Source: a virus. From it: DNA of 64,000 nt. Under the pieces are notes generated by a model. The model had not been told where the DNA came from and ran no database searches. It was given only the letters and a program-made list of their open reading frames with translations. A program made the translations under genes and the position numbers. Positions within the stretch are counted from its first letter, which is position 1. Each line of letters begins with the position of its first letter. Positions 1 to 64,000 of this stretch are shown here, in pieces. The stretch is from the IMG/VR virus record IMGVR_UViG_3300045116_000679, positions 3,109-67,108 of that record; one strand, 5' to 3'.

Positions 1-49
1 TCGGCGCGAATCATCTCCCGGCAGCGCGGGACGCAGCAGGCGATGCGGA

Positions 50-493
50 TCATGCGCCAGCCCTCCGAGCCGCGACGCCCGCGTTCAGCAGCGCGACGAG
101 CTCGCGCGCCTGATGGTCGGTCGCCGCCATGAACACCGGTTCATCGCCCCGGTAGACGTTGCGCGGTACGCGGCGGCCGGTGCGGAACTCGTCCGGTGGG
201 GAAGGGGGCGCCGCGTCGGATCCGGGGCTCGGCGGCGGCGCCGCGGGCTCACCGTGCTCCTCCAGCAGCTGGGGCGGCGGCGTCAGCGAGGGGAGCCGGA
301 GAGCGGCACGGGCCGCGCGGCACGCCTCGTGAAGTGTCTGGTGGATGCCGTGTTCTTTATCCCCAATCGTGAGGCCCCACCAGATCGTGTCCCCGGTGGT
401 ATTGCAGGACCAGCGGGTGATCTTGGCGGCGTCGCGGCCCCGGACGACTAGTAGAAGCGTTAGGCCGTCGTCGGACATCGTCCAGTCAACCAT
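50..493 (-). CDS. Hypothetical protein
   Basis: ORF from MVDWTMSDD in tightly overlapping leftward operon. Confidence 0.6.
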   Translation of the reverse strand: MVDWTMSDDGLTLLLVVRGRDAAKITRWSCNTTGDTIWWGLTIGDKEHGIHQTLHEACRAARAALRLPSLTPPPQLLEEHGEPAAPPPSPGSDAAPPSPPDEFRTGRRVPRNVYRGDEPVFMAATDHQARELVALLNAGVAARRAGA

Positions 494-710
494 GACGCAC
501 CTCCGCCTTGTCGGCCGCCCGCTGAAGGTCTGTTGCCAGCTCACGCGCCTCGGCCGGGCTAAGCGCCGCCCAGGCGTCCGCCGAGATCGAGCCGAAGTTG
601 CGCATCACTCCGAGTTCGAGCGTGACCTCGCCGTTGTGCGTACCGACCTGGATGGCGCTGCCGAGTTCCGGCTCGTCGCCCCGGCGGTCGTGGTAGCTCC
701 GTTCAGCCAC
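486..710 (-). CDS. Hypothetical protein
   Basis: GTG start after GGAGG-like RBS, overlaps neighbours. Confidence 0.55.
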   Translation of the reverse strand: MAERSYHDRRGDEPELGSAIQVGTHNGEVTLELGVMRNFGSISADAWAALSPAEARELATDLQRAADKAEVRHG

Positions 711-1287
711 GGCCTGCCTCCTCGCGGTAAGCCTGGATGAACATGTCGAGCCAACGCCGCGGCATGAATTGCCCGAACTGGCGATTTGCCTTCTCGGCCG
801 CACGGAAGGCGGCCGCCGGATCGAGCGGTCGGACGAGCTTGGTTTCCTCGGCGGCGCGGATCTCCCGATCGCGCACCCGCGGCAGCTCGCCGGCCGGCGT
901 CCGCTTCATCCACGGCTGGAAGGCGGCAAGCTCGTCGAGGCCGGGCCACGTGCCGTTGAAGGTGATCGCCCGGTCATCGAGCGTCACGAACGCCGACGGC
1001 TTGGACACCGGCCACTCGATCAGGTCGAGGACGTGTTGTGCCTCACGGTGGTCGTCGATCACCGCCATGACGTGCATCGTCAGCCAGCCACGCATGGCGT
1101 CGATGCCGCCGGGCTCGGCCGAGCGCGACGAGTAGACCGCGACGCGGAACCGCTCGACGGCTGCGTGCAGGAACTCGACGGCGCCGGTCACGGGCGGGTC
1201 GGGGATGATCGCGGCGCCCTGCCACCCGGATCTGTATGAGTGCAGGACCCCGTCGAAATCGAGCGCAAGGATGGGTTTGCGGGACAT
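703..1287 (-). CDS. HAD-superfamily phosphatase-like protein
   Basis: N-terminal ILALDFDGVLH (HAD motif I DxD), later K and LDDR motifs. Confidence 0.75.
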   Translation of the reverse strand: MSRKPILALDFDGVLHSYRSGWQGAAIIPDPPVTGAVEFLHAAVERFRVAVYSSRSAEPGGIDAMRGWLTMHVMAVIDDHREAQHVLDLIEWPVSKPSAFVTLDDRAITFNGTWPGLDELAAFQPWMKRTPAGELPRVRDREIRAAEETKLVRPLDPAAAFRAAEKANRQFGQFMPRRWLDMFIQAYREEAGRG

Positions 1288-1292
1288 CGCCC

Positions 1293-1649
1293 TCACTCCA
1301 CGGCGGTCAGGGTTGGGTCGGGGGTGGTCGCCTCGGTCGGCCGGACGCCGCGCTCGGCCAAGGCCTCGAGGTCGGGGATCATCTCGGCGCGGACCTCGGC
1401 GCGGCGGTATTCCCAGCCCGGCAGCAGCTCGTGCCGGTAGAGGCCGTTCACGCGGGAGAGGCCGGGGAGCCCGTCCCAAGTCTCGATCCACACGCCGCGC
1501 CGCGGGCGGCTGTAGTCGACGTGCATGACGTTGCGGGCGCCGAGCTTGGTGTGATCCGCGATGACGGCGCGCAGCGCGCGGGCGGCGGCCGCGGCGGCGG
1601 CGCGTTCCTGCATGGTCGGCGGCGGGAGGGGCTTCGGGGCGCGCGCCAT
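1293..1649 (-). CDS. Hypothetical protein
   Basis: 118-aa ORF co-oriented in operon. Confidence 0.6.
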   Translation of the reverse strand: MARAPKPLPPPTMQERAAAAAAARALRAVIADHTKLGARNVMHVDYSRPRRGVWIETWDGLPGLSRVNGLYRHELLPGWEYRRAEVRAEMIPDLEALAERGVRPTEATTPDPTLTAVE

Positions 1650-1653
1650 CGCG

Positions 1654-3957
1654 TCACTCCGCGGCGAACAGAGGCATGTCGGCCGCAGGCCGGGCCCGGC
1701 GCTCGCGTAGCGCGTCCTCCCGGTAGTTCGCGGCGACCAAGATCTCGGCCATGCCGGGGCAGACCGAATTCCCGCACATGCGGCCCTGCTGTTCGAGCGT
1801 TAGGGGGATGATCGTCCCGTCCTCCAGCTCGCCGCGATCGATCGTGTAGTTCGGCCGGAAACCCTGGGCGTTGAACCGCTCGCGCGGGGTCAGCATCCGC
1901 ATGCCGATGTCGACGATGGCATAGGGCTCGCCCTGGATCGTCACCGTCACGACGCCGTGCCGGGGCTTCGCGGTGATCGTGTGCAGCGGGTCGGTGACCG
2001 GCTGTGATGGCAGGCCCTCCCCGTAATACTTCGCCAGGAAGGCGTAGACCGCGGCGGCGTGGTTCCCGCCTCCGGTGGCGGTCGGCGCGGGTGCGTCGAT
2101 CGGCGCATCCCGCCGGTCCGAGCCGCGCAGGTTGAGCATATGGGCGGCGACGACGCCCTGCTGGCAGCCCTTCTCCGTGATGGTCGAGACGGGCTCCTCG
2201 GCCGACTTCGCCGGCTGGCCCGGGTGCGACCCGGCGGTGTGCTGCGCGACGAAGGCGGCTACGACGGTCTGCTGTCCGCCCGAGGCGGTGACCGTCCGGA
2301 CCGGCTCCCGGACGTCCGAGCCCGGCTTGATCCCCTCGCCCCGCTCGCTGTTGTGCTGCGCCAGGAAGGCGGCGACGACCGCGGCCTTGCCGGCACCGCC
2401 GGCCGTGATCGTGCCGACCGGCTCATCCGCGGCCGAGCCGATCGACTGACCGAACTGCCGGGACAGGTGGACCGCCGCAAGGCTCCCCTCGTTCCCGGTA
2501 GGCACGATGACCGGCGCCGGCTCGTCCAGGGCGCGGGTCCGCGGCTCCTGGCCGGGGCGCTCGCCGTAGCGGGGGACGAGGAAGGGCGTCACCAAGTGCC
2601 CGGGGACGTTGTCGCCCGCGGTGATCGTCGCGGTCGGCTCCTCGACGCCGCGGACACGCGGCTCGTGGCCCGCTTTCTCCTGAAAGCGCGGCGCCAGGAA
2701 CGGCGCGACCACCGCGATCCCGCCCGCCGTCGCGATCGTGCTGACGGGCTCCTCCGCGCCGTGAACGCCCTTGCGCGCCGGGTCGCCGGAGGTCTGGTCG
2801 ACGCGGATCAGATGCGGGGCAACGATCCCGAGCGGCGCCGCGCCGACCCCGCGGGTTTCGCTCGCGTGCGCCGTTACCGTCGCCAGCGGCTGCTCTATCG
2901 GGTGCCCGGTGGCGCCGCGGTTGAACTTGGTCACGAAGGGCGCGACGACCGTGTTGTGGTCCTTCGGGCTGGCCGTGATCGTATGCAGCGGCGCCTCGAT
3001 ATCCCGGCTCGCGCCGCCCTGCTGAGCGTAGCTGACGAAGGGCGTGACCAAGGCTTCGCCACGGCCGCCGGTGAAGGTCGGGGCCGGCTCCTCGGCGCTA
3101 TGCGCGCGACCGCCCGTGCCGCCCCCGTGGTTGACCTGCACGAGGAAGGGCTTCGCCGCGTTGACGACGTAGCGCATCGTCCCCTTGGCGATCCGGGCCA
3201 TCGTGGCGTCCGCGAGCGGCCGGTTGGCGCGGATCCCGTGCTTCACCTTGATCTCGGCCGAGGTCTCGAAGATCGATGGGCAGGGCAGCGACCAGTCGAT
3301 GATCTCGGCCGCCGTGCGCCAGGGCTTCAGCCGCCCGGACCGGACCGCCTCGGACTTCGGGTCGCCGTGGGTCGGCTCCGGCCAGACGATCGGGCGGCCG
3401 TCCCGCCGCGCGATCCAGTAGAGGCGCTTGCGGATCGTGGGCACGCCGAAGTCGCAGGCGCGCAGCTCGCGGTGCTCGACCTTGTAGCCGAGCGCCTCCC
3501 AGGCGCCGACGTACTGCCGGAACGTGGCGCCGCGCTGTAGCGGGCAGGGGCGGCCGTCCTCAAGGAGCGGTCCCCAATCCGCGAACTCCTCGACGTTCTC
3601 CAGGAAGACCACTTTGGGCCGCTGCCAGCGCGGCAGGCGCTTGACCCAGCCGAGGACGGTCCAGGCGAGCCCGCGGATGTGCTTCTCGCGCGGCTTGCCG
3701 CCCTTGGCCTTGGAGTGGTGCTTGCAGTCGGGGCTCATCCAGAGCATCCCGATCGGGCGATCGCCGCACATCGCGCGAGCGTCGACCGTGACGACGTCCT
3801 CCTCGATGTGGTGCGTGTCCGGATGGTTGATCCGGTGCATCGCGAGCGCGATCGCGTCGTGATTCACTGCGATATCGGGATCCCGACCGAGCGCGGCCCG
3901 GATGCCCTCGGAAGCGCCGCCGCCGCCCGCGAAGGAGTCGATCACGAGAGGCCGCAT
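1654..3957 (-). CDS. DNA cytosine-5 methyltransferase with long repeat insertion
   Basis: FAGGGG (motif I), SPDCKHHS (PC-like motif IV), LENVEEF (VI), RKRLY (VIII), RMLTPRE...GNSVCP (IX-X). Confidence 0.92.
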   Translation of the reverse strand: MRPLVIDSFAGGGGASEGIRAALGRDPDIAVNHDAIALAMHRINHPDTHHIEEDVVTVDARAMCGDRPIGMLWMSPDCKHHSKAKGGKPREKHIRGLAWTVLGWVKRLPRWQRPKVVFLENVEEFADWGPLLEDGRPCPLQRGATFRQYVGAWEALGYKVEHRELRACDFGVPTIRKRLYWIARRDGRPIVWPEPTHGDPKSEAVRSGRLKPWRTAAEIIDWSLPCPSIFETSAEIKVKHGIRANRPLADATMARIAKGTMRYVVNAAKPFLVQVNHGGGTGGRAHSAEEPAPTFTGGRGEALVTPFVSYAQQGGASRDIEAPLHTITASPKDHNTVVAPFVTKFNRGATGHPIEQPLATVTAHASETRGVGAAPLGIVAPHLIRVDQTSGDPARKGVHGAEEPVSTIATAGGIAVVAPFLAPRFQEKAGHEPRVRGVEEPTATITAGDNVPGHLVTPFLVPRYGERPGQEPRTRALDEPAPVIVPTGNEGSLAAVHLSRQFGQSIGSAADEPVGTITAGGAGKAAVVAAFLAQHNSERGEGIKPGSDVREPVRTVTASGGQQTVVAAFVAQHTAGSHPGQPAKSAEEPVSTITEKGCQQGVVAAHMLNLRGSDRRDAPIDAPAPTATGGGNHAAAVYAFLAKYYGEGLPSQPVTDPLHTITAKPRHGVVTVTIQGEPYAIVDIGMRMLTPRERFNAQGFRPNYTIDRGELEDGTIIPLTLEQQGRMCGNSVCPGMAEILVAANYREDALRERRARPAADMPLFAAE

Positions 3958-4430
3958 CACTCCCCCCTCCCGGCCGCATCGGCGTTCTGATGCTGCGCAA
4001 GCAGGGCGTTCAGCAGGGCGAGCACCACAGCCGACGGGCCGTCCTCGTGCTCGCCCTTGCCCAGGACAGTGTCCGTCCCGAGCAGGAGCCGGCAAGAATA
4101 CGGCAGCTCCATCTCCGCGAGCCGGTGGTAGAGGAAGTTCACGCCGGGCAGCATGCGCTCGACGAGTCCGAAAGCAGCGTCGAGCGGCCCGGTGGCCCAG
4201 CGCAGTTGCCATGCCGGCCATTCCGACCAGACATCATCTTGGCCGGTGAACGGCTTCCGGCCGACGCACACGTAGATTTGGTGGGAGATGCGCGCTCTGG
4301 TGACGAAGGCGCCGTCCGGAGCGATGAACATAGCAGTCAGGTGCGCGCAAGTAATTGGTTCCAACTCGGACCGGGGATGAACAAGTTCGATCAGCGCGTG
4401 CAGCAAGGCGGGACTAGGCAGCGGGTTCAT
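3957..4430 (-). CDS. Hypothetical protein
   Basis: 157-aa ORF overlapping neighbours. Confidence 0.6.
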   Translation of the reverse strand: MNPLPSPALLHALIELVHPRSELEPITCAHLTAMFIAPDGAFVTRARISHQIYVCVGRKPFTGQDDVWSEWPAWQLRWATGPLDAAFGLVERMLPGVNFLYHRLAEMELPYSCRLLLGTDTVLGKGEHEDGPSAVVLALLNALLAQHQNADAAGRGE

Positions 4431-4852
4431 GCCGCCCTCCCGGCCGCGAGCGCGTCGAGGTTCTGGATCGCGTGCCAGCGGATCAGCACGCCCTCGAATT
4501 CGTCGATGCCGGGATGCTCAGCGCGCCAGAACCCGGCCATGTCTTCGATCGACTGGAAGCCGTCCGCCCTGGCGAAGGTCTCCATGCTGTCGGGGTGCAG
4601 GAGCTTGCCGCCGACCTCGAACAGCTCTGCGGCGCCGTGCGCCGAGAAACACAGGCGCACCGGCTCGACGGCGGCGCACGTGACTCGCGCCAGCAGGCGG
4701 CAGTGTCGCGTCCGCATGCCGGTATAGAGCTGGATCGGCTCGCCGGGCCGGGCATGGCGCGAGCGGCCGGCCCGCGGCGCCCGGATGGTCTGCGCCTTGG
4801 CGCCCAGCAGGATCGGCTCGGCGAAACGGCTCTTGAAGCTGTAGGCGACCAT
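4427..4852 (-). CDS. ASCH/PUA-like domain protein (copy 1)
   Basis: F...ILLGAKAQTIR (GxKxxTIR ASCH motif), FARADGF. Confidence 0.75.
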   Translation of the reverse strand: MVAYSFKSRFAEPILLGAKAQTIRAPRAGRSRHARPGEPIQLYTGMRTRHCRLLARVTCAAVEPVRLCFSAHGAAELFEVGGKLLHPDSMETFARADGFQSIEDMAGFWRAEHPGIDEFEGVLIRWHAIQNLDALAAGRAA

Positions 4853-5367
4853 TACTTTCCCTCTTCGACATCCGCTTCGCCGATGGCGTGAATAGTTGCC
4901 GTTACTATACGGTCGTAAACTTCAGACGCCAGAACACGCTTAGCGGCCTTCATGAACTCGCGCGCAAAAGTCTCTTTTTGATGCTTTTCACTTTGTTCTG
5001 CTTTGGTAGACCGATCGATTTTGGCCCGAGAAAGTTCTAATTCTAATTTGTGAATATCGTCTATAAGTTGGGCTTTCTTGTTCTGCCAGCCCGTCCAAAT
5101 ATTACGAGGTACAAAAGTATTATAGAGTGTTCGCTGAGCTATCGCATGGCTTATCTGAGCGTTTAGCTTCGCAAGAGCGGCCTGCAATTCGACTTTCCTA
5201 TGCCGAGCCCGCTCTATCCGCTGCTCAGGCGTCACCGGCTCCGGGGCGTCGCCGCGGGGGGCGGCTTGCTTGAAGGCCGTCGGATCCACGCCGCCGGTAT
5301 TGCGGGTGGAATGGAGAGCCGCGCCTAAAGCGCGGGCTTGCGATGCCCGGGATGTTTCCTTGAACAT
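4852..5367 (-). CDS. Hypothetical coiled-coil protein (low-GC)
   Basis: 171-aa ORF, markedly AT-richer than flanks. Confidence 0.65.
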   Translation of the reverse strand: MFKETSRASQARALGAALHSTRNTGGVDPTAFKQAAPRGDAPEPVTPEQRIERARHRKVELQAALAKLNAQISHAIAQRTLYNTFVPRNIWTGWQNKKAQLIDDIHKLELELSRAKIDRSTKAEQSEKHQKETFAREFMKAAKRVLASEVYDRIVTATIHAIGEADVEEGK

Positions 5368-5642
5368 CAGCGCGAGCCCTCCGGCTGCTGCGTCCGCTCG
5401 GTCGCGTCACCGGCAGCGGCCATCACCGACCGGGCGAAGTTCCGGGCTTCGGCGCGCGGGACGGTGATGCAGGCGGTCACCTCACCGTGCTCGCCCGTGA
5501 GGCTGAACGCGATGTCGACCTCGCCGTCGGAGCGGGGCGTCGCGGCGAGCGCCCAGGCGGTGATCGGGTTCGGGAAGGCGATCGGCTCAGCCGGCGGCGG
5601 GTCGCACGCCAGCGCGGCCGCGGGAGCGGCGGTATCAGACAT
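5367..5642 (-). CDS. Hypothetical protein
   Basis: MSDTAAP start after GGAG RBS. Confidence 0.55.
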   Translation of the reverse strand: MSDTAAPAAALACDPPPAEPIAFPNPITAWALAATPRSDGEVDIAFSLTGEHGEVTACITVPRAEARNFARSVMAAAGDATERTQQPEGSR

Positions 5643-6075
5643 CGGCGGTCTCCTTGGGGGTGGGGCGGCTCGCACGCCGCGGTCCGTTGAGGGGCGAGCG
5701 GTTCCAGCGGACCCGGCCCTGGCACTTCGGGCAGGGGATCTCGCCGCTCAGGATGGTCTCGTCGGACGGGATGGCGGCGATCACCGCCATCGTGAGCCCG
5801 AAGCTGGCGGCCATCGCGCGTTCTTCGGCTTCGACGTCATCGACGGTCGGCGTCTGGCGCCGGTCGCACTCGAAAGTCGCGGTTGTCCGGCCGTTGCACG
5901 GGATCAGGTCGAGCCAGCCCGATTTCACGCGCGGACCGCATCGGGCGACGAGGTCGACGCCAGCGGCGCACGGCGGCTGAGCGAGGGCGCCCCGCCAGTG
6001 CTTGCACTGCGCGAGACGCTTCTGCCGACGGCGCGCCGCCAGTTCCTCGCGGGTCGGAATGGGCGCGGCCGTCAC
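5635..6075 (-). CDS. Cys-rich hypothetical protein
   Basis: CKHW...C and CPKC motifs; GTG start overlapping upstream stop. Confidence 0.6.
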   Translation of the reverse strand: MTAAPIPTREELAARRRQKRLAQCKHWRGALAQPPCAAGVDLVARCGPRVKSGWLDLIPCNGRTTATFECDRRQTPTVDDVEAEERAMAASFGLTMAVIAAIPSDETILSGEIPCPKCQGRVRWNRSPLNGPRRASRPTPKETADV

Positions 6076-6317
6076 GATGCGTCCTCCTCGACGTACCAGC
6101 CCGGATACCGGCCCGGCCCACGCCCGAACTCGCGCGGTGCCGTCGCTATGCGCCGGTGCTCGGCGCAGTAAGGGGAATCGCCGGTGGTGACCTCGGCGCA
6201 GAACAGGTGCTGGCGGGCGTGGAAGCCCGTCACCGGGTAGCGGCACTGATCTCGGCCGAGGTCTGCGAGCTGGACGCCGGGCGCCGGCGCCGATCTGATC
6301 GCGCGCAGCGCCGTCAT
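6072..6317 (-). CDS. GcrA C-terminal-like domain protein
   Basis: LADLGRDQCRYPV...FC...SPYCAEH matches the GcrA C-terminal Cys/His motif. Confidence 0.8.
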   Translation of the reverse strand: MTALRAIRSAPAPGVQLADLGRDQCRYPVTGFHARQHLFCAEVTTGDSPYCAEHRRIATAPREFGRGPGRYPGWYVEEDAS

Positions 6318-6550
6318 TGCAGGCCTCCCGCGGCTTGCAGCTGGCGGCGCTGCTCATCCCGGTTGCTGACGATCACGGCCGCGAGCCGCCCGGCGGCCTC
6401 GTCCTCTGCATGGGCGAGCGTAAAGGCGGCGACTTGGGCGACGGCGTGCAGGACGCGGTTGACGCGGGCGTGCGGATCCTCGACCTCGGCGGTCTCGCGC
6501 GCGATCACCGCGAGAAGCTGGCAGGTCAGACAGGAGCAGGCGTCATGCAT
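6314..6550 (-). CDS. Hypothetical protein
   Basis: 78-aa ORF with overlapping start/stop. Confidence 0.55.
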   Translation of the reverse strand: MHDACSCLTCQLLAVIARETAEVEDPHARVNRVLHAVAQVAAFTLAHAEDEAAGRLAAVIVSNRDEQRRQLQAAGGLQ

Positions 6551-7151
6551 GGCGTGCGCCCTGTCGGATGCCTAGGCGCGAGAGCTCGTTTCGAACCGCG
6601 CTATGAGTGACAGGACGTCCACAGATCCGGGTCATGGCCTCGGCGATCTGCGCCGATGTGCGCCCGCTCCTCGTAAGGTCGACCAGCTGCGCGGTCTGTT
6701 CATCGGTCCAGGTGCGCCGTTTCGGGGGGCGGCGTGCGGATTTACGGACCGGAGCCTCGGGCGCGTGAAGCGCCTCGGCCAGTACCGGCACGCTGATCGG
6801 GGCCAGGACGAGGCCCCGGCCCCATACGGTGTCGATGCGGATGCCCGGCGCGCGGCGGTGTAGCTTCGTCCGGATCTTCGACAGGTGGGTGGTGATCGTC
6901 TTGATGGCCGGTTCAGTGTCGGACAGCTGGTAGATCGCCGTCATCAGTGCTTCGTAGGTCATCACCCGGCCGTGGCGCAGGGCGAGCACGAAGCGCTCCT
7001 CGGTTGCGGTAAGGCCCCAGGCGATCGGCGTTCTCAAGTCGCCCGTGATGGCCGCGCGCAGCTGCTCGATCTCGGCGTCCCGCTCGGCCAGGAGATCCCG
7101 CAGGCGGCGGATCTCGGCCGCCGTGGTGGTGGTGTCCTGAGAGTGCATCAT
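6543..7151 (-). CDS. CtrA/OmpR-type winged-helix fused to GcrA-like HTH
   Basis: HLSKIRTKL...IDTVWGRGLVL (CtrA C-terminus is IETVWGRGYVL), then WTDEQTAQLVDLTRSGRTSAQIA...VTHSAV...LSRLGI (GcrA N-terminal HTH). Confidence 0.8.
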   Translation of the reverse strand: MMHSQDTTTTAAEIRRLRDLLAERDAEIEQLRAAITGDLRTPIAWGLTATEERFVLALRHGRVMTYEALMTAIYQLSDTEPAIKTITTHLSKIRTKLHRRAPGIRIDTVWGRGLVLAPISVPVLAEALHAPEAPVRKSARRPPKRRTWTDEQTAQLVDLTRSGRTSAQIAEAMTRICGRPVTHSAVRNELSRLGIRQGARHA

Positions 7152-7648
7152 GCCGCCGCCCTCCCGGTGTCGGGCCGGCTGGCGGCGCGCGCCGCGGCTT
7201 CCTGGGCGCGGGCCCATTCACGCACGGTGCCGTAGGTGAGGCCGTCGAGAACCGCCAAGGCCGCCGCGCAGCGGTCCGCGTCGAACATCGCGGCGTGGCA
7301 CTCGTCGAGCGGGATGCCGAGGCGGTGGGCGAGGTAGGCGTAGGCCCGTTCACGGGCTCGCTTCCGGATCCCGCCTCGCGCTTTCTTGGGCCGGCCCGCA
7401 TAGGCGTGATGCTGCCAAGCGGTCTTCCAGATCGGGTCGAAAGCCCGGTGCACGGCCTGACGCGCGGCGCGGACGGGAGCCGTGCCCGGAATCCCCATCG
7501 GCGCGTGCCCGCCGGCATGGCAGCCGACGTAGCCCTTGCAGGTGTCGCACAGCCATACGGGCTTGCGGGCGAGGTCAGGACGGAGCGGGAAGACCTCCCG
7601 GCCGTCCGTCAGGCGGGCGAGCGCGCCGCAGCAGCTGGGGGCGCACAT
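7148..7648 (-). CDS. DUF3268-like zinc-finger protein
   Basis: WLCDTCKGYVGCH...ARQAVHRAFDPIWK...AYAYLA...CHAAMFD. Confidence 0.8.
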   Translation of the reverse strand: MCAPSCCGALARLTDGREVFPLRPDLARKPVWLCDTCKGYVGCHAGGHAPMGIPGTAPVRAARQAVHRAFDPIWKTAWQHHAYAGRPKKARGGIRKRARERAYAYLAHRLGIPLDECHAAMFDADRCAAALAVLDGLTYGTVREWARAQEAAARAASRPDTGRAAA

Positions 7649-8145
7649 CAGAAGGGGAGCTCCGCGTCCGGGATACCGTCCGCCTTGTTCGCCGCGCTGA
7701 TGAGAAGCTCGCGCACCTCGCGCAGACGCTCGATGTGCGGCGCGCGATCATCAGCCCCCGCTTCCGCATCGACGGCCTTGGCCGCGTTGTGCCCCTTCAT
7801 CCACCAGAGCAGGTCCGCGAGGTTCGCTGCGATGTAGTAGGCCTCTTCGGCCGGGATGCGGATCTGAGCCATCCCCGGCGGCGGTTCAGCGGTACGTGCC
7901 GGATCCTCGCGCCGCGGCACCCGCGGTGCAGCCTCCTGGTCCTCGGTTTCCGGCGCGCCGGCCACGCGGACCTTGCTGAGGCCGTAGTAGGTCGACCGGA
8001 CCTCGGGGTGGGACAGCCCGGCGACGAGGCCAAGCATCTCGTCCCAGAGGAGCCCCGTGACCGTCTGGGCGGCGCCGCCCGTGCCGACCGTGAGGGCCAG
8101 AGTGGTGTCCGCGTCGGCCTTGATGACGATGGGCAGGGCGCGCAT
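7648..8145 (-). CDS. Hypothetical protein
   Basis: MRALPIV start after GGGAGG RBS; acidic ELPF tail. Confidence 0.6.
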   Translation of the reverse strand: MRALPIVIKADADTTLALTVGTGGAAQTVTGLLWDEMLGLVAGLSHPEVRSTYYGLSKVRVAGAPETEDQEAAPRVPRREDPARTAEPPPGMAQIRIPAEEAYYIAANLADLLWWMKGHNAAKAVDAEAGADDRAPHIERLREVRELLISAANKADGIPDAELPF

Positions 8146-8146
8146 G

Positions 8147-9079
8147 TCAGCCCTCCCGCCCCGCGCCGCGGCGCCCGCGGCCGGAATCGCGCTCCATCGC
8201 GCGCAGGGCCTCGTCGCCGGGGAAATCGCTGGCATCGTCGGTGATGCCGCCCTCGCCCTCCCGATCGGCTTCGGCCGCGGGTTCCTCTGCCGCCCCGGGC
8301 GCGGCGGGCTCCTCGTCCGGTGTCGGATGGTGCTCGATCTGGTCGACGAGCGGACTCTCGACCGGCGCGAACATGCGCGGGTCGCTGCCTTGGGCGGGCC
8401 GGCCGAACGCATACATCTCGTCGTCGCGCCGGATGATGTCGTCCAAGTCGGAGGACATCGGCAGCACCTTGGCGTGGCGGCGCGCGACGGTCTTGCGCGC
8501 CATCTCCTCCCACCACTGCACCCACGGGCCGCTGCCGGACGCGCGGCTCACCTTGCGCACCTTCTCGATCTCGCCGATGCTCATCACCTCGCGGCTGCGC
8601 TCGCCGCTCTTGAGCACCGCCACGGAGTAGGCTGCGATCGGCTTGCCGCGGTCGCCGAGCGCCGGCTTGTGCCGGATGTACGGCTCGTCGCCGAGCGCGT
8701 AGTCGAACTCGTCGTTTTCGAAGGCGACGTGCGCCTCCCACGAGACGATCTCGCCGCTGTTGCGGGCCTTCTTGCGGATGCCCCCGATCATCGGCATCCA
8801 CTGGGCCTTGCCGTTGAACTCGACGATCGCGCCCTCGCGCCCGTCCGGCAGCAGGCCATCCTGCGCGGCCCGCATCGCGGCGTTGAAGAACGACCGGCGC
8901 TCCAGGGTCATCAGCTTGGGGTTGTTCTGCACGGCCGTCGTCAGCACGCGCACGAACCGCTCCACCGGGATGTGCGCCGGCAGCGCGGCCTTGAACTCGC
9001 CCTCCCGGTTGTCGATCTGCTCGCGGATCTGCACAAGCGGGTTGGCTTGGCGGGGAGCGACTGCGGTTGATGCGGCCAT
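8147..9079 (-). CDS. recT: RecT-family single-strand annealing recombinase
   Basis: ALPAHIPVERFVRV...GLLPDGRE...PWVQWWEEMARKTV. Confidence 0.93.
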   Translation of the reverse strand: MAASTAVAPRQANPLVQIREQIDNREGEFKAALPAHIPVERFVRVLTTAVQNNPKLMTLERRSFFNAAMRAAQDGLLPDGREGAIVEFNGKAQWMPMIGGIRKKARNSGEIVSWEAHVAFENDEFDYALGDEPYIRHKPALGDRGKPIAAYSVAVLKSGERSREVMSIGEIEKVRKVSRASGSGPWVQWWEEMARKTVARRHAKVLPMSSDLDDIIRRDDEMYAFGRPAQGSDPRMFAPVESPLVDQIEHHPTPDEEPAAPGAAEEPAAEADREGEGGITDDASDFPGDEALRAMERDSGRGRRGAGREG

Positions 9080-9099
9080 GACGGATTCCTCGTTGCGGG

Positions 9100-10071
9100 T
9101 CAGCGGCCCCACCAGGACGGCAGGTCCGTGAGGGCGAGTTCTTCGAGGGGAGCGGGCGCGACCCACGGCTGATCCGGCCCAAAGGCGCGGCGGGCCGACA
9201 CGTAGTTCCAGAGCGCGAGGTCGACGGTCTTCTCAGCGATCGTCAGCACCTCGTTGCCGGGCGACAGCACGGTGCCCCAGGTCAGCGGCGCGTCCCCTGT
9301 CGACCAGAACACGAACACGAAGGCGTAGGCCGGCGCGGCGGCGACGCGCGCGAGCCATGCCGGATCGTGGTCGCCGTAGACGCGGCCCTCAGCGACGAGC
9401 CGCGCGAGCTGCCCGCGCGCCTGCAGGTAGGCCGCGGCCTGCACCGGGTAGGACCATTGCGCCAGGGCGCGCCGGCAGTTGTCGGGGAAGCTCGCGACGC
9501 GCAGCGGGCTGACCGATTTCAGGTCCACCACCGCGCGGGGCTTGAGGTAGTCGAACCGGGCCTTCCGGCGCACCGGCTCGCCGTCCACCTCGTCAGTCCA
9601 GACGATCGACACCTCCGGCGCACCGCCGACGAAGCTCGCGAGGAGGTGCGGGTTCGCCAGCACGGTCTCGGCCGCGCGGCGCACCCGGTCGAAGTCCTCG
9701 CCGGGCAGCACGGTCTCGCCGTTCGGCGCAAGCTCGGCGCGCGCCTTCGCGGTGAGGCGGGCCAGATCGTCCGGACGGCGCACGAAGGCCGCGGCGAAGG
9801 CCTGCTCGCCCTCCAGCACCAGCTTGTGCACCGCCTTGCCGAGCGCCTGAGCCGGCGTGGTCTCGTCGGGCGCGCGGTTCGGGTTGAGCGGCGAGGCGAA
9901 CCAGTAGTCGGCCGGCTCGGCAGCCAGGCGCTTCAGGTCGGACGAGCCGAGAGCGGAGTCCGCGAAGTAGCGGTCTTCGGCGAGGCCGAAGTGGATGCCG
10001 TCCGCGAGGAGCGCGGGCGGCGCGGAGGTGGCGCCGGGGGCGGCGGAGTCGGGCAGCAGCATCGCCGTCAC
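9100..10071 (-). CDS. Exonuclease VIII-like PD-(D/E)XK nuclease (DUF3799)
   Basis: LGSSDLK, GKAVHKLVLEG, KARFDYL...VVDLKS, YPVQAAAY; adjacent to recT. Confidence 0.85.
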   Translation of the reverse strand: MTAMLLPDSAAPGATSAPPALLADGIHFGLAEDRYFADSALGSSDLKRLAAEPADYWFASPLNPNRAPDETTPAQALGKAVHKLVLEGEQAFAAAFVRRPDDLARLTAKARAELAPNGETVLPGEDFDRVRRAAETVLANPHLLASFVGGAPEVSIVWTDEVDGEPVRRKARFDYLKPRAVVDLKSVSPLRVASFPDNCRRALAQWSYPVQAAAYLQARGQLARLVAEGRVYGDHDPAWLARVAAAPAYAFVFVFWSTGDAPLTWGTVLSPGNEVLTIAEKTVDLALWNYVSARRAFGPDQPWVAPAPLEELALTDLPSWWGR

Positions 10072-10358
10072 GCCCCCACCAAGCCGCCGACGCGCCGCTC
10101 GAACACCGGCCGCGCCTCCATGTGCTCGGCCACCGCCGGGTCCTCGCCTGCCTGCTCGTTTACGAGCCGCGCGATGGCGACCGCGAGCGCGTGATCCTCC
10201 GCGGCGCAGCCGGGGTGGACCGGCAGCACGAGCACCCGCGGCCGGCCGCGCGCGTCGTTGATGACGCGGCTGTTCGCATCGCGCGGGCACCAGGGCGTCG
10301 GCGCGTCGAGCATGGCGAGGGTGGCCGCGGTGGCGGCCTGGGCGGCGGTCGTGCTCAC
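10068..10358 (-). CDS. Hypothetical protein
   Basis: Overlapping operon ORF. Confidence 0.55.
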   Translation of the reverse strand: MSTTAAQAATAATLAMLDAPTPWCPRDANSRVINDARGRPRVLVLPVHPGCAAEDHALAVAIARLVNEQAGEDPAVAEHMEARPVFERRVGGLVGA

Positions 10359-10633
10359 GCGCGCCTCCCCTCGATGTATGCGCCCGCTGCGCGCAGCTCC
10401 GGCGCCATCACGCTCATGGCGTGGGCCACGACCTGCCGCATCCGCCCGGCCAGCGCCGGCTCGGCGTAGGGCAGCAGCTGCTCGAGGTGCGCGAGGTCCT
10501 GCGCGACGATCAGCAGGGTGGCGGACTGCTCCGCGATCGCCGTGGCGCGCAGTTGCGCCTGGAACGAGGCGAAGGCGGGGAGCGAGGCCGGATCGACCGG
10601 ACGGCGCGTGTCGAGGCGGATGACGGCGGCCAT
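10355..10633 (-). CDS. Hypothetical protein
   Basis: MAAVIRLD start, TGATG coupling. Confidence 0.55.
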   Translation of the reverse strand: MAAVIRLDTRRPVDPASLPAFASFQAQLRATAIAEQSATLLIVAQDLAHLEQLLPYAEPALAGRMRQVVAHAMSVMAPELRAAGAYIEGRRA

Positions 10634-11037
10634 CAGATGCTCGCCCCCGTCACCTGCAGCCGCATCTCGCGCCGGCCGGCCTCGATGAAGTCGAGCTCGC
10701 CGCACTCGCGCGCCTCCGCCTCCTCGTTCGCGCGCAGACGCCGCTCAAGCGCGGTCGCCATGTCGTCCTCGTCGAGGGGGTTGAGGCTCAGGTGCTCAAG
10801 GGTGAGCAGTTCGAGCCGGATGTCGTCGAGGTGCCGGCGGCAGGAGAACAGCCGCTCGCGCGCCTCGCGGATCACCGCATCGTCGTCGGTGCCGACCTTC
10901 GACAGGCCGGTGTGGCCGCGGTGCAGGCGCTGAACGATGTCATCAAGACGGCGCTCGCAGGCGGCGACGGCATCGCGGGCATGCTGCAGACGGGTCGCCG
11001 GGTCGGGCTTACGGGAGAGGGAGCTGGGCGCGTTCAC
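10633..11037 (-). CDS. Hypothetical coiled-coil protein
   Basis: GTG start after GGGAGG RBS. Confidence 0.55.
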   Translation of the reverse strand: MNAPSSLSRKPDPATRLQHARDAVAACERRLDDIVQRLHRGHTGLSKVGTDDDAVIREARERLFSCRRHLDDIRLELLTLEHLSLNPLDEDDMATALERRLRANEEAEARECGELDFIEAGRREMRLQVTGASI

Positions 11038-11134
11038 AGCCCGCCTCCCCAGGTCGTGATGACGAGGAAGCCGATGGCAGCGCACCAGCCGAGGAACAGC
11101 ACCCGGCAGAGGTCGCAGGGTTCGCGGCGGCCCA

Positions 11135-11374
11135 TCACAGCGCGCCTCCCCGGTTCATGCTGCGCACCACCGCGCGCGTGCCGAGGTACTCGACGCCCTC
11201 GACCGGCTTGCGTGGCTCGGACCGCAGCGACGGGGTGAACTTCGGCCCGGTCGCCCACTTCGCCTTGAGGGCGGCGATGGCGTCGGCGCGGCTCGCGGCG
11301 CGCACCGGGCCCTTGTCCGTCTGGAAGTCCCGGAGGTCGCCGTAGCGGGCGACGCGCTTCTCGCGGGCGCCCAT
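11135..11374 (-). CDS. Hypothetical protein
   Basis: 79-aa ORF with TGATG coupling at both ends. Confidence 0.55.
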   Translation of the reverse strand: MGAREKRVARYGDLRDFQTDKGPVRAASRADAIAALKAKWATGPKFTPSLRSEPRKPVEGVEYLGTRAVVRSMNRGGAL

Positions 11375-11559
11375 CAGAGGATGCCCAGCGCGAGGCCGGC
11401 AGCGCCGCCGGTGAGGCTCAGCGCGGCGGTGAGGGCGGCAGCGAAGGCGGCCCAGAACGAGGCGCGCTCGCGGCGGTGCGCGCGGCGCAGCTCGCTGAAA
11501 TCGACGGGGACGACCAGCAGGCCGTCAGCGGTTCGCTGGGAGGGGAAGGTGGTGCGCAT
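11374..11559 (-). CDS. Small membrane protein, first gene of leftward operon
   Basis: Hydrophobic C-terminus; directly downstream of the pL-like promoter. Confidence 0.5.
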   Translation of the reverse strand: MRTTFPSQRTADGLLVVPVDFSELRRAHRRERASFWAAFAAALTAALSLTGGAAGLALGIL

Positions 11560-11584
11560 CGCGGCCATCCGTGGGTGGATAGCC

Positions 11585-11613
11585 GTTTGTAGCACAGCTG
11601 CAAAAGCCGGCAA
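11585..11613 (-). promoter_or_regulatory. pL-like sigma70 promoter with operator
   Basis: Minus strand TTGCCGG-cttttgcagctgt-GCTACAAAC, near-identical to 12989-13016. Confidence 0.7.
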
Positions 11614-11696
11614 GCGGGATTTTAAGTTCAGCTATAACAAGCCTGCTCGCGAACGCGCGACCGGTCCTGTGGATGCGTACCCCTACTACAAATTTC

Positions 11697-11711
11697 GTTC
11701 TTGATCCGTTC
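11697..11711 (+). promoter_or_regulatory. Alphaproteobacterial LexA (SOS) box
   Basis: GTTC-ttgatcc-GTTC (GTTC-N7-GTTC), ~45 nt upstream of ATG 11757. Confidence 0.75.
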
Positions 11712-11756
11712 TCATTCCTGCGACAGCCTGCACCCATCCTCACAGGGAGTAGTTTG

Positions 11757-12020
11757 ATGGCGATTGAGACCGTCCACGTGGTTCAGAGCTTCACGGTGAA
11801 CGAGTTCGGTGAGTATGGGCCAGACGAACCGCGTGCTTTCAAGACGGCCGCGCAGGCTCGCGACAGGGCGGAGTTCGTCCACGAGGTCGGCAAGCCGGTG
11901 ATCGCCTTCTCGCGCTCGGGCGACCCGAAGATCGGCGAGTACGGCGAACCCACCATCTTGGTGCAGCTCGGCGAGATCCCGCCGGATGTGCTGGAGGCTT
12001 TCTGCGGCGAGGGCGTCTGA
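11757..12020 (+). CDS. Small SOS-regulated hypothetical protein
   Basis: GGGAG RBS, MAIETVHVVQSF...AFSRSGDP; preceded by LexA box. Confidence 0.75.
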   Translation: MAIETVHVVQSFTVNEFGEYGPDEPRAFKTAAQARDRAEFVHEVGKPVIAFSRSGDPKIGEYGEPTILVQLGEIPPDVLEAFCGEGV

Positions 12021-12067
12021 TGGGGCTGCGTCGGTCCGACTCGTCGGCCGCCCGTGCCCCGCCCACG

Positions 12068-12092
12068 AAAAGCCCCGCGCGAGGGCGGGGCT
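12068..12092 (-). terminator. Rho-independent terminator
   Basis: agccccgc...gcggggct stem preceded by AAAA (U-tract on minus strand). Confidence 0.55.
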
Positions 12093-12282
12093 GTGGTGCC
12101 TGGGCCGGCAGTCAGGCAATATCGGGCGCACGATATGTCGAAAGGCATTGCCGCGATGAAGACCCGCACATTCGCGTTAGTCGAGATCGACGAAGATGCA
12201 GACCAAATTTTGCATGTATTCCCGAAACAAACTGATACAGACCGAGAAAATTGGAGGCTGAATCATAGCGGAAAAAAGAAGG

Positions 12283-12495
12283 TTATCGCATTCGGCGGAC
12301 AATTAGAGCGTACTGCTCACCAAGTGCTTTATTTAGATGAGGGCATTCATCATCCTTGCGGCCTTGTTCCTGAGATTGGCCGCGAATGAAATGACAGAAT
12401 GCGCCCATCCGTTTCGGCATGACGGTGCGGGATTCCCGTCCGCGCATGATCAGGGTTGCTACCACGCCGCACTTCGGGCAGGCCACCGACACCAT
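12283..12495 (-). CDS. Small Cys-containing hypothetical protein
   Basis: AGGAG RBS, CPKC motif; low-GC region downstream of repressor. Confidence 0.45.
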   Translation of the reverse strand: MVSVACPKCGVVATLIMRGRESRTVMPKRMGAFCHFIRGQSQEQGRKDDECPHLNKALGEQYALIVRRMR

Positions 12496-12592
12496 TAGCG
12501 GCTCCTATTCTTATCCGTTCCTAGAAATCACTCCGCCGCCTCACCCACGATCCGCTTCGGCTTGCGAACGGCGCGCTTCGGGAACGGTGTCA

Positions 12593-12931
12593 TCAGCCAT
12601 CCGTGCCGGTCTTCTCGCCCACGATGATCCTCATCATGCTGATGATCTGCTCGCGCTGCGCGGGCTGGGCGTGATCCCAGATTGACCAGGGGGATTCCGT
12701 GTCGAGCGGGTTTCGCATGAGAAGATCGCCCGGCTCGCATCGGTAGAGGTCCGCCAGGAATTCGAGCATCGGGCGCGTGTAGTTCGTCTTGCCCAGTTCG
12801 GCCTGGGATAGCGCGCCGGCCGTCACGCCCATCTGCTCCGCCACCTGCTCCAGTGTGAAGCCGCGGTAGTCCCGCCACTCCCGCAGGAACACCCGTTTTC
12901 GCAGCTTGGGGTTGGCGCGAATTTTACCCAT
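12593..12931 (-). CDS. XRE-family HTH phage repressor (CI-like, no S24 peptidase domain)
   Basis: LREWRDYRGFTLEQVAEQMGVTAGALSQAELGK; divergent from Cro-like gene. Confidence 0.88.
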   Translation of the reverse strand: MGKIRANPKLRKRVFLREWRDYRGFTLEQVAEQMGVTAGALSQAELGKTNYTRPMLEFLADLYRCEPGDLLMRNPLDTESPWSIWDHAQPAQREQIISMMRIIVGEKTGTDG

Positions 12932-12961
12932 GCTTCAATGATGCGCCTGAGAGCGCGCCCG

Positions 12962-13016
12962 GTGAAGCGAGCACAGCTTCACTCCCCCTTGTCGGTTTTT
13001 GCAGCTGTGCTAAAAC
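12962..13016 (+). promoter_or_regulatory. OR/pR region: palindromic operator plus sigma70 promoter
   Basis: GTGAAGC-gagcaca-GCTTCAC palindrome; TTGTCGG...GCTAAAAC fits Caulobacter-type consensus; ATG 13024 follows closely (likely leaderless). Confidence 0.7.
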
Positions 13017-13023
13017 TGAGGCT

Positions 13024-13266
13024 ATGTCGCCTCTCGCCCGCTGGTTCGACCAGCACCCCGACCGCCGCCGCATTGAGCTGGCCCGCTTCGCCGGGATCAC
13101 GCCGAGCTTCGTTACGCAGCTCTGCAACGGCAGCAGCAAGCCGGGGCTGACGCTGGCCGTGCGTATCGCGGAGTGGACCGCCAACGAGGTCCGTCCCGAG
13201 CACTGGGCCGAGCCGGGGCCGGCCCGTGGCGCGCAAGCCTTCACCACCGCAGAGGCCGCCCCATGA
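13024..13266 (+). CDS. Cro-like HTH protein
   Basis: ELARFAGITPSFVTQLCNGSSKPGLTLAVRIAEWT. Confidence 0.85.
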   Translation: MSPLARWFDQHPDRRRIELARFAGITPSFVTQLCNGSSKPGLTLAVRIAEWTANEVRPEHWAEPGPARGAQAFTTAEAAP

Positions 13267-13463
13267 TCCGCGCCCTCCTCGCCTGGCTGGACCGGCGGAT
13301 CGATGGGCGAATCGTGGCGCGCGGCTACGAGCGCTTCGAGCGCGAGCGGCAGGCGCTGCCGCCCGGTACGCCGATGCGCGCCTACTACGACGAGGTAGCG
13401 CGCATCGGCGCGGAGGCTCGCGCCCGTGACGCAGCTAAGGCCGCAGCGGAGGGCCGGCGCTGA
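13263..13463 (+). CDS. Hypothetical protein
   Basis: ATGA overlap with cro, MIRALLAWLD. Confidence 0.5.
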   Translation: MIRALLAWLDRRIDGRIVARGYERFERERQALPPGTPMRAYYDEVARIGAEARARDAAKAAAEGRR

Positions 13464-13465
13464 TG

Positions 13466-13702
13466 TCAGTCGGTCACGAACAGGAGGCGCTGGCAGAACG
13501 CCGAGGCCGCGGCCTTCACCTCGTCCATCCCGGGTTCTCGGATGATCTGTCCGGCAATTCTGTTGCGAAGCGCGGCCGCCTGCATCGGGTCGGTTTCGTG
13601 CAGGCGCTGCATCAACTCGCGCACCGCAAGGCTCAGCGCCAGCACTTGGCCCTGAAGTCGAAGGTCGTCGTTGCTCAAATCGTTCTCCTCGGGCGTGAGC
13701 AT
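13466..13702 (-). CDS. Hypothetical protein antisense to the rightward operon
   Basis: MLTPEENDLS...; helical protein-like composition. Confidence 0.45.
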   Translation of the reverse strand: MLTPEENDLSNDDLRLQGQVLALSLAVRELMQRLHETDPMQAAALRNRIAGQIIREPGMDEVKAAASAFCQRLLFVTD

Positions 13703-13785
13703 CGGCGCGAGGGGTCGGGCGGCTACCCGGCCCCTCACTTGAACATCGTTGCGTCATCGGTCGCCCTCCACAAGGGAGCTGCTGC

Positions 13786-14367
13786 GTGATTTCCACCTGC
13801 TGCACGCCTCGCCCCGCTGGCGCCCGCGCCTACACCTGCCGCTGTGGCCACCGCTGGCGCCTGACGCAGGACGGCTGGGTGAAGTGCAAGCCGGACGGAC
13901 GCATGCCCGCGCTGCGCGGCGCCACCGATCCGCTGCGGGAGGATTTCGTTGCCGACTACGCCGCTGGGCTGAGCATCGAGCGGATCGGCCGGAAGTACCG
14001 CCTTCGCACATCGCGGGTGTCGCGCGCGCTGCGCGCGCGGCCGGACTTCGTGTTGCGTCCGCATGGGCTCCAAATCCGGATGTCCATGGGACTGCCGGCC
14101 GAGCCTGTCGCCGAAGTCGAATTTCCGCGGATCGAGGCGAGCGAACCGGCGCGCGCGCACCTCGCCGAACAGGTCGCTGGCAACATCTCGCACAGCATCC
14201 ACATCCTTCGCGCCCACGCGCGTCTTGACGGTCCGATCTCGGCCGATGAGGGCCGCGTCGCCGCCGCCCACGCCGCCGGCCTGACCCTCGACGACATCGA
14301 GACCGTGTTCGCGATCCCGCCGGCCGAGGCCGTCGCCATGATCGCCGCTGGTCACGGGGGGCGCTGA
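13786..14367 (+). CDS. Hypothetical protein with HTH-like segment
   Basis: YAAGLSIERIGRKYRLRTSRVSRAL; GGGAG RBS. Confidence 0.55.
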   Translation: MISTCCTPRPAGARAYTCRCGHRWRLTQDGWVKCKPDGRMPALRGATDPLREDFVADYAAGLSIERIGRKYRLRTSRVSRALRARPDFVLRPHGLQIRMSMGLPAEPVAEVEFPRIEASEPARAHLAEQVAGNISHSIHILRAHARLDGPISADEGRVAAAHAAGLTLDDIETVFAIPPAEAVAMIAAGHGGR

Positions 14368-14783
14368 CATGGCGTCTCCCTCACCGCATCGCGCGGGCCG
14401 CGCCCGCGCTACGGAGCCCGCTCCCGCGGGCAGCAGCCCCCGACTTGGCACCCCCCTGCTGACCAGGGGGGTGCATTTCGGGGCCAGAATCCCCCGACGT
14501 GTCGCATCCCGCGGCGCGTGCGCCCGTGCCGTAGCGCCTCACGACCTCTGCGGCGCGGGTGCTCCCTTTCCGATCGCTCCGGTCGAGGCGGCGTGCGGCC
14601 TCCCGGAGGCGAGGGCGAGCGGCGTGATCCGCAGAGACTCGGACCCGCGCCGCTCGCTTTCCTTTTCGCGTGACCGTCAGCCGGCAAGCATCGTCGGTCG
14701 CGCCGTAGTGCCTGCGTACGTCGTCCACCTCCATCTGCAAGCTCTCCCGTGTCGTCTCAAGGACAACACGAGCGGATTTGCAG

Positions 14784-15224
14784 ATGTGCAAAACGTCTTT
14801 GCGGGTTAGGCCAATGTCGACTGCACAAGTCGCAGAAGCCCGGACTTGGCTGGACCGAATGGTTCAGTGGGAGAGCCGCGGCCCCGGCGACACGGACAAC
14901 GCGCTGCGGCGCGTGGCGAGGCAATCCGGCGTCCAGTACGGCGCCGTGTGGTCGCTGCGCTACCGCGCACCAAAGCGGATCTGGGCGGACGTCTACGTCG
15001 CCCTCAGCACCGCCTATGAGACGGCCCGGCAACGCCAGCTGCAGGCGCTCCAGCATGACATCGACACCACCGCGGCGATCACCGGGCCTCGCCACCCTGC
15101 TGTTGCTGCGGCTCGGGCTGCTCTTGGCCAGGACGCTGAGGGTGCCGCCGGAGTGGAATCCCCGGCGCTGGTGGCGCGAGCGCAAGCGGGAACGGCGCGA
15201 CCGGCGGAGGTGAGCCGTGGCTGA
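14784..15224 (+). CDS. Putative CII-position regulatory protein
   Basis: ESRGPGDTDNALRRVARQSGV...WSLRYR; position after cro. Confidence 0.6.
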   Translation: MCKTSLRVRPMSTAQVAEARTWLDRMVQWESRGPGDTDNALRRVARQSGVQYGAVWSLRYRAPKRIWADVYVALSTAYETARQRQLQALQHDIDTTAAITGPRHPAVAAARAALGQDAEGAAGVESPALVARAQAGTARPAEVSRG

Positions 15225-15456
15225 AGGATCTTACCTCTGGCTTCGGCGCGACGGAGCCGGCCTCAACATCCTCACCGACCACGGCGTCTCGCGCGTGACC
15301 CTGATCCTGGATGACGGCCGCGTGATGCTCGCCGTCTCGCAGGCGGGCGGCGGCTGCGCTGACGTGACCCTCGAACCCGACGATGCCCGCCATCTCGCGG
15401 AGCGGCTGAACCTGGCCGCCGCGGATGTCGAGGGCATCGCGACCGCTGGCGACTGA
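15217..15456 (+). CDS. Hypothetical protein
   Basis: GGAGG RBS, GTG start. Confidence 0.55.
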   Translation: MAEGSYLWLRRDGAGLNILTDHGVSRVTLILDDGRVMLAVSQAGGGCADVTLEPDDARHLAERLNLAAADVEGIATAGD

Positions 15457-15511
15457 CCAGCGACCGCCGATCACCCCGGCGGCTGCGCGCCGCCCAACCT
15501 GGAGCGAGCAC

Positions 15512-15943
15512 GTGGCCGAGAAGATGAGCCAAGCCGGAGGCCGGACCGGTGTGCACCACGAGGTGCTGAAGACCCTGATCAGCCGGTGCGACAGCCTCAA
15601 GGCCGACATGGATTCGTCGCGCGGCGAGCTCGGGTCGCTGATCAAGGATGCCGAGGACACGCACGGCATCAACCGGAAGGCCTTCAAGCTCGCCCTGCAA
15701 TGTAACCGCATGGAGGACGACAAGCGGGCCGACTTCATCCGCTCGTTCCGCGACTACTGCAACAAGCTCGGGTTCACCGCGCAGCTCGACATGTTCGCCG
15801 ACGACGAGACCGGCGAGGCTGGCGAAGCCGAGCCGGTCGATGCCGACGTCGCGGCGGCCGAGGCGAACAGCGAGGCGCTGCGCGAGGGCATCAAGCCCAC
15901 CGGTGGGCGCAAGAAGGGCGGCTCGGCCGAGGCGGTGCACTGA
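15512..15943 (+). CDS. GapR-like (DUF2312/UPF0335) DNA-binding protein
   Basis: LKTLISRCDSLKAD...IKDAEDTHGINRKAFKLAL...DYCNKLG follows the GapR helix pattern. Confidence 0.65.
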   Translation: MAEKMSQAGGRTGVHHEVLKTLISRCDSLKADMDSSRGELGSLIKDAEDTHGINRKAFKLALQCNRMEDDKRADFIRSFRDYCNKLGFTAQLDMFADDETGEAGEAEPVDADVAAAEANSEALREGIKPTGGRKKGGSAEAVH

Positions 15944-15946
15944 GCT

Positions 15947-16471
15947 ATGCGCAAGATCCTCGCCCTCGACATCTCGGTGAAGTCGACCGGGTGGGCCCTC
16001 GGCGCGCCCGACAGTGACCCCGGATTCGGCCACTACGGCCTGCCGGACACCGGCGACAACATCGGCAAGCTCCTGGTCCTCTACCAAGACTGGTTGAACC
16101 TGAAGATCGCGGGCGAGGACATCGCGCTGATCATCCTGGAGGCCCCGATCCATCGGGGCCCGAAGACGCACATCAAGACGGCGCGCAAGTTGATGTGCCT
16201 GTCGGGCGCGACTGAAATGGTTGCCTACCGAGCCGGCATTCGCTGCGTTGAGCAGAATATCTCGACGAACAAGAAGCAGTTCGCCGGTCACGGGCGGGCT
16301 GACAAAGAGATGATGATGCACGTCGCTCGCCGATACGGCTGGGATGTGCAGAGAGATGACGAAGCCGATTCCCTGGCTCTGTGGGTCGGAGCTGTCTGCA
16401 ATTTTGCCCCTAAGCACGCTGGCCGCTTCATGACGGGGCCGCTTGGCGCTCGCCCGAGGAGTGCGGCATGA
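15947..16471 (+). CDS. RuvC-like Holliday junction resolvase
   Basis: ILALDISVKSTGWA, ILEAP, GHGRADKEMM, DDEADSLAL. Confidence 0.8.
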   Translation: MRKILALDISVKSTGWALGAPDSDPGFGHYGLPDTGDNIGKLLVLYQDWLNLKIAGEDIALIILEAPIHRGPKTHIKTARKLMCLSGATEMVAYRAGIRCVEQNISTNKKQFAGHGRADKEMMMHVARRYGWDVQRDDEADSLALWVGAVCNFAPKHAGRFMTGPLGARPRSAA

Positions 16472-17085
16472 CCGAAGAATGGCGACGGCCACTGTCCGCC
16501 CCGGAATTCGAGGTGTCCTCGCTGGGGCGCGTGAAGCGGGCCGGGAGGCTGATCAGGGGCAGCGTCTGGTCGACCGGTTACATCTATGTGCAGACGACGG
16601 TAGGTGCGACGGCGCCCTGCGGGAAGCGTGCGCTGGGCGTGCATGTCCTCGTGTGTGAGGCCTTCCACGGTCCGCGCCCCTTCCCGCGTGCGATCCCGCT
16701 GCATGGTGACGGTGGGCGCAATAACAACGCAGCCTCGAACCTGCGGTGGGGCACGCACAAGGAGAACGCGTCCGATCGACGACGGCACGGCCGCGATCGC
16801 CTAGGTGCGGATCATCATGGCGCGAGGCTGATCGATGAGCACGAGGTCATCGCCATCTTCGTGCTGCGTCGCCGCGGCCTGACAGGTGAGGAGATCGCGG
16901 AGGCCTTCGGCCTGAACCGTAACCACGTCAACAAGGTGCTCGCACAGACGGCATGGGCGCACGTGCAGGTGCCGGATTCGCTGCTGATCGGCGCGGCCGA
17001 GGCTCAGGAGCGGTACTGCGGTCGCGCGCCCCGGCACGCAGAGCGGTTCAAGATGGGCGGCCTCGCCCGGGCGGGTGCCGCATGA
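16468..17085 (+). CDS. NUMOD4/HNH homing-type endonuclease
   Basis: EEWR...FEVSSLGRVK; VHVLVCEAFHG...HGDG...NNAASNLRWGTHKEN. Confidence 0.88.
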   Translation: MTEEWRRPLSAPEFEVSSLGRVKRAGRLIRGSVWSTGYIYVQTTVGATAPCGKRALGVHVLVCEAFHGPRPFPRAIPLHGDGGRNNNAASNLRWGTHKENASDRRRHGRDRLGADHHGARLIDEHEVIAIFVLRRRGLTGEEIAEAFGLNRNHVNKVLAQTAWAHVQVPDSLLIGAAEAQERYCGRAPRHAERFKMGGLARAGAA

Positions 17086-17279
17086 CGTGGGTGCTCACCC
17101 ATCACGGCGCCGTCGTCGCGCGCGGCACCTACCGGCAGATGATCGAGATCGCCGCGGCCCGCGATGTGCTCGCCCGCGAGTGGCATCCAGACGAGACCGA
17201 GAAGGCGCCGCGCTGGACGGACCGCTGGTGGACGATCGTGCCGGTTAGCGCGGCTGCAGCGCGGGGGAGGGCGGCATGA
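17082..17279 (+). CDS. Hypothetical protein
   Basis: ATGA overlaps at both ends. Confidence 0.55.
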   Translation: MTWVLTHHGAVVARGTYRQMIEIAAARDVLAREWHPDETEKAPRWTDRWWTIVPVSAAAARGRAA

Positions 17280-17857
17280 TCTGGCCCTTCGACCCGCTGC
17301 CGCCGCTCTCGTTCGACCTTCTGATGGTCGATCCGCCCTGGGCCTTCGCGCTGCGCTCCGGGAAGGGCGAAGCCAAGAGTGCGCACGCGCAATACGACTG
17401 CATGCCGCTGGATGCCATCAAGGCGCTGCCGGTGGCGGACCTCGCGCGCGGAGACGCTCTGCTCTGGCTCTGGGCGACGCACCCGATGCTGCCGCAGGCG
17501 CTGGACGTCATGGCGGCCTGGGGCTTCTCGTTCACGACGTCGGGCGTGTGGGTGAAGACCACCACGGGCGGCAAGCTCGCGTTCGGCACGGGCTACGTGC
17601 TGCGCTCCGCCTCCGAGCCCTTCCTGATCGGCAAGTTCGGCCGGCCGCGCACCGCGCGCAACGTGCGCAGCGTCATCATGGCACCGGCCCGCGAGCACAG
17701 CCGGAAGCCGGACGAGGCCTATGCGGCCGCCGAAGCTCTCGCGATCGACGCGACGCGCCGGGCGGACCTGTTCTCGCGCGAGTCCCGCGCCGGGTGGTGC
17801 TGCTGGGGCCGCGAGGCCGGGCGGTTCGACGCTGCCACCTCCCAGGCCGCGGAGTAG
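17276..17857 (+). CDS. MT-A70-family adenine methyltransferase
   Basis: VDPPW, LWLWAT, REHSRKPDE, DLFSRE. Confidence 0.92.
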   Translation: MIWPFDPLPPLSFDLLMVDPPWAFALRSGKGEAKSAHAQYDCMPLDAIKALPVADLARGDALLWLWATHPMLPQALDVMAAWGFSFTTSGVWVKTTTGGKLAFGTGYVLRSASEPFLIGKFGRPRTARNVRSVIMAPAREHSRKPDEAYAAAEALAIDATRRADLFSRESRAGWCCWGREAGRFDAATSQAAE

Positions 17858-17861
17858 CCTG

Positions 17862-18194
17862 ATGGCCGAGCCCTACAACCCGAAGCACCCGACCCGCCCC
17901 GTGCCGCTCGCCCGCATCGTCGAGTGCGCGACGTACGCGATCCGGACGAAGCCGCTGGGCTACTGGTCGTATCTCGCCCGGTTCGCGGACAACGACGCCT
18001 TCAAGGTCGATCCCTGGCGCTGGATCGACATTCCCGAGGCCATGCAGGACGGGCTCGACCTGCTCGCGGACCTCGCCCGCCTCGCCGAGCTGCTGCCCGG
18101 CGGCGAGCGCGAGGTGCGCCGGATGATCTACGGCCGCCTGGAGGAACTGGAAGCCGCGGCGGCCGAGCGCGAGGTGGAGGCCGCCCATGGGTGA
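17862..18194 (+). CDS. Hypothetical protein
   Basis: GGAG RBS, MAEPYNPK. Confidence 0.55.
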   Translation: MAEPYNPKHPTRPVPLARIVECATYAIRTKPLGYWSYLARFADNDAFKVDPWRWIDIPEAMQDGLDLLADLARLAELLPGGEREVRRMIYGRLEELEAAAAEREVEAAHG

Positions 18195-18381
18195 CGTCGT
18201 GCGCCTGCGGCCCGAGACCGACCCGAAGGTCGGCCAAGCCTTCATGGCCTACGTGGCCGCGTTCCAGCGCGCCCAGGCCACAGGCAAGCTGCGGGACATG
18301 GCCGAGGCCGTGCGCACCTACGAGGCGTGGCTGGCCCTCTACATTCCGGACGAGGCCTCACGCCGGAGGGTGTGGCCATGA
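18187..18381 (+). CDS. Hypothetical protein
   Basis: GGAGG RBS, overlaps dnaB start. Confidence 0.55.
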   Translation: MGDVVRLRPETDPKVGQAFMAYVAAFQRAQATGKLRDMAEAVRTYEAWLALYIPDEASRRRVWP

Positions 18382-19823
18382 GCGGGCGCGTCGTTCCCTT
18401 CGCGCCGTCTCAGGACGAGAGCCTGCCGCACAGCACCGAGGCCGAGCAGGCACTGCTCGGCGCGCTGCTGCTGCATAACGAGCAGCTCGGCGAGATCGCG
18501 GCCCTGGTGCGCCCGGAGCACTTCTTCTGGGCCGATCACCAGGAGGTGTTCGCCTGCATCGAGGCGCTGATCGCCGCCGGCCGCCCGGCGAGCCCCATCA
18601 CGGTCAAGAGCTATCTCGGCCGGGACGACATCGCTGGGGAGCCGGCGATGAAGTACCTCGCCCATCTCGCCAGCGCGGCCGCCTCCTGGAACGCGCGGGG
18701 CTACGCCGACATCGTGCGCGACATGGCCACCCGTCGCGAGATGTACGCGATCGGCCAGGAGCTCATGCAACGGGCTCGCTTCGATCCGGCCGACGTCTCC
18801 GGCCAAGCGATGATCGAGGAGACCGAGGCTCGCCTGCTCGCCGCGCGCGCGATCGTCCCGCAGCCCCACCTCGCCGGGCAGTCGGCCGCCGATGGCTCGG
18901 CCTGGATGATGGACCGGATCACCGCTTTACGGACCGGGCAGATTGAGCGGAACTCGATCGCGAGCGGGCTGCCGGACCTCGACCGTGCGACGAGCGGCGG
19001 TTTCCAGCGGGGGCAGCTGTGGCTGCTGGCCGGACGGCCCGGCATGGGCAAGACCGTCGTGATGACGTCACTCAGCCGCTATGCGGCGCGCGACGCGGGC
19101 GTGCTGGTGTTCCAGTGCGAGGTCACGCGCGATCAGCAATGGGCGCGCTACCTCGCGGATCTCGCCTACCTGCATGGCCATCCGCTGCCGTTCGGTCGGA
19201 TCATGGAAGGTACCGACCTGACCGACGAGGAGGTCTGGCGGCTCGACAATGCGCGGCAACGCCTCTCGCGTCTGCACCTTCGGGTCGAATGCGAGCCGAG
19301 CGTTTCGATCGCTCAGATCGCGTTCGCCGTGAAGGCGGAGAAGAAGCGCCTCGCCGCACAGGGCGTGCGTCTTGGCGTGGTGTTCATCGACTACCTGAAA
19401 TTCGTGAAGGTGTCGGACCGCTATCGCGGCAACCGGGTGCTTGAGATCGGCGAGATTTCGGGCGCGCTGAAGCAGATGGCGAAGGCGGAGGACATCTGCG
19501 TCGTCCTGCTCGCGCAGCTCAACCGCCAAGTCGAGGCGCAGGGCCGCGAGGATCGCCGGCCTACCGTCGCCGACCTGCGCGACTCGGGCGAGCTGGAGCA
19601 GGACGCCGACACGGTGATGCTGCTCTACCGAGACGCGGTCTATCTCGAACGCAAGATCAAGTCTGGCGGCGGCGACGCAGAAACCTCGGCGCGCCTCATC
19701 GACCGGCAGAATAGCCTCGAAATCATCCTCGGCAAGAACCGCTCGGGCCCGACCTGCACCCTGGATCTGTGGTGCGACGTGCCTTCCTCGTCCATCGCAC
19801 AGCACGCCAGGGGGCCGGTATGA
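18378..19823 (+). CDS. dnaB: Replicative DNA helicase, DnaB family
   Basis: PHSTEAEQALLG, AGRPGMGKT, IDYL, LAQLNR, DLRDSGELEQDAD, KNRSGP. Confidence 0.95.
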   Translation: MSGRVVPFAPSQDESLPHSTEAEQALLGALLLHNEQLGEIAALVRPEHFFWADHQEVFACIEALIAAGRPASPITVKSYLGRDDIAGEPAMKYLAHLASAAASWNARGYADIVRDMATRREMYAIGQELMQRARFDPADVSGQAMIEETEARLLAARAIVPQPHLAGQSAADGSAWMMDRITALRTGQIERNSIASGLPDLDRATSGGFQRGQLWLLAGRPGMGKTVVMTSLSRYAARDAGVLVFQCEVTRDQQWARYLADLAYLHGHPLPFGRIMEGTDLTDEEVWRLDNARQRLSRLHLRVECEPSVSIAQIAFAVKAEKKRLAAQGVRLGVVFIDYLKFVKVSDRYRGNRVLEIGEISGALKQMAKAEDICVVLLAQLNRQVEAQGREDRRPTVADLRDSGELEQDADTVMLLYRDAVYLERKIKSGGGDAETSARLIDRQNSLEIILGKNRSGPTCTLDLWCDVPSSSIAQHARGPV

Positions 19824-20986
19824 CTGCCCAGCACGAACTGCCTGCACCGCTGGTGCCGGCCGATACCGACATCTCCGGCTTCGGCTCGTTCATGCTCGAC
19901 GTCGACCGGCTGTTCGCCTCGGAACTCTGGGCGCTCTCCTCCGGCGAGGAGTTCAAGGCCGCGGTCGCGCTCTGGGGCCGGGCATGGCAGCAGACACCGG
20001 CGGGCTCGCTGCCCGACGACGAGCGCCTGCTGGCGGCCTTCTCGGGCGCCGGCAAGCGGTGGCCGAAGGTCCGCGAAGTCGCCATGCGCGGGTTCGTGAA
20101 ATGCAGCGACGGACGATTTTACCATCGGGTTTTGTGCGAGGACGTTCTCAAGGCCGCGCGGCTCAAGCGCGAGAGACTGGAGAGAACGCACAAGGCCTCC
20201 GAGGCTCGTCGCCGCAAGGGTGATGACTCGCCAAACCCTCCGTCGAGCGGCAAAAAACTCAATGGAGTCAACGAAACGGGCAATCGTCACGATCAACGTC
20301 ACGATGACCGTAACGATGTACGTGACGACCACCGTAACGATGTACGTCACGAGCACCGTCACGATGCGCACGCGCAGACCGTGACGACCAACGTAACGTG
20401 CTCCCATAGACAGGACAGGACAGGACCTAACAGTAGAAGAGAATCCCAACCGCCCGCGCTACAGCCAGACCCCGCGAGCCAAGGCCCCGGTGCCGCGGCC
20501 GGGGCGGCGGCCGTGCCCAGGGATTGGAACACCCGGGAGAATTTCGACCGGGTCGAGCGGCGCTGTCGCGAAGTCCTGCCCGGCACCTGGGTCGTCGACC
20601 CGCTCGTCAGCCCGATCGTCCGGCTGGAGGCGGACGGGCTCGACCTGGAGCGTGAGATCATCCCGGCCATCCTCGACATCGTCGCAGGATCCCGGGTGCC
20701 GATCCGGACTTGGTCGCTGCTCGCCAACCGCATCGCCGAGCGCGTCGCCGCTCAGCGCGCCAGCCGCGTTGCGGCCGGTCTCGGAGCCGTACCGCAGGCC
20801 GCCGCGGCACCCGAAGACCTCGTCGACCTCGGCGCCGCTTACGGCCGGCACAGCGAGGCGTCGCTACGACAGGCCATCGCGAATTTCCGCAGCACCGGCA
20901 ACTGGTTCGAGAGCGTTTTCGGACCGCCTCCGGGCGTCGCCGGCTGCCGCGTCCCCGCCCGCCTGCTGATCGCCGAGGCGGCCTGA
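19820..20986 (+). CDS. Replication initiator, DUF1376/YdaU-like
   Basis: FMLDVDRLFASELW...WQQTPAGSLPDDERLLA; internal iteron-like repeats. Confidence 0.8.
   Translation: MTAQHELPAPLVPADTDISGFGSFMLDVDRLFASELWALSSGEEFKAAVALWGRAWQQTPAGSLPDDERLLAAFSGAGKRWPKVREVAMRGFVKCSDGRFYHRVLCEDVLKAARLKRERLERTHKASEARRRKGDDSPNPPSSGKKLNGVNETGNRHDQRHDDRNDVRDDHRNDVRHEHRHDAHAQTVTTNVTCSHRQDRTGPNSRRESQPPALQPDPASQGPGAAAGAAAVPRDWNTRENFDRVERRCREVLPGTWVVDPLVSPIVRLEADGLDLEREIIPAILDIVAGSRVPIRTWSLLANRIAERVAAQRASRVAAGLGAVPQAAAAPEDLVDLGAAYGRHSEASLRQAIANFRSTGNWFESVFGPPPGVAGCRVPARLLIAEAA
20285..20400 (+). repeat. 12-bp iteron-like tandem repeats (putative replication origin)
   Basis: CGTCACGATCAA CGTCACGATGAC CGTAACGATGTA CGTGACGACCAC CGTAACGATGTA CGTCACGAGCAC CGTCACGATGCG, then two further copies. 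Confidence 0.75.
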
Positions 20987-21027
20987 CCCTTCACCCGGCG
21001 GCGAGGCCGCCATCGCAGGAGAGACCC

Positions 21028-21474
21028 ATGCCCGACGAAAAGCTCACCCTCAGCCTGGACGCCTCCCGGCCGCTGCTCGTCATGACCACAGCGAACCTCG
21101 TCGCGGCCTACGTCCAGCGCAACGCCGTGCCGGCCGCCGAGCTGCCCGGGCTGATCGCCTCGGTGCACGGCGCCCTGACCAGCCTCGGGCAGCCCGTGGA
21201 GCCCGTGGCCGAAGCGCCCGTCCCGCCGGTGCCGATCCGCAAGACCGTCACGCCGGACGCCATCATCAGCCTGGAGGACGGCCGGCCGTACAAGACCCTG
21301 CGCCGGCACCTCGCCGGGCGTGGGCTCACCCCCGAGCAGTACCGGGCGAAGTGGGGCCTTCCGCGGGACTACCCGATGACCGCCGCGAACTACGCCGCGC
21401 AGCGCTCCCAGCTCGCCAAGGCGGCCGGCCTGGGCGCCAGCCGGCGCAAGAACCCGCTTCCCGAAGCCGCCTGA
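21028..21474 (+). CDS. mucR: Ros/MucR-family transcriptional regulator
   Basis: LVAAYVQRNAVPAAELPGLIASVH...PVPIRKTVTPDAIISLEDGRPYKTLRRHL...GLTPEQYRAKWGLPRDYPMTA. Confidence 0.95.
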   Translation: MPDEKLTLSLDASRPLLVMTTANLVAAYVQRNAVPAAELPGLIASVHGALTSLGQPVEPVAEAPVPPVPIRKTVTPDAIISLEDGRPYKTLRRHLAGRGLTPEQYRAKWGLPRDYPMTAANYAAQRSQLAKAAGLGASRRKNPLPEAA

Positions 21475-21532
21475 CCGCCCGGCCCGGCGCGCCGCCGCCG
21501 GGCTCCCCTCGTCCCGCGTAGAGTGCCCGCCG

Positions 21533-22297
21533 ATGACCCCCAAGCAACGCCGCCGCCGCCGCCGCGACAAGGCCCGTCGCGAGAAGTCCCGGATCACGGC
21601 TGAGGCCGCCCGCGAGAGCCTGCACCGCCAGGGCGAGCTCGCCCAGGAAGCCCTCGCCGCCATGCAGGCCGACATCGAGGTCGCTCAGGCGGCCGGAGAC
21701 GGCGATGCTGCCCAGCCGGCGCCCCAGGAACCCGCGGGCGCCCCACAGCCCGCCCAAGGCGGCGGCAAGCGGCGCAAAACCGCTATCGACGCCGGACGCC
21801 GCTGGCACGTCGTCGTCGCCAAGCCGCGTTTCGCCCGCCGGGCCGTGAAGGATCTCGCCAAGGCCGGCATCCCGGCGGTGCTCACCGACGAGCGGGTCGA
21901 GCTGGTCGAGGAGAACGGCCGGCGCCGGATCGTGCAGCGCCAGCTCCTGCGCCGCGTGCTCTTCGTCGGCCTTACCGCGGCCGCTACCATCGAGGACGTC
22001 CACGATCGCACGTTCTTCGTCCGGGACGCCGTCCGCGATGGCCAGGGCCGCGCGATCCACGTCCCGCCCGCCGAGCTGCAGAACTTCGTCGATGGCCTCG
22101 CCGATACGCTCACCGAACGCGACCCGAACGCATACGAGGAAGGCGACGAGGTCCGCATCAAGTCCGGCCCCTTCGCTTCGTTCACCGGAATCGTCGAGGA
22201 GGCAGACTTCGCGTCGAGGCGACTCAAGGTAGCCGTGCAGATCTTCGGCCGCGCGAGCCCCGTTGGACTCGACTTCGCCGAGGTCGAGCGGGCTTGA
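21533..22297 (+). CDS. NusG-family (NGN+KOW) transcription antiterminator
   Basis: WHVVVAKP NGN start; EGDEVRIKSGPFASFTGIVEE...KVAVQIFGRASPV KOW domain. Confidence 0.88.
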   Translation: MTPKQRRRRRRDKARREKSRITAEAARESLHRQGELAQEALAAMQADIEVAQAAGDGDAAQPAPQEPAGAPQPAQGGGKRRKTAIDAGRRWHVVVAKPRFARRAVKDLAKAGIPAVLTDERVELVEENGRRRIVQRQLLRRVLFVGLTAAATIEDVHDRTFFVRDAVRDGQGRAIHVPPAELQNFVDGLADTLTERDPNAYEEGDEVRIKSGPFASFTGIVEEADFASRRLKVAVQIFGRASPVGLDFAEVERA

Positions 22298-22322
22298 CTC
22301 ACCGTCAGCCCGCGTTTTATGC
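22294..22322 (+). promoter_or_regulatory. Putative late promoter (pR'-like)
   Basis: TTGACT overlapping the NusG-like stop codon, AT-rich GTTTTATG at -10 spacing. Confidence 0.45.
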
Positions 22323-22324
22323 AG

Positions 22325-22910
22325 CTGCCAGGAGCAACCTGTGTGCGTAGGCGCTGACGTCCCCGGACCGATGCTTGCCCCCCAGGTCCCGGCCCACGTT
22401 GGCCCCGAGCGGGGATGAGCGAGGCAAAGGGCGGCTTGTGTCGAAAGCAGGCCGGCTCCGACCCCTTCACGAGATCGATGCGGCGGCGTGATGAAGCCGG
22501 CGAAGCAAGGTGGCCTCGCTGTCATGCCCCTCACGCGGGGAGTGAGTTGAACCGGCCCGCATCGACCGAGACGCAGGACCGACGCTCCGGGGATCGGCAC
22601 CCGTGACGCGAGGATCTGCGGGCGCCGCGGCCGCACACCGCGGCGCCACCCTATTCAGGCGGGAGATCCGCGAGAGCCCGATACCCCTCATGGGGCAGCA
22701 GGGCCGAAGCCCAGCCCGACCACGGACGCCCTCGGGCAAGTCGGGTGAACAGCGGACACGAGTTCGACGCGGCGACACGGTGAAAGGGCTTCGGCCCTGA
22801 GCCTCCGGGCGCTGCAACGCCCGGAGGCAATCCGGCAGCCGTAGAGCGCCCTCCGGGTCCCGGGCGTTCGTGATGTGAGGTTCAGGCCGGGCCTCACCCG
22901 CGTCGAGACC
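22325..22910 (+). ncRNA. Candidate large structured ncRNA
   Basis: No convincing ORF; many local hairpins and several 8-9 bp long-range complementary pairs; abuts tRNA. Confidence 0.6.
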
Positions 22911-22912
22911 AT

Positions 22913-22987
22913 TGCGGTGTGGGGCAGCGGCAGCCCGTCAGGTTCATACCCTGAAGGTCGAAGGTTCGAGTCCTTTCACCGCAACCA
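22913..22987 (+). tRNA. tRNA-Met(CAT), initiator-like
   Basis: Acceptor TGCGGTG/CACCGCA+ACCA, D arm GGGC/GCCC, anticodon arm TCAGG-TTCATAC-CCTGA, T arm GAAGG-TTCGAGT-CCTTT. Confidence 0.92.
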
Positions 22988-23311
22988 ACCACCACGATGA
23001 GACCGGCGATGTTCGAGATCGCGCGCAGCTCCTGGGCCGTCTACCGCGGATGGCGCCGCCTCGGCTCCGGGCTCCGTGAGAGCATCGGCGCGGCCGCCGG
23101 CTACTTCATCGCCTCGCGCCAGCAGCGCCGCCGCCTTCGCCAGGTGCACAGCCGCGTCGCGGTCCGGCCGATGAAGACCAGCCCCGCCCATCCCGCCTCG
23201 CCCCTCTACGGCGGCCACGTCTATCCGGACACCACCTGCGCCGCCGCGCACGGGCACGCCCCCGCCGGTGGGGATTGCGGCTCGGCCGGCGGCGAGTAAC
23301 CGAGAGTCACC

Positions 23312-23962
23312 ATGCCGGCACGCAACAAAGTTTCGCCTATTAAAAGAGCGGCGGCGCCCGAGATCGAGTTGCGCCCCCTCGATGAACTGACGCCTTACGT
23401 TAGGAACGCCCGCACCTACTCGCGGGAGCAGATCGAGCAGCTGAAGCAGTCGATCCTCACCTTCGGCTGGACCAACCCGATCCTGGCGGATGACAAGGGC
23501 ATCGTGGCGGGGCACGCCCGCTCGATCGCCGCGCGCGAGCTGTACGAGGCCGGCGAGACGCTTCGCTTCCCGGGCGGGGCCGAAATCTCGAGCGGCATGG
23601 TCCCCGTCGTCGACTGCACCGGATGGTCGGACGAGAAGCGGCGCGCCTACATCCTCGCCGACAACCAGCTGGCCCTCAACGCCGGCTGGGATCCGACGAT
23701 GCTGAACATCGAGTTCGGTGAGCTCGAGGCGGCGAACTTCGATTTGGCCCTGACCGGATTCACGCCGGCCCAGATCGAGGACTTCGCCGCGGCTGCCACC
23801 TCGCCCCCTGGGGGCGCCGCCAGCGGCATCGAGAACCCGCCGGAAAGCGCCTACCGCGAGCAGTACGGCGTCATCGTGGTGTGCGCCTCCGAGGCCGAGC
23901 AGCGCGACGTCTACGAGCGCCTCACCGGCGAGGGCCTTACCTGCAAGGTGGTGACCACATGA
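23312..23962 (+). CDS. ParB/Srx N-terminal domain protein
   Basis: LTPYVRNARTYS...FGWTNPILAD...IVAGHAR...AYILADNQL. Confidence 0.88.
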   Translation: MPARNKVSPIKRAAAPEIELRPLDELTPYVRNARTYSREQIEQLKQSILTFGWTNPILADDKGIVAGHARSIAARELYEAGETLRFPGGAEISSGMVPVVDCTGWSDEKRRAYILADNQLALNAGWDPTMLNIEFGELEAANFDLALTGFTPAQIEDFAAAATSPPGGAASGIENPPESAYREQYGVIVVCASEAEQRDVYERLTGEGLTCKVVTT

Positions 23963-25131
23963 AGGTCTCCGTCCGCAACCGCTGCTCTGACTTCACGTCG
24001 TACCGCGCCGCCCGGGTCAAGAGCCTGTTCAACGCCGAGAACGGCTGCAACTTCGACTTCGACGCCGACCTCGACATCGATGACGACGGCTGGTCGATCG
24101 GCGTCGTGGTGGGGCCGTCGGGCTCCGGCAAGACCTCGATCGGCTCGCGCATCTTCGGCGGCCCCGAGGCATTGTGGGCGCCCGAGTGGCCCGCCGATCG
24201 CCCGCTGGTGGACTGCATCGCCCCCGATGGTGACTTCGACGCGGTGACCTCCGCGCTGGGCTCCGTCGGCCTCGGCACCGTGCCGACTTGGCTGCGCCCA
24301 TACGCGGTGCTCTCGAACGGCGAGAAATTCCGGGCCGACCTCGCGCGCCTCGTGGTCGAGGCCCCGGCGGCCGCCGTGGTCGACGAGTTCACGTCCGTCG
24401 TCGACCGCCAGATCGCGAAGTTCGGCGCCCTCGCCTTCTCCAAGTCGTGGCGCCGCCTCAAGGGCTGCAAGGTCGTCCTCCTCACCCCCCATTACGACGT
24501 GATCGAGTGGCTGGAGCCCGATTGGGTCTTCGACACGGCGAAGAAGACCTCCGCAAGGGGGCGCCTTCGACGACCTAAATTCGATCTCGAAATCTGGAAG
24601 ACGGACGGCAGTTACTGGCCGTTGTTTGAGCCGCATCACTATCTGAAACTGCCCCGCATGGTCGGGGCGGCCTACTACGTGGGGACCGTGGACGGCGAAC
24701 TCGCCTGCCATCTCGCGGTGTCGTCGGCGAACAAAGGCGGGTCCGCCGAGGCTCGGGCTTGCCGTCTGGTCACCATGCCGGAGTGGCAGGGGGCCGGCGT
24801 CGGCTTCCGGTTCCTGAACGAGATCTGCGCCATGCAGGAGCATGGGTCACCGGACGCCCGACTTCCCGGCCGGTGCACGACCACGATGTTCCACACGAGT
24901 CACCCGCAGCTGTGCGCGGCGCTGCGCCGGGACAAGCGGTGGCGGCAGGTCAGCTGCAACATGCACGGCGTGAACAAGGGCAAGTCGGCGCGGACGGTGA
25001 AGGAGTCGAAGGCGCGCACGGGGGCGGGCCGCAAGTTCAACGTCGGCGCGACCGGCTATGGCGGACACCTGCGTGCCGCGCAAGGATTCCGCTACTACGG
25101 CGCCAAGGGCCTCGCCGCGGCGGCCGCCTAG
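23959..25131 (+). CDS. ABC-type ATPase fused to GNAT acetyltransferase-like domain
   Basis: GPSGSGKT, LSNGEKFR, VVDEFTS; C-terminal HHYL and RLVTMPEWQGAGVG (GNAT motif A). Confidence 0.85.
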   Translation: MKVSVRNRCSDFTSYRAARVKSLFNAENGCNFDFDADLDIDDDGWSIGVVVGPSGSGKTSIGSRIFGGPEALWAPEWPADRPLVDCIAPDGDFDAVTSALGSVGLGTVPTWLRPYAVLSNGEKFRADLARLVVEAPAAAVVDEFTSVVDRQIAKFGALAFSKSWRRLKGCKVVLLTPHYDVIEWLEPDWVFDTAKKTSARGRLRRPKFDLEIWKTDGSYWPLFEPHHYLKLPRMVGAAYYVGTVDGELACHLAVSSANKGGSAEARACRLVTMPEWQGAGVGFRFLNEICAMQEHGSPDARLPGRCTTTMFHTSHPQLCAALRRDKRWRQVSCNMHGVNKGKSARTVKESKARTGAGRKFNVGATGYGGHLRAAQGFRYYGAKGLAAAAA

Positions 25132-25514
25132 CCCCAGTCGATCATCACGCCCTCGAACTCCACCCCGGTGGCGCCACGCGGCGCGTGTGTGTCGATCCAG
25201 AACCGGGCCATGTCGCCCAGGTCCTCGAACCCATCGGCGCGCGCGAAGACCTCCATCTGGCGGGGCGAGAGCGGCGCCCCGGCGACCTCGAACAGCTCGA
25301 CGGGCCCGGCCGGGCCGAACACGAGCCGCACCGGCGTGACCGCGGTGCATGTTGCCCGCCGGATGAGCCGACAGGCCGGGGTGCGCATCCCAACGTACAG
25401 CTGCAGCGCCTCCCCGGGCCGGGCATGGCGCGGCCGCGGCGCCCGGATTGTCCGGGTCTTGGCGCCGGAGGCCAGGGCGGGTTCGAAGCGGGCGGTGAAC
25501 GAGTAGGCGACCAT
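25128..25514 (-). CDS. ASCH/PUA-like domain protein (copy 2)
   Basis: MVAYSFTARF...GAKTRTIRAPR; clear paralog of 4427-4852. Confidence 0.75.
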   Translation of the reverse strand: MVAYSFTARFEPALASGAKTRTIRAPRPRHARPGEALQLYVGMRTPACRLIRRATCTAVTPVRLVFGPAGPVELFEVAGAPLSPRQMEVFARADGFEDLGDMARFWIDTHAPRGATGVEFEGVMIDWG

Positions 25515-25593
25515 GAGCCCTATGTGCTCGCTGGCCGCGAACAAGAAAAGGCGGGCCGACGCCCGCCTTGTCGATGGTCAGCGGATGCGCCGG

Positions 25594-26529
25594 TCAGGCG
25601 GCCGCGGCCTGGGCGGCGGCGGTGTGCAGGAACACCGCGCCCTTGTCGCCCTCGGTCATCGTGACGGTCACGCCCTGGCCGGTGGCCTCGGCCTCCGCGA
25701 AGGTCAGCGCGTCAGCGGCGGTCTCGAACTGGCCGACTGGGATCCAGCGGCCGTCCGCCATCGTGTAGGCCCGCACACCGGCCTCCTCGGCGGGGACGCC
25801 GAACCAACGGGTGTCCGAGCCCTCGCGGCACCGGTGGAGCTTGAGACCGGCACGCTGGGTGGCGCCGAAGAAGCCACCGAGCTTCGTCCAGCCGGTCAGC
25901 GCGCGGATGTCCTCGTTGGTGACCCCGGCATCGGCGCGGGCGGCGGCGACGAGGGCGGCGGACTTGCCGCGGGGCTCGCCGGGGGCCCCGGCCGAGGTGG
26001 GCTTACGGGCGGCGGCCCTGGCGCGGGCGTGGCGGGTCTCGGCGAGCTCGCGGGCCTTGGCGGCCATGCCGGGCCCGCTCTCGATCGCGGCGGGCTTGCC
26101 GGTGATGCGGGCGCGCACCTCAGCCACCAGGGCGCGAGCGTCGAACACATCGTCGGCATTGCGCTCCCGCTCGCCGGCATGCTCGTCCTCCCGGTCGGCC
26201 TCGGCCGCCTCGTCCTCGGCCGAGATGAACGCGGTCACGTGGGCGTCGAACGGCGCCGCGCGGACGACGCGGAGGGTCACGTGGTCGTCGTGCTGCAGCT
26301 CGCCGGCAACCGCCCGCATGGGCGCGGGGGCGGGGGGCGCGACCTGGGTGATGATGGTCGGCGCGCCGTCCTCGATCTCGATCGTCAAGCCGCGCTCCGC
26401 AAGCGCCTCGGCGACCCGCTTCGCGCCGACCTTCACGGACTCGAACCGGCGAGTCTCCTTGCCGGTGACCTGGGTGAACAGGCCGGCGAGTACGACGTTC
26501 GACAGGGTCAAGAGGATCTGAGTGTTCAT
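25594..26529 (-). CDS. Hypothetical protein with DUF3489-like wHTH segment
   Basis: GKSAALVAAARADAGVTNEDIRALTGW; GAGG RBS. Confidence 0.6.
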   Translation of the reverse strand: MNTQILLTLSNVVLAGLFTQVTGKETRRFESVKVGAKRVAEALAERGLTIEIEDGAPTIITQVAPPAPAPMRAVAGELQHDDHVTLRVVRAAPFDAHVTAFISAEDEAAEADREDEHAGERERNADDVFDARALVAEVRARITGKPAAIESGPGMAAKARELAETRHARARAAARKPTSAGAPGEPRGKSAALVAAARADAGVTNEDIRALTGWTKLGGFFGATQRAGLKLHRCREGSDTRWFGVPAEEAGVRAYTMADGRWIPVGQFETAADALTFAEAEATGQGVTVTMTEGDKGAVFLHTAAAQAAAA

Positions 26530-26668
26530 CGGTATTCCTCGTGTGTATCCGGGCTGGACCCCGGGCGATCTGCTTCGCTCAATTCGGTGAGCCAGATTTG
26601 TTTGCTCCTACTTGAGAGCAGAAGCCAGCCCCCGCGCGAGCGAAAACCCAAAAAATCTGGGTAGTAAC

Positions 26669-27178
26669 GTGGCCAAACGATCGAAGCCGGTGGCGCCGAC
26701 ACCGCCGCCCCCCGAGACCGAGCGCCGCAAAGGCGGGCGGCCGCCGTACGAGCCGACCAAGACCCACAGGGACTCGGTTCAGACGATGACCGCGTACGGC
26801 ATCCCGCAAGAGGAGATCGCCGCGGTCCTCGGCATCAGCCACGTCACGCTGCGCAAATACTACGCCCGCGAGATCGCGACCGGGGCCACCCTGGCGAACT
26901 CGAAGGTCGCCGAGGCGCTCTACCTGTCGGCCACGGGTGACGGCCCGCAGAAGGTCACGGCGCAGATCTTCTGGCTGAAGACCCGGGCCCGGTGGAAGGA
27001 ACCGCCGAAGGAAGTCAGCGGCCCCGGGGGCGGCCCGATCGCCACCGCGAATGTCGACCTGAGAAACCTCACCGATGAGCAACTTACGGCGCTCGAGTCT
27101 ATCTTCAGTGCGCTTGCCGGCGAGCCCGGCGGTGATGATGGCGGCACTGAGAGCGGAGAAGGCGAGGAGGGCGCGTGA
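26669..27178 (+). CDS. Terminase small subunit
   Basis: GRPPYEPT...GIPQEEIAAVLGIS..TLRKYY...AQIFWLKTRARW; upstream of TerL. Confidence 0.85.
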   Translation: MAKRSKPVAPTPPPPETERRKGGRPPYEPTKTHRDSVQTMTAYGIPQEEIAAVLGISHVTLRKYYAREIATGATLANSKVAEALYLSATGDGPQKVTAQIFWLKTRARWKEPPKEVSGPGGGPIATANVDLRNLTDEQLTALESIFSALAGEPGGDDGGTESGEGEEGA

Positions 27179-28619
27179 GGACGAGGCGCGCCGGATCGCG
27201 GAGGATGCCGAGCGGATCCGCGCGCGCTGCACGACGCTTCAGGGCTTCGTCCGCGAGGCGTGGCACATCCTCGAACCCCGGACGCCCTACGTCCACGGCT
27301 GGCACATCGATGCGATCTGCGACCACCTCCAGGCGGTCACTCGGGGCGAGATCAACCGGCTCCTGATCAACGTCCCGCCCGGCTCGTCCAAGAGCCTCCT
27401 CGCCTCCGTGCTCTGGCAGGCGTGGGAATGGGGCCCGGCCGGCCTCGCCTCGATGCGCTACCTGACGACGGCCTTCAACGACGGCCCGGTCAAGCGCGAC
27501 ACCCGCAAGGCCCGCGACCTGATCGGCTCGGACTGGTACCGGGCGCTCTGGCCGGAGGTGAGGCTGACCCGCACCGCGGAGATGAGCTTCGCCAACAGCC
27601 GGACCGGCACCCGCGAAGGAGTCGCGTTCCCCAGCCTGACGTCGCAGCGCGGCGACCGGCTCATCATCGACGACCCGCATTCGACCGAGACGGCCGAGAG
27701 CCCGGCCGAGCGGCTCAAGACCACCAGGCGGTTCCGCGAGGGCGCGGTCAACCGGCTCAACGACCAGGAGCGGAGCGCGATCGTCGTCATCATGCAGCGC
27801 CTGCACGAGGACGACGTCTCCGGCACCATCCTCAAGCACGGCATGGGGTACACGCACCTCTGCCTGCCGATGGAGTTCGAGCCTGACCGACGGTGCGTGA
27901 CCACCATCGGCTTCCGGGACCCGCGCACCGCCGCGGACGAGCTGCTCGACCCGGCCCGCTTCCCGGCGGCGACGGTCCGGCAGCTGCAGAACGACATGGG
28001 CAGCTACGCCTACGCCGGGCAGTACCAGCAGCGGCCGGCGCCGCGCGAGGGCGGGCTGTTCAAGCGGCACTGGTTCCCGATCGAGCGCGCCGCGCCCGCC
28101 GGGTGTACCTGGGTCAGGGCGTGGGACTTGGCGGCGAGCGAGGCCAAGGCCGGGAGCCAGCCGGCCTTCACGTGCGGCCTGCGGATCGGGCGGTCACCGG
28201 CCGGCCGCTACTTCATCGACGACGTCCGCCGCGATCGGCTCTCCCCCGGCAAGGTCGAGGAGCTGATCAAGAGGACCGCCCAGCAGGATCAAGCCGCGCG
28301 GCCCGGCTGCCGGATCTCCCTGCCGCAGGACCCGGGGCAGGCCGGCAAGGCGCAGGCGCAGTACCTCGTCGGTCAGCTCGCCGGGTTCGTCGTTCGGGCC
28401 ACGCCCGAGAGCGGCGACAAGGTCACCCGCGCCGAGCCCGTGTCCGCCCAGGCCGAGGCCGGCAACATCGTCCTGATCGAGGGGGCCTGGAATGAAGCGT
28501 TTCTCGATGAGGTCTCGTCGTTTCCAAGCGGCAGCTTCAAGGATCAGGTCGACGCACTCAGCCGCGGCTTCGGTGAGCTCGCGAAGCCGGCCTACGGGCT
28601 ACTAGGGGTCCTCGACTGA
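27135..28619 (+). CDS. Terminase large subunit
   Basis: INVPPGSSKS, IIDDPH, IMQRLHEDD, YQQRP, WDLA, KDQVDALS. Confidence 0.95.
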   Translation: MMAALRAEKARRAREDEARRIAEDAERIRARCTTLQGFVREAWHILEPRTPYVHGWHIDAICDHLQAVTRGEINRLLINVPPGSSKSLLASVLWQAWEWGPAGLASMRYLTTAFNDGPVKRDTRKARDLIGSDWYRALWPEVRLTRTAEMSFANSRTGTREGVAFPSLTSQRGDRLIIDDPHSTETAESPAERLKTTRRFREGAVNRLNDQERSAIVVIMQRLHEDDVSGTILKHGMGYTHLCLPMEFEPDRRCVTTIGFRDPRTAADELLDPARFPAATVRQLQNDMGSYAYAGQYQQRPAPREGGLFKRHWFPIERAAPAGCTWVRAWDLAASEAKAGSQPAFTCGLRIGRSPAGRYFIDDVRRDRLSPGKVEELIKRTAQQDQAARPGCRISLPQDPGQAGKAQAQYLVGQLAGFVVRATPESGDKVTRAEPVSAQAEAGNIVLIEGAWNEAFLDEVSSFPSGSFKDQVDALSRGFGELAKPAYGLLGVLD

Positions 28620-30490
28620 TGTGGTTCGTCGACACCTTCAAGAATTTGCTCTCCGGGCTCGGGACGGCCCGGGACAAGGCGAGCGCGAATGTGCACGTCT
28701 TCGTCCCGCGCACGCCGGACCAGATCCTGGCCGCCTACCGCGGCAACTGGATCGCCCGGAAGATCGTCGACATCGTGCCCTTCGACGAGCTGCGCGAGTG
28801 GCGCGCGTGGCAGGCCAAGCCGGCCGAAGTCCAGGCGATCGAAGAGGCCGAGAAGACGCTGCGCATCCCCGAGATCCTGCTGCGCGCGCGGCGGCTCGCA
28901 CGCCTTCAGGGTGGCTCGGTCATCGTCATCGGGGACGGGCAGACGGATCAGACCGTCCCGCTCGACCCGAAGCGGCTCAAGCAGGGCGGGATCAAGTGGC
29001 TGGCCGTGTTCGGCCGCTACGAGATCACCCCCGGTGAGCCGATCCGCGACCCGGCCTCGCCCTGGTTCGGCGAGCCGAGAATGTGGGAGCTGAACACCGA
29101 CGCCGGTCCTCAGCGCATCCACCCGTCCCGCGTCGTGCGTCTCGTAGGCGCCCCGATCCTCGAGGCGAACCACCTGGCGACCGAGCAGGGGTGGGGCGAC
29201 AGCATCCTGCAAGCCGTCTTCGACGCCGTCGATCAGGCGACCTCGTCCGCCGGCTACGTCAACGCGATGCTGCCCGAGGCCAAGCAGGATGTGATCTTCG
29301 TCCCCGGCCTCTCGACGCACCTCTCGACGGCGGCCGGGACGGCGGCTCTGACGAAGCGGTTCGAGTACGCCGCGCAGACGAAATCCGTGCTCGGGATGCT
29401 CCTCCTAGAAGGCGATGGTCGCTCGCCGGAGGGCGAGGTCTACCAGCAGAAGCAGCTCTCGTTCACGGGTCTGCCAGACGTCGTGCGGATGTTCCTGATG
29501 ATCGCCTCGGCCGCCGCGGACGTCCCGGCGACCCGGCTCCTCGGCCAGTCGCCGCAGGGGCTCAACGCGACCGGGGACTCTGACACCCGGAACTATTACG
29601 ACCACGTCGCCGCCCGGCAGAAGGTCGAGCTGACGCCCGCAATCGCGCGCCTCGACGAGTACCTGATCATCCACGCGCTCGGCACGCGCCCGCCTGAGAT
29701 CTGGTACGAGTGGCGCCCCCTCTACCAGCCGAGCCTCAAGGAACGGGCCGACGCCTTCCAGACCGTCGCCAATGCCATCGGGTCGCTCGCGACCGCGGCC
29801 GTCATGCCGGACGAGGTCCTGGCCGAGGGCGTGAAGGGCTGGGCGCAGGACAGCGGGTTGCTGCCGGGCATCGACGCCGCCTATCGGCGGGTCGGGACTC
29901 TCGTGCCGCGCCAGGGGAGCGAAGACGACCTCGGGCCGGACGGCCGGCCGATCGCCGGCAGCGGCCGGGATCCTGAGGGCGAGGACGAGCGCGGCAACGT
30001 GGTCCCCTTCCGGCGGGTCGTCGGCGACGCCACGCCGCGCACCCTCTACGTCTCGCGCAAGCTCAAGAACGGCGACGATCTGCTCGCCTGGGCGCGCAGC
30101 CAGGGCTTCACCGACCTGATGCCGGCCGGCGAGTTGCACGTCACGATCGCCTACAGCCGCACGCCGCTCGACTGGATGAAGGCCGGGCAGACCTGGCAGG
30201 GCGAGGAGCTGAAGATCAGCGCCGGTGGCCCGCGCGTCATCGAGCGGTTCGGCGAGGCGACCGTCCTTCTGTTCGCCTCGGACGAACTACGGTGGCGCTG
30301 GCAGGAGATCCGGGACGCGGGCGCCTCGTGGGATCATCCCGAGTATCAGCCGCACGTCACCTTCACGTGGGCGGCCGGGAACGTCGATCTGTCCAAGGTC
30401 CAACCGTACAACGGTCCGCTGATTTTGGGCCCCGAGATCTTCGAACCGGTCGATGAGGACTGGCGGGCCAAGATCGAGGCCGCCGAGTAG
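28619..30490 (+). CDS. Portal protein (DUF1073) with C-terminal 2H-phosphoesterase (Acb1/T4 gp57B-like) domain
   Basis: WIARKIVDIV, RIHPSRV, VPATRLLGQSPQGLNATG; C-terminal HVTIAYS and YQPHVTF (two HxT motifs). Confidence 0.88.
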   Translation: MWFVDTFKNLLSGLGTARDKASANVHVFVPRTPDQILAAYRGNWIARKIVDIVPFDELREWRAWQAKPAEVQAIEEAEKTLRIPEILLRARRLARLQGGSVIVIGDGQTDQTVPLDPKRLKQGGIKWLAVFGRYEITPGEPIRDPASPWFGEPRMWELNTDAGPQRIHPSRVVRLVGAPILEANHLATEQGWGDSILQAVFDAVDQATSSAGYVNAMLPEAKQDVIFVPGLSTHLSTAAGTAALTKRFEYAAQTKSVLGMLLLEGDGRSPEGEVYQQKQLSFTGLPDVVRMFLMIASAAADVPATRLLGQSPQGLNATGDSDTRNYYDHVAARQKVELTPAIARLDEYLIIHALGTRPPEIWYEWRPLYQPSLKERADAFQTVANAIGSLATAAVMPDEVLAEGVKGWAQDSGLLPGIDAAYRRVGTLVPRQGSEDDLGPDGRPIAGSGRDPEGEDERGNVVPFRRVVGDATPRTLYVSRKLKNGDDLLAWARSQGFTDLMPAGELHVTIAYSRTPLDWMKAGQTWQGEELKISAGGPRVIERFGEATVLLFASDELRWRWQEIRDAGASWDHPEYQPHVTFTWAAGNVDLSKVQPYNGPLILGPEIFEPVDEDWRAKIEAAE

Positions 30491-30511
30491 GCGGTCGGCG
30501 CCGAAAACTGG

Positions 30512-30541
30512 GTTTCCGGCAGTTTCCGGCAGTTTCCGGCG
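30512..30541 (+). repeat. 3 x 10-bp tandem repeat GTTTCCGGCA
   Basis: Directly visible, immediately upstream of TTGACA (30550-30555). Confidence 0.85.
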
Positions 30542-30605
30542 GGTACCCCTTGACACCGACCAATCCCGATAGCGCGCCGCAGCTTTGCTCGGCCCAGGAG
30601 CCACC

Positions 30606-30956
30606 ATGAGCCACGTCGACAGCGCCTCGGACGACCGCACCGCCAACAACGCCGTACGCCACCAGTACCGGGTCCTGAGCGAGGACGAGAAGGCGAAGAT
30701 GGTCGCCGTCAAGGATGCCGGGGCGGCGTTCCTGACGCTGCTCGACAGTCTCGCGACGCCTCCGGTGCCCGTCGAGGGTCAGCCCGGCATGGCGATGGGC
30801 ACCTTCGACCGCGAGCTGCACATCGCCCGCGAGCGGATCGAGGAAGCGACCATGTGGGCGGTTAAGCACATTACGGCTGATCGTCCCAAGGGCCGTGTGT
30901 CCGACCCGGCCCCGGCCGATACCGGCGGCGTCAGCCTGCGCCCGGCAGGCGCCTGA
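30606..30956 (+). CDS. Acb2/Tad1-like nucleotide-sponge family protein
   Basis: YRVLSEDEKAKMVAVKDAGAAF (cf. Acb2 YRDLSQEEIDMMNRVKELG) and RELHIARERIEEATMWAVKHIT. Confidence 0.72.
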   Translation: MSHVDSASDDRTANNAVRHQYRVLSEDEKAKMVAVKDAGAAFLTLLDSLATPPVPVEGQPGMAMGTFDRELHIARERIEEATMWAVKHITADRPKGRVSDPAPADTGGVSLRPAGA

Positions 30957-30961
30957 CCGCG

Positions 30962-31231
30962 ATGCGGATCTCGGTCGACGAGCGCGACCCCGGGCACCGG
31001 CTCCATGCCGAGGCCAAAGCCCAGGGCATCGACTTCATCGTGACGCTCGACGGCGTGCGGCAGCTCGAAGCCATCACCGCCGACGACCTGAGCGGCGAGG
31101 TTGTCCGGCACGCGGTCGACGCGCTCGGCAACCTGAAGCTCGATCCGGCCCGGCCCGGGGAGGCGTTGCGCGAGACCGTTCGCGGCCGCGTCCGGATCAT
31201 CCGCAAGCACCCGTACTGGCGCCAGGACTAA
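30962..31231 (+). CDS. Hypothetical protein
   Basis: 89-aa ORF coupled to next gene (TAATG). Confidence 0.65.
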   Translation: MRISVDERDPGHRLHAEAKAQGIDFIVTLDGVRQLEAITADDLSGEVVRHAVDALGNLKLDPARPGEALRETVRGRVRIIRKHPYWRQD

Positions 31232-32031
31232 TGCGCTACGACCTCGCCGCCTTGGCCCGCCGCCGGGGCGTCCGCCGCAAGGCCATCGTGTTCCGCCCGA
31301 TCGAGCCGACGCAGGCTCTGGCCGGGCTCCTGGCGGCGATCGGCGAGGATCTGGTGCGCGAGGCCGAGACCGGCATCCGTGAGGCGCTGCTACCCGTCTA
31401 CGCGCCGCGGCCGGTGCTCACGCAGGACGATACCGCGAGCACCGTCGGGGACGCCCTGGCGACGGTCGCGACCGGCCTGAGGCGCCTCGCGCTGATGATC
31501 GGCCCCAAGGTCCGGGAATGGGCCGTCAGGGTCGAGGAGTGGCACCGCCCGCGGTTCGCGGCCGGCGTGAGGGCGGGCACCGGTGCGGACGTCGTTGCCT
31601 TCCTGACCGCGCCGGACGCCGAGGATCAGGTCTCTGCCGCGGCCGAGTGGGCGGCATCGCTCATCACCAGCCTGAGCGAGGACCTGCAGAAGGAAGTCGC
31701 CTCGCTCACCTGGGCGGCCTACGCGCAGCAGACCCCGCGCGAAGAACTGGCCAAGCAGCTGCAGGAGCGCCTCGGGATCGCGCACAACCGCGCCCGGTTC
31801 ATCGCCCGGGACCAGACGACGAAGCTCGCCGCCGCGCTCGACCGGATGCGCCAGCAGGAAGCGGGCATGGACCGATACCGCTGGCGCCACTCCGGGAAGC
31901 TGCACCCCCGGCCCGAGCACGTCGCCCGGGACGGCAAGATCTTCCGCTGGTCGGATCCACCGGCCGGCGGGCACCCCGGCACGGAGCCGAACTGCGGCTG
32001 CCGTGCGCAGGCTTACCTCTCACTGGACTGA
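31231..32031 (+). CDS. Head morphogenesis protein (Mu gpF/SPP1 gp7)
   Basis: RARFIARDQTTK...RPEHVARDGKIFRW...HPGTEPNCGC. Confidence 0.9.
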   Translation: MRYDLAALARRRGVRRKAIVFRPIEPTQALAGLLAAIGEDLVREAETGIREALLPVYAPRPVLTQDDTASTVGDALATVATGLRRLALMIGPKVREWAVRVEEWHRPRFAAGVRAGTGADVVAFLTAPDAEDQVSAAAEWAASLITSLSEDLQKEVASLTWAAYAQQTPREELAKQLQERLGIAHNRARFIARDQTTKLAAALDRMRQQEAGMDRYRWRHSGKLHPRPEHVARDGKIFRWSDPPAGGHPGTEPNCGCRAQAYLSLD

Positions 32032-32035
32032 CCCC

Positions 32036-32545
32036 ATGCTGCGAACCCCTCGCCTACTCGCCAGCGCCTTGCTGGTGCTGACGCTCGTCGCGGGCTCGGC
32101 TGGTGCCCGCCAGTATCTGAACTCAGGGGGCCGCGGCGAGGTCTCTCAGGGCGTCGTGCCAGAGGTCGGCGACGCGGCGGTCAGCGCCTCGAACCCGCTG
32201 CCCGTTACGATGTCGTCGGGCGGCACCACCACCTCGGGCGCCCTGCAACCGCCCACCGCGGCCGCCGGCAAGATCGTCGCCACCTCCGTTGCGCTGACGT
32301 CCAACACCTCGACGCAGCTCGTGGCGGCCAACGTCGAGCGCATCGGGGTTGAGATCCAGTGTGACGGCACCGGCGTGGTCGGGGTCTCGCGCACTGGCGC
32401 GACGCTCACCAGCGCCACAGCCGCGCCCCTGGTCATCCCGAGCGGGTCGTATCCGCTCTACACCATGCCGATCGCCACCCTCACCGCGATCACCGCATAC
32501 ACCGGCACGGCGCAGACCTGCCGCGTCACGGAGTACCTGCGTTGA
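32036..32545 (+). CDS. Signal-peptide-bearing beta-rich protein (putative virion decoration)
   Basis: MLRTPRLLASALLVLTLVAGSAGA-RQ. Confidence 0.7.
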   Translation: MLRTPRLLASALLVLTLVAGSAGARQYLNSGGRGEVSQGVVPEVGDAAVSASNPLPVTMSSGGTTTSGALQPPTAAAGKIVATSVALTSNTSTQLVAANVERIGVEIQCDGTGVVGVSRTGATLTSATAAPLVIPSGSYPLYTMPIATLTAITAYTGTAQTCRVTEYLR

Positions 32546-33885
32546 TGCTGCGTCGCGTCGTCCTCGCGCTCTGCGGACTGCTGGTCGCGACCGCGGCCGG
32601 CGCGCAGATCCTCCCCGGCCGCAGCCCAGGCTTCAGGTCGGGCTTCCAGTTCATCGGCGCTGGCGGCTTCCCCACGCCCGGCGCCGTGGTCGACTACGAC
32701 TTCCGGAACGACCGCTACACCGGCCCGGCGATCTCGGTCACGCGCTCATCGGCGGCCTATGTCGATGACGCTGCCGGCAACTGGACGCTCGTCCCGGCGA
32801 ACACCCTGCGGCGGTCCAACAAGGGCGCCCTGATCGAAGGCGCGCAGACGAACGCGATCCGCAACAACTCCATGCAGGGCGCCGTGGTCGGGAGCCCTGG
32901 GACGCTGCCGACGAATTGGGGCCTTACCTCGGGCGGGCTGACACTTTCCGTTGTCGGCATTGGCACAGAAAGTGGCATTGATTATATCGATGTCCGATTC
33001 AGCGGTACGCCTTCAAACACCTTTGCCCAGCTCTTCTTTGAGACGAGCACAGGGGTGGCTGCGGCTGCTGGGCAGATTTGGACCGCATCATTCTTCCATA
33101 AACTAGTTGGCGGATCGTTAGCGAATATCTCTGCTATTAACTGCCAGTCTGCAATAATTGGCGGCTCAGGAAGTGTCTCTGTCCCATTGGCGCCTGGAAT
33201 GTCCGCCCTGGGGCAGAATAGAGCATCCGCCACGGCTACTGCTGGCGCGGGTGCGACGAATGCGCGACCGGCGATGTCGTTGGCGCTGACCGTTGGCGCC
33301 GCGGTGGACTTCACCGTCCGCATCGGCTGGCCCCAGCTAGAGCAATGGTCAACGAGCGTCACGTCGGTCGGCGGCGCGTCCTCGCCCATCCGCACCACCG
33401 GGGTGGCAGCGACCAGGGCGGCCGATGTGGTGACTGGAGTACTTACATCCGCTTTGAGCACGCTGTCATTGGCTGGTGTCGTGCAGCCGATTATCCCGAC
33501 ACTTTCAGGCGGAATTCTGCGGGTTGGGACGGCGAGTGATCGCATAGATATCAGGGCGAGTTCAACTACGGGCGCCGCTTTCCAAGCGCAGCCCGTGGTC
33601 GGCAGTGCGGCGCAGGCGCAGCTCAATGCTGCGGCCGGGTCGTTGCCGGCAGCTACACGCAATGCGTTTGCTTACGCAGGCACGAGTGGCGATCAAGCGG
33701 CGTCGATTGCGGGAGGCGCTATTGTCTCCAACGCTCCCGCATTATTCCCCACGGCTACTGCGCTGACGGTGGGAGGCGGCGGGCAGCCTTGGAACGGCTA
33801 CATCGAACGCCTCGTCATCTATTCGGCCCGTCCGTCGAACGCACAGCTGCAGACCCTGTCCACCCTTTCGAATTGGGGCGGCTGA
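32545..33885 (+). CDS. Signal-peptide-bearing head-spike/fibre-like protein (LamG/CBM-like)
   Basis: MLRRVVLALCGLLVATAAGA-Q; VTRSSAAY.D...GALIEGAQTN and ATRAADV motifs typical of phage spike-fibre proteins. Confidence 0.7.
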   Translation: MLRRVVLALCGLLVATAAGAQILPGRSPGFRSGFQFIGAGGFPTPGAVVDYDFRNDRYTGPAISVTRSSAAYVDDAAGNWTLVPANTLRRSNKGALIEGAQTNAIRNNSMQGAVVGSPGTLPTNWGLTSGGLTLSVVGIGTESGIDYIDVRFSGTPSNTFAQLFFETSTGVAAAAGQIWTASFFHKLVGGSLANISAINCQSAIIGGSGSVSVPLAPGMSALGQNRASATATAGAGATNARPAMSLALTVGAAVDFTVRIGWPQLEQWSTSVTSVGGASSPIRTTGVAATRAADVVTGVLTSALSTLSLAGVVQPIIPTLSGGILRVGTASDRIDIRASSTTGAAFQAQPVVGSAAQAQLNAAAGSLPAATRNAFAYAGTSGDQAASIAGGAIVSNAPALFPTATALTVGGGGQPWNGYIERLVIYSARPSNAQLQTLSTLSNWGG

Positions 33886-34301
33886 TGATGCGCGACCTCC
33901 TCTTCCGCTTCTCCGACGAGGCATCCGCACATGCTGCCCTCGACCCGCTCGGGTTCGGGTCGGCCGAGGGATGGGACCAGTCGCGTGTGCTGCCCGTCTC
34001 GCTGATGGTCGACTGGATGCCCGGTCCGGTCGACCCGGAGACGGGCGTCCCGACCAAGATCCCGGTCCGCGCGGAGGGCTACTGGATCGTGGTCTCCGTC
34101 GCCGGCGACACGGACGCGCTCTATGCGATCCCGGAGTGCATGCGCGAGGCCGACCGCGAGGCGGCGGAGCGGCACGAGCCGTATGTCATCCGCGAGCGCT
34201 TCACCGCCGAGCAGCTGGCCGTGCCGTGGTCGATCACGCCGCAATGGTGTGGTGTCCAGTACCGCCATCCGCAGGATCCCCCCGCCGATGCTGCGTCGTA
34301 G
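33885..34301 (+). CDS. Hypothetical protein (possible fibre chaperone)
   Basis: MMRDLLFRFSDEASA; coupled to fibre gene. Confidence 0.65.
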   Translation: MMRDLLFRFSDEASAHAALDPLGFGSAEGWDQSRVLPVSLMVDWMPGPVDPETGVPTKIPVRAEGYWIVVSVAGDTDALYAIPECMREADREAAERHEPYVIRERFTAEQLAVPWSITPQWCGVQYRHPQDPPADAAS

Positions 34302-34716
34302 CCTGATCCTGGCCGCGCTCGCGGCCGTCCTCAGCTTCGGATCGGTCCGGGCGGGCCTCGATGTGCCGCCATCCGCGAATAGCGGCATGGTCCTGCCGAT
34401 GCCGTTCGTGCGGTCCGGCGATCCCTACTTCCTGGCCGCCGGTACGGCCCCGCGTCAGTATGAGGTTTCGCAGCCGCCCGGCACGACGAGCTACCGGTTC
34501 GTCAACCCGTGCGAGGTCGACATCCGCATCAAGACGGTTGCCAGCAAGACCGAGTCTGTGACGGCGACGACGGGCACGCGGTTCCTCGCCCGGTCGAGCG
34601 AGACCTTGGCGTCAACCGTGCCGCTGAGCAACCCGCGCATCGTCTCGATCATGACGGTGAGCGATCCCGGACCGGCGGGGTGCGTGACCGAGCTGCAGTA
34701 CGGGAACGGGACATGA
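34288..34716 (+). CDS. Signal-peptide-bearing hypothetical protein
   Basis: [23 protein letters not shown]. Confidence 0.68.
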
Positions 34717-35546
34717 CGATGCGCCTCGTCTCGGCCGCCCTGGCCGTCGCGCTCGCGCTGACGCTCGCGCCGAGCGGCGCGGGTGCCCGCGGGATCGCCA
34801 GCCCCGGCGTCGGCCGAGCCGGCCCGCAGGGTGAGCCAGGACCTCAGGGGGAGCCCGGGGCGCGTGGCGAAAAGGGAGACAAGGGCGATGCGGGCGCGCA
34901 CGGCGCGAGAGGCGAAGCGGGACCGCAAGGACTACCCGGCCCCGCGGGTGAGCGCGGCCCGGCTGGGTCCGCTGGGGCTCAAGGTGTCCCTGGACCAGCT
35001 GGTCCGATCGGCCCGGCTGGACCGAAAGGCGAAACCGGGCCGCAGGGTCCGCAAGGCCCCCAGGGTGCCGCCGGCAGTCAGGGCGCGGTTGGACTTCCTG
35101 GTCCTGCTGGGCCGCAAGGGCTGAAGGGCGACACGGGGGCCACCGGCGCGGCGGGGGCGCAGGGGGTGCCGGGCCCTACCGGGCCGGCCGGGCCTACGGG
35201 TCCGGCTGGGGCGCCTGGACCCGCCGGCCCAACTGGCCCAACGGGTCCCACTGGCGCGGCCGGCGCTCCGAAGCGCGTCGAGCGCTACACCCGGCCGGCT
35301 AACACCTCGGGCGTGGCTACCTATACGTGGCCGGCCTGCACCGCGGAGGCCGACGTCGAGCCGATCATCGGCTGGGCGACCATCAACGGCCTGACCCAGA
35401 TGGTGACCGGCGGCGTCACCTCGCAAACCCTCTCGGGCGCAACGGTGGCGGTGAAGGTCAGCCAGGGGACGCTTGCCCTCGCGGCCAGCCCGTTCCGAGA
35501 CGCGCCGTCCGGTACTCAGCTCACCATCCGCGTGATCTGTCCATAG
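34713..35546 (+). CDS. Signal-peptide-bearing collagen-like protein
   Basis: [26 protein letters not shown] followed by about 50 Gly-X-Y triplets. Confidence 0.85.
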
Positions 35547-35555
35547 GTCATCCCC

Positions 35556-36788
35556 ATGCAGTTCTTCGACAAGTTGAGCCTCGGCGCGCCCGCCGAGATC
35601 GCGAACGCTCGTTCGGCGCGCAACGGCTCGCTGATCGTGCAGGCTCGCGCCGCCCGGGGCGGGAATATTCAGGACTACCTCGGGGCCGAGGTCGGCCGCC
35701 CGGATCTGCCGATAGTGCGGGTCTACCGCGACGCCGACGAGGTGTTTCGGGCCGAGTCCCTGCGCACCTTCGGCCACAAGGCCGTGACGCTCGATCACCC
35801 CGCCAGCCCGGTGACCACGAAGACGTGGCGCTCGGTGGCGCGCGGGCATGTCGGCGACGAGGTCGTGCGCGACGGCGAGTTCGTGCGGATCCCCATGATG
35901 GTCGCCGATCAGGAGGCCATCGACGCCGTGCAAGGCGGCAAGCGCGAGATTTCGGTCGGGTACTCCTGCGACCTCGACTTCACCGCGGGCAAGACGGCCG
36001 ACGGCCGCGAATACGACGCCCGCCAGATCAACATCGTGGTCGACCACGTCGCGATCGTGGATCGCGGCCGCGCCGGCCCCGACTGCCGCATCGGCGATCA
36101 GCGCCCCGCCGAGGCGAAGACCATGCGGGCGCTCGATCAGCAACCCCAGCAGAAGGACCCGCGCCCTATGACCGAGCGCACCATCGTGGTCGACGGCCAC
36201 TCCATCCTCGTCTCCGACGCCGCGGCCATCGCGTTCGCCGGTCAGGCGAAGCAGATCGGCACCCTGACGGCCGACAACCTCTCGCTCACCGCGCAGCTCA
36301 ACGACGCCCGCACCGCGCACGCGCAGGCGATCACGGTCAAGGATGGCGAGATCGCCACCTTGCGCACCACCATCGAGACCAAGGATGGCGAGATCGCCGC
36401 CCTGAAGCGTCAGCTCGAAGACGCCGCGTCGCCGGCCGCTCTCGACGCCGCGCTCGTCGCCCGCGAGGCGGTGGTCTCGGTCGCCAAGATCGTCCTCGGC
36501 GACGCCTTCTCGCCGGTCGGCAAGACCGACGCCCAGATCCGCCGCGAGGTCGTCACGGCCAACCTCGGCGACGAGGCCAAGGCGATGACCGACGCCGAGA
36601 TCACCGGCGCCTTCAAGCACGCCGCGACCACCGCCAAGCCCCGCGACGTCCTGCGCGACGCGATCGCGGGCGGCGTCAAGCCCGTCGGCGGCGCCGGCAC
36701 GCAGGTTCAGGACTCTGCCTACGAGGAGCTGCGCGGCCAGTACGGCGAGGCGTGGAAGCAGCGGACCGGCACCGCGGCCGCCGCCTGA
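35556..36788 (+). CDS. Prohead protease/scaffold (DUF2213)
   Basis: VYRDADEVF, VTLDHP, KREISVGY, DHVAIVDRGRAG. Confidence 0.9.
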   Translation: MQFFDKLSLGAPAEIANARSARNGSLIVQARAARGGNIQDYLGAEVGRPDLPIVRVYRDADEVFRAESLRTFGHKAVTLDHPASPVTTKTWRSVARGHVGDEVVRDGEFVRIPMMVADQEAIDAVQGGKREISVGYSCDLDFTAGKTADGREYDARQINIVVDHVAIVDRGRAGPDCRIGDQRPAEAKTMRALDQQPQQKDPRPMTERTIVVDGHSILVSDAAAIAFAGQAKQIGTLTADNLSLTAQLNDARTAHAQAITVKDGEIATLRTTIETKDGEIAALKRQLEDAASPAALDAALVAREAVVSVAKIVLGDAFSPVGKTDAQIRREVVTANLGDEAKAMTDAEITGAFKHAATTAKPRDVLRDAIAGGVKPVGGAGTQVQDSAYEELRGQYGEAWKQRTGTAAAA

Positions 36789-36857
36789 CCGGCGGCTGAA
36801 CACCGGGGCTCCTGACGGGGCCTCTCACCCCCAACCGCAACAACGGAGACAGCGGCT

Positions 36858-37304
36858 ATGCCGACCGTTCAGAGCAGCTACGCGGCCACTCAGGCCCGCG
36901 CCTACGAGGGTATGCAGGGCGATATGAGCCCTCCGGACATCCAGAGCCGGATCATCGAGAACGTGGCCGGCATCGGCTTCGGCAAGGCGGCCTACCAGGG
37001 CACGACCGAGCAGGGGATCGACACCACCGGCTCGATCTTCGTCGGCGTGACCCTGGCCGACAAGAATGCCCGCCCGAACGCCGCCGGAACCGACCTGCTC
37101 GCGAAGGGCGATACGGTCCCGGTGATGCAGAAGGGCGACGTGTGGGTAGTCGTCTCCGGCGCGGTGACGCTCGGCGCCGCGGCGTTCGTGACGCCCGCCG
37201 GTGCCTTTACCGCGACCTCGGCCGGCAACACCGCGATCAAGGGTCAGTTCTTGACCGCGGCGAGCAACGGGCAGCTCGCCCTTCTCAAGCTCAACCTCCC
37301 CTGA
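36858..37304 (+). CDS. Capsid decoration/cement protein
   Basis: Position between protease and MCP; IGFGKA, VMQKGDVWV. Confidence 0.75.
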   Translation: MPTVQSSYAATQARAYEGMQGDMSPPDIQSRIIENVAGIGFGKAAYQGTTEQGIDTTGSIFVGVTLADKNARPNAAGTDLLAKGDTVPVMQKGDVWVVVSGAVTLGAAAFVTPAGAFTATSAGNTAIKGQFLTAASNGQLALLKLNLP

Positions 37305-37357
37305 TCCGGCTTCCACGGATCTTCCCCCCAGCAGCATTGCAAGAGGAGTCGCTGACC

Positions 37358-38305
37358 ATGCGTGGCCAGTACACTGTTGACGCTCTGCGTGCCCTGGCCT
37401 TTCTGGTCAGCCAGCAGGCGTATATCGAGCCCGTCGTCTACCGGACGCAGTACCCGGCGGTTCGCTACCCCCGCCTGATCCCCGTCGATACGAACGCCCC
37501 CGAGTGGATCCCCTCGGTGATGTACTTCTCGATGGACACGGTCGGCGCGGCCAAGTGGCTGTCCGGCAACGCGCACGACGTGCCCCGGGCCGACGTGCTG
37601 CGCAACCAGTTCGAGACCTCCGTCTCGATGGCCGGCATCGGCTACGGCTACGACCTCGAAGAGCTCGGCAAGGCGCAGCTGCTCGGCATGCAGCTGACGA
37701 CCGACAAGGCCGCCGCGGCCCGCCAGGGCTCCGAGGAGTTCATCGACCGCGTCGCCCTGTTCGGCGATACGGCCAAGGGCTACTCCGGTCTGCTCAACCA
37801 CCCGAGCGTCACGGCGGGCTCCGCCCCGGCGACCGGTTCGGGCAGTGCCACGACGTTCGCGAGCAAGACGCCCGAGCAGATCATCGGTGACGTGAACACC
37901 GCGCTCACCGGGATCTTCACGGGCTCGCTCAACATCGAACTCGCGGACACCCTGCTGTTCCCCTACGAGCACCTGACGGCGCTCAGCACCCGGCGGATCG
38001 ACACCGCGAACCAGACGACGGTCCTCGAATGGATCCGTCGGAACAACATCTACACCCTGGAGACCGGGCAGCCGCTCGACATCATGGGTGTGCGCGGCTT
38101 GGAGACCGCCGGTGCCGGCGGCACGGCCCGCATGATGGCCTACCGGCGTGACCCGACCGTCCTGAAGCTCTGGCTCCCGATGCCGTTCCGGTTCTTCCCG
38201 GCGTGGCAGACCGGTCCCTTCCGCTTCGACGTGCCCGGCGCCTTCCGCCTCGGCGGGGTCGACATCCGCCGCCCCGCGGCCTGCCGCTACCTCGACGGCA
38301 TCTGA
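37358..38305 (+). CDS. Major capsid protein (DUF2184, HK97 fold)
   Basis: GIGYGYDLEEL, ALFGD..KGYSGLLNHP, GGVDIRRP...YLDGI. Confidence 0.9.
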   Translation: MRGQYTVDALRALAFLVSQQAYIEPVVYRTQYPAVRYPRLIPVDTNAPEWIPSVMYFSMDTVGAAKWLSGNAHDVPRADVLRNQFETSVSMAGIGYGYDLEELGKAQLLGMQLTTDKAAAARQGSEEFIDRVALFGDTAKGYSGLLNHPSVTAGSAPATGSGSATTFASKTPEQIIGDVNTALTGIFTGSLNIELADTLLFPYEHLTALSTRRIDTANQTTVLEWIRRNNIYTLETGQPLDIMGVRGLETAGAGGTARMMAYRRDPTVLKLWLPMPFRFFPAWQTGPFRFDVPGAFRLGGVDIRRPAACRYLDGI

Positions 38306-38395
38306 TCCGGCGGCCCGGTCGCCGGGCCACGGGACGAGACTATGGGCGTCCGCCGACGCCTCCCCCTCTACGAAGCTGCCGCAGGAGGCATCGCG

Positions 38396-38791
38396 ATGGT
38401 CGAGCACACGAACCGGGCGAAAGGCCCGCGCATCATCTATACGAAGGGCCCGGACGAGACGCCGGTCGCGCGCACCCTAGCCCCGGGCGAGACCGCCGAC
38501 GTCGAGCTGTTCAAGGCGGTCGACAAGGACCCGGTCGTCAAGGCGTGGGTCGATGCCGGCGAGCTGGTCATCGGCTCCGGCGCGGCGGCCGATTCCTCGA
38601 ATGACCAGGGCGGCGGGTCGCAGGACAACGGCGGCGACCAGGGCGGCCAGCAGGCCCCCGACTTCGACGCCATGGGCGAGGACGAGCTGCGCGCCTACCT
38701 CAAGGCCCGCGGCATCACCCCCGACGGCCGTGTCGGCCGCGCCAAGCTCATCGAGGCCGCCAAGGCGGCGCCGGTCGAGCCGACGGCCTGA
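38396..38791 (+). CDS. Hypothetical protein with C-terminal HeH/SAP-like motif
   Basis: DFDAMGEDELRAYLKARGI...RAKLIEAA. Confidence 0.65.
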   Translation: MVEHTNRAKGPRIIYTKGPDETPVARTLAPGETADVELFKAVDKDPVVKAWVDAGELVIGSGAAADSSNDQGGGSQDNGGDQGGQQAPDFDAMGEDELRAYLKARGITPDGRVGRAKLIEAAKAAPVEPTA

Positions 38792-38794
38792 CCT

Positions 38795-39160
38795 ATGGCC
38801 TATACCGCGCCGACCGCCTCTGATCTGAGGACGCGCTTCCCCGCCTTCGCGGCGATCGGTGACGTGCCCGTGACCGCGGCGCTGGCCGAGGCTGAGACGC
38901 GTGTCGATGCCTCATGGCCGGACGCCCTGCGGACTGCGGGCGCGCTCTACTACGCCGCGCATATCCTGACCCTGGACGGGCTCGGCACCAGCACCGAGGC
39001 GCAGCTGGCGGGCTTCCGCCGCCTACGGATCGGCAGCCTGGAATTGGAGAGCGCCTCCGCGGGCGCCGCGGCTGCCGACCTCCTGCTGCAGACCAGCTAC
39101 GGCCGCCGCTTCGCCGACCTCGCGCGGGGGGTGAGCGGCCCCGGCATCCTGGTGGTGTGA
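38795..39160 (+). CDS. Head-tail adaptor (DUF4054-like)
   Basis: LRTRFPAF...YAAHILTL...TSYGRRF. Confidence 0.8.
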   Translation: MAYTAPTASDLRTRFPAFAAIGDVPVTAALAEAETRVDASWPDALRTAGALYYAAHILTLDGLGTSTEAQLAGFRRLRIGSLELESASAGAAAADLLLQTSYGRRFADLARGVSGPGILVV

Positions 39161-39513
39161 TGGGCCTTCTCGACGGCGGTCTTCAGGCGGTGTTCGCGGG
39201 CGCGTTCGGGCCGCTGTTTCTCGACGGCGTCCTGCATGTCGCGACCACCACGCCCGACGGCCTGGGCGGCTATACCACCACCACCGTCGACCACCCGGTG
39301 AAAGGCATGGTCGACGGCTACTCTGAGGGCTACCGGACCCGGTTCGGCATCCCCGACACCGACGTCCGCCTGATCGTTCTGCAGCATGGCGTCGGCGCGG
39401 TTCCAAGTACGGACGGCGAGATCACCCTGCGCGGCGCCCGCTGGCGCATCGTCGGGCCGATCGAGCAGGATCCAGCGCAGGCCGCCTGGACCATGCGGGC
39501 GAGGCCCGCCTGA
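39160..39513 (+). CDS. Head closure/stopper-like protein
   Basis: Position and size; TGATG coupling. Confidence 0.7.
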   Translation: MGLLDGGLQAVFAGAFGPLFLDGVLHVATTTPDGLGGYTTTTVDHPVKGMVDGYSEGYRTRFGIPDTDVRLIVLQHGVGAVPSTDGEITLRGARWRIVGPIEQDPAQAAWTMRARPA

Positions 39514-39962
39514 TGGCGACCGTGCACGTCAACTTCGACGGCATGGAGCGCCTGCGCGCCTCGGTTCGCGCGGAGGTCGGGCGCACGGTCTATGCGGCGG
39601 CGGACCTCGTTGCTTCCGACGCGGCCCTGTCGATCGTGCGGGGTTCGGTTTCCGGCGCCGGCCACGTGCCCAGCCGACCGGGCGAGCCTCCGAACGCCGA
39701 CACCCGGCAGCTCGACACGAGCATCATCGTGCAGCCGGACCTCGCGAACCTGCGGGCGACGGTGGTCGCTCAGGCGCCCTACGCCGTTCATCTCGAATAC
39801 GGGACGCAGAAGATGGCGGCTCGCCCCTATCTCCGGCCGGCGCTCATCCGGAACCAGGATGAGATGCAGGCCATGATCGCCGCCGCCGTCGCGCGTGCCA
39901 CGCGGCAGCTCAGCATCTTCGGGCGCGCTCGTGCCGCGCTGAGCCGTCTCTTCCGGCGCTGA
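39513..39962 (+). CDS. HK97 gp10-like neck/tail component
   Basis: PGEPPNADT, APYAVHLEYGTQKMAARPYLRPA. Confidence 0.85.
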   Translation: MATVHVNFDGMERLRASVRAEVGRTVYAAADLVASDAALSIVRGSVSGAGHVPSRPGEPPNADTRQLDTSIIVQPDLANLRATVVAQAPYAVHLEYGTQKMAARPYLRPALIRNQDEMQAMIAAAVARATRQLSIFGRARAALSRLFRR

Positions 39963-39965
39963 CCC

Positions 39966-40388
39966 GTGCAGGAACTCTCGAACGCCCTCGCCGCCGTGAT
40001 GATCGGCGACACCACGCTGACGGCGCTGCTGGGCACCTTCCAGGGCGGCCCGAGCGTCCTGACCAAGCGGCCCGTGCCGGAGGCGGCGCGGCGGCCCATC
40101 GCGCTTGCCGCCACAACCGTGTCCGACCTGCCGGCCGACATGATCGGCCCTGCGGTGGGTCGGATGATCGAGCGCGACATCGCGGTGATCGGCGGCCCGG
40201 ACCACTACGAGCGCGTGGTCCTGGCGGCCGAGCGCATCCGCAACCTGTTCCACCGCAACCGCTTCCCGGTCGCCGGCTGGGGCAACCTGATGGTGCTGGC
40301 CCGCGGCCCGATCGACGGTCCGGCCGACACGCCCCAGGACATCGCCCGGATCGTCACCCTGCAGATCCGGCTCCTGCGCTTCTCCTGA
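39966..40388 (+). CDS. Tail terminator-like protein
   Basis: Position before tail tube; AERIRNLFH. Confidence 0.65.
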   Translation: MQELSNALAAVMIGDTTLTALLGTFQGGPSVLTKRPVPEAARRPIALAATTVSDLPADMIGPAVGRMIERDIAVIGGPDHYERVVLAAERIRNLFHRNRFPVAGWGNLMVLARGPIDGPADTPQDIARIVTLQIRLLRFS

Positions 40389-40484
40389 CGCTTTCGGCGC
40401 GCCGCCGCGCGCCCCGCCTTCACCAGCCCTTCGGCAAGGCCCCCAAGGCGCTCCTGCGCCGCATCCTGACATCGGAGCAGAGCT

Positions 40485-41669
40485 ATGCCCTACCAGACCG
40501 GGCGCAATATCGCTGTCGCCTACGCCGCGGAGTCGACCTTCGGCACCATCGCGGGCGCCGGCACGTCGAAGATCTTCCGCCCGAACTCGGGCTCGATCAG
40601 CCTGACCAAAGAGGCGATCCGCTCGAACGAGAACCGGCGCGACGGGCAGATGACCCGCGGCCGGCATGGCTCGCGGTCCGTCGGCGGCTCCTACACCGGC
40701 GACCTCAGCCTGGGCTCCTACGACGATTTCATCCAGGCGGTGATGCGCGGCACCTTCGATGCCCCGCTCGCGCTGAGCGGCCTATCCCTGACGGCGGACA
40801 ACGCCGCGCGGACCATCACGCGCTCGGCCGGCTCGTGGATCACCGACGGTGTCCGCGTGGGCGACGTCGTGCGCTTCGGTGCCTGGACGACCACGGCCAA
40901 CAACAACAAGAACTTCCGCGTCACCGGCCTGACCGCCACGGTGATGACCGTGGCCGAGGCCCCGACGACGGTCGGCACCGCGCAGACCGCCATCACCCTC
41001 TCGCGGCCGAAAAAGGTGCTCATGGGCACGACGCCGCGCTCGTTCACCATCGAGGAGAGCGAGATCGACATCGACGGCTCGGAAGTCTTCCTGGGCTGCC
41101 GGATCGGTCAGATGCAGTTGCGGCTCGCGCCGAACGGCATGGCGACCGTCACGTTCACGATCGTCGGTCAGGACATGCAGGTCATGACCGGCGCTCAGTC
41201 GCCCTACTTCACCTCGCCGGTTGCGACGACGTCGATCGGCATGACGGCGGTCGAGGCGGCCATTCGGCTCGGCAACGGTGACATCCTCGACGCGACGTCG
41301 CTCGATCTGTCGATCAACCTCAACGCGGCTGGGCAGGCGGTGGTCGGTAACGTGCTGACCCCGGACGTGTTCACGAACCTCGCGACGGTCGAGGGTTCGA
41401 TCACGGCGCTGCGCCAGGACGTCACCCGCGTGCAGAGTTTCCTCAACGAGGATCAGCTGTCGCTCCACCTGATGTTCACCGAGAACGAGACGGAGCCGAA
41501 AGACTTCTGCTCGTTCTTCCTCGGCAACATGAGCCTGTCGAGCGCGACCAAGTCGGAACTCGGCTCCGATGGCCCGCGCACGCAGCAGCTCTCACTCCTG
41601 GTCGGCGTCGATGAGCGGGGCGGCGCCTTCGACAACACCACCGTCAAGTACCAGACGAGCGCCCCGTAA
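40485..41669 (+). CDS. Major tail tube protein
   Basis: AYAAESTFGT...IRSNE.RRDGQ...RHGSRSVGG; position. Confidence 0.82.
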   Translation: MPYQTGRNIAVAYAAESTFGTIAGAGTSKIFRPNSGSISLTKEAIRSNENRRDGQMTRGRHGSRSVGGSYTGDLSLGSYDDFIQAVMRGTFDAPLALSGLSLTADNAARTITRSAGSWITDGVRVGDVVRFGAWTTTANNNKNFRVTGLTATVMTVAEAPTTVGTAQTAITLSRPKKVLMGTTPRSFTIEESEIDIDGSEVFLGCRIGQMQLRLAPNGMATVTFTIVGQDMQVMTGAQSPYFTSPVATTSIGMTAVEAAIRLGNGDILDATSLDLSINLNAAGQAVVGNVLTPDVFTNLATVEGSITALRQDVTRVQSFLNEDQLSLHLMFTENETEPKDFCSFFLGNMSLSSATKSELGSDGPRTQQLSLLVGVDERGGAFDNTTVKYQTSAP

Positions 41670-41737
41670 GCGCCCGGCTGACCGCAGGCGCAACCTTCCT
41701 CGGGGCGTCGCGCCAGCCCCCGACCTGAGAGCCCGAC

Positions 41738-41989
41738 ATGGCCAAAGTACCCCCGAAGGAAGCCGCGGTCCGCGAGGCCGCGAAGACGCTCGCCGCCGCC
41801 GTCCGCGAGGCGCGCGCCGACGGCTACACCGTCGTGCTGCCGACCACGCCCGAAGGTCTCGAAGCGATCGAGATCAGCGAGACGGCGGCCCGCCACACCG
41901 ACGCCCAGCCGATCGCGCTGACACCGGCCCCGGCCGGCTCGCGCGTCGAGCGGCTTGCCCCCGAGGCGCCGGCTGAGACCGCGCGCTGA
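41738..41989 (+). CDS. Hypothetical protein
   Basis: 83-aa ORF after tail tube. Confidence 0.5.
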   Translation: MAKVPPKEAAVREAAKTLAAAVREARADGYTVVLPTTPEGLEAIEISETAARHTDAQPIALTPAPAGSRVERLAPEAPAETAR

Positions 41990-42111
41990 CCCGCTGCCCG
42001 CCGCCGCGGGCTCACCCGTCGCCGCTGCGTGACCCTGATCCCGGGCACGCGGGGCGGCACGAGGGGGCGGTACGGCGGTGCCGTCCCCTCACTCTCCCGC
42101 CGGAGATCGAT

Positions 42112-42561
42112 ATGGACCTCTCGAAATTCGACACCGCCAAGGCCGCCGCGAGCGGCGCTCTCCTGCAGCTGCGCGATCCCGCCACCGACGCCCCGCTCGT
42201 GAACGAGACCGGCGAAGCGGTCGGCATCCTGCTCGCCGGCATCGACAGCGAGCAGTATCAGCAGGCGCTGCGCGCCCAGCAGAACCGCCGCCTCGCCAAG
42301 CGCGGGCGGAAGGCCGGCACGCTCACGGCCGAGGAGTTGGATGCGGACGGCCTCGAACTGATCGTCGCCTGCACGCTCGGCTTCCAGAACGTCGTCGTGG
42401 ATGGCGCGGCGGTCGAGGCGACGCCCCAGGCCGCGCGGGCGTTCTACAAGCGATTCCCGCCCTTCCGTGAGCAGGCCGACGAGTTCATCGGCGAGCGCAG
42501 CCATTTTTTGGCGAAGTCCTCGACGACCTCGCAGCCTACGCCGAGCACCAATTCGGTCTGA
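42112..42561 (+). CDS. Tail assembly chaperone (G-like)
   Basis: Position; ends near slippery T TTT TTG. Confidence 0.8.
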   Translation: MDLSKFDTAKAAASGALLQLRDPATDAPLVNETGEAVGILLAGIDSEQYQQALRAQQNRRLAKRGRKAGTLTAEELDADGLELIVACTLGFQNVVVDGAAVEATPQAARAFYKRFPPFREQADEFIGERSHFLAKSSTTSQPTPSTNSV

Positions 42562-42893
42562 GCGCGAGGCAGCCGGACGGCACGACCGCGCGCGAGCACT
42601 TGGAACGCGCGGTCGAGAACGCCCGGACCGAGGAGCGTCGCCGAGCCCTTCAGGAGGAGCTTGACGGCCCGCCGGCTCCCGAAGGTGCGGAGCACCTGTG
42701 GGACACCTTCATGCGGATCTCGACGCGGCGCGGGTCGACCGGCTTCGGCGCCGCGCCGCTCTCGTGGTCCGATCTCGACGCCTTCGTGCGGATGACCCGG
42801 TGCCCGCTGAGCCCGTGGGAGATCGAGGTCATCGAGCGCCTGGACGACCTGTTCATGGCCGAGCAGGCGCGGGCGGTGAAGGCGGGGAAGTAA
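42504..42893 (+). CDS. Tail assembly chaperone GT extension via -1 frameshift
   Basis: -1 frame is open from the slippery site 42504-42510 to TAA 42893 (…PLSWSDLDAF…LSPWEIEVIERLD). Confidence 0.78.
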   Translation, partial: FFGEVLDDLAAYAEHQFGLSARQPDGTTAREHLERAVENARTEERRRALQEELDGPPAPEGAEHLWDTFMRISTRRGSTGFGAAPLSWSDLDAFVRMTRCPLSPWEIEVIERLDDLFMAEQARAVKAGK

Positions 42894-42957
42894 GAGGAAA
42901 GGGTGCCAAACTTTCGCGCAAATTGCACGAGTGCGGAGGTTTGCATTCGTTCAAGGG

Positions 42958-43284
42958 TTAGGATTTAGCATCGCTGCTGTTGCCGTCTAAAACCCCAGTG
43001 CGCTCAAGAATGCTGCGCAGATCCTTTAATAGAGCGCGCGTTACCTCTCGATTGTATTTGTTACCGTAGCTTTTATCCTTCTCGACCGAAACGCTGATTT
43101 GATCAAGAAGGCCCGCAACAGAGTGTTGTGGCGGGAATTTCTCCTCCAACGCCTTGACAATGAGCGTGTTCATGGAAACGCCCTGCGTTTCGGCGGCCGC
43201 CGCTATGCGGTCGCGCAAGCCAGGCGGCATGCGAACCTGGAAGCGTTCGGCGAGGTCGCTCGGGAACTTGCTGTCGGGCTGCAT
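42958..43284 (-). CDS. Arc/Mnt-family RHH repressor
   Basis: RFQVRMPPGLRDRIAAAAETQGVSMNTLIVKALE. Confidence 0.88.
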   Translation of the reverse strand: MQPDSKFPSDLAERFQVRMPPGLRDRIAAAAETQGVSMNTLIVKALEEKFPPQHSVAGLLDQISVSVEKDKSYGNKYNREVTRALLKDLRSILERTGVLDGNSSDAKS

Positions 43285-43328
43285 ACCCCGTGATGTCAAA
43301 TCGCACGCACCATTTCCATGGGTGCGAG

Positions 43329-43377
43329 TTGACACCATCGCAGGTGCCGCGTAGCTTATGAGTGCGACTCGCACTCA
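43329..43377 (+). promoter_or_regulatory. Pant-like promoter with palindromic operator
   Basis: TTGACA-N17-TAGCTT followed by perfect TGAGTGCGA-C-TCGCACTCA. Confidence 0.8.
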
Positions 43378-43387
43378 AGGAGATATC

Positions 43388-43585
43388 ATGTATCCGAGCG
43401 AGGCGGCGCCAAGGCTTCTCGTCCGTCTTCCCCCTGACCTGAAAGACTTCGTTGTGAGCGAAGCGCAGCGTAACGGCTCATCGCAGAACAGTGAGGTCAT
43501 TCGCGCCGTCAGGGAGCGGATGGAGCGCCAGAGGCTCCAAACGAAAGCGGCCCCGGAAGGTGCTGGAACACCCGCCGAGGCCTGA
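43388..43585 (+). CDS. Arc-family RHH repressor
   Basis: LLVRLPPDLKDFVVSEAQRNGSSQNSEVIRAV; AGGAG RBS. Confidence 0.88.
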   Translation: MYPSEAAPRLLVRLPPDLKDFVVSEAQRNGSSQNSEVIRAVRERMERQRLQTKAAPEGAGTPAEA

Positions 43586-43614
43586 CAGCCACCCCAACCC
43601 GCTGAGGAAGAAAG

Positions 43615-43968
43615 ATGGCCTGCACCAAGTCTACCACAGGTCCCGTGACCCGCGCCATCCAGGCGATGCGCAACGATACCCCCACCCTCATCGTCCCGCG
43701 CCGTGGGTTCATCGCGAGAGCGCTCGGCTTCACGGCCGCAGGCGCCGCGCTGAGCGTGCCGGTGCTGGCGGTCGAGACGCCGGCCGACCGCATCGCCTAC
43801 CACCGCGCCGAACTCGAGAAGGCATTCCGCGAGTACTACGCCAGCGCACCAGTGATCGTGCGGAGCAACGACCTCACGCGCGAGTACTTGCTGGAGCGTC
43901 AGCCGACCAGCGTGGCGTGCCTGATGTTCATGGCGGGGCCGGTCGAGGTTCAGGGAGGTCGGGCATGA
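43615..43968 (+). CDS. Small protein with twin-arginine-like leader
   Basis: PRRGFIARALGFTAAGAALSVPVLA. Confidence 0.6.
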   Translation: MACTKSTTGPVTRAIQAMRNDTPTLIVPRRGFIARALGFTAAGAALSVPVLAVETPADRIAYHRAELEKAFREYYASAPVIVRSNDLTREYLLERQPTSVACLMFMAGPVEVQGGRA

Positions 43969-44528
43969 CTGAACTCGTTACCGTTCCCTTCCATGGCGAC
44001 ACGCTGTTTTGCGCTCGCGAGGAGCGGCGGATCGGCGTCGCAATCAAGCCCATCTCGGACCGACTCGGCCTCTCGTGGTCGGGGCAGTACGAGCGCCTCA
44101 ACCGCGATCCGATCCTCGCCGAGGGTATTCGCGTAACACGAATGCCTTCGGTGGGCGGCGAGCAGGAGACCGTGACCCTCGACCTTCCGCTTCTGCCCGG
44201 GTGGCTGTTCGGGGTCAGCGTGAAGCGGGTCAGGGCCGAGTGCCGCGAGGCGGTGCTCCTCTACCAGCGCCGCTGCCACGACGTGCTCCATCGGCACTTC
44301 TTCGGCGGCGAGGAAGGGAGGGCCGTCGTGGCCACTGCTCCACACCCTGCCCATGAGGAGCCGATGCGGGTTCGCCGCCAACTCGTGACCGAGGCTCGCC
44401 AGACCTTCGGGGTTCGGGCGGCGGGCAGTCTGTGGTTTGCTCTCGGCTTGCCGGTCGTCCCCGAGATGCACGAGCCGCCCCGGCAGGGCGACTTCGGATT
44501 TACCTACACGGCGCGGCCGCTGCCGTAG
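43965..44528 (+). CDS. Antirepressor, P22 Ant N-terminal domain
   Basis: VPFHGDTL...VAIKPISDRLGLSWSGQYERL...LPGWLFGV. Confidence 0.88.
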   Translation: MTELVTVPFHGDTLFCAREERRIGVAIKPISDRLGLSWSGQYERLNRDPILAEGIRVTRMPSVGGEQETVTLDLPLLPGWLFGVSVKRVRAECREAVLLYQRRCHDVLHRHFFGGEEGRAVVATAPHPAHEEPMRVRRQLVTEARQTFGVRAAGSLWFALGLPVVPEMHEPPRQGDFGFTYTARPLP

Positions 44529-44670
44529 CGCCATCCACCACCACACCAGAGATCCCGCCGTTCCAGGGCGGGCAGAGCGCGACGTTTCAGGGCTTCAGCG
44601 GCCCCGGCGTCGCATGTGCGACCCCTGACGCGCTCCGGGCCTGGAAGGCCGGGCGCCGCTGGAGACCATC

Positions 44671-45426
44671 ATGGCAAAGAAGACCGAAGACACTGCCGAG
44701 ATCAGCATCGTTCCCCTGCGCCGCGGCTCGGTTCGGCTGCGGATCATCGGACAGACGCCGTTGTTCCAGAACAGAATGGCGAACAAAGCCAAGCAGCAGC
44801 TGCTGGTCGGCGGCCAGAGAAAGAGCAAGGCCGATCGCGCTCAGATCAAGCACAACCCGCTGCAGGAGTACCGCGACAGCGCCGAGATCCTGCCGGCCGG
44901 ACCGACCGCTCTTGGTCTGCGTGTCGTCGCGGTGAAGGCGGCCATGGCGACGGCCGCCCTGGAGACGCCCGGGCTCACGAAAACGTCGGCACAGCGGCTG
45001 ATCTTCATGCCGGGCGATCATGTTCCTCTCTACGGTACGCCGCAGCTTCGTATGGATGTGGTCCGGTCTGCCGACATCAATAGAACGCCAGACGTGCGCA
45101 CCCGGTGCTTCCTTCCGAAATGGGGCGCAGAAGTTGAGGTGCAGTTCATCGTCCCGCAGCTCTCGGTAATTTCTGTTGTGTCGCTCCTCTGCAACGCCGG
45201 CGTTCTGGTCGGGGTGGGCGATTATAGACAAGAGAAAGGCAAGGGCGCCTTCGGCAGCTTCCGAGTGCTCGGCGAGGGCGAAGACGATGACGAGTGGGAC
45301 GACCTCGTTGCGAACCACGGGCGTGCCGCCCAGGAAGCCGCGCTCGCTGACCCAGCTTATGCGGACACCGACACTCGTGACCTGATGGAGTTCTTCCACG
45401 CCGAGACCAAGCGGAGGGCTGCCTGA
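44671..45426 (+). CDS. RAMP/Cas7-like protein (putative RNA-guided effector)
   Basis: N-terminal beta strand LRIIGQTPL; C-terminal Gly-rich loop GVLVGVGDYRQEKGKGAFGSFRV typical of RAMP folds; next to a 5-nt-periodic array. Confidence 0.65.
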   Translation: MAKKTEDTAEISIVPLRRGSVRLRIIGQTPLFQNRMANKAKQQLLVGGQRKSKADRAQIKHNPLQEYRDSAEILPAGPTALGLRVVAVKAAMATAALETPGLTKTSAQRLIFMPGDHVPLYGTPQLRMDVVRSADINRTPDVRTRCFLPKWGAEVEVQFIVPQLSVISVVSLLCNAGVLVGVGDYRQEKGKGAFGSFRVLGEGEDDDEWDDLVANHGRAAQEAALADPAYADTDTRDLMEFFHAETKRRAA

Positions 45427-45932
45427 TGGCCAAGTTCACCAAGGCGCTCCGCCAGCAGATCGTCCAGGAGTTTGCGACCCGTCACAACGGCCGCTTCAAC
45501 CCGGAAAGGTTCGTGGAGGAGGTGCGCCGGAAGGGCGCGAGCCATCCGGCCTACGAGTGGTTCGAGTGGGACCGGAACCGTGCGGCCCTGCAATGGCAGA
45601 TCGAGCAGGCGCGCGAGTTCGCTCGCGACCTGCGGATCGTTTTTACAGTCGAGGAGGTCGGGCGCCGCAAGCCGATCACGGTCAACACGGCCATGCCGAT
45701 GGTGCTGTCGCCCGTGAACGAGCGGAAGGCCGGCGGTGGGTACTATCTGGTCGATCCGGCCGATCCAGCGCACCTCGCCGAGCACTGTCGGCAGGCAGCC
45801 ACCGCTCTGCGGGCGTGGCTCGGCCGGTACGAGGCGGCGGTCCGCCACTCCGGCACGACGCCAGAGGCGATCAACAGGATGGTGACGGCGCTTGAGGCCG
45901 TGGCCCCACCCGCGGAGCCGGAAGCGGCATGA
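45426..45932 (+). CDS. Partner protein of RAMP-like gene, unknown function
   Basis: TGATG coupling; HPAYEWFEWD...QIEQAR motif. Confidence 0.75.
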   Translation: MAKFTKALRQQIVQEFATRHNGRFNPERFVEEVRRKGASHPAYEWFEWDRNRAALQWQIEQAREFARDLRIVFTVEEVGRRKPITVNTAMPMVLSPVNERKAGGGYYLVDPADPAHLAEHCRQAATALRAWLGRYEAAVRHSGTTPEAINRMVTALEAVAPPAEPEAA

Positions 45933-45986
45933 ACGAGACGGGCGAGCCGGCTCTTGCCTTGCCCGGCTCGGCGGATGGCGCGGAAA

Positions 45987-46354
45987 GGCAGGCATGGCAC
46001 GGCAAGGACTGACGCGGCTAGGGCAGTTCTGGAGCGGCGAGACGCGGCAGGCGAGGCGCGGACTGGCCGGGAGTGTTAAGGCAAGGCCTGGCCAGGCGAG
46101 GCGCTTCTCGGCAGGCGAGGCTGGGAGTGACCAGCCGGGGTCAGGTGTGGCCAGACTAGGCAGGTAAGTTGCGTAGCGCTGAGCCGGTTGCCCAACCGGC
46201 TGGCGGGGATCACGGCAGGGCAGGCGGGGTACGGCCCGACTTGGCGCGGCGAGCATTGGAAGGCATCGTCAGGCAAGCCTGGCGCGAACAGGCATGGAGA
46301 GGCCAGGTGCGGCGGGGCCAGTAATGGCGTGGCCGGGCGAGTCCAGGCAGGCAA
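45987..46354 (+). repeat. Array of GG(C/T)-NN pentamers in blocks delimited by GGCA (candidate guide-RNA array)
   Basis: e.g. ggca|ggcat ggcac ggcaa ggact gacgc ggcta gggca gttct ggagc ggcga gacgc|ggca|ggcga ggcgc ggact ggccg ggagt... Confidence 0.8.
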
Positions 46355-46384
46355 AGGAAGAGGCGGTGCGACCCGCCTCTTCCT
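46355..46384 (+). terminator. Terminator-like hairpin closing the array
   Basis: AGGAAGAGGCGG-tgcgac-CCGCCTCTTCCT perfect 12-bp stem between convergent units. Confidence 0.75.
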
Positions 46385-46397
46385 CCCTTGTGCTTCG

Positions 46398-46853
46398 CTA
46401 GGCTTGGCACGCGCTGATCATCTTGTCATACAACCTATTCGCTCCAGCCATATTAATATCTTCATTTATGATGCCGCCAACAAAAGTTAGCGTCTGGAAT
46501 CGAAGTCGCCTAGCAGTTAGTGCTGCTGAAAACTCTTGACCGGTAAACTCTAATATTCCTGACCGTTCTTCTGCGCGCGATGGAAGCCTCATTCCGCTTG
46601 AGGCGGCATCATCAATCCTATATTCGTATCCCTTTAGTCCACCACGATTTGTGTAAATGATATATAGGGCACCTCTCGATATCTGAACGGTGGTATTGCC
46701 TTTGGGGGTGAGAACACAGGTTGTTTTGTCCGAGAAACTGTCAACGGTTCTTCTCATCTCCCAAGCGCCGTCCCGCGCCACTACAGGCCCTAGTCCCTGT
46801 GCTTGTGCGGAAGCGCTGATCACAGTCGCCGCGACCACCAAAGCCAATCTCAT
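46398..46853 (-). CDS. Secreted low-GC moron protein
   Basis: MRLALVVAATVISASAQA-Q signal peptide; AT-rich; opposite strand. Confidence 0.72.
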   Translation of the reverse strand: MRLALVVAATVISASAQAQGLGPVVARDGAWEMRRTVDSFSDKTTCVLTPKGNTTVQISRGALYIIYTNRGGLKGYEYRIDDAASSGMRLPSRAEERSGILEFTGQEFSAALTARRLRFQTLTFVGGIINEDINMAGANRLYDKMISACQA

Positions 46854-47001
46854 CAACCCCTCCCTGACTCCCGCCCCATCTGGCGCGCGCAGGTCTGAGG
46901 GCAACACCAAGGCCAAGCACACGGAGAGGGTCGACGAGGGCGCATCGGAGGGCGTCGCAAACCCAACCCGGCTTGCGTATATTGTGCCACGGAGGCGAAC
47001 C

Positions 47002-47586
47002 ATGGGCTTTGCGGCGCTGGCCGAGACACTGGATCGATATGCGGATCTGCCAGACGTGTCGTCCCTCGCGCCGGCGTTTCGCGACAAGGCGGATCTGGAC
47101 GGTATCGCTCGGGACGTCCGCAGAGTTGATCAAGCCATGCTGGCGCTGCGCCTCCAGTTCGGTAATTATGAAGCCGCACTAAATAGTATAATTGCAAATG
47201 AATTCGATCATCTGAGCTACGAAGAAGCAAAAAAATTCGTCGATAGTATTGAGGATCTTAATCGTTCTCGCAAAGAATGGCGCGAGCGAATGGATGCTAG
47301 CTTCAATGCGGAAATGACGAGTGTTATGCCGCTTGTTGAGGCCATCCCAAAGTACGCGCGAAAGCAAATCCGTAAACATCTCAAAATCATGGCGGACGCT
47401 AGAACGAGAACGGCAACGCGCAGCGTCCAACTAGAGCATACCGTCGCCGGCATCTGTGAGGAGTTGCGGTCGAGATTGGAGGTCAGGGCCGCCGAGAAGG
47501 CTCGGGCCGAAAGAACGAAGCACGACGCTCTCTTCGAGCGCTCCATCGCCCGCTTCCCGGTGATCACGGACTACCTTGCCCGCTGA
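47002..47586 (+). CDS. Putative antitoxin partner of Doc
   Basis: GGAGG RBS; overlaps doc; C-terminal FERSIARFPVITDYLAR resembles Doc-antitoxin tails. Confidence 0.6.
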   Translation: MGFAALAETLDRYADLPDVSSLAPAFRDKADLDGIARDVRRVDQAMLALRLQFGNYEAALNSIIANEFDHLSYEEAKKFVDSIEDLNRSRKEWRERMDASFNAEMTSVMPLVEAIPKYARKQIRKHLKIMADARTRTATRSVQLEHTVAGICEELRSRLEVRAAEKARAERTKHDALFERSIARFPVITDYLAR

Positions 47587-47971
47587 TCCTGTCGAGCCCG
47601 AGTGGTTCACCGCCGACCAGATCGAGCGCCTGAACGAGTTGCTGGTCGCGCAGACCGGCGAGAACCACGTCGTGCTCAGCCGCTCCCTGCTTGAGGGGGC
47701 GGTCGCCCGGCCACAGAACCTCTGGGCCTACGAGGGCGTGACGGATCTGGTGATCCTGGCCGTCCGCCTCCTCGAAGGGATAGGCAAGAACCACTGCTTC
47801 GAGCAGGGCAACAAGCGCACCGCCTTCCACGCCGCCGTCGCCTTCCTCGACCTGAATGGGTCTCCGGTCGATCTGCCGGATACCGAAGCGAATGCGGCCC
47901 TGATCCGAGACCTCATCGTCGGCCAAGTGGACGCATCCCGCGTCGAATCTGTCTTTAAAGCGGCAATCTAA
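47576..47971 (+). CDS. doc: Doc/Fic-family toxin
   Basis: LEGAVARPQN...NHCFEQGNKRTA...FLDLNG. Confidence 0.88.
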   Translation: MPADPVEPEWFTADQIERLNELLVAQTGENHVVLSRSLLEGAVARPQNLWAYEGVTDLVILAVRLLEGIGKNHCFEQGNKRTAFHAAVAFLDLNGSPVDLPDTEANAALIRDLIVGQVDASRVESVFKAAI

Positions 47972-48045
47972 CCGCAAGCTCCTGAACCGAATTCGAGTTC
48001 ATCTGACCCGGCCCAGCGCGTCGGGTCTCCAGTCGTGGAGACATC

Positions 48046-51000
48046 ATGTCTTCAGGTGTTCCTGTAATCGCAGGCGTCGCCGTCGAAGTCGTTGCCGACC
48101 TTTCGACCTTCGACGCCGGCATAGCGCGCGCGCAAGCATCCGCCCGTACCGCGGGCGCGGTGATTGCGGCCGACCTCGGCAAGATCGAGGCAGCGGAGCG
48201 GCGTGTCGGGGCGGCATCGGAGGAGGTCGCGCGCGTCGGAAAAGCGGCGGCCAACAGCGCCACCGCGACCGAGCGGCTTGCTAAGGGTCTTGAGGCGGCC
48301 GAGCGGGCAGCCAAGGCGGCAGCGGCAGCTGGCGGTGGCGCCGGGTCGGGCGGCTCTGGTAGCGGCTCTGACCGTGGCAAGCGCGCGGCCGAGGAGGCCG
48401 CTGCCGCGAACGAGAACCTGCGCAAGACCACGCGCCTCGCCGCGCACGAGGTCTCGAACCTGTCTGCCCAGCTCGCAGACATCACTGTGCAGTTGGCTGG
48501 CGGCCAGAGTCCATTTCTTGTTTTGCTTCAACAAGGATCACAGATTGCGCCAATACTTGGAAGTAGAGGCGTTGCAGGTTCTATTGCGGCAATCGGTCAG
48601 ACGATCTCAAGCATCGTCTCACCCACCGTCGCGATCTTCAGCACCCTGACAGCCGCCGTGATCTACGGATACAGTGCTTGGTCGAGGTATGACGACGCGC
48701 AACGTTCGGCGCTGACGACGCTCCAAGGTCTAGGCCGCAATCTCGGCATGACTGTGAGCCAGTTCGAAGACCTAGCGCGCTCGGCCGCTGCGGCTGGCAA
48801 CATGTCCACGCGGCAAGCCGGTGACCTTGCAACAGCCCTCGCGCGAACGGGCCGCATTGGACCTGAAAACATTCGTCGCATCATTGAAGTGTCGAAGGAT
48901 CTTGCAGCGACGCTCGGCACTGATCTCGACAGCATCAAGGACAAGCTGGGCACCACGTTTGGCAGCGCTGAAGGTATCGACAACCTGAACCGGCAGCTTC
49001 GATTCCTCGACGCGAACACGTCGGACGTGATCGACAGCCTGTTCCGGCAAGGTCGGGCGCAGGACGCGATCCGCTTGGCTCTCGAAAAGCTCCCAAGCTC
49101 CCTCGCACGGTACGAGCAAAGTCAGTCTGCCGTCGCGCGCGGGTGGGAAGCGGTCAAAACTGCCGTGTCTGAAGCTGATCTCGCGGTTGGTCGCTTCATC
49201 GACCGCATCGTTCGCGGGCCGTCGGCGGCCGATCGGCTCAGAGAGCTGGAGGGGCGGGTCAAGGCGCTGCGCGAGGCGGCAAGCCCGGACCTGACCGAAG
49301 CCGGGGCGATGACACGGACGATCCTCGCGACGAGGCCGATACCCTCCACGCCTTCCACGCAGCCTAGCCGCAACCAGCAATTGGAGAAGGCTGAATCTGA
49401 TCTGTTCGACCAACGCGAACAGATGCGCGCGAACATGCGTCTTGAGATGGAGCGGGCGGCTGATCGCAAGCGACAGGACGAGATCAACAGGACCACCCAG
49501 TCTCTACGCGACGAAATCAAGGCTCTGATGCCGGGTACGCAGCAGTGGCGCGAGCGCAAAGATGCACTGGAACTGTTCGAACGCGCCGCTCAATCATCTG
49601 ACGCCGAAATGCGCAAGCAGGCTCTGGGCGTCAAAGGCTTTGCGGAAGCTCAGGATATTCTTCAGCAAGCCCAAAAGAGTGCGACCAACGCGCAAGGTGA
49701 GGCGCTGACGCAGGCTGAGAAGGCCGCTCGCCAGCGCGCGATCGATCTCGCTGACGCCAGAGCGGTCACTGATGCCGATCGCGCCCGGGTGGCTCGAATG
49801 CGTCAGGAGCAGCAACAGATCGGGCAGCTTGCCACGGGCGCTCAAGCGAGGGAGGACGCCGAGCACGCGGCGAGAATGGAGCTGGAAAGGTCCGAGGCGC
49901 AGGTGCGCGCTATGATTCGGGCCCAGCAGGCCGAAGGACAGGAGCTTCAGGCCCGAATCAATCTCCTTGGGCAAAGCAGTGAAGCGCAGGCCGTAGCCGC
50001 AGCGCGTCAGCGCGCGATCAACGATCTAACATTGCAAGGCAAAGACACAACATCTGCTCTCTCTCAGGAGTACATTGGTCTTATAGAGGCAAATGCTCGA
50101 CTGAGCCTTTCATATGAGAAAGCGCGGGAAGCTCAACAGCGACTTGTCGAAGGCCAGCGCCAGATCGGGCAGATGTTCTCATCGTTCCTGAACGACATTC
50201 TGTCGGGGACCGGCCGCCTCTCGGACGCCTTCGCCAACATCGGACGATCCATCACGAGCAGCGGCCTTCAGGCAATCCTGACCGGTGAGGGCGGGATGGC
50301 GACGCTGCTCGGCACCGCGCCCACCGAACGCGGTCAGCTCGGCGGTCTACTAGGCGGCAACCTCGGCATCTTCAGCGGGACCATCAAGGATGCCGTCCGC
50401 GAGGGCACGACGCTCGGCACGAAGCCGCTGAGCGAGTCCTTCGAGTTTCTGCGCGACACGCCCCTCGCCGGGTTCACGGGTCGCCAAGCGCTCGGCATCG
50501 GCGGCGGCGCGCTGGCCATTGCGAGCGCGTACGGCACCGGCACCAACGCCAGCAGCCGCATGGGCGCGCTCCTCTCGGGGGGCGTCAGCGGCGCGCTCGG
50601 CGGTGCCCTGATGGGCGCGCAGGCGGCTTCCATCGGCGGCCCGGTGGGCGCTGTCGCAGGCGGTGTGATCGGCGCGGCCCTGTCCCTCTTCGGCTTCAAC
50701 GACGCCGAAAAGCAGCGCATCAAAGAAGCAAAGAAGCAGGCCGAAGAAGCATATCAGGCAGCTAAATCCCAGATCGACGCCCTACGCGCCCAGTTCCGTG
50801 GCGAAATACAGGGCGCTCTCGGCCAGTCTATCTCACAGGCTAACCAGCAAGCTTACCAAGCAATGCAGGTCGCAGCGAAGGCTGGGCGTGAGGCCGAGGC
50901 GAATGCGATCTACCAGGATTTCCAATCCTTCACCGGCCGCGTCAAGCGCGAGTTCGCGGCGGCGTTCGAGGGCAACCTGTCGGCGCTCTCGGCCGGGCTC

Positions 51001-53199
51001 GGCACGTCCTCGCCGTTCGTGCAGGCGCGCGACCAGATCCGGGCGCTCGGGGACTCGCTCCTCGGCTTCGTGAACGACACCGCCCTGGCATTCAACGGGA
51101 ACACGGAAGCCGTCGGGCGCGCGGCCGCCGCGGCGTTCGAGATGGCCAAGGCCAGCATGGCCGTCGAGCCCGAGCTGTCGGACACCGCCCGGCGCCTGGA
51201 AGAGATCCGCGGCAAGGGCGCGGCGCTCGCCGAGGTGATGACGAAGCTCGGGATCAGCGCGGCCGATGCCGCCACCATCGTCCGGCAGCTCACCGACACC
51301 GCGCTCGCCGACCTGCGCGACACCTTCTCGGGCGACCTGACCCGCAGCCTGCGGGAGGCTCAGGGCAAGTCCTTCTTGAACGAGGCCGCGGACCTCGTGA
51401 AAGAGGTGGCGACCCTGCGGGCCGACGCCGCCTCGCTCGGGCTCGGCACGGGCGATGTGGACGCCTACTTCACGGCGGCCGCGCAGCAGCTCGTCGACCA
51501 GTCCCAGCTTGCCGGCGATGCCTTCCAGGAACTTGCGCGACTGTTCCCCGAGCTGACCGGCCGGGTGCGCGAGTACAGCGAGGCGGCCGTGAACGCCGCC
51601 GACCTGACCGCGGCCGCCTCCCGCCGCCTGGGCTACGGCGATCGCCTATTCGCCGCCGGCAACGACACCTCGACGTTGCAGGGCGCGCTCGCCGCGCAGG
51701 AGCGCGAGTTCCAGCAGGAGCGCGAGGAAGAGATCCGCGCGGGCGGGCAGGCGCTGCTCGACTTGGAGCGCGCGCAGTACGCCGAGCGCGCGGCGCTGAT
51801 CACCGAGTTCGCGGAGCGCGCGGCCGAGGCCGAGCGGCAGCGGTACGAGGAGGCGGTCGAGTTCCTGTCCGGCGCCGCCCGGACCATCCGGCAGTTCCTC
51901 GACAACCTGACCTCGGGCTCGGGCTCGACCCTCTCGCCGCAGGCCCGGCTCGCGGCGGCGCAGAGCCAGTACGCAGCGCAGCTCGCCGCGGCGCAGGGCG
52001 GCAACCGGGACGCGCTCTCCGGGATCACCGGGAACGCCTCGAACCTGCTCGACGCCGCCCGCGCCTATTACGGCTCCTCGGCGGGCTATCAGGCGATCTT
52101 CGGGCAAGTGCAGTCGCAGCTCGGCGCGCTCCCCTCGCAGGTCTCGCCCGAGCAGTTCATCGTCAACGCCATCGACACGTCTCGCCAAGCGACGGTCGAC
52201 GCCCTGACCCTGACCCGCACGGCGCTTCAGGCCGGGCTACAGGCCAACAGCCCCGTGCTGATCGCGCAGGCGCTCGATGCGTCGTTCAACACGCTCGACA
52301 CCAGCCTCGACGGGCTCCTGTCCGCGCAGGAATTCCTCGTCGGGCTCGGTCCGCTGGCGACCAAGGCCGAGCAGCAGCAGGCCCGGGATATCTTCAACGC
52401 GATCGATGCTAACGGCGACGGGCAGCTCGACAAGCTCGAACTGGTGCGCGCCCGCGCCGCTGGCATCGAGGTCTCGACCGGGGCCACCAAGAACGCCGTC
52501 GATCAGGGGAACGAACTCGCCTCGCAGACGCGGGCGCTCATCGACGCCGGCAACGCTCTGTCCGGCACCGGCAACACTCTCGCAACCACCGCGAACGGCA
52601 TCGCCCAGACGCAGAGCGATTTGCTCGTCGCGATCCGAGACGTCCAGACACTTCAACGCCTGCAGCTCGAAGCTTTGAACGGCCAGTTCAGCCTCAATAC
52701 GACGCTGTTCATCGGCAACCGGCAGCTCGACAACAACATGGTCACGGCGCTGAACAAGATCGTCTACAACACAGCGCTCACCGATAACGCCAGGAACGCC
52801 GCGCAGGGCGTGTACGCCGAGGGCGGCTGGGTTACCGGTCCGGGCACCGGCACGTCAGACAGCATCGTGGCCCGGCTCTCGAACGGCGAGTTCGTGATGC
52901 GCGCCGCGATGGCGCGGCAGTACGGGCCGATGCTGGAAGCCATGAACGACAACCGCTTCCAGATGCCGGCCATGCCAGTGCCGGTCGCGGCGGGCGGGGA
53001 CGGCGCGGCGATGGCGGCGGCCGTTGGCTCGCTCCGGGGCGAACTCGTCGCCTTGCGTGCCGAGGTGGTGCGGCTGCGGCAGGCGACGGTGGCGGGCGCG
53101 GTCGAGACCCGCGATGCGGTCGAGCAGAACACCGCCGTGACCGAGGTGGGCAACCGCGCGGCAAGCCGGGCGGATCTCCGCCGCGGCCGGGCGGCCTGA
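48046..53199 (+). CDS. Tail tape measure protein
   Basis: 1717 aa, Ala/Gly-rich; QLADITVQLAGGQSPFLVLLQQGSQI; GPGTGTSDSIVARLSNGEFV. Confidence 0.93.
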   Translation: MSSGVPVIAGVAVEVVADLSTFDAGIARAQASARTAGAVIAADLGKIEAAERRVGAASEEVARVGKAAANSATATERLAKGLEAAERAAKAAAAAGGGAGSGGSGSGSDRGKRAAEEAAAANENLRKTTRLAAHEVSNLSAQLADITVQLAGGQSPFLVLLQQGSQIAPILGSRGVAGSIAAIGQTISSIVSPTVAIFSTLTAAVIYGYSAWSRYDDAQRSALTTLQGLGRNLGMTVSQFEDLARSAAAAGNMSTRQAGDLATALARTGRIGPENIRRIIEVSKDLAATLGTDLDSIKDKLGTTFGSAEGIDNLNRQLRFLDANTSDVIDSLFRQGRAQDAIRLALEKLPSSLARYEQSQSAVARGWEAVKTAVSEADLAVGRFIDRIVRGPSAADRLRELEGRVKALREAASPDLTEAGAMTRTILATRPIPSTPSTQPSRNQQLEKAESDLFDQREQMRANMRLEMERAADRKRQDEINRTTQSLRDEIKALMPGTQQWRERKDALELFERAAQSSDAEMRKQALGVKGFAEAQDILQQAQKSATNAQGEALTQAEKAARQRAIDLADARAVTDADRARVARMRQEQQQIGQLATGAQAREDAEHAARMELERSEAQVRAMIRAQQAEGQELQARINLLGQSSEAQAVAAARQRAINDLTLQGKDTTSALSQEYIGLIEANARLSLSYEKAREAQQRLVEGQRQIGQMFSSFLNDILSGTGRLSDAFANIGRSITSSGLQAILTGEGGMATLLGTAPTERGQLGGLLGGNLGIFSGTIKDAVREGTTLGTKPLSESFEFLRDTPLAGFTGRQALGIGGGALAIASAYGTGTNASSRMGALLSGGVSGALGGALMGAQAASIGGPVGAVAGGVIGAALSLFGFNDAEKQRIKEAKKQAEEAYQAAKSQIDALRAQFRGEIQGALGQSISQANQQAYQAMQVAAKAGREAEANAIYQDFQSFTGRVKREFAAAFEGNLSALSAGLGTSSPFVQARDQIRALGDSLLGFVNDTALAFNGNTEAVGRAAAAAFEMAKASMAVEPELSDTARRLEEIRGKGAALAEVMTKLGISAADAATIVRQLTDTALADLRDTFSGDLTRSLREAQGKSFLNEAADLVKEVATLRADAASLGLGTGDVDAYFTAAAQQLVDQSQLAGDAFQELARLFPELTGRVREYSEAAVNAADLTAAASRRLGYGDRLFAAGNDTSTLQGALAAQEREFQQEREEEIRAGGQALLDLERAQYAERAALITEFAERAAEAERQRYEEAVEFLSGAARTIRQFLDNLTSGSGSTLSPQARLAAAQSQYAAQLAAAQGGNRDALSGITGNASNLLDAARAYYGSSAGYQAIFGQVQSQLGALPSQVSPEQFIVNAIDTSRQATVDALTLTRTALQAGLQANSPVLIAQALDASFNTLDTSLDGLLSAQEFLVGLGPLATKAEQQQARDIFNAIDANGDGQLDKLELVRARAAGIEVSTGATKNAVDQGNELASQTRALIDAGNALSGTGNTLATTANGIAQTQSDLLVAIRDVQTLQRLQLEALNGQFSLNTTLFIGNRQLDNNMVTALNKIVYNTALTDNARNAAQGVYAEGGWVTGPGTGTSDSIVARLSNGEFVMRAAMARQYGPMLEAMNDNRFQMPAMPVPVAAGGDGAAMAAAVGSLRGELVALRAEVVRLRQATVAGAVETRDAVEQNTAVTEVGNRAASRADLRRGRAA

Positions 53200-53210
53200 G
53201 GCGGCGCCCC

Positions 53211-54746
53211 GTGACCATCTACACGCTCGAGGTCCAGGCGCACACCGGCGTCGAGGTGCGCACGTTCTACGCGGCCGACCGCCGCTACACCACGCGGCCG
53301 ACCGATACGCCGGCCAACCAGCATTTCCGGGCGACGATCAAGGATCCGGGCAACCTCGAACGGTTCCTGTTCGGTCAGGGCTCGACCACCGGCCAGAGCA
53401 GCATCGGCGTCGGCGAGGTCGTGCTGGTCAACGCCGACGGGCGCTATGACACCTGGGCGAATTACGCCTTCGACGGGCGGCCCTGCATCATCAAGGCGAT
53501 TCCGGTCAACGGCGCCGGCAAGCCGCTCGTGTCCTACGCCGCAGCGCCCGTGCTGGTCCGCGGCACCGTCGAGAGTGTGGACCTCACCGACGTCTACAGC
53601 ACGGTGCGGCTGCGCCTCTACGACCGCCTGTCAGACCTCGACCGGCCGCTGCTGACAGACCGGTACGCCGGCAGCACCACCGGCCCGGGGGCCACCGCCG
53701 AGGGCACCACGGATCTCGCCGGGACGGTCCGCCCCCGGGTCTACGGCACCGTGCGCAACATGGCGCCGGTTGACGTCAATCCCTTCGACCTCATCCGGCA
53801 GGTGTCGGATGCGAAGTGCACGGCGATCACCGTCTACGACGGCGGGCTCGCGCTCACCCCGGCCGCCGACTTCCCCTCGATCGCGGCGCTACAGGCCGCC
53901 ACGATCGCCCCCGGGCAGTACGCGACGGCGCTGACGCTCGGCCTGTTTCGCCTCGGCGGCTCGCCGGCCGGTGTCGTCACCGCCGACGTGACGGCCGACG
54001 GCCCGAACACCGCTGCCGGTATAGCGCGGGCGATGCTGCTCGATGCCGGGCTGTCCAGCGCGGATCTCGACGGCGCGAGCTTCGACGCGCTCACGGCCGC
54101 GAACGGAGCGCCCTGCGGCTATCTCGTCGGCGACGACCGAAGCGTGCTTCAGGCCGCGACGGACGTCCTGCGCAGCGTCGGCGGCTGGATCGTCCCGCGT
54201 GGCGACGGCGCATTTCAGGTCGGCCGGCTGCAAGCGCCGTCCGGCGCGCCGGTCGCGTCGCTGGCGGACTGGCAGGTGCGGGGCTCGGTCCAGCGCCTTG
54301 CGCCGGCGGACAGCAACCGGGGCGTGCCGGCGTGGCGCGTCGTGGTCCGCTACGGCCGCCTCGCGCGCCCCCTGACCGAGGGCGAGATCGTCGGTGCCGT
54401 CGACCCCAGCCGCCGCGCGGCACTCAGCCTCGCCTATCGCGAGGCGGTCGCGGAGGACCCCTCGATCAAGGCCCGGCACCTCATGGCGCCGGAGATGACC
54501 TTCGAGACGTACCTGACCGAGACGGCGGACGCCCAGGCCGAGGCGGCGCGGTTGCTCGCGATCTACGGCACGCGCCGGGCGATCTGGCGTGTGCAGCTCG
54601 ATCAGGAGACGGCGCGGGACGTCGGCCTCGGTCAGGTGGTCTCGCTCACACTTTCCCGCGCGCTGCGGTCCGGCGCCCTGCTCGTCGCGATCGGTCGCAT
54701 CGACGACTGCGTCAACGACCGCGTGCAGCTCGACCTCTGGGGATAG
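53211..54746 (+). CDS. Tail/baseplate hub-like protein
   Basis: Follows TMP; PRVYGTVRNMAPV. Confidence 0.75.
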   Translation: MTIYTLEVQAHTGVEVRTFYAADRRYTTRPTDTPANQHFRATIKDPGNLERFLFGQGSTTGQSSIGVGEVVLVNADGRYDTWANYAFDGRPCIIKAIPVNGAGKPLVSYAAAPVLVRGTVESVDLTDVYSTVRLRLYDRLSDLDRPLLTDRYAGSTTGPGATAEGTTDLAGTVRPRVYGTVRNMAPVDVNPFDLIRQVSDAKCTAITVYDGGLALTPAADFPSIAALQAATIAPGQYATALTLGLFRLGGSPAGVVTADVTADGPNTAAGIARAMLLDAGLSSADLDGASFDALTAANGAPCGYLVGDDRSVLQAATDVLRSVGGWIVPRGDGAFQVGRLQAPSGAPVASLADWQVRGSVQRLAPADSNRGVPAWRVVVRYGRLARPLTEGEIVGAVDPSRRAALSLAYREAVAEDPSIKARHLMAPEMTFETYLTETADAQAEAARLLAIYGTRRAIWRVQLDQETARDVGLGQVVSLTLSRALRSGALLVAIGRIDDCVNDRVQLDLWG

Positions 54747-54749
54747 GGC

Positions 54750-55616
54750 GTGCCGCAGAAGAACATCACTCTCATCTACGAGAATTTCGCCGATCGCGGC
54801 CAGTTGAGCGGCGGGTCGTGGCGCTCGTCGTTGCCGCTGACGAACCTGCAGACGCCCCACCTCCCCGAGATCGCGCGCAGCGCCTCCGCGGCGGCGGGCT
54901 CGACGTGGTTCAACGCGCTGCTGACGACGGACCAGCCGATCGGCGGCATCGTGGTCGGCCCGGTCAACGCCACGATCAACGCCACTGCTCGGATCCGCGC
55001 CTTCACGAGCAGCAGCTACACGACCACGCTCTACAACAGCGGGGTGATCCCGTTCCCGGGCATCCTCGACGAGACCGTCGAGCTCGAATGGGAGGATGAC
55101 GGGTACTGGGACGGGGACGTGCGCGGGTTCGGCGACGCACTGTCGGGCGCGTACCTCTTCCACCTCCCACCGGCGCCCGTCGTCTCGCGTTACTGGCGCA
55201 TCGAGCTGTTCGATGAGGGCAACCCGATGGGTTACCTCAACATCGGCCGGCTACTGATCGGCCGGCGCTGGCGGCCGGAGCACAATTACGACGAGGGCGA
55301 CAACGGCCTTTCGTTCGAGGCCCTGACCGACCAGGAGGAGAGCCGGTCGGGCACCAAGTTCTTCAACCCGCGCAACATGCGCCGGGTGTTCCAATTCTCG
55401 TTCGGCCGTCTGCCGGACACAACGTCATTCGCCGAGGTCTTCCGCATTGCTACCCGCTCGGGCCTGCACAATCAGGTCGCGGTGATCCCGAACCCGGACG
55501 ATCCCAACACCTTTCAGCGGGAGGCGCTGCTCGGAACGCTGCGGCAGCTGCCGGGCCTGCGCAGGTTCAGCACGCCGGACTTCGCCACTTCGTTCGTGAT
55601 CGAAGAATCCCTGTAA
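54750..55616 (+). CDS. Tail protein
   Basis: Position; SRYWRIE...YLNIGRL. Confidence 0.7.
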   Translation: MPQKNITLIYENFADRGQLSGGSWRSSLPLTNLQTPHLPEIARSASAAAGSTWFNALLTTDQPIGGIVVGPVNATINATARIRAFTSSSYTTTLYNSGVIPFPGILDETVELEWEDDGYWDGDVRGFGDALSGAYLFHLPPAPVVSRYWRIELFDEGNPMGYLNIGRLLIGRRWRPEHNYDEGDNGLSFEALTDQEESRSGTKFFNPRNMRRVFQFSFGRLPDTTSFAEVFRIATRSGLHNQVAVIPNPDDPNTFQREALLGTLRQLPGLRRFSTPDFATSFVIEESL

Positions 55617-55629
55617 AGGAAGCCTGTAG

Positions 55630-57927
55630 ATGCCGTTCACGGCTCAGGAGGCGGCGGCGCTTCAGCGCCTGCTCGCCTACTATGACGGGGATAACCCGTA
55701 CGATCCGGATACCAACCCGGGCGGAATGCGGCTCGGCGGGCATCGCTTCAACTTCGAGCCCGCCCTGCAGGACGTCGCTCGTGTCGCCGCTGGCATGGGC
55801 GCGCTCGTCGACCAAGCCCTGGAGGCGATCGAGGACGCGATCGCGGTGTACGGCAGCGCGGAAGCGCTCACGGCCGCCGTCGTCGCAGCCCAGGCCGCCG
55901 CGCAGCAAGCGGCGGACTATGCCGCGAACGGATATCTGCGCTTCACCTCTCTGGCCGGCCTCTCGGCCTACACGCCGAACCGGCAGCCCCCGGCGGGTGG
56001 GTTCTACTACGCCGAGGTGGAGGGGGACGGGAGTAACGACGGGGCCTATCGCTGGGCGCCAGGCGGCCCGTGGGTCCGCTACAGCCTGCTGACACTTCGG
56101 CAGGCGATCGCCGCCGCGCCGCAGGCCGCCGTCGATCTGATCGCCACCAAGGGCGTGACCTTCCCGGGTGGCGGCGAGATCGGCCATGCCGTCCCGACGA
56201 AGACGCGCAGCGCCCGCCGGTTCTGGTTCAAGATCAAAGACCAATCGGAGCGCACCGTGGCGGGCGTCGACCCGGACGGGGTGTGGTACGCTTTCCGCCT
56301 CGCGATCGACACCCTGAAGCGTACCGGGCGGTCGGTGCCGGCCTTCGCCGAGCCGATCAGCGACCTTCGTCGCCGGGTCGCCATCGGTATCCGCCCCGGC
56401 GGCCGAGTGCTGCTCGGCGGTCTCGACCTCGTCGTGCGGCGCACCCGGGCACGCTCGGTCCCAGCCTTTGCGGACGCGCTTCGGGATCTGCGCCACCGGA
56501 CCGGGTTTGGCGTGCAGCCGGACGGGCGGGTGCGGATCGCGCCGTCGCTGTCGTCCGGCCCGGCCATCGGTGAGGCGCTGACCCCGCCGGCCGACGCCAT
56601 CACCAGCTCGGTCGGCAAGGTCATGGGGCTGCGCTATGGCCGCAGCGGGCTCGTGGCCGCGACGGTCTGGGAGCGATCCTCCCTCATGGCCTACGACGTG
56701 CTCCGCCGCCGCGGAGGGCGGCGCACGGCCCTCGTAGACCATCCGTCACCTCTGCGGGTGGTGCTCGGCTACGGGCAGTCGCAGTGGATGCTGTCCGGCG
56801 CCTCCGTCGCTGCCCTGACGACCCCGCTCTATCCGCACCACTGCGTGATGTTTCCGGAGCATCACGACGCGGGCGCCGGGGCGACGATCGCGGCCGATAT
56901 GCGCGAGTTCACGCCGCTGGTCGATGCCGTGGGCGCGATCCCGTGGCTCGGTACGGCGGTCGGGTTCGCGATCGAGGGGCGCGACCGCCTCGCCGGCCGG
57001 GATAGCCCCGGCCTGATGGTCGGCGCTCACCATGCCGGCGGGCAGCCGCTGACGACGTTCGTAGTCGGCACGCAGGCGTACACCAACCTGCTCGCCCTGG
57101 CCCGGGCCGTGGTCGCGACCGCCGCCGCCTACGGCCGATCCGTCGTGTTCGATGTCTCGTTCATCCAGGGTGAGAGCGGCCCCTACAATCAAAGCCAGTG
57201 GGTCACCCTGTTCACCTCGCTGGCGGCCTCGATCCGAACCGACCTGCAGGCGATCAGCGGGCAGACCCGGGCGCCGTACATCCTGCTCAGCCAGATCAAC
57301 GGCAACGACAACGCCACCGGCTTCACGGGGGTCGAGTACGCACAGGTCGACGTCGGCCGGTCCCTGGCGGCCAGCGGCGTCATCCTCGCCGGGCCGATGT
57401 ATCAGTGCCCGCTCTCCGACGAGATCCACGGCAGCACGATCGGCAGGATGGTGCTCGGCGACCTCCTGTCCGAGGTGTACGCCCGCGTCGTCACGCTCGG
57501 GCAGGCGTTCGCGCCGCTGTGGCCGACATCGACCGTCCGCACCGGCAACCTCATCGATCAGACGTGGAACCTGCCCCCTGGCACGTCGGCCCTGGCCTGG
57601 GATGATGGGTCGACCTCCCCGCAATGGGTGCCGTCGCTCACCAACCGGGGCGCGACCTACGAGGACAGCACGACCTCCGCGACGATCACCAGCGTGGCGA
57701 TCACCGGGGCCAACACCACCCGCATCACGCTCTCCGGCACGCCGACCGGCGCGAACAAGGCCGTTCGCTGGGGCGTCGGCTCCGACACGCTCGTCGATGG
57801 CTGGGCCGGCCCGCGCACGCAGCTCATGGCCGTGTCTACGGCCCCGAGCGTCTTCGCCCCTCTCGGCTACGCCGTGCCGAGCGCCGTGCGCCACTACGCC
57901 GTCAAGACCAGGGACAACGCAACATGA
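55630..57927 (+). CDS. Tail fibre/spike with SGNH-like esterase domain
   Basis: LGYGQSQ (block I), IQGES (block III), SDEIH (block V). Confidence 0.7.
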   Translation: MPFTAQEAAALQRLLAYYDGDNPYDPDTNPGGMRLGGHRFNFEPALQDVARVAAGMGALVDQALEAIEDAIAVYGSAEALTAAVVAAQAAAQQAADYAANGYLRFTSLAGLSAYTPNRQPPAGGFYYAEVEGDGSNDGAYRWAPGGPWVRYSLLTLRQAIAAAPQAAVDLIATKGVTFPGGGEIGHAVPTKTRSARRFWFKIKDQSERTVAGVDPDGVWYAFRLAIDTLKRTGRSVPAFAEPISDLRRRVAIGIRPGGRVLLGGLDLVVRRTRARSVPAFADALRDLRHRTGFGVQPDGRVRIAPSLSSGPAIGEALTPPADAITSSVGKVMGLRYGRSGLVAATVWERSSLMAYDVLRRRGGRRTALVDHPSPLRVVLGYGQSQWMLSGASVAALTTPLYPHHCVMFPEHHDAGAGATIAADMREFTPLVDAVGAIPWLGTAVGFAIEGRDRLAGRDSPGLMVGAHHAGGQPLTTFVVGTQAYTNLLALARAVVATAAAYGRSVVFDVSFIQGESGPYNQSQWVTLFTSLAASIRTDLQAISGQTRAPYILLSQINGNDNATGFTGVEYAQVDVGRSLAASGVILAGPMYQCPLSDEIHGSTIGRMVLGDLLSEVYARVVTLGQAFAPLWPTSTVRTGNLIDQTWNLPPGTSALAWDDGSTSPQWVPSLTNRGATYEDSTTSATITSVAITGANTTRITLSGTPTGANKAVRWGVGSDTLVDGWAGPRTQLMAVSTAPSVFAPLGYAVPSAVRHYAVKTRDNAT

Positions 57928-58709
57928 CCACGCTGCTGACCGACTTCGGCAACTCGGCCCTCCCCAAGGACGGCTACCTCGATGACGTCCTGCGGGAAGT
58001 CCCGAACCTGACCGCCTGGGCGCGCGCCCAAGCGGGCGAAGTGACGATCGCGAACACCGATCGCATCTTCACCTTCAACGACAAGATTACGGCAGGCCAG
58101 TTCACGTTCACGCAGTCTACCGACGCGAACCGCCCGACGCTGCTCGGCAATCAGATCAACGGCTACTCGGCCGCCAACTTCGATGGCACGAACGATTTCC
58201 TTGTGTGGTCGCTGCCGCTTCCCGACACAACGCAGGCGTTCTCGATCGCGGCTCTGTTCCGGCAGGACGCGACGCAGGACTTCGGTGCCATCACCAGCAG
58301 GTTCACGTCGGGCACGAACAAGGCCATGTCGATGATCTGCACGCCGACCGGCCTTGAGCTGCAGCACGGAGACTACACGTCGGATACGACCCGGCCCGGC
58401 GTGATCGCGGCCAAGCACGTCAAGGGGCAATGGACGCTGGCGATCCTGTCCTCTGATACGCGGGTTGTCCGTGGGCGGGTGAACGGGGTCGATTATGATC
58501 CCGTAGCGACCAACAACCCGAGCAACACGAACTTTTTCGCGCTCGGATCGGCGAATTCCGGCGGCGCCAGCTTCCCGTTCAAGGGGCAGATCGCAGGATT
58601 CAAGTTTTTCAATATCGATATCCTAGCGCCGACCGGCATCGATATACTCTCGGCGCTCGAACGATATGCCGTCGAGACCTATGCCCTGCCGTTCCGCGGC
58701 GCGTACTGA
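57924..58709 (+). CDS. LamG/concanavalin-like tail-associated protein
   Basis: FTQSTDANRPTL...FDGTNDFL...FKGQIA. Confidence 0.7.
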   Translation: MTTLLTDFGNSALPKDGYLDDVLREVPNLTAWARAQAGEVTIANTDRIFTFNDKITAGQFTFTQSTDANRPTLLGNQINGYSAANFDGTNDFLVWSLPLPDTTQAFSIAALFRQDATQDFGAITSRFTSGTNKAMSMICTPTGLELQHGDYTSDTTRPGVIAAKHVKGQWTLAILSSDTRVVRGRVNGVDYDPVATNNPSNTNFFALGSANSGGASFPFKGQIAGFKFFNIDILAPTGIDILSALERYAVETYALPFRGAY

Positions 58710-58721
58710 GGGGCGGCGGGC

Positions 58722-59303
58722 ATGGCCGATTTCGAAGGTCTCCCGTCCAGCGCGAGCGCGGCTGAAGTGGCGGCGGGCTCCGGTCGCGGGTTCGTCCGGG
58801 CCGACCGCTTCGACGCCGCGCTGCTCGGTCGGCTCGGCACAGTGTCGGCGACGGCGGCTGAGATCGTCGCCGGGACGCGGACCGACCGCGTGCCGACCGT
58901 CGCGAGCCTTGCGCAGGCACGGCACGACCTCCCTGCCTTCGTCGCAATGGGGGCGGCCACGGCAGCGGTCGGCGTGCAGACGTGGCAGCAGAAGCCGCTC
59001 GACATCGGCAGCGGCTTCAACGCCGGGACCGGGCGCTTCACGGCCGCGCGTGCCGGTATCCATGTCTTTCACGCATCCGTGCTGATGGCGCCTATCGGAG
59101 CCGCGGCGCAAGTTATCACGATCCGGCGGAATGGTACAAAGCCGTATGGCAATGCCACTTTCGCCAACGCCACCGGCGTATATGCGCAGATCGCAACTTC
59201 CGTAATCTACGACCTAGCGGTGAACGATTACGTCGACCTCTACTCAGACACGGCCCTGTTCCAAGGCACCGAGTTTAGTGTCTTTATCGGCTGGATGAGG
59301 TAA
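58722..59303 (+). CDS. C1q-domain tail-associated protein
   Basis: GFNAGTGRFTAARAGIHVFHASV...LAVNDYV. Confidence 0.75.
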   Translation: MADFEGLPSSASAAEVAAGSGRGFVRADRFDAALLGRLGTVSATAAEIVAGTRTDRVPTVASLAQARHDLPAFVAMGAATAAVGVQTWQQKPLDIGSGFNAGTGRFTAARAGIHVFHASVLMAPIGAAAQVITIRRNGTKPYGNATFANATGVYAQIATSVIYDLAVNDYVDLYSDTALFQGTEFSVFIGWMR

Positions 59304-59306
59304 GCA

Positions 59307-59579
59307 ATGGATATTGTTGTTCCCCTCACGGATGCCGAGGCGCGGGCGCTCTCGACCGTGATGGTTGATCCTCAGGAATGGGCCGCCAACGCCGTGCGCG
59401 AGCGTGCCCGGGTCGCCTCCGAGGCGATCATCGCCTCCGAGGTGCAGGCGCTCATCGCAGCCGGCGAGCCGATCCCCCCCACGGCCGACGAGATCATCGA
59501 GAGCGCGTTCGCGAGCGGCCGGGCCGTACCCGCCGCCGAGCAGGCCGGGGCGGCTGAAGACGCACCGCTGCCGGCGTGA
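59307..59579 (+). CDS. Hypothetical protein
   Basis: 90-aa ORF, GAGG RBS. Confidence 0.65.
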   Translation: MDIVVPLTDAEARALSTVMVDPQEWAANAVRERARVASEAIIASEVQALIAAGEPIPPTADEIIESAFASGRAVPAAEQAGAAEDAPLPA

Positions 59580-59703
59580 CCCTCGGCGACTTCCTCGTCG
59601 CGCTCCTCAGCGTTCCGCTCTGGGTCGCCGTTCTCTACGGCGCTGCCTGCCTGATCGGCTGGTGGGCGAGCCGAAGCTGACCCTCACTCATCGGAGATCC
59701 GTC

Positions 59704-60378
59704 ATGGTTGCCATCATGACGCCGCTCGGCATAGCGGCGCTGAAGTCGCGCGAAGGCGTCAAGCTCAAGGCATACAAGGATTCGGTCGGCGTCTGGACGA
59801 TCGGCTACGGCCACACCAAGGGCGTGAAGCCGGGACAGGTCATCACGATGGCCGAGGCGGACGCGTTCTTCGCCGACGACCTCGCCAGCCATGCCCTGCC
59901 GATCCTCTCCTGCATCAAGGTCCCGGTGGCGGACCATGAGCAAGACGCGCTGATCTCGATCGCCTTCAACATCGGCGTGGCGGGCTTCCGGGGCTCGACC
60001 TTCCTGCGCCTGCTGAATGCGGGCGACCGGGCGGGCTGCGCCAAGGCGATCATGGCCTGGACGAAGAACAAGGAGCTGATCAGCCGCCGCACGGCCGAGC
60101 GCGACCAGTTCCTGACGCCCTATAGCCGCGCCGCGCCCAAGGCGCGGAGCACGGACGCCCGGCCGGTCTCGGCGCCGGTCCCGCCGGTGCAGACAGTGCC
60201 GATCGCCGCCCAGCCCGTCCCTGCGCCGTCTATGCAGCCGATGGCGCCGAACGCCGCCAAGCCGCCCGTGCCGGACACCGCGCCCGTCCCGCGTCCGCCC
60301 GCGGCCCCGGCTGCGGCGAAGCCTTCGGACGGCTTCTGGCTGTCTCTCTGGTACGCCATCACCGGCAAGAGCGCGTGA
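59704..60378 (+). CDS. Endolysin, GH24 lysozyme with Pro-rich tail
   Basis: REGVKLKAYKDSVGVWTIGYGHT, DALISIAFNIG, RRTAERDQF. Confidence 0.93.
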   Translation: MVAIMTPLGIAALKSREGVKLKAYKDSVGVWTIGYGHTKGVKPGQVITMAEADAFFADDLASHALPILSCIKVPVADHEQDALISIAFNIGVAGFRGSTFLRLLNAGDRAGCAKAIMAWTKNKELISRRTAERDQFLTPYSRAAPKARSTDARPVSAPVPPVQTVPIAAQPVPAPSMQPMAPNAAKPPVPDTAPVPRPPAAPAAAKPSDGFWLSLWYAITGKSA

Positions 60379-60485
60379 TGTCGATTGGCCAAGCCGTCGC
60401 CGAGGTCGCGCTGCTGATCGTCGCCGTCCTCGCCTTCGCCGCTCTCGTCTCCATCGCCGTCCGCCGGTTCCTGGAACCGCACTGA
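60378..60485 (+). CDS. Small single-TM protein
   Basis: MSIGQAVAEVALLIVAVLAFAALVSIAVRRFLEPH, TGATG coupling. Confidence 0.5.
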   Translation: MSIGQAVAEVALLIVAVLAFAALVSIAVRRFLEPH

Positions 60486-60534
60486 CCCCGCGCCGGCCGG
60501 GCTCGCCGCGCGCCTTCCCCACATCGAGGATCAC

Positions 60535-61068
60535 ATGACCCGCAAGCCCCTGCTCGCGGCGCTGGCGCTCGCCTGCCTCGCCGCCGTCATCCTGCCGCTC
60601 ACGGCCTTCGCCGCCGAGGTCGGCACGGTCGGAGACACCGCCGTCGTGCTCCCGTGGGGGCAGTGGGTGGTCGCCATCGCCGAGACGGCTAAGGAGGTCC
60701 TGATCCCGGTCGCCATCGCCTTCGTCACCGCGATCGTCGGCCGGCTCGGCTGGTTCGTGCAGATGTGGTTCACCCAGCAGCGGATCGACCGGATGGTGCG
60801 CCTGGCCGCCGACTACGCGGTCAACGCCGTGAAGGGCGCGGCCGCGGGCAAGACCGCGAGCATCGACATCGCGCCGATCCTGCTCCGTGTCGGCCTTCAG
60901 CGGGCGGTCGGCTCGACGGAGTCCTGGGTGGTCAAGGCGGCCGGCGGCGAGAAGGGCGTCGCGGAGCGCCTGTTCCGCGCCTTCCACTTCGACGACACGG
61001 TCACGGACGCCAACACGCTGACCCCGGTCGTCGAGAGCCTGCCGCGCGACGGCGCGTTGGCGTCTTGA
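60535..61068 (+). CDS. Membrane protein, holin-like candidate
   Basis: Signal-like N-terminus plus second TM segment; lysis cluster. Confidence 0.65.
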   Translation: MTRKPLLAALALACLAAVILPLTAFAAEVGTVGDTAVVLPWGQWVVAIAETAKEVLIPVAIAFVTAIVGRLGWFVQMWFTQQRIDRMVRLAADYAVNAVKGAAAGKTASIDIAPILLRVGLQRAVGSTESWVVKAAGGEKGVAERLFRAFHFDDTVTDANTLTPVVESLPRDGALAS

Positions 61069-61071
61069 TCC

Positions 61072-61512
61072 GTGACCCCCATCGAGATAGCCGGCCTCGT
61101 CAAGGATTTCGGCTCGGTCGGCATAGCGGCGATCCTCGCCGTTGTCGTCCGCTTTCTGTTCCTTTCCGCCCGGGCGGACACGAAGGAAGCTGCGGCGCAG
61201 CAGCTGGCCGATGCCAAGGCCTATGCGGCGCAGCTGGAGAAGTTGGTTCAGGCGATGGCGGTGGCCATCGAGCGCTCAGCGGCGACCAACGCCGCCGTCA
61301 GCGCGGCCCTGGAGAGCCGCACCGGCATCTTCGAGCGGCTGTCCGAAGCGGTGGAGGAAGCGAGGGCCGAGACGCGAGCCCTCATCACCGACCTGAAGAG
61401 CCACAGCGTCACCAACGATGCTTGGACCCGCGACAAGCTCGATACGGCCTCGGCGCGCATCCAGGCGATCCTAGACCGCATCGACGAGCTGCGGCGGGAG
61501 GTGGGCAGGTGA
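61072..61512 (+). CDS. Single-TM coiled-coil protein
   Basis: N-terminal TM then coiled coil. Confidence 0.65.
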   Translation: MTPIEIAGLVKDFGSVGIAAILAVVVRFLFLSARADTKEAAAQQLADAKAYAAQLEKLVQAMAVAIERSAATNAAVSAALESRTGIFERLSEAVEEARAETRALITDLKSHSVTNDAWTRDKLDTASARIQAILDRIDELRREVGR

Positions 61513-61817
61513 ACCCGTTCCGGTGGTTCAGGCGGCGCCGCCTCGATGAGCCGCCGATCGAGCCCTCGCCCGGAGCACGCCTGCGACTCGCCCAGGCCGA
61601 CAGGCGGCACCAGCAGGTGACCCGCGACCTCACGCGGGCCGCCCTCGACGAGGTGGATCGTACCGCGGCGGAGGCAGGCCGTCCGGTCGAGCAGGACGCA
61701 GACGGTATCGGCCGGGCCGTGGTCGAGCTTACCCGGCGATACCAAGAGGCGCGCGGTCGTCAGCCGGCGGACGCCCTGTCCGAGCTGGTCGAGTTCATGT
61801 CTAAGGGAAGCCGATGA
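61509..61817 (+). CDS. Hypothetical protein
   Basis: GTGA overlap, VNPFRWFRRR. Confidence 0.55.
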   Translation: MNPFRWFRRRRLDEPPIEPSPGARLRLAQADRRHQQVTRDLTRAALDEVDRTAAEAGRPVEQDADGIGRAVVELTRRYQEARGRQPADALSELVEFMSKGSR

Positions 61818-62356
61818 GAGCGCTGCTGACGAGCATTCATCTCTGGGCAGGCCTCGCGCTGTTCGCGTTGTTCTGGCTGACGGCTCCGATCCTGACCACA
61901 CCGACCACGATCCTCGTCAGCAACAGCTTCATGCTGGCCGCCTCGACTGCGGTGTGGATCGCATACCTGCCGGCCTGCATCCGGGCGATCACGAGCCGCA
62001 AGGCGACCCGGACGCAATGCATCCTGCTCGGGATCTTCTACTCCTGGTGCTTCAGCTCGCTGTGGCGCATCCACGCGTTGATCTGGTTACGCGCCGGCTC
62101 GCCGGAGTGGTTCATCCAGAACGACCTGATCGCGTTCTACCAGTCCGGCGTCACGCTCGGGGCGACCTACCATCTCCTGTCGCCAGGCGCGATCGGCGGC
62201 TCGATGGGCGAGAAGCTGCCGAGCCTGAAGTGGATCGCGGTCGGGTGTGTGGCCGGGTTCGCGACCCTGCTCGTGGTGCTGCTGTCGGCCTACGACGTCG
62301 ACACGTCCGGGTTCGTCGCGTCGGTCCGGAAGTACGTGCCCGGCGTCCCGCCCTGA
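61814..62356 (+). CDS. Multi-TM membrane protein
   Basis: About five hydrophobic segments. Confidence 0.7.
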   Translation: MRALLTSIHLWAGLALFALFWLTAPILTTPTTILVSNSFMLAASTAVWIAYLPACIRAITSRKATRTQCILLGIFYSWCFSSLWRIHALIWLRAGSPEWFIQNDLIAFYQSGVTLGATYHLLSPGAIGGSMGEKLPSLKWIAVGCVAGFATLLVVLLSAYDVDTSGFVASVRKYVPGVPP

Positions 62357-62380
62357 CCCCCGCCGTACATCAATCCAACA

Positions 62381-62411
62381 GAGCCCGCCCGGCCCCGCCG
62401 CGGCGGGCTTC
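62381..62411 (+). terminator. Terminator at convergence of late and leftward transcription
   Basis: gagcccgcc...ggcgggctt stem followed by cgttgtgt. Confidence 0.65.
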
Positions 62412-62525
62412 GTTGTGTCTGGGGTCCGGCTTGGCGTCCGGAAACCAGAATGTCCGCCTCGCCGTCCGCGCGCGAGCCCGGACGCCGCCCTTCAATCCGG
62501 ACGCGGACACGTTTCCCGGACATCG

Positions 62526-62858
62526 TTAGGCGGACACGCCCGCGCCGACCTGATAGCGGCCATAGGCGAGCCGTGTGATCCGCTTGCGGCGGGTCAGGTA
62601 GCCAAGGGCGTTGTAGATCTCTTTCCGGGGCGCATCGACGGCCTCCACGATCTCGGAGGTGTCGAACTCGCCCTCGGCCGGCAGCGCCGCGACGACCGCC
62701 GACAGCACGTCGCCCGCATTCGGACCCGCCAGCCGCGCGTTGTGGTCCGCCACGATCTGCGCAGCGAACTCCGGCGTCAGGGCGGTGCAGATGGGCGTGT
62801 CGCCTTCATAGACGTGGATCTGGTAGTGCTTGCCGACACGCCACGGCTTCATCTTCAT
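62526..62858 (-). CDS. Small protein with C-terminal winged-helix
   Basis: FDTSEIVEAVDAPRKEIYNALGYLTRRKRITRLAYGRY. Confidence 0.7.
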   Translation of the reverse strand: MKMKPWRVGKHYQIHVYEGDTPICTALTPEFAAQIVADHNARLAGPNAGDVLSAVVAALPAEGEFDTSEIVEAVDAPRKEIYNALGYLTRRKRITRLAYGRYQVGAGVSA

Positions 62859-62917
62859 CTCCTCGTCCGGCAGACGGCCGGCGAGCGGAACCCTTCTCCG
62901 CCCCTCGTCTCATCGCG

Positions 62918-63322
62918 TCATGTCGGGTCAGCGGGCGCTGTGCTGACAGGCGTACCCACAAGCGCACGTCCCGCGGCCTCTATCGCCTCGCGAAAGCCCG
63001 GCCCCGGCCCGAGCTTGCCGCCATGCCGGGAGCGCCACGCCTCCCAGGCCGCGGCGATCATCTCGGGCGTGGGGCATGCCAAGGCATCGGTCAGACGGTC
63101 GATCTCCGCCTCCGCTGTCTCGCGACCCATCTGCGCAGTCTTCCGGTCGATCTGCTCGCGCAGCAGGTCGGTGCGCAGCCGGGCGACTTCAGCCCCAGCC
63201 GCGGCGGCCCGTAGGCGCTCCAGCTCATACACCGCTTCTAATACAGCCACCGCGTCATAAGGCTTGTTTTGCACCTGAAGTTCATTAGCTAGATTGGTTA
63301 GCCACTTGATATCGGCGGCCAT
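62918..63322 (-). CDS. Hypothetical protein
   Basis: AGGAG RBS; PTPEMIAAAW motif. Confidence 0.65.
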   Translation of the reverse strand: MAADIKWLTNLANELQVQNKPYDAVAVLEAVYELERLRAAAAGAEVARLRTDLLREQIDRKTAQMGRETAEAEIDRLTDALACPTPEMIAAAWEAWRSRHGGKLGPGPGFREAIEAAGRALVGTPVSTAPADPT

Positions 63323-63379
63323 CGGCGATTTCTCCTGTTAAATACTTGCCAGAATTGCCCGACACCGCCTCCGCCATAC

Positions 63380-63724
63380 TCACGGCCACGGCTTGAGCGG
63401 CGTCGGCACGTAGCGCGCCCGGCGTAGGGCCATGCGGTTCTTGCCGGTGTTGAGGATGTGCGGCCCTTCTTTCCAGCAATCCACGATCCGGCTCGCCAGG
63501 GGCGCCGCCAGGGCCTCGACGGCCTCGCATGGGACCGGGAACCGCTGCCAGTATCGCTTGCCCTTCTGCGCGTAGTAGGAGCCGCCCCGGCGCACCTCGG
63601 CCTCGTCGTACTTGCCGGCCCACGCGAGCGGGTAGGCGTAGCCGCAGGCATCCGGCCGCCAGAGGGTGATGCACGGGTTGCGCAGCCACTCAGGGCGCAG
63701 GTCGATGATGTAGAACTCGGACAC
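63380..63724 (-). CDS. Hypothetical protein
   Basis: ITLWRPDACGYAYPLAWAGKY; GAGGAGG RBS. Confidence 0.7.
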   Translation of the reverse strand: MSEFYIIDLRPEWLRNPCITLWRPDACGYAYPLAWAGKYDEAEVRRGGSYYAQKGKRYWQRFPVPCEAVEALAAPLASRIVDCWKEGPHILNTGKNRMALRRARYVPTPLKPWP

Positions 63725-63760
63725 GTCCCCTCCTCAGTTCGAAACCTGCCCCCTCCGCCC

Positions 63761-64000
63761 TCAGGCGGGATCGGAAGGGGGTGTGAGAGCGGCACGGGCC
63801 CCCATCACGGCGGCGTGCCATTCGAGCACCGGCACGTCGGGCGGTGGCGCAGCTGCGGGCAGGCGAGCGAAGTAGGCCAGGACGGCCCGCGCCTCGTCGC
63901 GCTGGCGGCTCGCATCAGCGACCGCCGACGTGACCGTCTCGGCGACCATCCTGGCGACGTCGGCGGGGAGGCGATGAACCTGAATCAGGCTGTCGGACAT
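63761..64000 (-). CDS. Hypothetical protein
   Basis: 79-aa ORF at window edge. Confidence 0.45.
   Translation of the reverse strand: MSDSLIQVHRLPADVARMVAETVTSAVADASRQRDEARAVLAYFARLPAAAPPPDVPVLEWHAAVMGARAALTPPSDPA

Follow-up and report, generated by a model that had tools for sequence, protein, structure and literature searches.

The region between a phage NusG-like gene and a tRNA gene (22325-22910) appeared best explained as a late-operon leader, the 5′ RNA of which may work in processive antitermination by recruiting the NusG paralog of the phage or acting together with it; we give this reading a slightly better than even chance. The window analyzed was the whole 64,000-nt stretch of DNA (IMGVR_UViG_3300045116_000679, positions 3,109-67,108), to which all coordinates refer, and the features of the region and its adjoining genes were on the + strand. 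Comparison with related viral loci (designated by the prefix L) indicated that the parts of the region were gained and lost independently, and that it is probably a late-gene leader and not one giant RNA. A first-pass annotation had proposed a single ~590-nt RNA of the GOLLD or ROOL kind and had named an antitermination leader as its second option; the latter gave the best fit to the anatomy described below. The same annotation proposed that the RNA is freed by tRNA processing, which may be the case.

Coding status, inverted repeats, and folding of the region

Codon-position GC periodicity (maximum minus minimum) was 0.3-0.57 in the flanking genes and dropped out at ~22250-22950 (0.03-0.15), indicating that the region is non-coding. 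A small protein in 22415-22606 was considered and ruled out; this stretch had no GC3 periodicity, and its ORF was only 10 codons long in L003. Upstream of the region, the gene order was DnaB, DUF1376, Ros/MucR, and the NusG-like gene, and PHROG matches identified ParB-like, terminase large subunit, portal, and head genes downstream. The tRNA-Met (CAT) gene at 22913-22987 was called by ARAGORN and matched Rfam RF00005 at 65.3 bits with the cloverleaf model; tRNA-Met was also located 3′ of the core motif (see below) in L074, L095, and L009. GC3 periodicity returned from ~23000, where the first late-side ORF (100 aa; 22997-23299) was found, followed by a ParB-like/methyltransferase-like gene (23312-23962), the terminase large subunit gene (27075-28619), and the portal gene (28619-30490).

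The pairs and hairpins reported in the first-pass annotation were all recovered. A repeat search gave 22360-70/22583-93, 22418-25/22513-20, 22475-83/22557-65, and 22764-72/22898-906, together with the 10-bp hairpin at 22621-47 and the 14-nt arms at 22801-28, and GGATCT (22612-17) and AGATCC (22664-69) were read directly in the sequence. The region contained 14 perfect 9-mer inverted pairs, compared with 2.3 ± 2.1 in 500 dinucleotide shuffles (two of which reached 14), and this number was reached by 0.9% of 212 natural 615-nt windows from the same 64 kb. The inverted repeats were thus above chance expectation.

Folding energy was less uniform. For the whole 615 nt, z was -2.2 (+ strand) and -2.4 (- strand), based on only 20 shuffles each. 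Piecewise values (200 shuffles each) were +0.58 for the core stretch 22327-22450, which gave no thermodynamic signal, -1.3 for 22470-22570, -3.25 for 22600-22762, and -3.66 for 22760-22912, showing that the 3′ half was thermodynamically unusual and the best-conserved 5′ part was not. The proposal that the region would fold better than shuffled controls was thus borne out in the 3′ half and failed in the core.

The core motif, the promoter-like element, and the NusG-like gene

Covariance model R1 detected the core motif (22329-22452; 72.5 bits), a structured leader RNA ~7 nt after the promoter-like box, in 22 viral loci. Nineteen of these scored 45.8-94 bits, and the best non-member, a coding-like pattern match, scored 27.4 bits. 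The predicted fold comprised P1, a covarying long-range helix (22337-41 with 22383-87; RNAalifold); the hairpin Pb (22359-68); P2 (22392-94 and 22397-98 with 22420-21 and 22423-25; RNAalifold), with the invariant base GCC-CA-CG/CG-A-GGC; the cap Pc (22403-14); and the Pd region (22429-45). P1 was paired in 84.6% of cells, compared with 59.9 ± 3.3% after shuffling (0/500), and six of its seven pairs showed changes on both sides, with a covariation score of 0.591 versus 0.186 (0/500). Slid controls gave at most 50% pairing, and the 22-sequence model alignment agreed with the P1 result. The duplex energy of P1 was -11.5 with its own partner and -7.95 ± 0.62 with swapped partners (0/20000), and the variable inserts stacked on P2 formed 23 pairs, compared with 8.2 ± 3.2 after shuffling (0/5000). 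In the 11 loci found by pattern, CCCGGCCCACG and CGAGGC were invariant by construction. These comparisons indicate that the core motif is a conserved structured RNA with compensatory changes above controls.

Covariation in homologs was thus found in P1, as it was in the helices of module F (see below), but not in the long-range pairs 22360/22586 and 22418/22513 on which the giant-RNA proposal had relied. Both pairs were without counterpart in L003, L009, and L010; in place of 22360/22586, the local hairpin at 22359-68 covaried in relatives.

A promoter-like element was present at 22294-22322, consisting of TTGACT (22294-99), a 17-nt spacer, and TTATGC (22317-22), and its TTGACT box overlapped the TGA stop codon of the NusG-like gene (22295-97). 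A TTG[AC]NN box was found 34-36 nt upstream of the CAGG start in 19 of the 22 loci, and the remaining three had TTGTGA at this position, with TTGTGA-N17-TATAAT in L025. The spacer was constant in length and variable in sequence among the four closest loci. A consensus scanner called no sigma-70 promoter in 21500-24000. The position and conservation of the candidate box suggest that it may act as a promoter and give rise to a transcript.

The phage NusG-like gene (21533-22297) encodes a 254-aa protein with a predicted Arg-rich N-terminal helix, disordered linker, NGN domain, and KOW barrel. Its Pfam NusG and KOW matches were slightly above cut-off, PHROG 6386 ("transcription antiterminator") matched with an E value of 2e-19, and PDB NusG chains matched at ~1e-16. 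The NCBIfam nusG match had an E value of 2e-19, with 69.9 bits falling below the equivalog cut-off of 135.7, and the named NCBIfam subfamilies UpxY (44.7 versus 100), RfaH (34 versus 144.5), and LoaP (21.9 versus 125) were also below cut-off. An AlphaFold2 model (mean pLDDT 83) showed a helix at residues 3-55 (pLDDT >90), an alpha/beta NGN domain at 90-190, and a five-strand KOW domain at 206-253. By its NGN and KOW domains, the protein belongs to the NusG family. An N-terminal extension of 39-88 aa, containing 20-44% Arg+Lys, was present in 13 of 16 aligned relatives.

The association between gene and motif was found from both directions. Among 12 loci reached via the NusG-like protein alone (the window, L003, L009, L010, L013, L014, L015, L017, L023, L025, L026, and L027; collected in part with a six-protein alignment), 11 contained the core motif, and L027 did not. 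The exact CCGGCCCACG...CGAGGC was present in eight of the 12, and model R1 scored variant cores in L025 (31.1 bits), L026 (28.1 bits), and L015 (18.6 bits). A motif-first pattern scan returned at least 120 sites, and among the sites listed, nine had a NusG-like HMM match no more than 1.3 kb upstream. In L105 the gene was 2.3 kb upstream of the motif, and the L095 sequence ended before the gene position; L025, L026, and L105 carried 1.3-2.3 kb of other DNA between gene and motif. Strong hairpin and U-tract terminators occurred directly 3′ of the motif in L017, L099, and L121, with weaker ones in others, and a loose scan found a terminator after the motif in 14 of 22 loci. No + strand intrinsic terminator was found in 21500-24000 by the scanner, nor in the window copy by a looser scan. 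In 10 sampled loci, the downstream gene was a terminase small or large subunit gene in six, an HNH endonuclease gene in one, and a minor tail protein gene in one. Across these loci, the NusG-like gene and the core motif occur together and late genes are located downstream, a pattern that could reflect inherited synteny instead of functional coupling, all carriers being phages that are related to one another and share a gene order.

Modules located 3′ of the core

Module B (22474-22566) was a variable domain with the closing stem TCGATGCGG / CCGCATCGA and the z value of -1.3 given above. The first-pass annotation had listed this stem as 22475/22557, and it was retained in L003, where its sequence was identical and the interior differed. 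With the model of module F, the L003 module B gave a weak match (E ~1e-3, 25.2 bits), and module B of the window gave none at E ≤ 1. It was followed by a conserved linker, CGAGACGCAGGACC (22567-22580; sequence comparison), in which CGAGACGCAG was common to the window, L003, and L009.

Hairpin D, the 10-bp GC hairpin at 22621-22647 found by the repeat search, was not followed by a U tract. Hairpins of other sequence occupied its place in L009, before a tRNA-like gene, and in L010, before tRNA-Thr. Hairpin D was also complementary to the window tRNA-Met; by eye, this complementarity was not retained in relatives. Module E, GGCCGAAGCC...GACCACGGA.GCCCTCGGGC..GTCGGGTGAACAGCGG (22696-22758), which falls within the stretch with a z value of -3.25, was conserved by eye in L010, at 4113-4175 on the 3′ side of tRNA-Thr.

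Module F (22762-22908) was supported as a multi-helix RNA by homologs, RNAalifold, model R2, and its fold z of -3.66. Its helices were the stem that closes it (22763-72 / 22898-907), ACGGT/GCCGT, a hairpin at 22785-98, a window-specific 11-bp hairpin at 22801-28, and two further arms. Homologs were found in L009/L005, L084, L148, and L149, and model R2 scored module F at 115-177 bits. RNAalifold predicted 41 pairs, 10 with changes on both sides, including five of nine in the closing stem; with five sequences from four lineages, this covariation has low power. G-U cells outnumbered A-C cells 26 to 1, indicating that the + strand folds. The multi-helix domain that the first-pass annotation had placed within 22764-72/22898-906 was thus upheld, and sequence comparison indicates that module F is an independent conserved structured RNA with covarying helices. 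In the window, L084, and L148 it preceded a tRNA by 5-12 nt, and in L149 it occurred with no NusG-like gene nearby. The repeat search also gave a 13-nt complementarity between module F and the 3′ part of the window tRNA-Met, which by eye was weaker for the L009 tRNA and absent for the L084 tRNA-Thr. Together with the core motif, module F makes up a pair of candidate RNA families without a match in Rfam 15.

A tmRNA, Y RNA, or retron was also considered for modules B, F, and G on account of TTCGAYG and T-loop-like pieces. These candidates were dropped because ARAGORN found no tmRNA, Rfam gave no match, and no RT gene was present.

The leader reading, known systems, and alternatives

According to the preferred reading, 22294-22912 would comprise the promoter and untranslated leader of a prophage late operon encoding packaging and structural proteins. 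Transcription would start ~7 nt past the promoter, the -35 box of which lies on the NusG-like gene's stop codon. The initial ~124 nt of the transcript (22329-22452) would fold into P1 around a variable hairpin, followed by P2 with its invariant base and an internal loop, and the folded core would act in cis as the site at which the neighboring NusG paralog is loaded, with its unusual Arg-rich N-terminal helix on P2 and the NGN domain on RNA polymerase. The loaded polymerase would then resist downstream terminators and GC-rich hairpins, and the outcome would be an early-to-late gene switch comparable with lambda Q/pR'-tR' and with Bacillus LoaP and its leader hairpin. In a Methylobacterium-type lineage, the leader may have been enlarged by inserted modules B, D, E, and F and tRNA-Met. 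Protein-RNA binding and antitermination themselves are inferred.

Several known systems offer parallels. In lambda, the gene of the regulator Q lies directly upstream of the late promoter pR', with the terminase and structural genes behind it, and the short promoter-proximal transcript (6S RNA) stops at tR' unless the polymerase is modified. The window likewise has a regulator gene upstream of a candidate late promoter and a terminase gene downstream. However, Q proteins load via a promoter DNA site and a sigma-dependent pause and are not NusG-like, whereas the regulator here is NusG-like and the conserved element, located 3′ of the start, covaries in the manner of an RNA, which sets it apart from the Q type. 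The lambda N/nut system (boxA/boxB) also places an Arg-rich peptide, predicted here, on a nascent-RNA hairpin after a conserved linear element. N itself is small and disordered and makes use of the host NusG, whereas the Arg-rich helix here is fused to an NGN-KOW body, and no boxA- or boxB-like sequence was found. RfaH belongs to the specialized paralogs of NusG and is recruited at the ops element in the leader of operons acquired horizontally; ops, a signal in the non-template DNA, is 12 nt long, and the free C-terminal domain of RfaH is an alpha-hairpin. The C-terminal KOW domain here was instead modelled as a beta-barrel, in addition to the low RfaH family score given above.

LoaP, another NusG paralog, requires a small leader RNA hairpin for read-through of leader terminators, as described in PMC12691694. 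As described there for the dfn and mln operons of Bacillus velezensis, the paralog gene likewise adjoins its target operon, and a long 5′ leader likewise carries a small conserved hairpin and then an intrinsic terminator, which here was found in relatives and not in the window. What is shown here of a LoaP-type mechanism is the anatomy, namely the conserved P2 hairpin and the terminators of relatives. The protein here differs from LoaP in its score and in 87 additional N-terminal residues that include a long Arg-rich helix, the RNA folds into two domains over ~124 nt in place of a single UNCG hairpin, and the target would be the late operon of phages, here high-GC prophages of the Alphaproteobacteria type. 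The N-nut complex is described as moving along with the polymerase (PMC7819879; textbook). HK022 put, a promoter-proximal, cis-acting, two-stem nascent RNA, is described as making the polymerase termination-resistant (PMC9378689); put needs no protein factor, whereas the motif here is tied to the NusG-like gene, and put showed no sequence or Rfam relation to the core motif. A further alphaproteobacterial system, the Q21-like BrrG of the Bartonella gene transfer agent, is described with a long attenuating bgtA-K leader (bioRxiv 10.1101/2024.11.20.624540).

Among the alternatives, the core could be a self-contained attenuator or riboswitch-like leader, in which Pd competes with a terminator, Pe, perhaps under a ligand or host factor and with the NusG-like protein uninvolved. 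This is unlikely, although the layout, in which a terminator comes after a junction of several helices whose junction nucleotides are invariant, would suit such a role; in L099, L121, L035, and L013 the terminator's 5′ strand (GCCCCG) overlaps with Pd at its 3′ strand, and the distance between motif and NusG-like gene in three loci also speaks for it. Against it, the motif is retained in the window, L003, L009, L074, and L095, where there is no terminator, no ligand-type Rfam family matched, and a NusG paralog is upstream in every scorable carrier. Equally improbable is that the ~130-nt core, module F, or both are trans-acting stable small RNAs, cut along with the tRNA from a precursor by RNase P, RNase Z, or RNase E. 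The short forms in L017, L099, and L121, with a promoter, ~110-150 nt, and a terminator, would make a complete small unit, and the core transcript can be likened to lambda 6S RNA, except that the core, unlike 6S, is here taken as functional. The closeness of module F to the tRNA, its separation from the NusG-like gene in L149, and its many G-U pairs, with the + strand folding, are in keeping with this proposal. However, no target complementarity was found, the core invariably opens the late operon in sense orientation, in agreement with a role in cis, and the complementarity between module F and tRNA-Met fades in L009 and is gone in L084.

It is very unlikely that modules B and F and their relatives are DNA mosaic repeats (REP/MITE-like or recombination sites). 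The modules have similar inverted repeats of 9-10 nt (TCGAYGCGG / CCGCRTCGA) at their boundaries and are gained or lost between close relatives, and in L149 two of them lie beside a serine-recombinase-like ORF identified by eye; yet several internal helices of module F still pair through changes on both sides, its G-U to A-C ratio is the strand asymmetry expected of RNA, and TTCGAYGCGG, with four occurrences versus 1.0 expected in 64 kb (1 of 100 shuffles reaches four), is not clearly over-represented. That 22325-22910 is one large ornate GOLLD/ROOL-type RNA held by the listed long-range pairs appears least credible, to the point of being nearly negligible. GOLLD and ROOL are phage- or prophage-borne, tRNA-adjacent, non-coding, and highly structured. 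The region shares these features, being long, with inverted repeats above chance and a 3′ half that outfolds shuffles. However, cmscan against Rfam 15 returned tRNA alone for the whole window at gathering level, tRNA plus chance-level hairpins (e.g. htlv_FSE and Scr6925) for 22200-23100 at E ≤ 10, leaving GOLLD, ROOL, HEARO, and group I/II introns all unmatched, and tRNAs only for five related loci at E ≤ 1. The whole-region z was only modest and similar on the opposite strand. L003 lacked everything after ~22600, the tRNA included, L009 lacked the entire 22475-22565 module, and L010 had tRNA-Thr in the mid-region; because these loci retain different subsets of parts, and the two long-range pairs have no counterpart in them, the region is not one conserved >500-nt unit. 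It consists instead of ~90-150-nt modular units that occur independently.

Relatives of the proposed antitermination leader were sought more widely. A tblastn search of GenBank phages with the NusG-like protein returned only housekeeping NusG (mis-filed Salmonella records) and a megaphage; since no true relative was obtained, no cultured phage is known with the system. Scans of bacterial genome contigs gave one 31%-identical Gemmatimonadota NusG-like match and two chance pattern matches in Actinomycetota coding DNA, and nothing else. In blastn searches with the region, GenBank phages matched in tRNA genes only and plasmids gave no match. In the literature, supplementary files aside, we found no phage NusG paralog combined with a leader RNA; the NusG paralog data sets of PMC7593976 may list such genes.

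It is possible, at somewhat short of an even chance, that the region represents an undescribed antitermination system in which a NusG paralog, with an N-like Arg-rich helix fused to it, is loaded onto RNA polymerase by a ~110-150-nt leader RNA, comprising the P1 junction and the invariant P2 hairpin, where the late operon begins, as a substitute for Q, accompanied by a second RNA family. The hosts would be alphaproteobacterial-type temperate phages, and the second family, module F, would accompany tRNA genes of phages besides occurring alone. To our knowledge, processive antitermination is known from few systems, namely N-nut, Q, put, RfaH-ops, and LoaP with its hairpin. The tempting reading as a GOLLD-like giant RNA is corrected here. 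If the proposed system is real, the pairing of a phage-encoded NusG paralog with a dedicated structured RNA would combine antitermination principles in a new way, and its small set of parts (a single protein, a ~124-nt RNA, and a terminator) would allow tests of how RNA targets NusG-like factors and of how late-gene timing is set in temperate phages beyond the lambdoids.

Position and fold of the gap

The window comes from a 67-kb provirus record, and the gap under study (22325-22910) is flanked by a 254-aa NusG-like ORF (21533-22297) on its 5' side and a tRNA-Met gene (22913-22987) on its 3' side. DnaB, DUF1376, and a Ros/MucR-type zinc-finger regulator are encoded upstream (Pfam). The regulator (20710-21474; E-value 1e-43) lies just 5' of the NusG-like gene; it may serve the phage as an early regulator of its own or mimic a xenogeneic silencer. 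Downstream lie a 100-aa ORF, a ParB-like/methyltransferase-like gene, and terminase large subunit, portal, and head genes (PHROG). With these genes on either side, the gap falls at the early/late boundary. GC periodicity by codon position was lost from about 22250 to 22950; this stretch is non-coding on both strands, and its several ORFs are due to chance.

The first-pass annotation had proposed a single RNA of about 590 nt, and every complementary pair and hairpin listed there was located at its coordinates by sequence inspection and repeat search. The gap contained 14 perfect inverted 9-mers, versus 2.3 ± 2.1 in dinucleotide shuffles (2/500 equally high), and 0.9% of natural windows (n = 212) had as many. 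Folding the whole region gave a modest gain over shuffles (z = -2.2; opposite strand, -2.4; 20 shuffles each). With 200 shuffles per stretch, z was +0.58 for the 5' stretch 22327-22450, -1.3 for 22470-22570, and -3.25 and -3.66 for the 3' stretches 22600-22762 and 22760-22912.

The proposed GOLLD-like identity was not borne out: none of the Rfam models for GOLLD, ROOL, HEARO, or introns matched the gap. The tRNA was the sole Rfam 15 match at gathering level; 22200-23100 at E ≤ 10 yielded, besides the tRNA, chance hairpin matches only, and five related loci at E ≤ 1 yielded tRNAs only. A single conserved 590-nt RNA was likewise rejected, since relatives keep different parts and two of the long-range pairs are not maintained. 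The 22360/22586 pair had no counterpart in close relatives, which instead form a local hairpin (22359-68) of 3-5 bp whose pairing persists through sequence change (GUC/GAC, GCC/GGC, GGC/GCC, GCCCC/GGGGC). The 22418/22513 pair has one arm in an invariant motif and the other in a dispensable module.

A conserved core motif behind NusG-like genes

The NusG-like protein has few relatives: an exhaustive search gave three representatives at E ≤ 1e-30, and two at 69% identity are attributed by a source to Methylobacterium nodulans. The first ~120 nt of the gap were nearly identical across four close loci. In distant loci found by protein (31-44% identity), CCGGCCCACG and CGAGGC, separated by a variable insert, lay about 100-140 nt past the NusG-like stop. 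Scanning viral contigs for CCCGGCCCACG-N5-35-CGAGGC returned at least 120 sites; among those listed, nine had a NusG-like HMM match ≤1.3 kb upstream. A 17-sequence alignment (A7) was used to build covariance model R1 of this core motif (22329-22452), which gave 45.8-94 bits to 19 loci (window copy, 72.5), two of them, L095 (79.7 bits) and L105 (50.3 bits), absent from model building. L025, L026, and L015 (31.1, 28.1, and 18.6 bits), with a variant motif similar to that of L023, were admitted as members by context rather than score; the top non-member, a coding-like pattern match, scored 27.4 bits. The motif was present in 11 of the 12 loci reached through protein alone. The exception, L027, may hold a diverged copy missed by R1; its downstream gap (L027:3013-3150) opens CAGGATGATCC...GGACCCGG, with a 5' end similar by eye and the invariant motif absent.

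Helix P1 joins the bases right after 5' CAGG(A/U)UA to those right before CCCGG (22337-41 with 22383-87). On A7, 84.6% of P1 cells were paired versus 59.9 ± 3.3 in shuffles (0/500), 6/7 pairs showed both-side changes, the covariation score was 0.591 versus 0.186 (0/500), and slid registers were ≤50% paired. Pairing was 85.5% in a model-based 22-sequence alignment, which leans to the model. Duplex energy was -11.5 kcal/mol with the own partner versus -7.95 ± 0.62 with swapped partners (0/20000). RNAalifold independently suggested helix P2 (GCC-CA-CG with CG-A-GGC), in which the two invariant blocks pair as a single helix interrupted by a CA/A internal loop; its base pairs are invariant and therefore uninformative by themselves. 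The variable insert stacks on P2 with 23 pairs versus 8.2 ± 3.2 in shuffles (0/5000; 16 distinct inserts), a count with one row mis-parsed by regex and bulged cases undercounted. Helix Pd, a short GGG...CCC helix 3' of P2, was weak (69.7% paired); in L099, L121, L035, and L013 its C-run also belongs to a long terminator hairpin, Pe, with U-rich tails behind it.

Variable modules 3' of the core

Beyond the core, the loci form a mosaic. L003 has a 400-nt gap without a tRNA, leading directly to the ParB-like gene, and L010 has a tRNA-Thr mid-gap and shares the 22696-22758 block with the window. L009 (same place as L005) lacks the entire 22475-22565 module; after an odd 97-102-nt tRNA-like gene comes a 22764/22898-type domain with a different interior. 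The tRNA-like gene (L005:9137-9238, - strand; L009:3997-4093), with about 25 additional bases in the anticodon arm, was called 'tRNA-???' by ARAGORN (anticodon gggc) and scored 47 bits with Rfam tRNA; it may be a phage tRNA that either contains an intron or is degenerate. A tRNA-Met lies within about 30 nt 3' of the core motif in distant relatives L074 (1157-1233) and L095 (- strand); it is therefore recurrent at the late-operon head and not peculiar to the window.

The domain closed by 22764-72/22898-906 (module F, 22762-22908) did stand as a structured element, recurring in L009/L005, L084, L148, and L149. RNAalifold predicted 41 pairs from five copies, comprising a 9-bp closing stem, ACGGU/GCCGU, an AGGGC-loop-GCCCU hairpin, and two or three more arms; both-side changes were seen in 10 pairs, half of which belong to the closing stem. 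G-U cells outnumbered A-C cells 26 to 1, indicating that the + strand is the folded strand. L009 has CCCG in place of the cUUCGg loop, and among the five copies the 11-bp hairpin at 22801-28 is peculiar to the window. Covariance model R2 scored these copies 115-177 bits and gave weak matches to L003 module B (25.2 bits) and a second L149 element (21 bits), and none to the window's module B (22474-22566). In the window, L084, and L148, module F ends 5-12 nt ahead of a tRNA. The L149 copy adjoins a serine-recombinase-like ORF with no NusG-like gene within view, suggesting that modules move independently. L149:1-600 (- strand) holds module F and the second stem-closed element, with identical closing-stem sequence, flanking a small ORF whose start is twin-arginine-like.

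Other complementarities were observed. Module F 22778-22790 is complementary to the tRNA-Met 3' part (22969-22981; 13 nt, 92%); compared by eye, the L009 tRNA-Met matches it less well and the L084 tRNA-Thr not at all. Hairpin D (22621-22647) is complementary at 22624-22641 to the 5' part of the window's tRNA-Met (22914-22931; 18 nt, 89%). A perfect 14-nt complementarity (22699-22712 with 22786-22799) links the module E GGGCCGAAGCCC hairpin (module E, 22696-22758) with the module F GGGCTTCGGCCC hairpin; it could be a kissing pair, an alternative pairing, or merely two palindrome-like hairpins.

A candidate leader for a phage NusG paralog

The 254-aa ORF gave weak Pfam NusG and KOW matches and a match to PHROG 6386 'transcription antiterminator', placing it in the NusG family, yet under the cut-off of each curated subfamily. 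Solved NusG chains align to residues 124-254. AlphaFold2, run on a 16-sequence alignment, gave a model of mean pLDDT 83 in which a long helix (3-55; pLDDT >90) and a disordered linker (58-80) precede the NGN domain and a KOW domain folded as a beta-barrel. The N-terminal start MTPKQRRRRRRDKARRE (21533-21790) is predicted to form a single 53-residue helix. Such an extension, of 39-88 aa with 20-44% Arg+Lys, occurs in 13/16 aligned relatives (the other three may be truncated calls) and is absent from NusG, RfaH, and LoaP.

A TTG[AC]NN box lies 34-36 nt 5' of CAGG in 19/22 loci, with TTGTGA there in the remaining three (TTGTGA-N17-TATAAT in L025), and this promoter-like box overlaps the NusG-like stop codon in most loci. 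In 10 sampled loci, the first sizeable downstream ORF encoded a terminase small/large subunit (6), an HNH endonuclease, a minor tail protein, a lipase-like protein, or an unmatched product (1 each). The order is thus regulator gene, promoter-like box, conserved promoter-proximal RNA, terminator in several relatives, and terminase with structural genes. A loose terminator scan was positive in 14/22 loci, convincingly in L017, L099, and L121, and found none in L003, L009, L074, L095, or the window; the lack of a terminator after the window's core motif argues against an antitermination reading, and the synteny of motif and NusG-like gene could be inherited rather than functional.

A cis-acting loading RNA is favoured, because the anatomy parallels lambda Q with pR'-tR' and, more closely, LoaP; of the earlier suggestions, that of an antitermination leader suits this anatomy best. 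LoaP is a NusG paralog that requires a leader RNA hairpin to pass the leader terminator (PMC12691694). BrrG, according to bioRxiv 10.1101/2024.11.20.624540, is an alphaproteobacterial late-type antitermination precedent with a long leader, but is Q21-like, unlike the NusG-like protein here. Our literature search (supplementary data outside its scope) found no description of a phage NusG paralog paired with a leader RNA, and the available portions of reviews on NusG paralogs mention prophage rfaH-like genes in passing only (PMC7593976; PMC7819879). By these parallels, the core RNA would act as a cis-acting loading site for the phage NusG paralog, and the paralog's Arg-rich helix, by analogy with lambda N, would be the likely RNA-binding part.

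Follow-up and report, generated by a model that had tools for sequence, protein, structure and literature searches.

The VIPR (Viral Interference Programmable Repeat) systems, first described in preprints of 2026 whose authors propose that the CRISPR backbone proteins descend from them, comprise Vipr, a RAMP protein encoded by the phage, together with an accessory gene (vap) and vrRNAs that contain 9-16 YNNGG repeats in which the NN positions are hypervariable (10.64898/2026.04.26.720920). Vipr combines an RRM core with a glycine-rich loop and a thumb (10.64898/2026.04.26.720920; 10.64898/2026.04.26.720927), and in the SUSP1 protein, residues D177, W178, R179 and R138 hold G1, G2 and Y3 (10.64898/2026.04.26.720927). 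The vrRNAs bind double-stranded DNA by a '1 nt skip rule' (NNx) in which the skip bases are 'overwhelmingly' wobble-aligned, and the reported targets are competing phages and satellites, with no self-targeting found (10.64898/2026.04.26.720920). The same study, which considered arrays of at least four units and applied a target cut-off of at least 80% of the NN bases, describes 664 loci of types I-VII and the accessory genes vap1-6 (10.64898/2026.04.26.720920). The experiments in print concern type II systems, for which targets on both strands have been published. Further preprints describe solo vrRNAs, among which nearly 90% of those directed against vipr are wobble-aligned (10.64898/2026.10.15.759431), and 99 period-5 clusters recovered from intergenic DNA (10.64898/2026.10.21.760802).

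The locus described here is located in a 64-kb stretch of viral DNA that was analyzed as a whole (hereinafter the window) and is very likely to be a VIPR system of a siphovirus-type phage or prophage, with a staggered array of about five guides. It encompasses a homolog of Vipr and a GGYNN array on the same strand, with hypervariable NN bases, and the blocks of the array are joined as GGCAG/G with an overlap of one base, which is the layout of the staggered form of VIPR. The staggered arrays in print (10.64898/2026.04.26.720920, fig. S18) similarly combine a phage vipr and a small accessory gene with hypervariable NN, and consist of same-strand GGY/NN arrays of approximately 9-13 units in which the guides overlap by one base. 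The block lengths observed here (8-13 units) are within or just under the published range of 9-16. The coordinates of the locus and of its neighbors are given in Table 1.

Table 1. Features of the VIPR-like locus and adjacent genes, in window coordinates
Feature	Position	Strand	Description
Ant-like gene	43491-44528		PF10547
vipr (251 aa, P0001)	44671..45426	+	Predicted RAMP fold; phrog_4652 (labelled unknown function); two genes upstream of the array
Conserved accessory gene (168 aa, P0002)	45426..45932	+	vap position; phrog_15946; start overlaps the vipr stop by 1 base (TGATG)
First GGCAG boundary unit	45987..45991	+	Located from the GGCAGG positions; last G opens guide 1
Putative vrRNA 1 (B1) with closing GGCAG	45991..46050	+	Pentamer parse; 11 NN: AT AC AA CT GC TA CA CT GC GA GC; canonical GGY 5/11
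Putative vrRNA 2 (B2) with closing GGCAG	46050..46114	+	12 NN; canonical GGY 8/12
Putative vrRNA 3 (B3) with closing GGCAG	46114..46163	+	9 NN; canonical GGY 5/9
50-nt non-repeat spacer	46164..46213	+	Includes GCCGGTTG..CAACCGGC, a short inverted repeat that is paired according to the fold prediction; divides the array into two parts
GGCAG boundary and degenerate block B4	46214..46257 (B4 46218-46257)	+	8 NN; canonical GGY 5/8
Putative vrRNA 5 (B5) with closing GGCAG	46281..46350	+	13 NN; sole guide of the window with a target-like match
12-bp GC-rich hairpin, then CCCTTGTGCTT	46355..46384	+	Present in both MFE and centroid folds
ORF 3' of the array	46398-47087	minus	
Doc-like toxin gene	47576-47971		

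Judging by a profile match, aligned residues and a structural model, the 251-aa protein P0001 is a Vipr. The profile of 106 members of its family matches the PDB chain 36pp_D, 'SUSP1 Vipr protein' (E 2.4e-8), across the G-loop AGxxxGVGD[YFW]R; the SUSP1 chain is shorter (202 aa), and the sequence link between the two proteins extends over 49 residues only. The residues D184, Y185, R186 and R145 of P0001 align to D177, W178, R179 and R138 of SUSP1 Vipr, respectively, and are invariant or nearly so in the 106 members. A Pfam search assigned P0001 to no family. The AF2 model of the protein (pLDDT 96.1, pTM 0.89) yields 36 PDB matches at E<=1e-3 in Foldseek, and the matches listed are type III and type VII CRISPR effector complexes (Csm and relatives; Csm3/Cas7 subunits), the best being the Csm complex chain 6xn3_F (E 3.5e-5). 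The RAMP fold is thus common to VIPR and the Cas7/Csm3 filaments of class 1 CRISPR-Cas, as are the use of one protomer per repeat unit and a thumb that periodically breaks the guide-target duplex, whereas the period differs: 6 (RNA) and 6 (DNA) in class 1 CRISPR-Cas compared with 5 nt of RNA and 3 nt of DNA in VIPR. Homologs of P0001 form 2,030 clusters at 50% identity (E<=1e-3), and members of the family are found in prophages of Bradyrhizobium, Microvirga and Methylobacterium, in actinobacterial MAGs and in Cheoctovirus mycobacteriophages. The Vipr family is therefore large beyond the phages of enterobacteria and Pseudomonas that have been investigated to date; Methylobacterium, Mycobacterium and Rhizobiales are not mentioned in the accessible portions of the main and supplementary text of the original description (10.64898/2026.04.26.720920).

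The accessory protein P0002 belongs to a family of 144 proteins, and its homolog is encoded directly 3' of vipr in 48 of the 62 related loci with at least 700 bp of downstream sequence. It has neither a Pfam match nor a PDB match at the sequence level. Its structural model (pLDDT 89.1) retrieved no PDB match in the fold search (best Foldseek E 0.63), and in a wide VIA-align comparison the best Z was 4.2, for one helical hairpin only; no DNA-binding or nuclease fold was recognizable with Foldseek or VIA. In this respect, the accessory protein is unlike those of the type II systems that have been studied.

The stretch 45987-46350 consists of tandem GGY+NN pentamers arranged in blocks and produces the strongest period-5 signal of the window: 24 of the 25 top-scoring 100-nt segments by spectral power fall at 45921-46331; the power peaks at 5.9, its median over the 64 kb being 0.61 and its 99.9th percentile 4.5. 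The five blocks, with 8-13 units each, span 45991-46345 on the same strand as vipr, and they begin 59 nt 3' of the accessory gene. The first-pass annotation had reported an array here, with the NN strings of four blocks, and our pentamer cut returns the same strings at the same coordinates (11, 12, 9 and 13 NN); it had overlooked the fifth block (B4), the GGCAG punctuation and the 12-bp hairpin. A GGCAG unit closes each block, and the final G of this unit also opens the next block, so that the motif GGCAGG is found at 45987, 46046, 46110, 46159, 46214 and 46346. The canonical GGY is present in 32 of the 53 units of the array, and G occupies position 1 in 52 of these; given that 21 units deviate from GGY, some of the guides may be weakened. 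The phase of the repeats is lost at 46253-46280. The SUSP1 vrRNAs are approximately 100 nt long and possess an invariant 3' tail and a pseudoknot, whereas the guides of the window abut via GGCAG and have no tail. The locus therefore represents a compact, tail-less form of the array in which GGCAG is a putative processing signal. The hairpin at 46355-46384 is likely to be the transcription end of the predicted vipr-vap-array unit; it was not called in a consensus terminator scan because its T-run is too weak.

Loci related to the one in the window were collected with P0001 and P0002 from IMG/VR, metagenomes and bacterial genomes. Among the 135 records obtained, 90 (0.72 Mb) are non-redundant; the bacteria represented are Microvirga, Methylobacterium, Bradyrhizobium, Hoeflea, Thalassobaculum and actinobacterial MAGs. 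The identity of the Vipr proteins of these loci to P0001 is mostly 40-89%, with a few partial matches being lower. The linkage between gene and array is strand-specific: the 90 loci contain 323 GGYNN runs on the vipr strand and 2 on the opposite strand. The last unit is GGCAG in 166 of these 323 runs. The entropy calculated from 2,237 units amounts to 0.18, 0.60 and 1.14 bits at G, G and Y, compared with 1.94 and 2.00 bits at the two N positions, that is, among the related loci GGY is conserved and NN is hypervariable, to the point of being near-random. Almost all guides with at least 8 NN in the 90 loci are unique (206 of 208).

Given its homology to the SUSP1 and P. fulva systems, the array would be transcribed together with vipr and the accessory gene up to the hairpin, and the transcript would be cleaved at the GGCAG units to yield RNAs of approximately 50-65 nt. 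P0001 is expected to polymerize on the GGY units of these guide RNAs, with one protomer per GGY, which would produce a helical filament with the GGY hidden and the NN exposed. The NN pairs would then bind double-stranded DNA that is read as NNxNNx, each third base being skipped, and the transcription of a rival mobile element would be silenced. Because codon position 3 is where the base is skipped, the guides would tolerate most synonymous substitutions in a target. A gapped code that leaves out the wobble base was proposed already in the first-pass annotation; this idea is supported, being the published VIPR mechanism, in print since April 2026, and is in line with the base composition of the guides discussed below. 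The same annotation suggested that such guides are immune to synonymous escape mutations. This appears to be the case for most synonymous changes, but the immunity does not extend to all of them because the swaps between CGN and AGR arginine codons alter NN; the escape-resistance argument itself is in print from October 2026 (10.64898/2026.10.15.759431). Thus, no new principle emerges from this locus. The points that could be of interest to specialists are the codon signature of the guides, which is limited to the sense orientation, the apparent arginine-based self-sparing in a relative, and the near-match of B5 to the accessory gene.

Across the clade (2,119 NN from 206 guides), the NN frequencies closely follow the usage of codon positions 1-2 (r 0.87; bootstrap over 53 loci, 0.75-0.90), in contrast to codon positions 2-3 (r -0.24), positions 3-1 (r 0.15) and the reverse complement of positions 1-2 (r 0.03). 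A maximum-likelihood mixture assigns 0.66 of the NN to a sense component, 0.03 to an antisense one and 0.31 to a uniform one. The resemblance between NN and codon positions 1-2 that had been noticed for the window itself holds as well: its 53 NN best fit the codon 1-2 usage of their own phage (log2-likelihood -202.5), compared with -209.5 for the reverse complement of positions 2-3, -212.0 for the uniform model, -218.0 for all phage dinucleotides and -224.9 to -260.5 for the other phases, an advantage of 7 to 58 bits over each alternative. A tentative extension of these observations, to which we assign a rather low likelihood, is that the guides of this clade are almost all sense copies of codon positions 1-2, with either directional guide-making or silencing through the template strand only as a possible cause. 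If so, the strict orientation could mean that guides are acquired directionally, by reading coding strands or mRNAs; guide acquisition is not described in the accessible parts of the VIPR preprints. The alternative meaning would be that this clade silences only through the template strand.

A clear candidate target with the expected register was detected for a guide of one of the relatives, a Microvirga zambiensis prophage (L007). The first guide after the vipr gene of this prophage, GA GT AA CG AG GC GC TA TT, matches the end of vipr, encoding EVKRRAA*, in related loci, the score being 17/18 for five of them, 16/18 for three and 15/18 for nine. In all these matches, the NN bases coincide with codon positions 1-2, and the third bases are variable; among 1000 shuffles of the guide, 2 reach 17/18. 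The vipr gene of L007 itself encodes the same peptide, with AGA CGC replacing CGG AGG, and the score of the guide on it is 14/18. The CGN/AGR swap is one of the few synonymous changes that are visible to the gapped code, and these sequences suggest that a phage can carry a guide against a conserved part of its own gene family and spare itself by exchanging arginine codons in this manner. Neither such self-sparing nor the sense-only codon signature is mentioned in the accessible passages of the VIPR preprints. Guides against rival phages, including their vipr genes, are likewise present in the type II VIPR systems of SUSP1 and a P. fulva prophage, which share with the locus in the window the homologous G-loop of Vipr, the thumb arginine and the GGY/NN code. 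The solo vrRNAs (10.64898/2026.10.15.759431) similarly target the vipr genes of competitors in the wobble-aligned register, but the L007 guide resides within a complete VIPR locus, right after its own vipr. When 301 genomes of one order were searched with the L007 guide, allowing at most 1 mismatch, a single match was obtained (none in the control), at the end of an unrelated ORF rather than in vipr.

Among the guides of the window, B5 matches the conserved vap segment YQ[IVL]EQAR.FARDL. The match to codons 57-69 of the vap gene of one related locus (L014; YQIEQARQFARDL) comprises 20 of 26 bases, on the sense strand and in codon phase, and that to the vap gene of the window itself 19/26; among the 12 vap loci with scores of 17 or higher, 10 are matched at the same codon. 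A score of 20 is reached by 21 of 2000 shuffles (p ~0.01, marginal given that five guides were tested), and 20/26 (77%) is below the 80% cut-off of the published work. These similarities suggest that rival or own vap genes are among the targets of the phage. The scores of B1-B4 on the vipr and vap genes of the relatives do not rise above those of shuffles, and the same holds when the guides are compared at the protein level with 391 Vipr and Vap homologs. The observation that the array has no match to its own phage, made by eye in the first-pass annotation, was corroborated by a search of the contig: at skips 0-2 there is no self-targeting by the guides of the window, the best scores (16/22, 16/24, 14/18, 13/16 and 19/26) being no better than those of shuffles, and the perfect matches at skip 3 are the array itself.

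Searches farther afield were conducted in bacterial genomes and in IMG/VR. With at most 3 mismatches allowed, B5 has no match in 3 genomes, and neither B5 nor B2 has a match in 146 genomes of the genus in which the relative L008 resides, which may not be the host genus of the phage in the window; the controls yielded no matches either. Exact scans of IMG/VR with the complete B1, B2 and B3 returned no matches for any of the three. The central 9-NN seed of B1 also has none, whereas the corresponding seed of B5 has 1 (L135; total 21/26) and that of B2 has 2 (total 19/24), with the flanking NN at chance level in both cases; for the L135 match, the long ORFs listed place the skip base off the wobble position. 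With respect to the predicted position of the gaps on third codon bases, the L007 guide (17/18) and B5 on vap (20/26) match in phase, and the L135 seed match does not. Altogether, within a small search space (0.72 Mb of relatives, 146 genomes of one genus and the exact scans of IMG/VR), no convincing target at 80% or more of the NN bases was found for any of the five guides of the window.

The first-pass annotation also anticipated an enrichment of gapped matches over shuffled NN strings. In an all-against-all comparison of 196 guides with the 0.72 Mb of related loci, guides with a best match of at most 1 mismatch numbered 2 at skip 0 (0.1 expected), 2 at skip 1 (0.5), 1 at skip 2 (0.8) and 1 at skip 3 (0.7), so that the 1-nt skip displays no overall excess over shuffles or over the other skips, and the anticipated enrichment did not materialize. 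In the in-frame test, p<=0.01 was obtained for 3 of the 156 guides, compared with 1.6 expected. For guides of 8 NN, matches of 15/16 arise by chance at every skip, and a match of this kind between a guide of one relative (L010) and another relative (L013) was therefore discounted.

The imperfect repeats and the results of the target searches bear on the possibility that the array of the window is decayed, with proteins that may have remained functional and guides rendered inert by drift. Not only is the proportion of canonical GGY units modest, as indicated above, but by the same caller it is 23 of 33 in the window compared with 1851 of 2204 (84%) in the relatives; the out-of-phase stretch and the lack of a convincing target for any guide are compatible with decay as well. 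However, position 1 is G in all units but one, all six GGCAG boundaries are intact, among the 38 loci that contain 20 or more units, 7 are even less regular than the array of the window, and the target searches were small and possibly involved the wrong host. On these grounds, we consider decay improbable.

Far less probable than decay is that the array encodes a non-coding RNA in which the GGC triplets titrate a multimeric RNA-binding protein and the NN bases carry no information. TRAP, for instance, binds 11 (G/U)AG repeats, and CsrB and RsmZ carry GGA motifs. Blocks of 9-13 evenly spaced triplets in an RNA with no stable fold of its own (z-score -1.4; 7 of 100 shuffles fold equally well) are what such a sponge might look like, but the adjoining protein is a homolog of Vipr and other RAMPs rather than TRAP or CsrA, and the agreement of NN with codon positions 1-2, along with the in-phase 17/18 match of the guide in a relative, is not expected of a mere spacer. 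The best Rfam match, PrrB_RsmZ, reaches 16.7 bits against a gathering threshold of 44 (E 1.1) and lies on the minus strand over the hairpin, which speaks against membership in the Csr/Rsm families (CsrB, RsmZ, PrrB). A TRAP- or Csr-like sponge was dropped because of the Vipr homology and the codon signal. The fold statistics, together with the Rfam search of the array, in which only sub-threshold chance matches were obtained at E<=10 and no ribozyme was found, also led to the rejection of a structured RNA.

The least credible option, with hardly any probability left to it, is a glycine-rich ORF or a phased DNA-bending or packaging site: the frames 45892-46167 and 46188-46490 are indeed open, which follows from the rarity of stop codons in GGCNN repeats, and some mycobacteriophage records annotate a hypothetical protein across their array, but a coding repeat is ruled out by the period of 5, which is no multiple of 3 (period-3 power of 0.2-0.9 in all blocks vs 2.8-5.3 at period 5), and by the 4-base step that shifts the frame at each GGCAG, the array region was missed by the GC3 gene filter, and the 323:2 strand bias of the runs with respect to vipr is not required by a symmetric DNA site. 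A CRISPR array was ruled out as well: between 44000 and 48500, the periodicity is of 5 nt only, there are no direct repeats of 24-48 nt with spacers, and Tandem Repeats Finder gave only one 7-bp repeat. Among the neighboring ORFs selected for comparison with Pfam (nine) and PHROG (nineteen), none has a Cas-named match.

The genes that flank the putative VIPR locus of the window on either side, encoding the Ant-like protein, the Doc-like toxin and the minus-strand ORF, are absent from all other related loci compared. Together with these genes, the locus forms an island between the tail chaperones and the tape measure gene of a siphovirus-type structural module on the plus strand of the 67-kb viral contig, which includes a protease, a major head protein, a tail protein, tail chaperones and a tape measure protein. 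None of the runs recorded as RNA contains the sequence of the window, which was found in lake-water metagenome runs only.

The codon-like reading of the guide dinucleotides was assessed by a mixture fit of their usage in 206 guides from 53 loci of the clade, which assigned a weight of 0.66 to sense codon positions 1-2, 0.31 to a uniform background and only 0.03 to the antisense orientation; the usage thus follows the sense strand and shows hardly any fit to the antisense one. The targets of the type II VIPR systems are reported on both strands (bioRxiv 10.64898/2026.04.26.720920).

A guide located directly after the phage's own vipr gene in locus L007 matches, at 17 of the 18 dinucleotide bases, the conserved end of rival vipr genes that encodes EVKRRAA followed by the stop codon (loci L072, L056, L023, L014 and L011). 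The vipr gene of L007 itself encodes the same peptide with AGA CGC replacing CGG AGG and scores 14/18 against its own guide. Given that the peptide is retained while the codons differ, the swap between six-fold-degenerate codons provides an escape route from a wobble-skipping guide; the first-pass annotation had proposed that such guides would be immune to synonymous escape mutations.

A very clean staggered array of the form (GGCNN)11+GGCA is present in Cheoctovirus mycobacteriophages (14 records, including Saal, BobaPhett, Gorge, SwagPigglett, DRBy19, James, Mattes and Philus), where it is flanked by gp50 and gp51 and adjoined by immunity and antirepressor genes; in some records, a protein is annotated across the array. 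Profile comparison (hhalign probability 99.65%, E 4e-25), together with the presence of the GVGDWR motif, identifies gp51 as a Vipr homologue. The text of the VIPR paper and the text of its supplement PDF contain no mention of Mycobacterium (bioRxiv 10.64898/2026.04.26.720920).

Features of the window and of related loci L006 (Mycobacterium phage Saal, NC_023580.1) and L007
Feature	Locus	Coordinates	Strand	Details
Ant-like ORF call	window	43491-44528	+	P22_AR_N / Ant-like domain, residues 158-328 only
Non-repeat spacer	window	46164-46213		50 nt; inverted repeat GCCGGTTG..CAACCGGC
ORF	window	46398-47087	-	229 aa
Doc-like toxin gene	window	47576-47971	+	phrog_577, E 1.2e-22
Tape-measure protein gene	window	48046-53199	+	1,717 aa
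Array	L006	2945-3191
gp51	L006	3180-3926		248 aa; annotated 'hypothetical protein'
Own vipr end	L007	3233-3256
Guide	L007	3277-3326		directly after own vipr

In L016, L017 and L018, which are actinobacterial and unclassified MAG contigs (Microbacteriaceae and Bifidobacterium among the sources), the Vipr homologues show only 42-45% identity to that of the window, and same-strand GGYNN arrays persist. Endings of GGCGG or GGCTG in place of GGCAG are more common in these arrays, which suggests that the boundary unit may vary from one clade to another.

The spacer that splits the window array in two may serve as a signal for processing, may terminate transcription internally or may be a remnant. 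Among the neighboring genes, the 229-aa ORF lies in a stretch of locally low GC content (0.59-0.60 vs about 0.70), matches no Pfam or PHROG family and lacks homologues in the 90 loci; it was probably acquired independently, as an accessory gene. The first 158 residues of the Ant-like ORF call are rich in arginine and proline and look like an over-extension, the true start probably being the Met near 43965. The Doc-like toxin gene, found in 1 of the 90 loci, is not a conserved VIPR neighbor; the tape-measure gene lies directly downstream, and its product contains an EF-hand calcium-binding motif at approximately residues 1412-1469 (PF13202, PF13499 and others).
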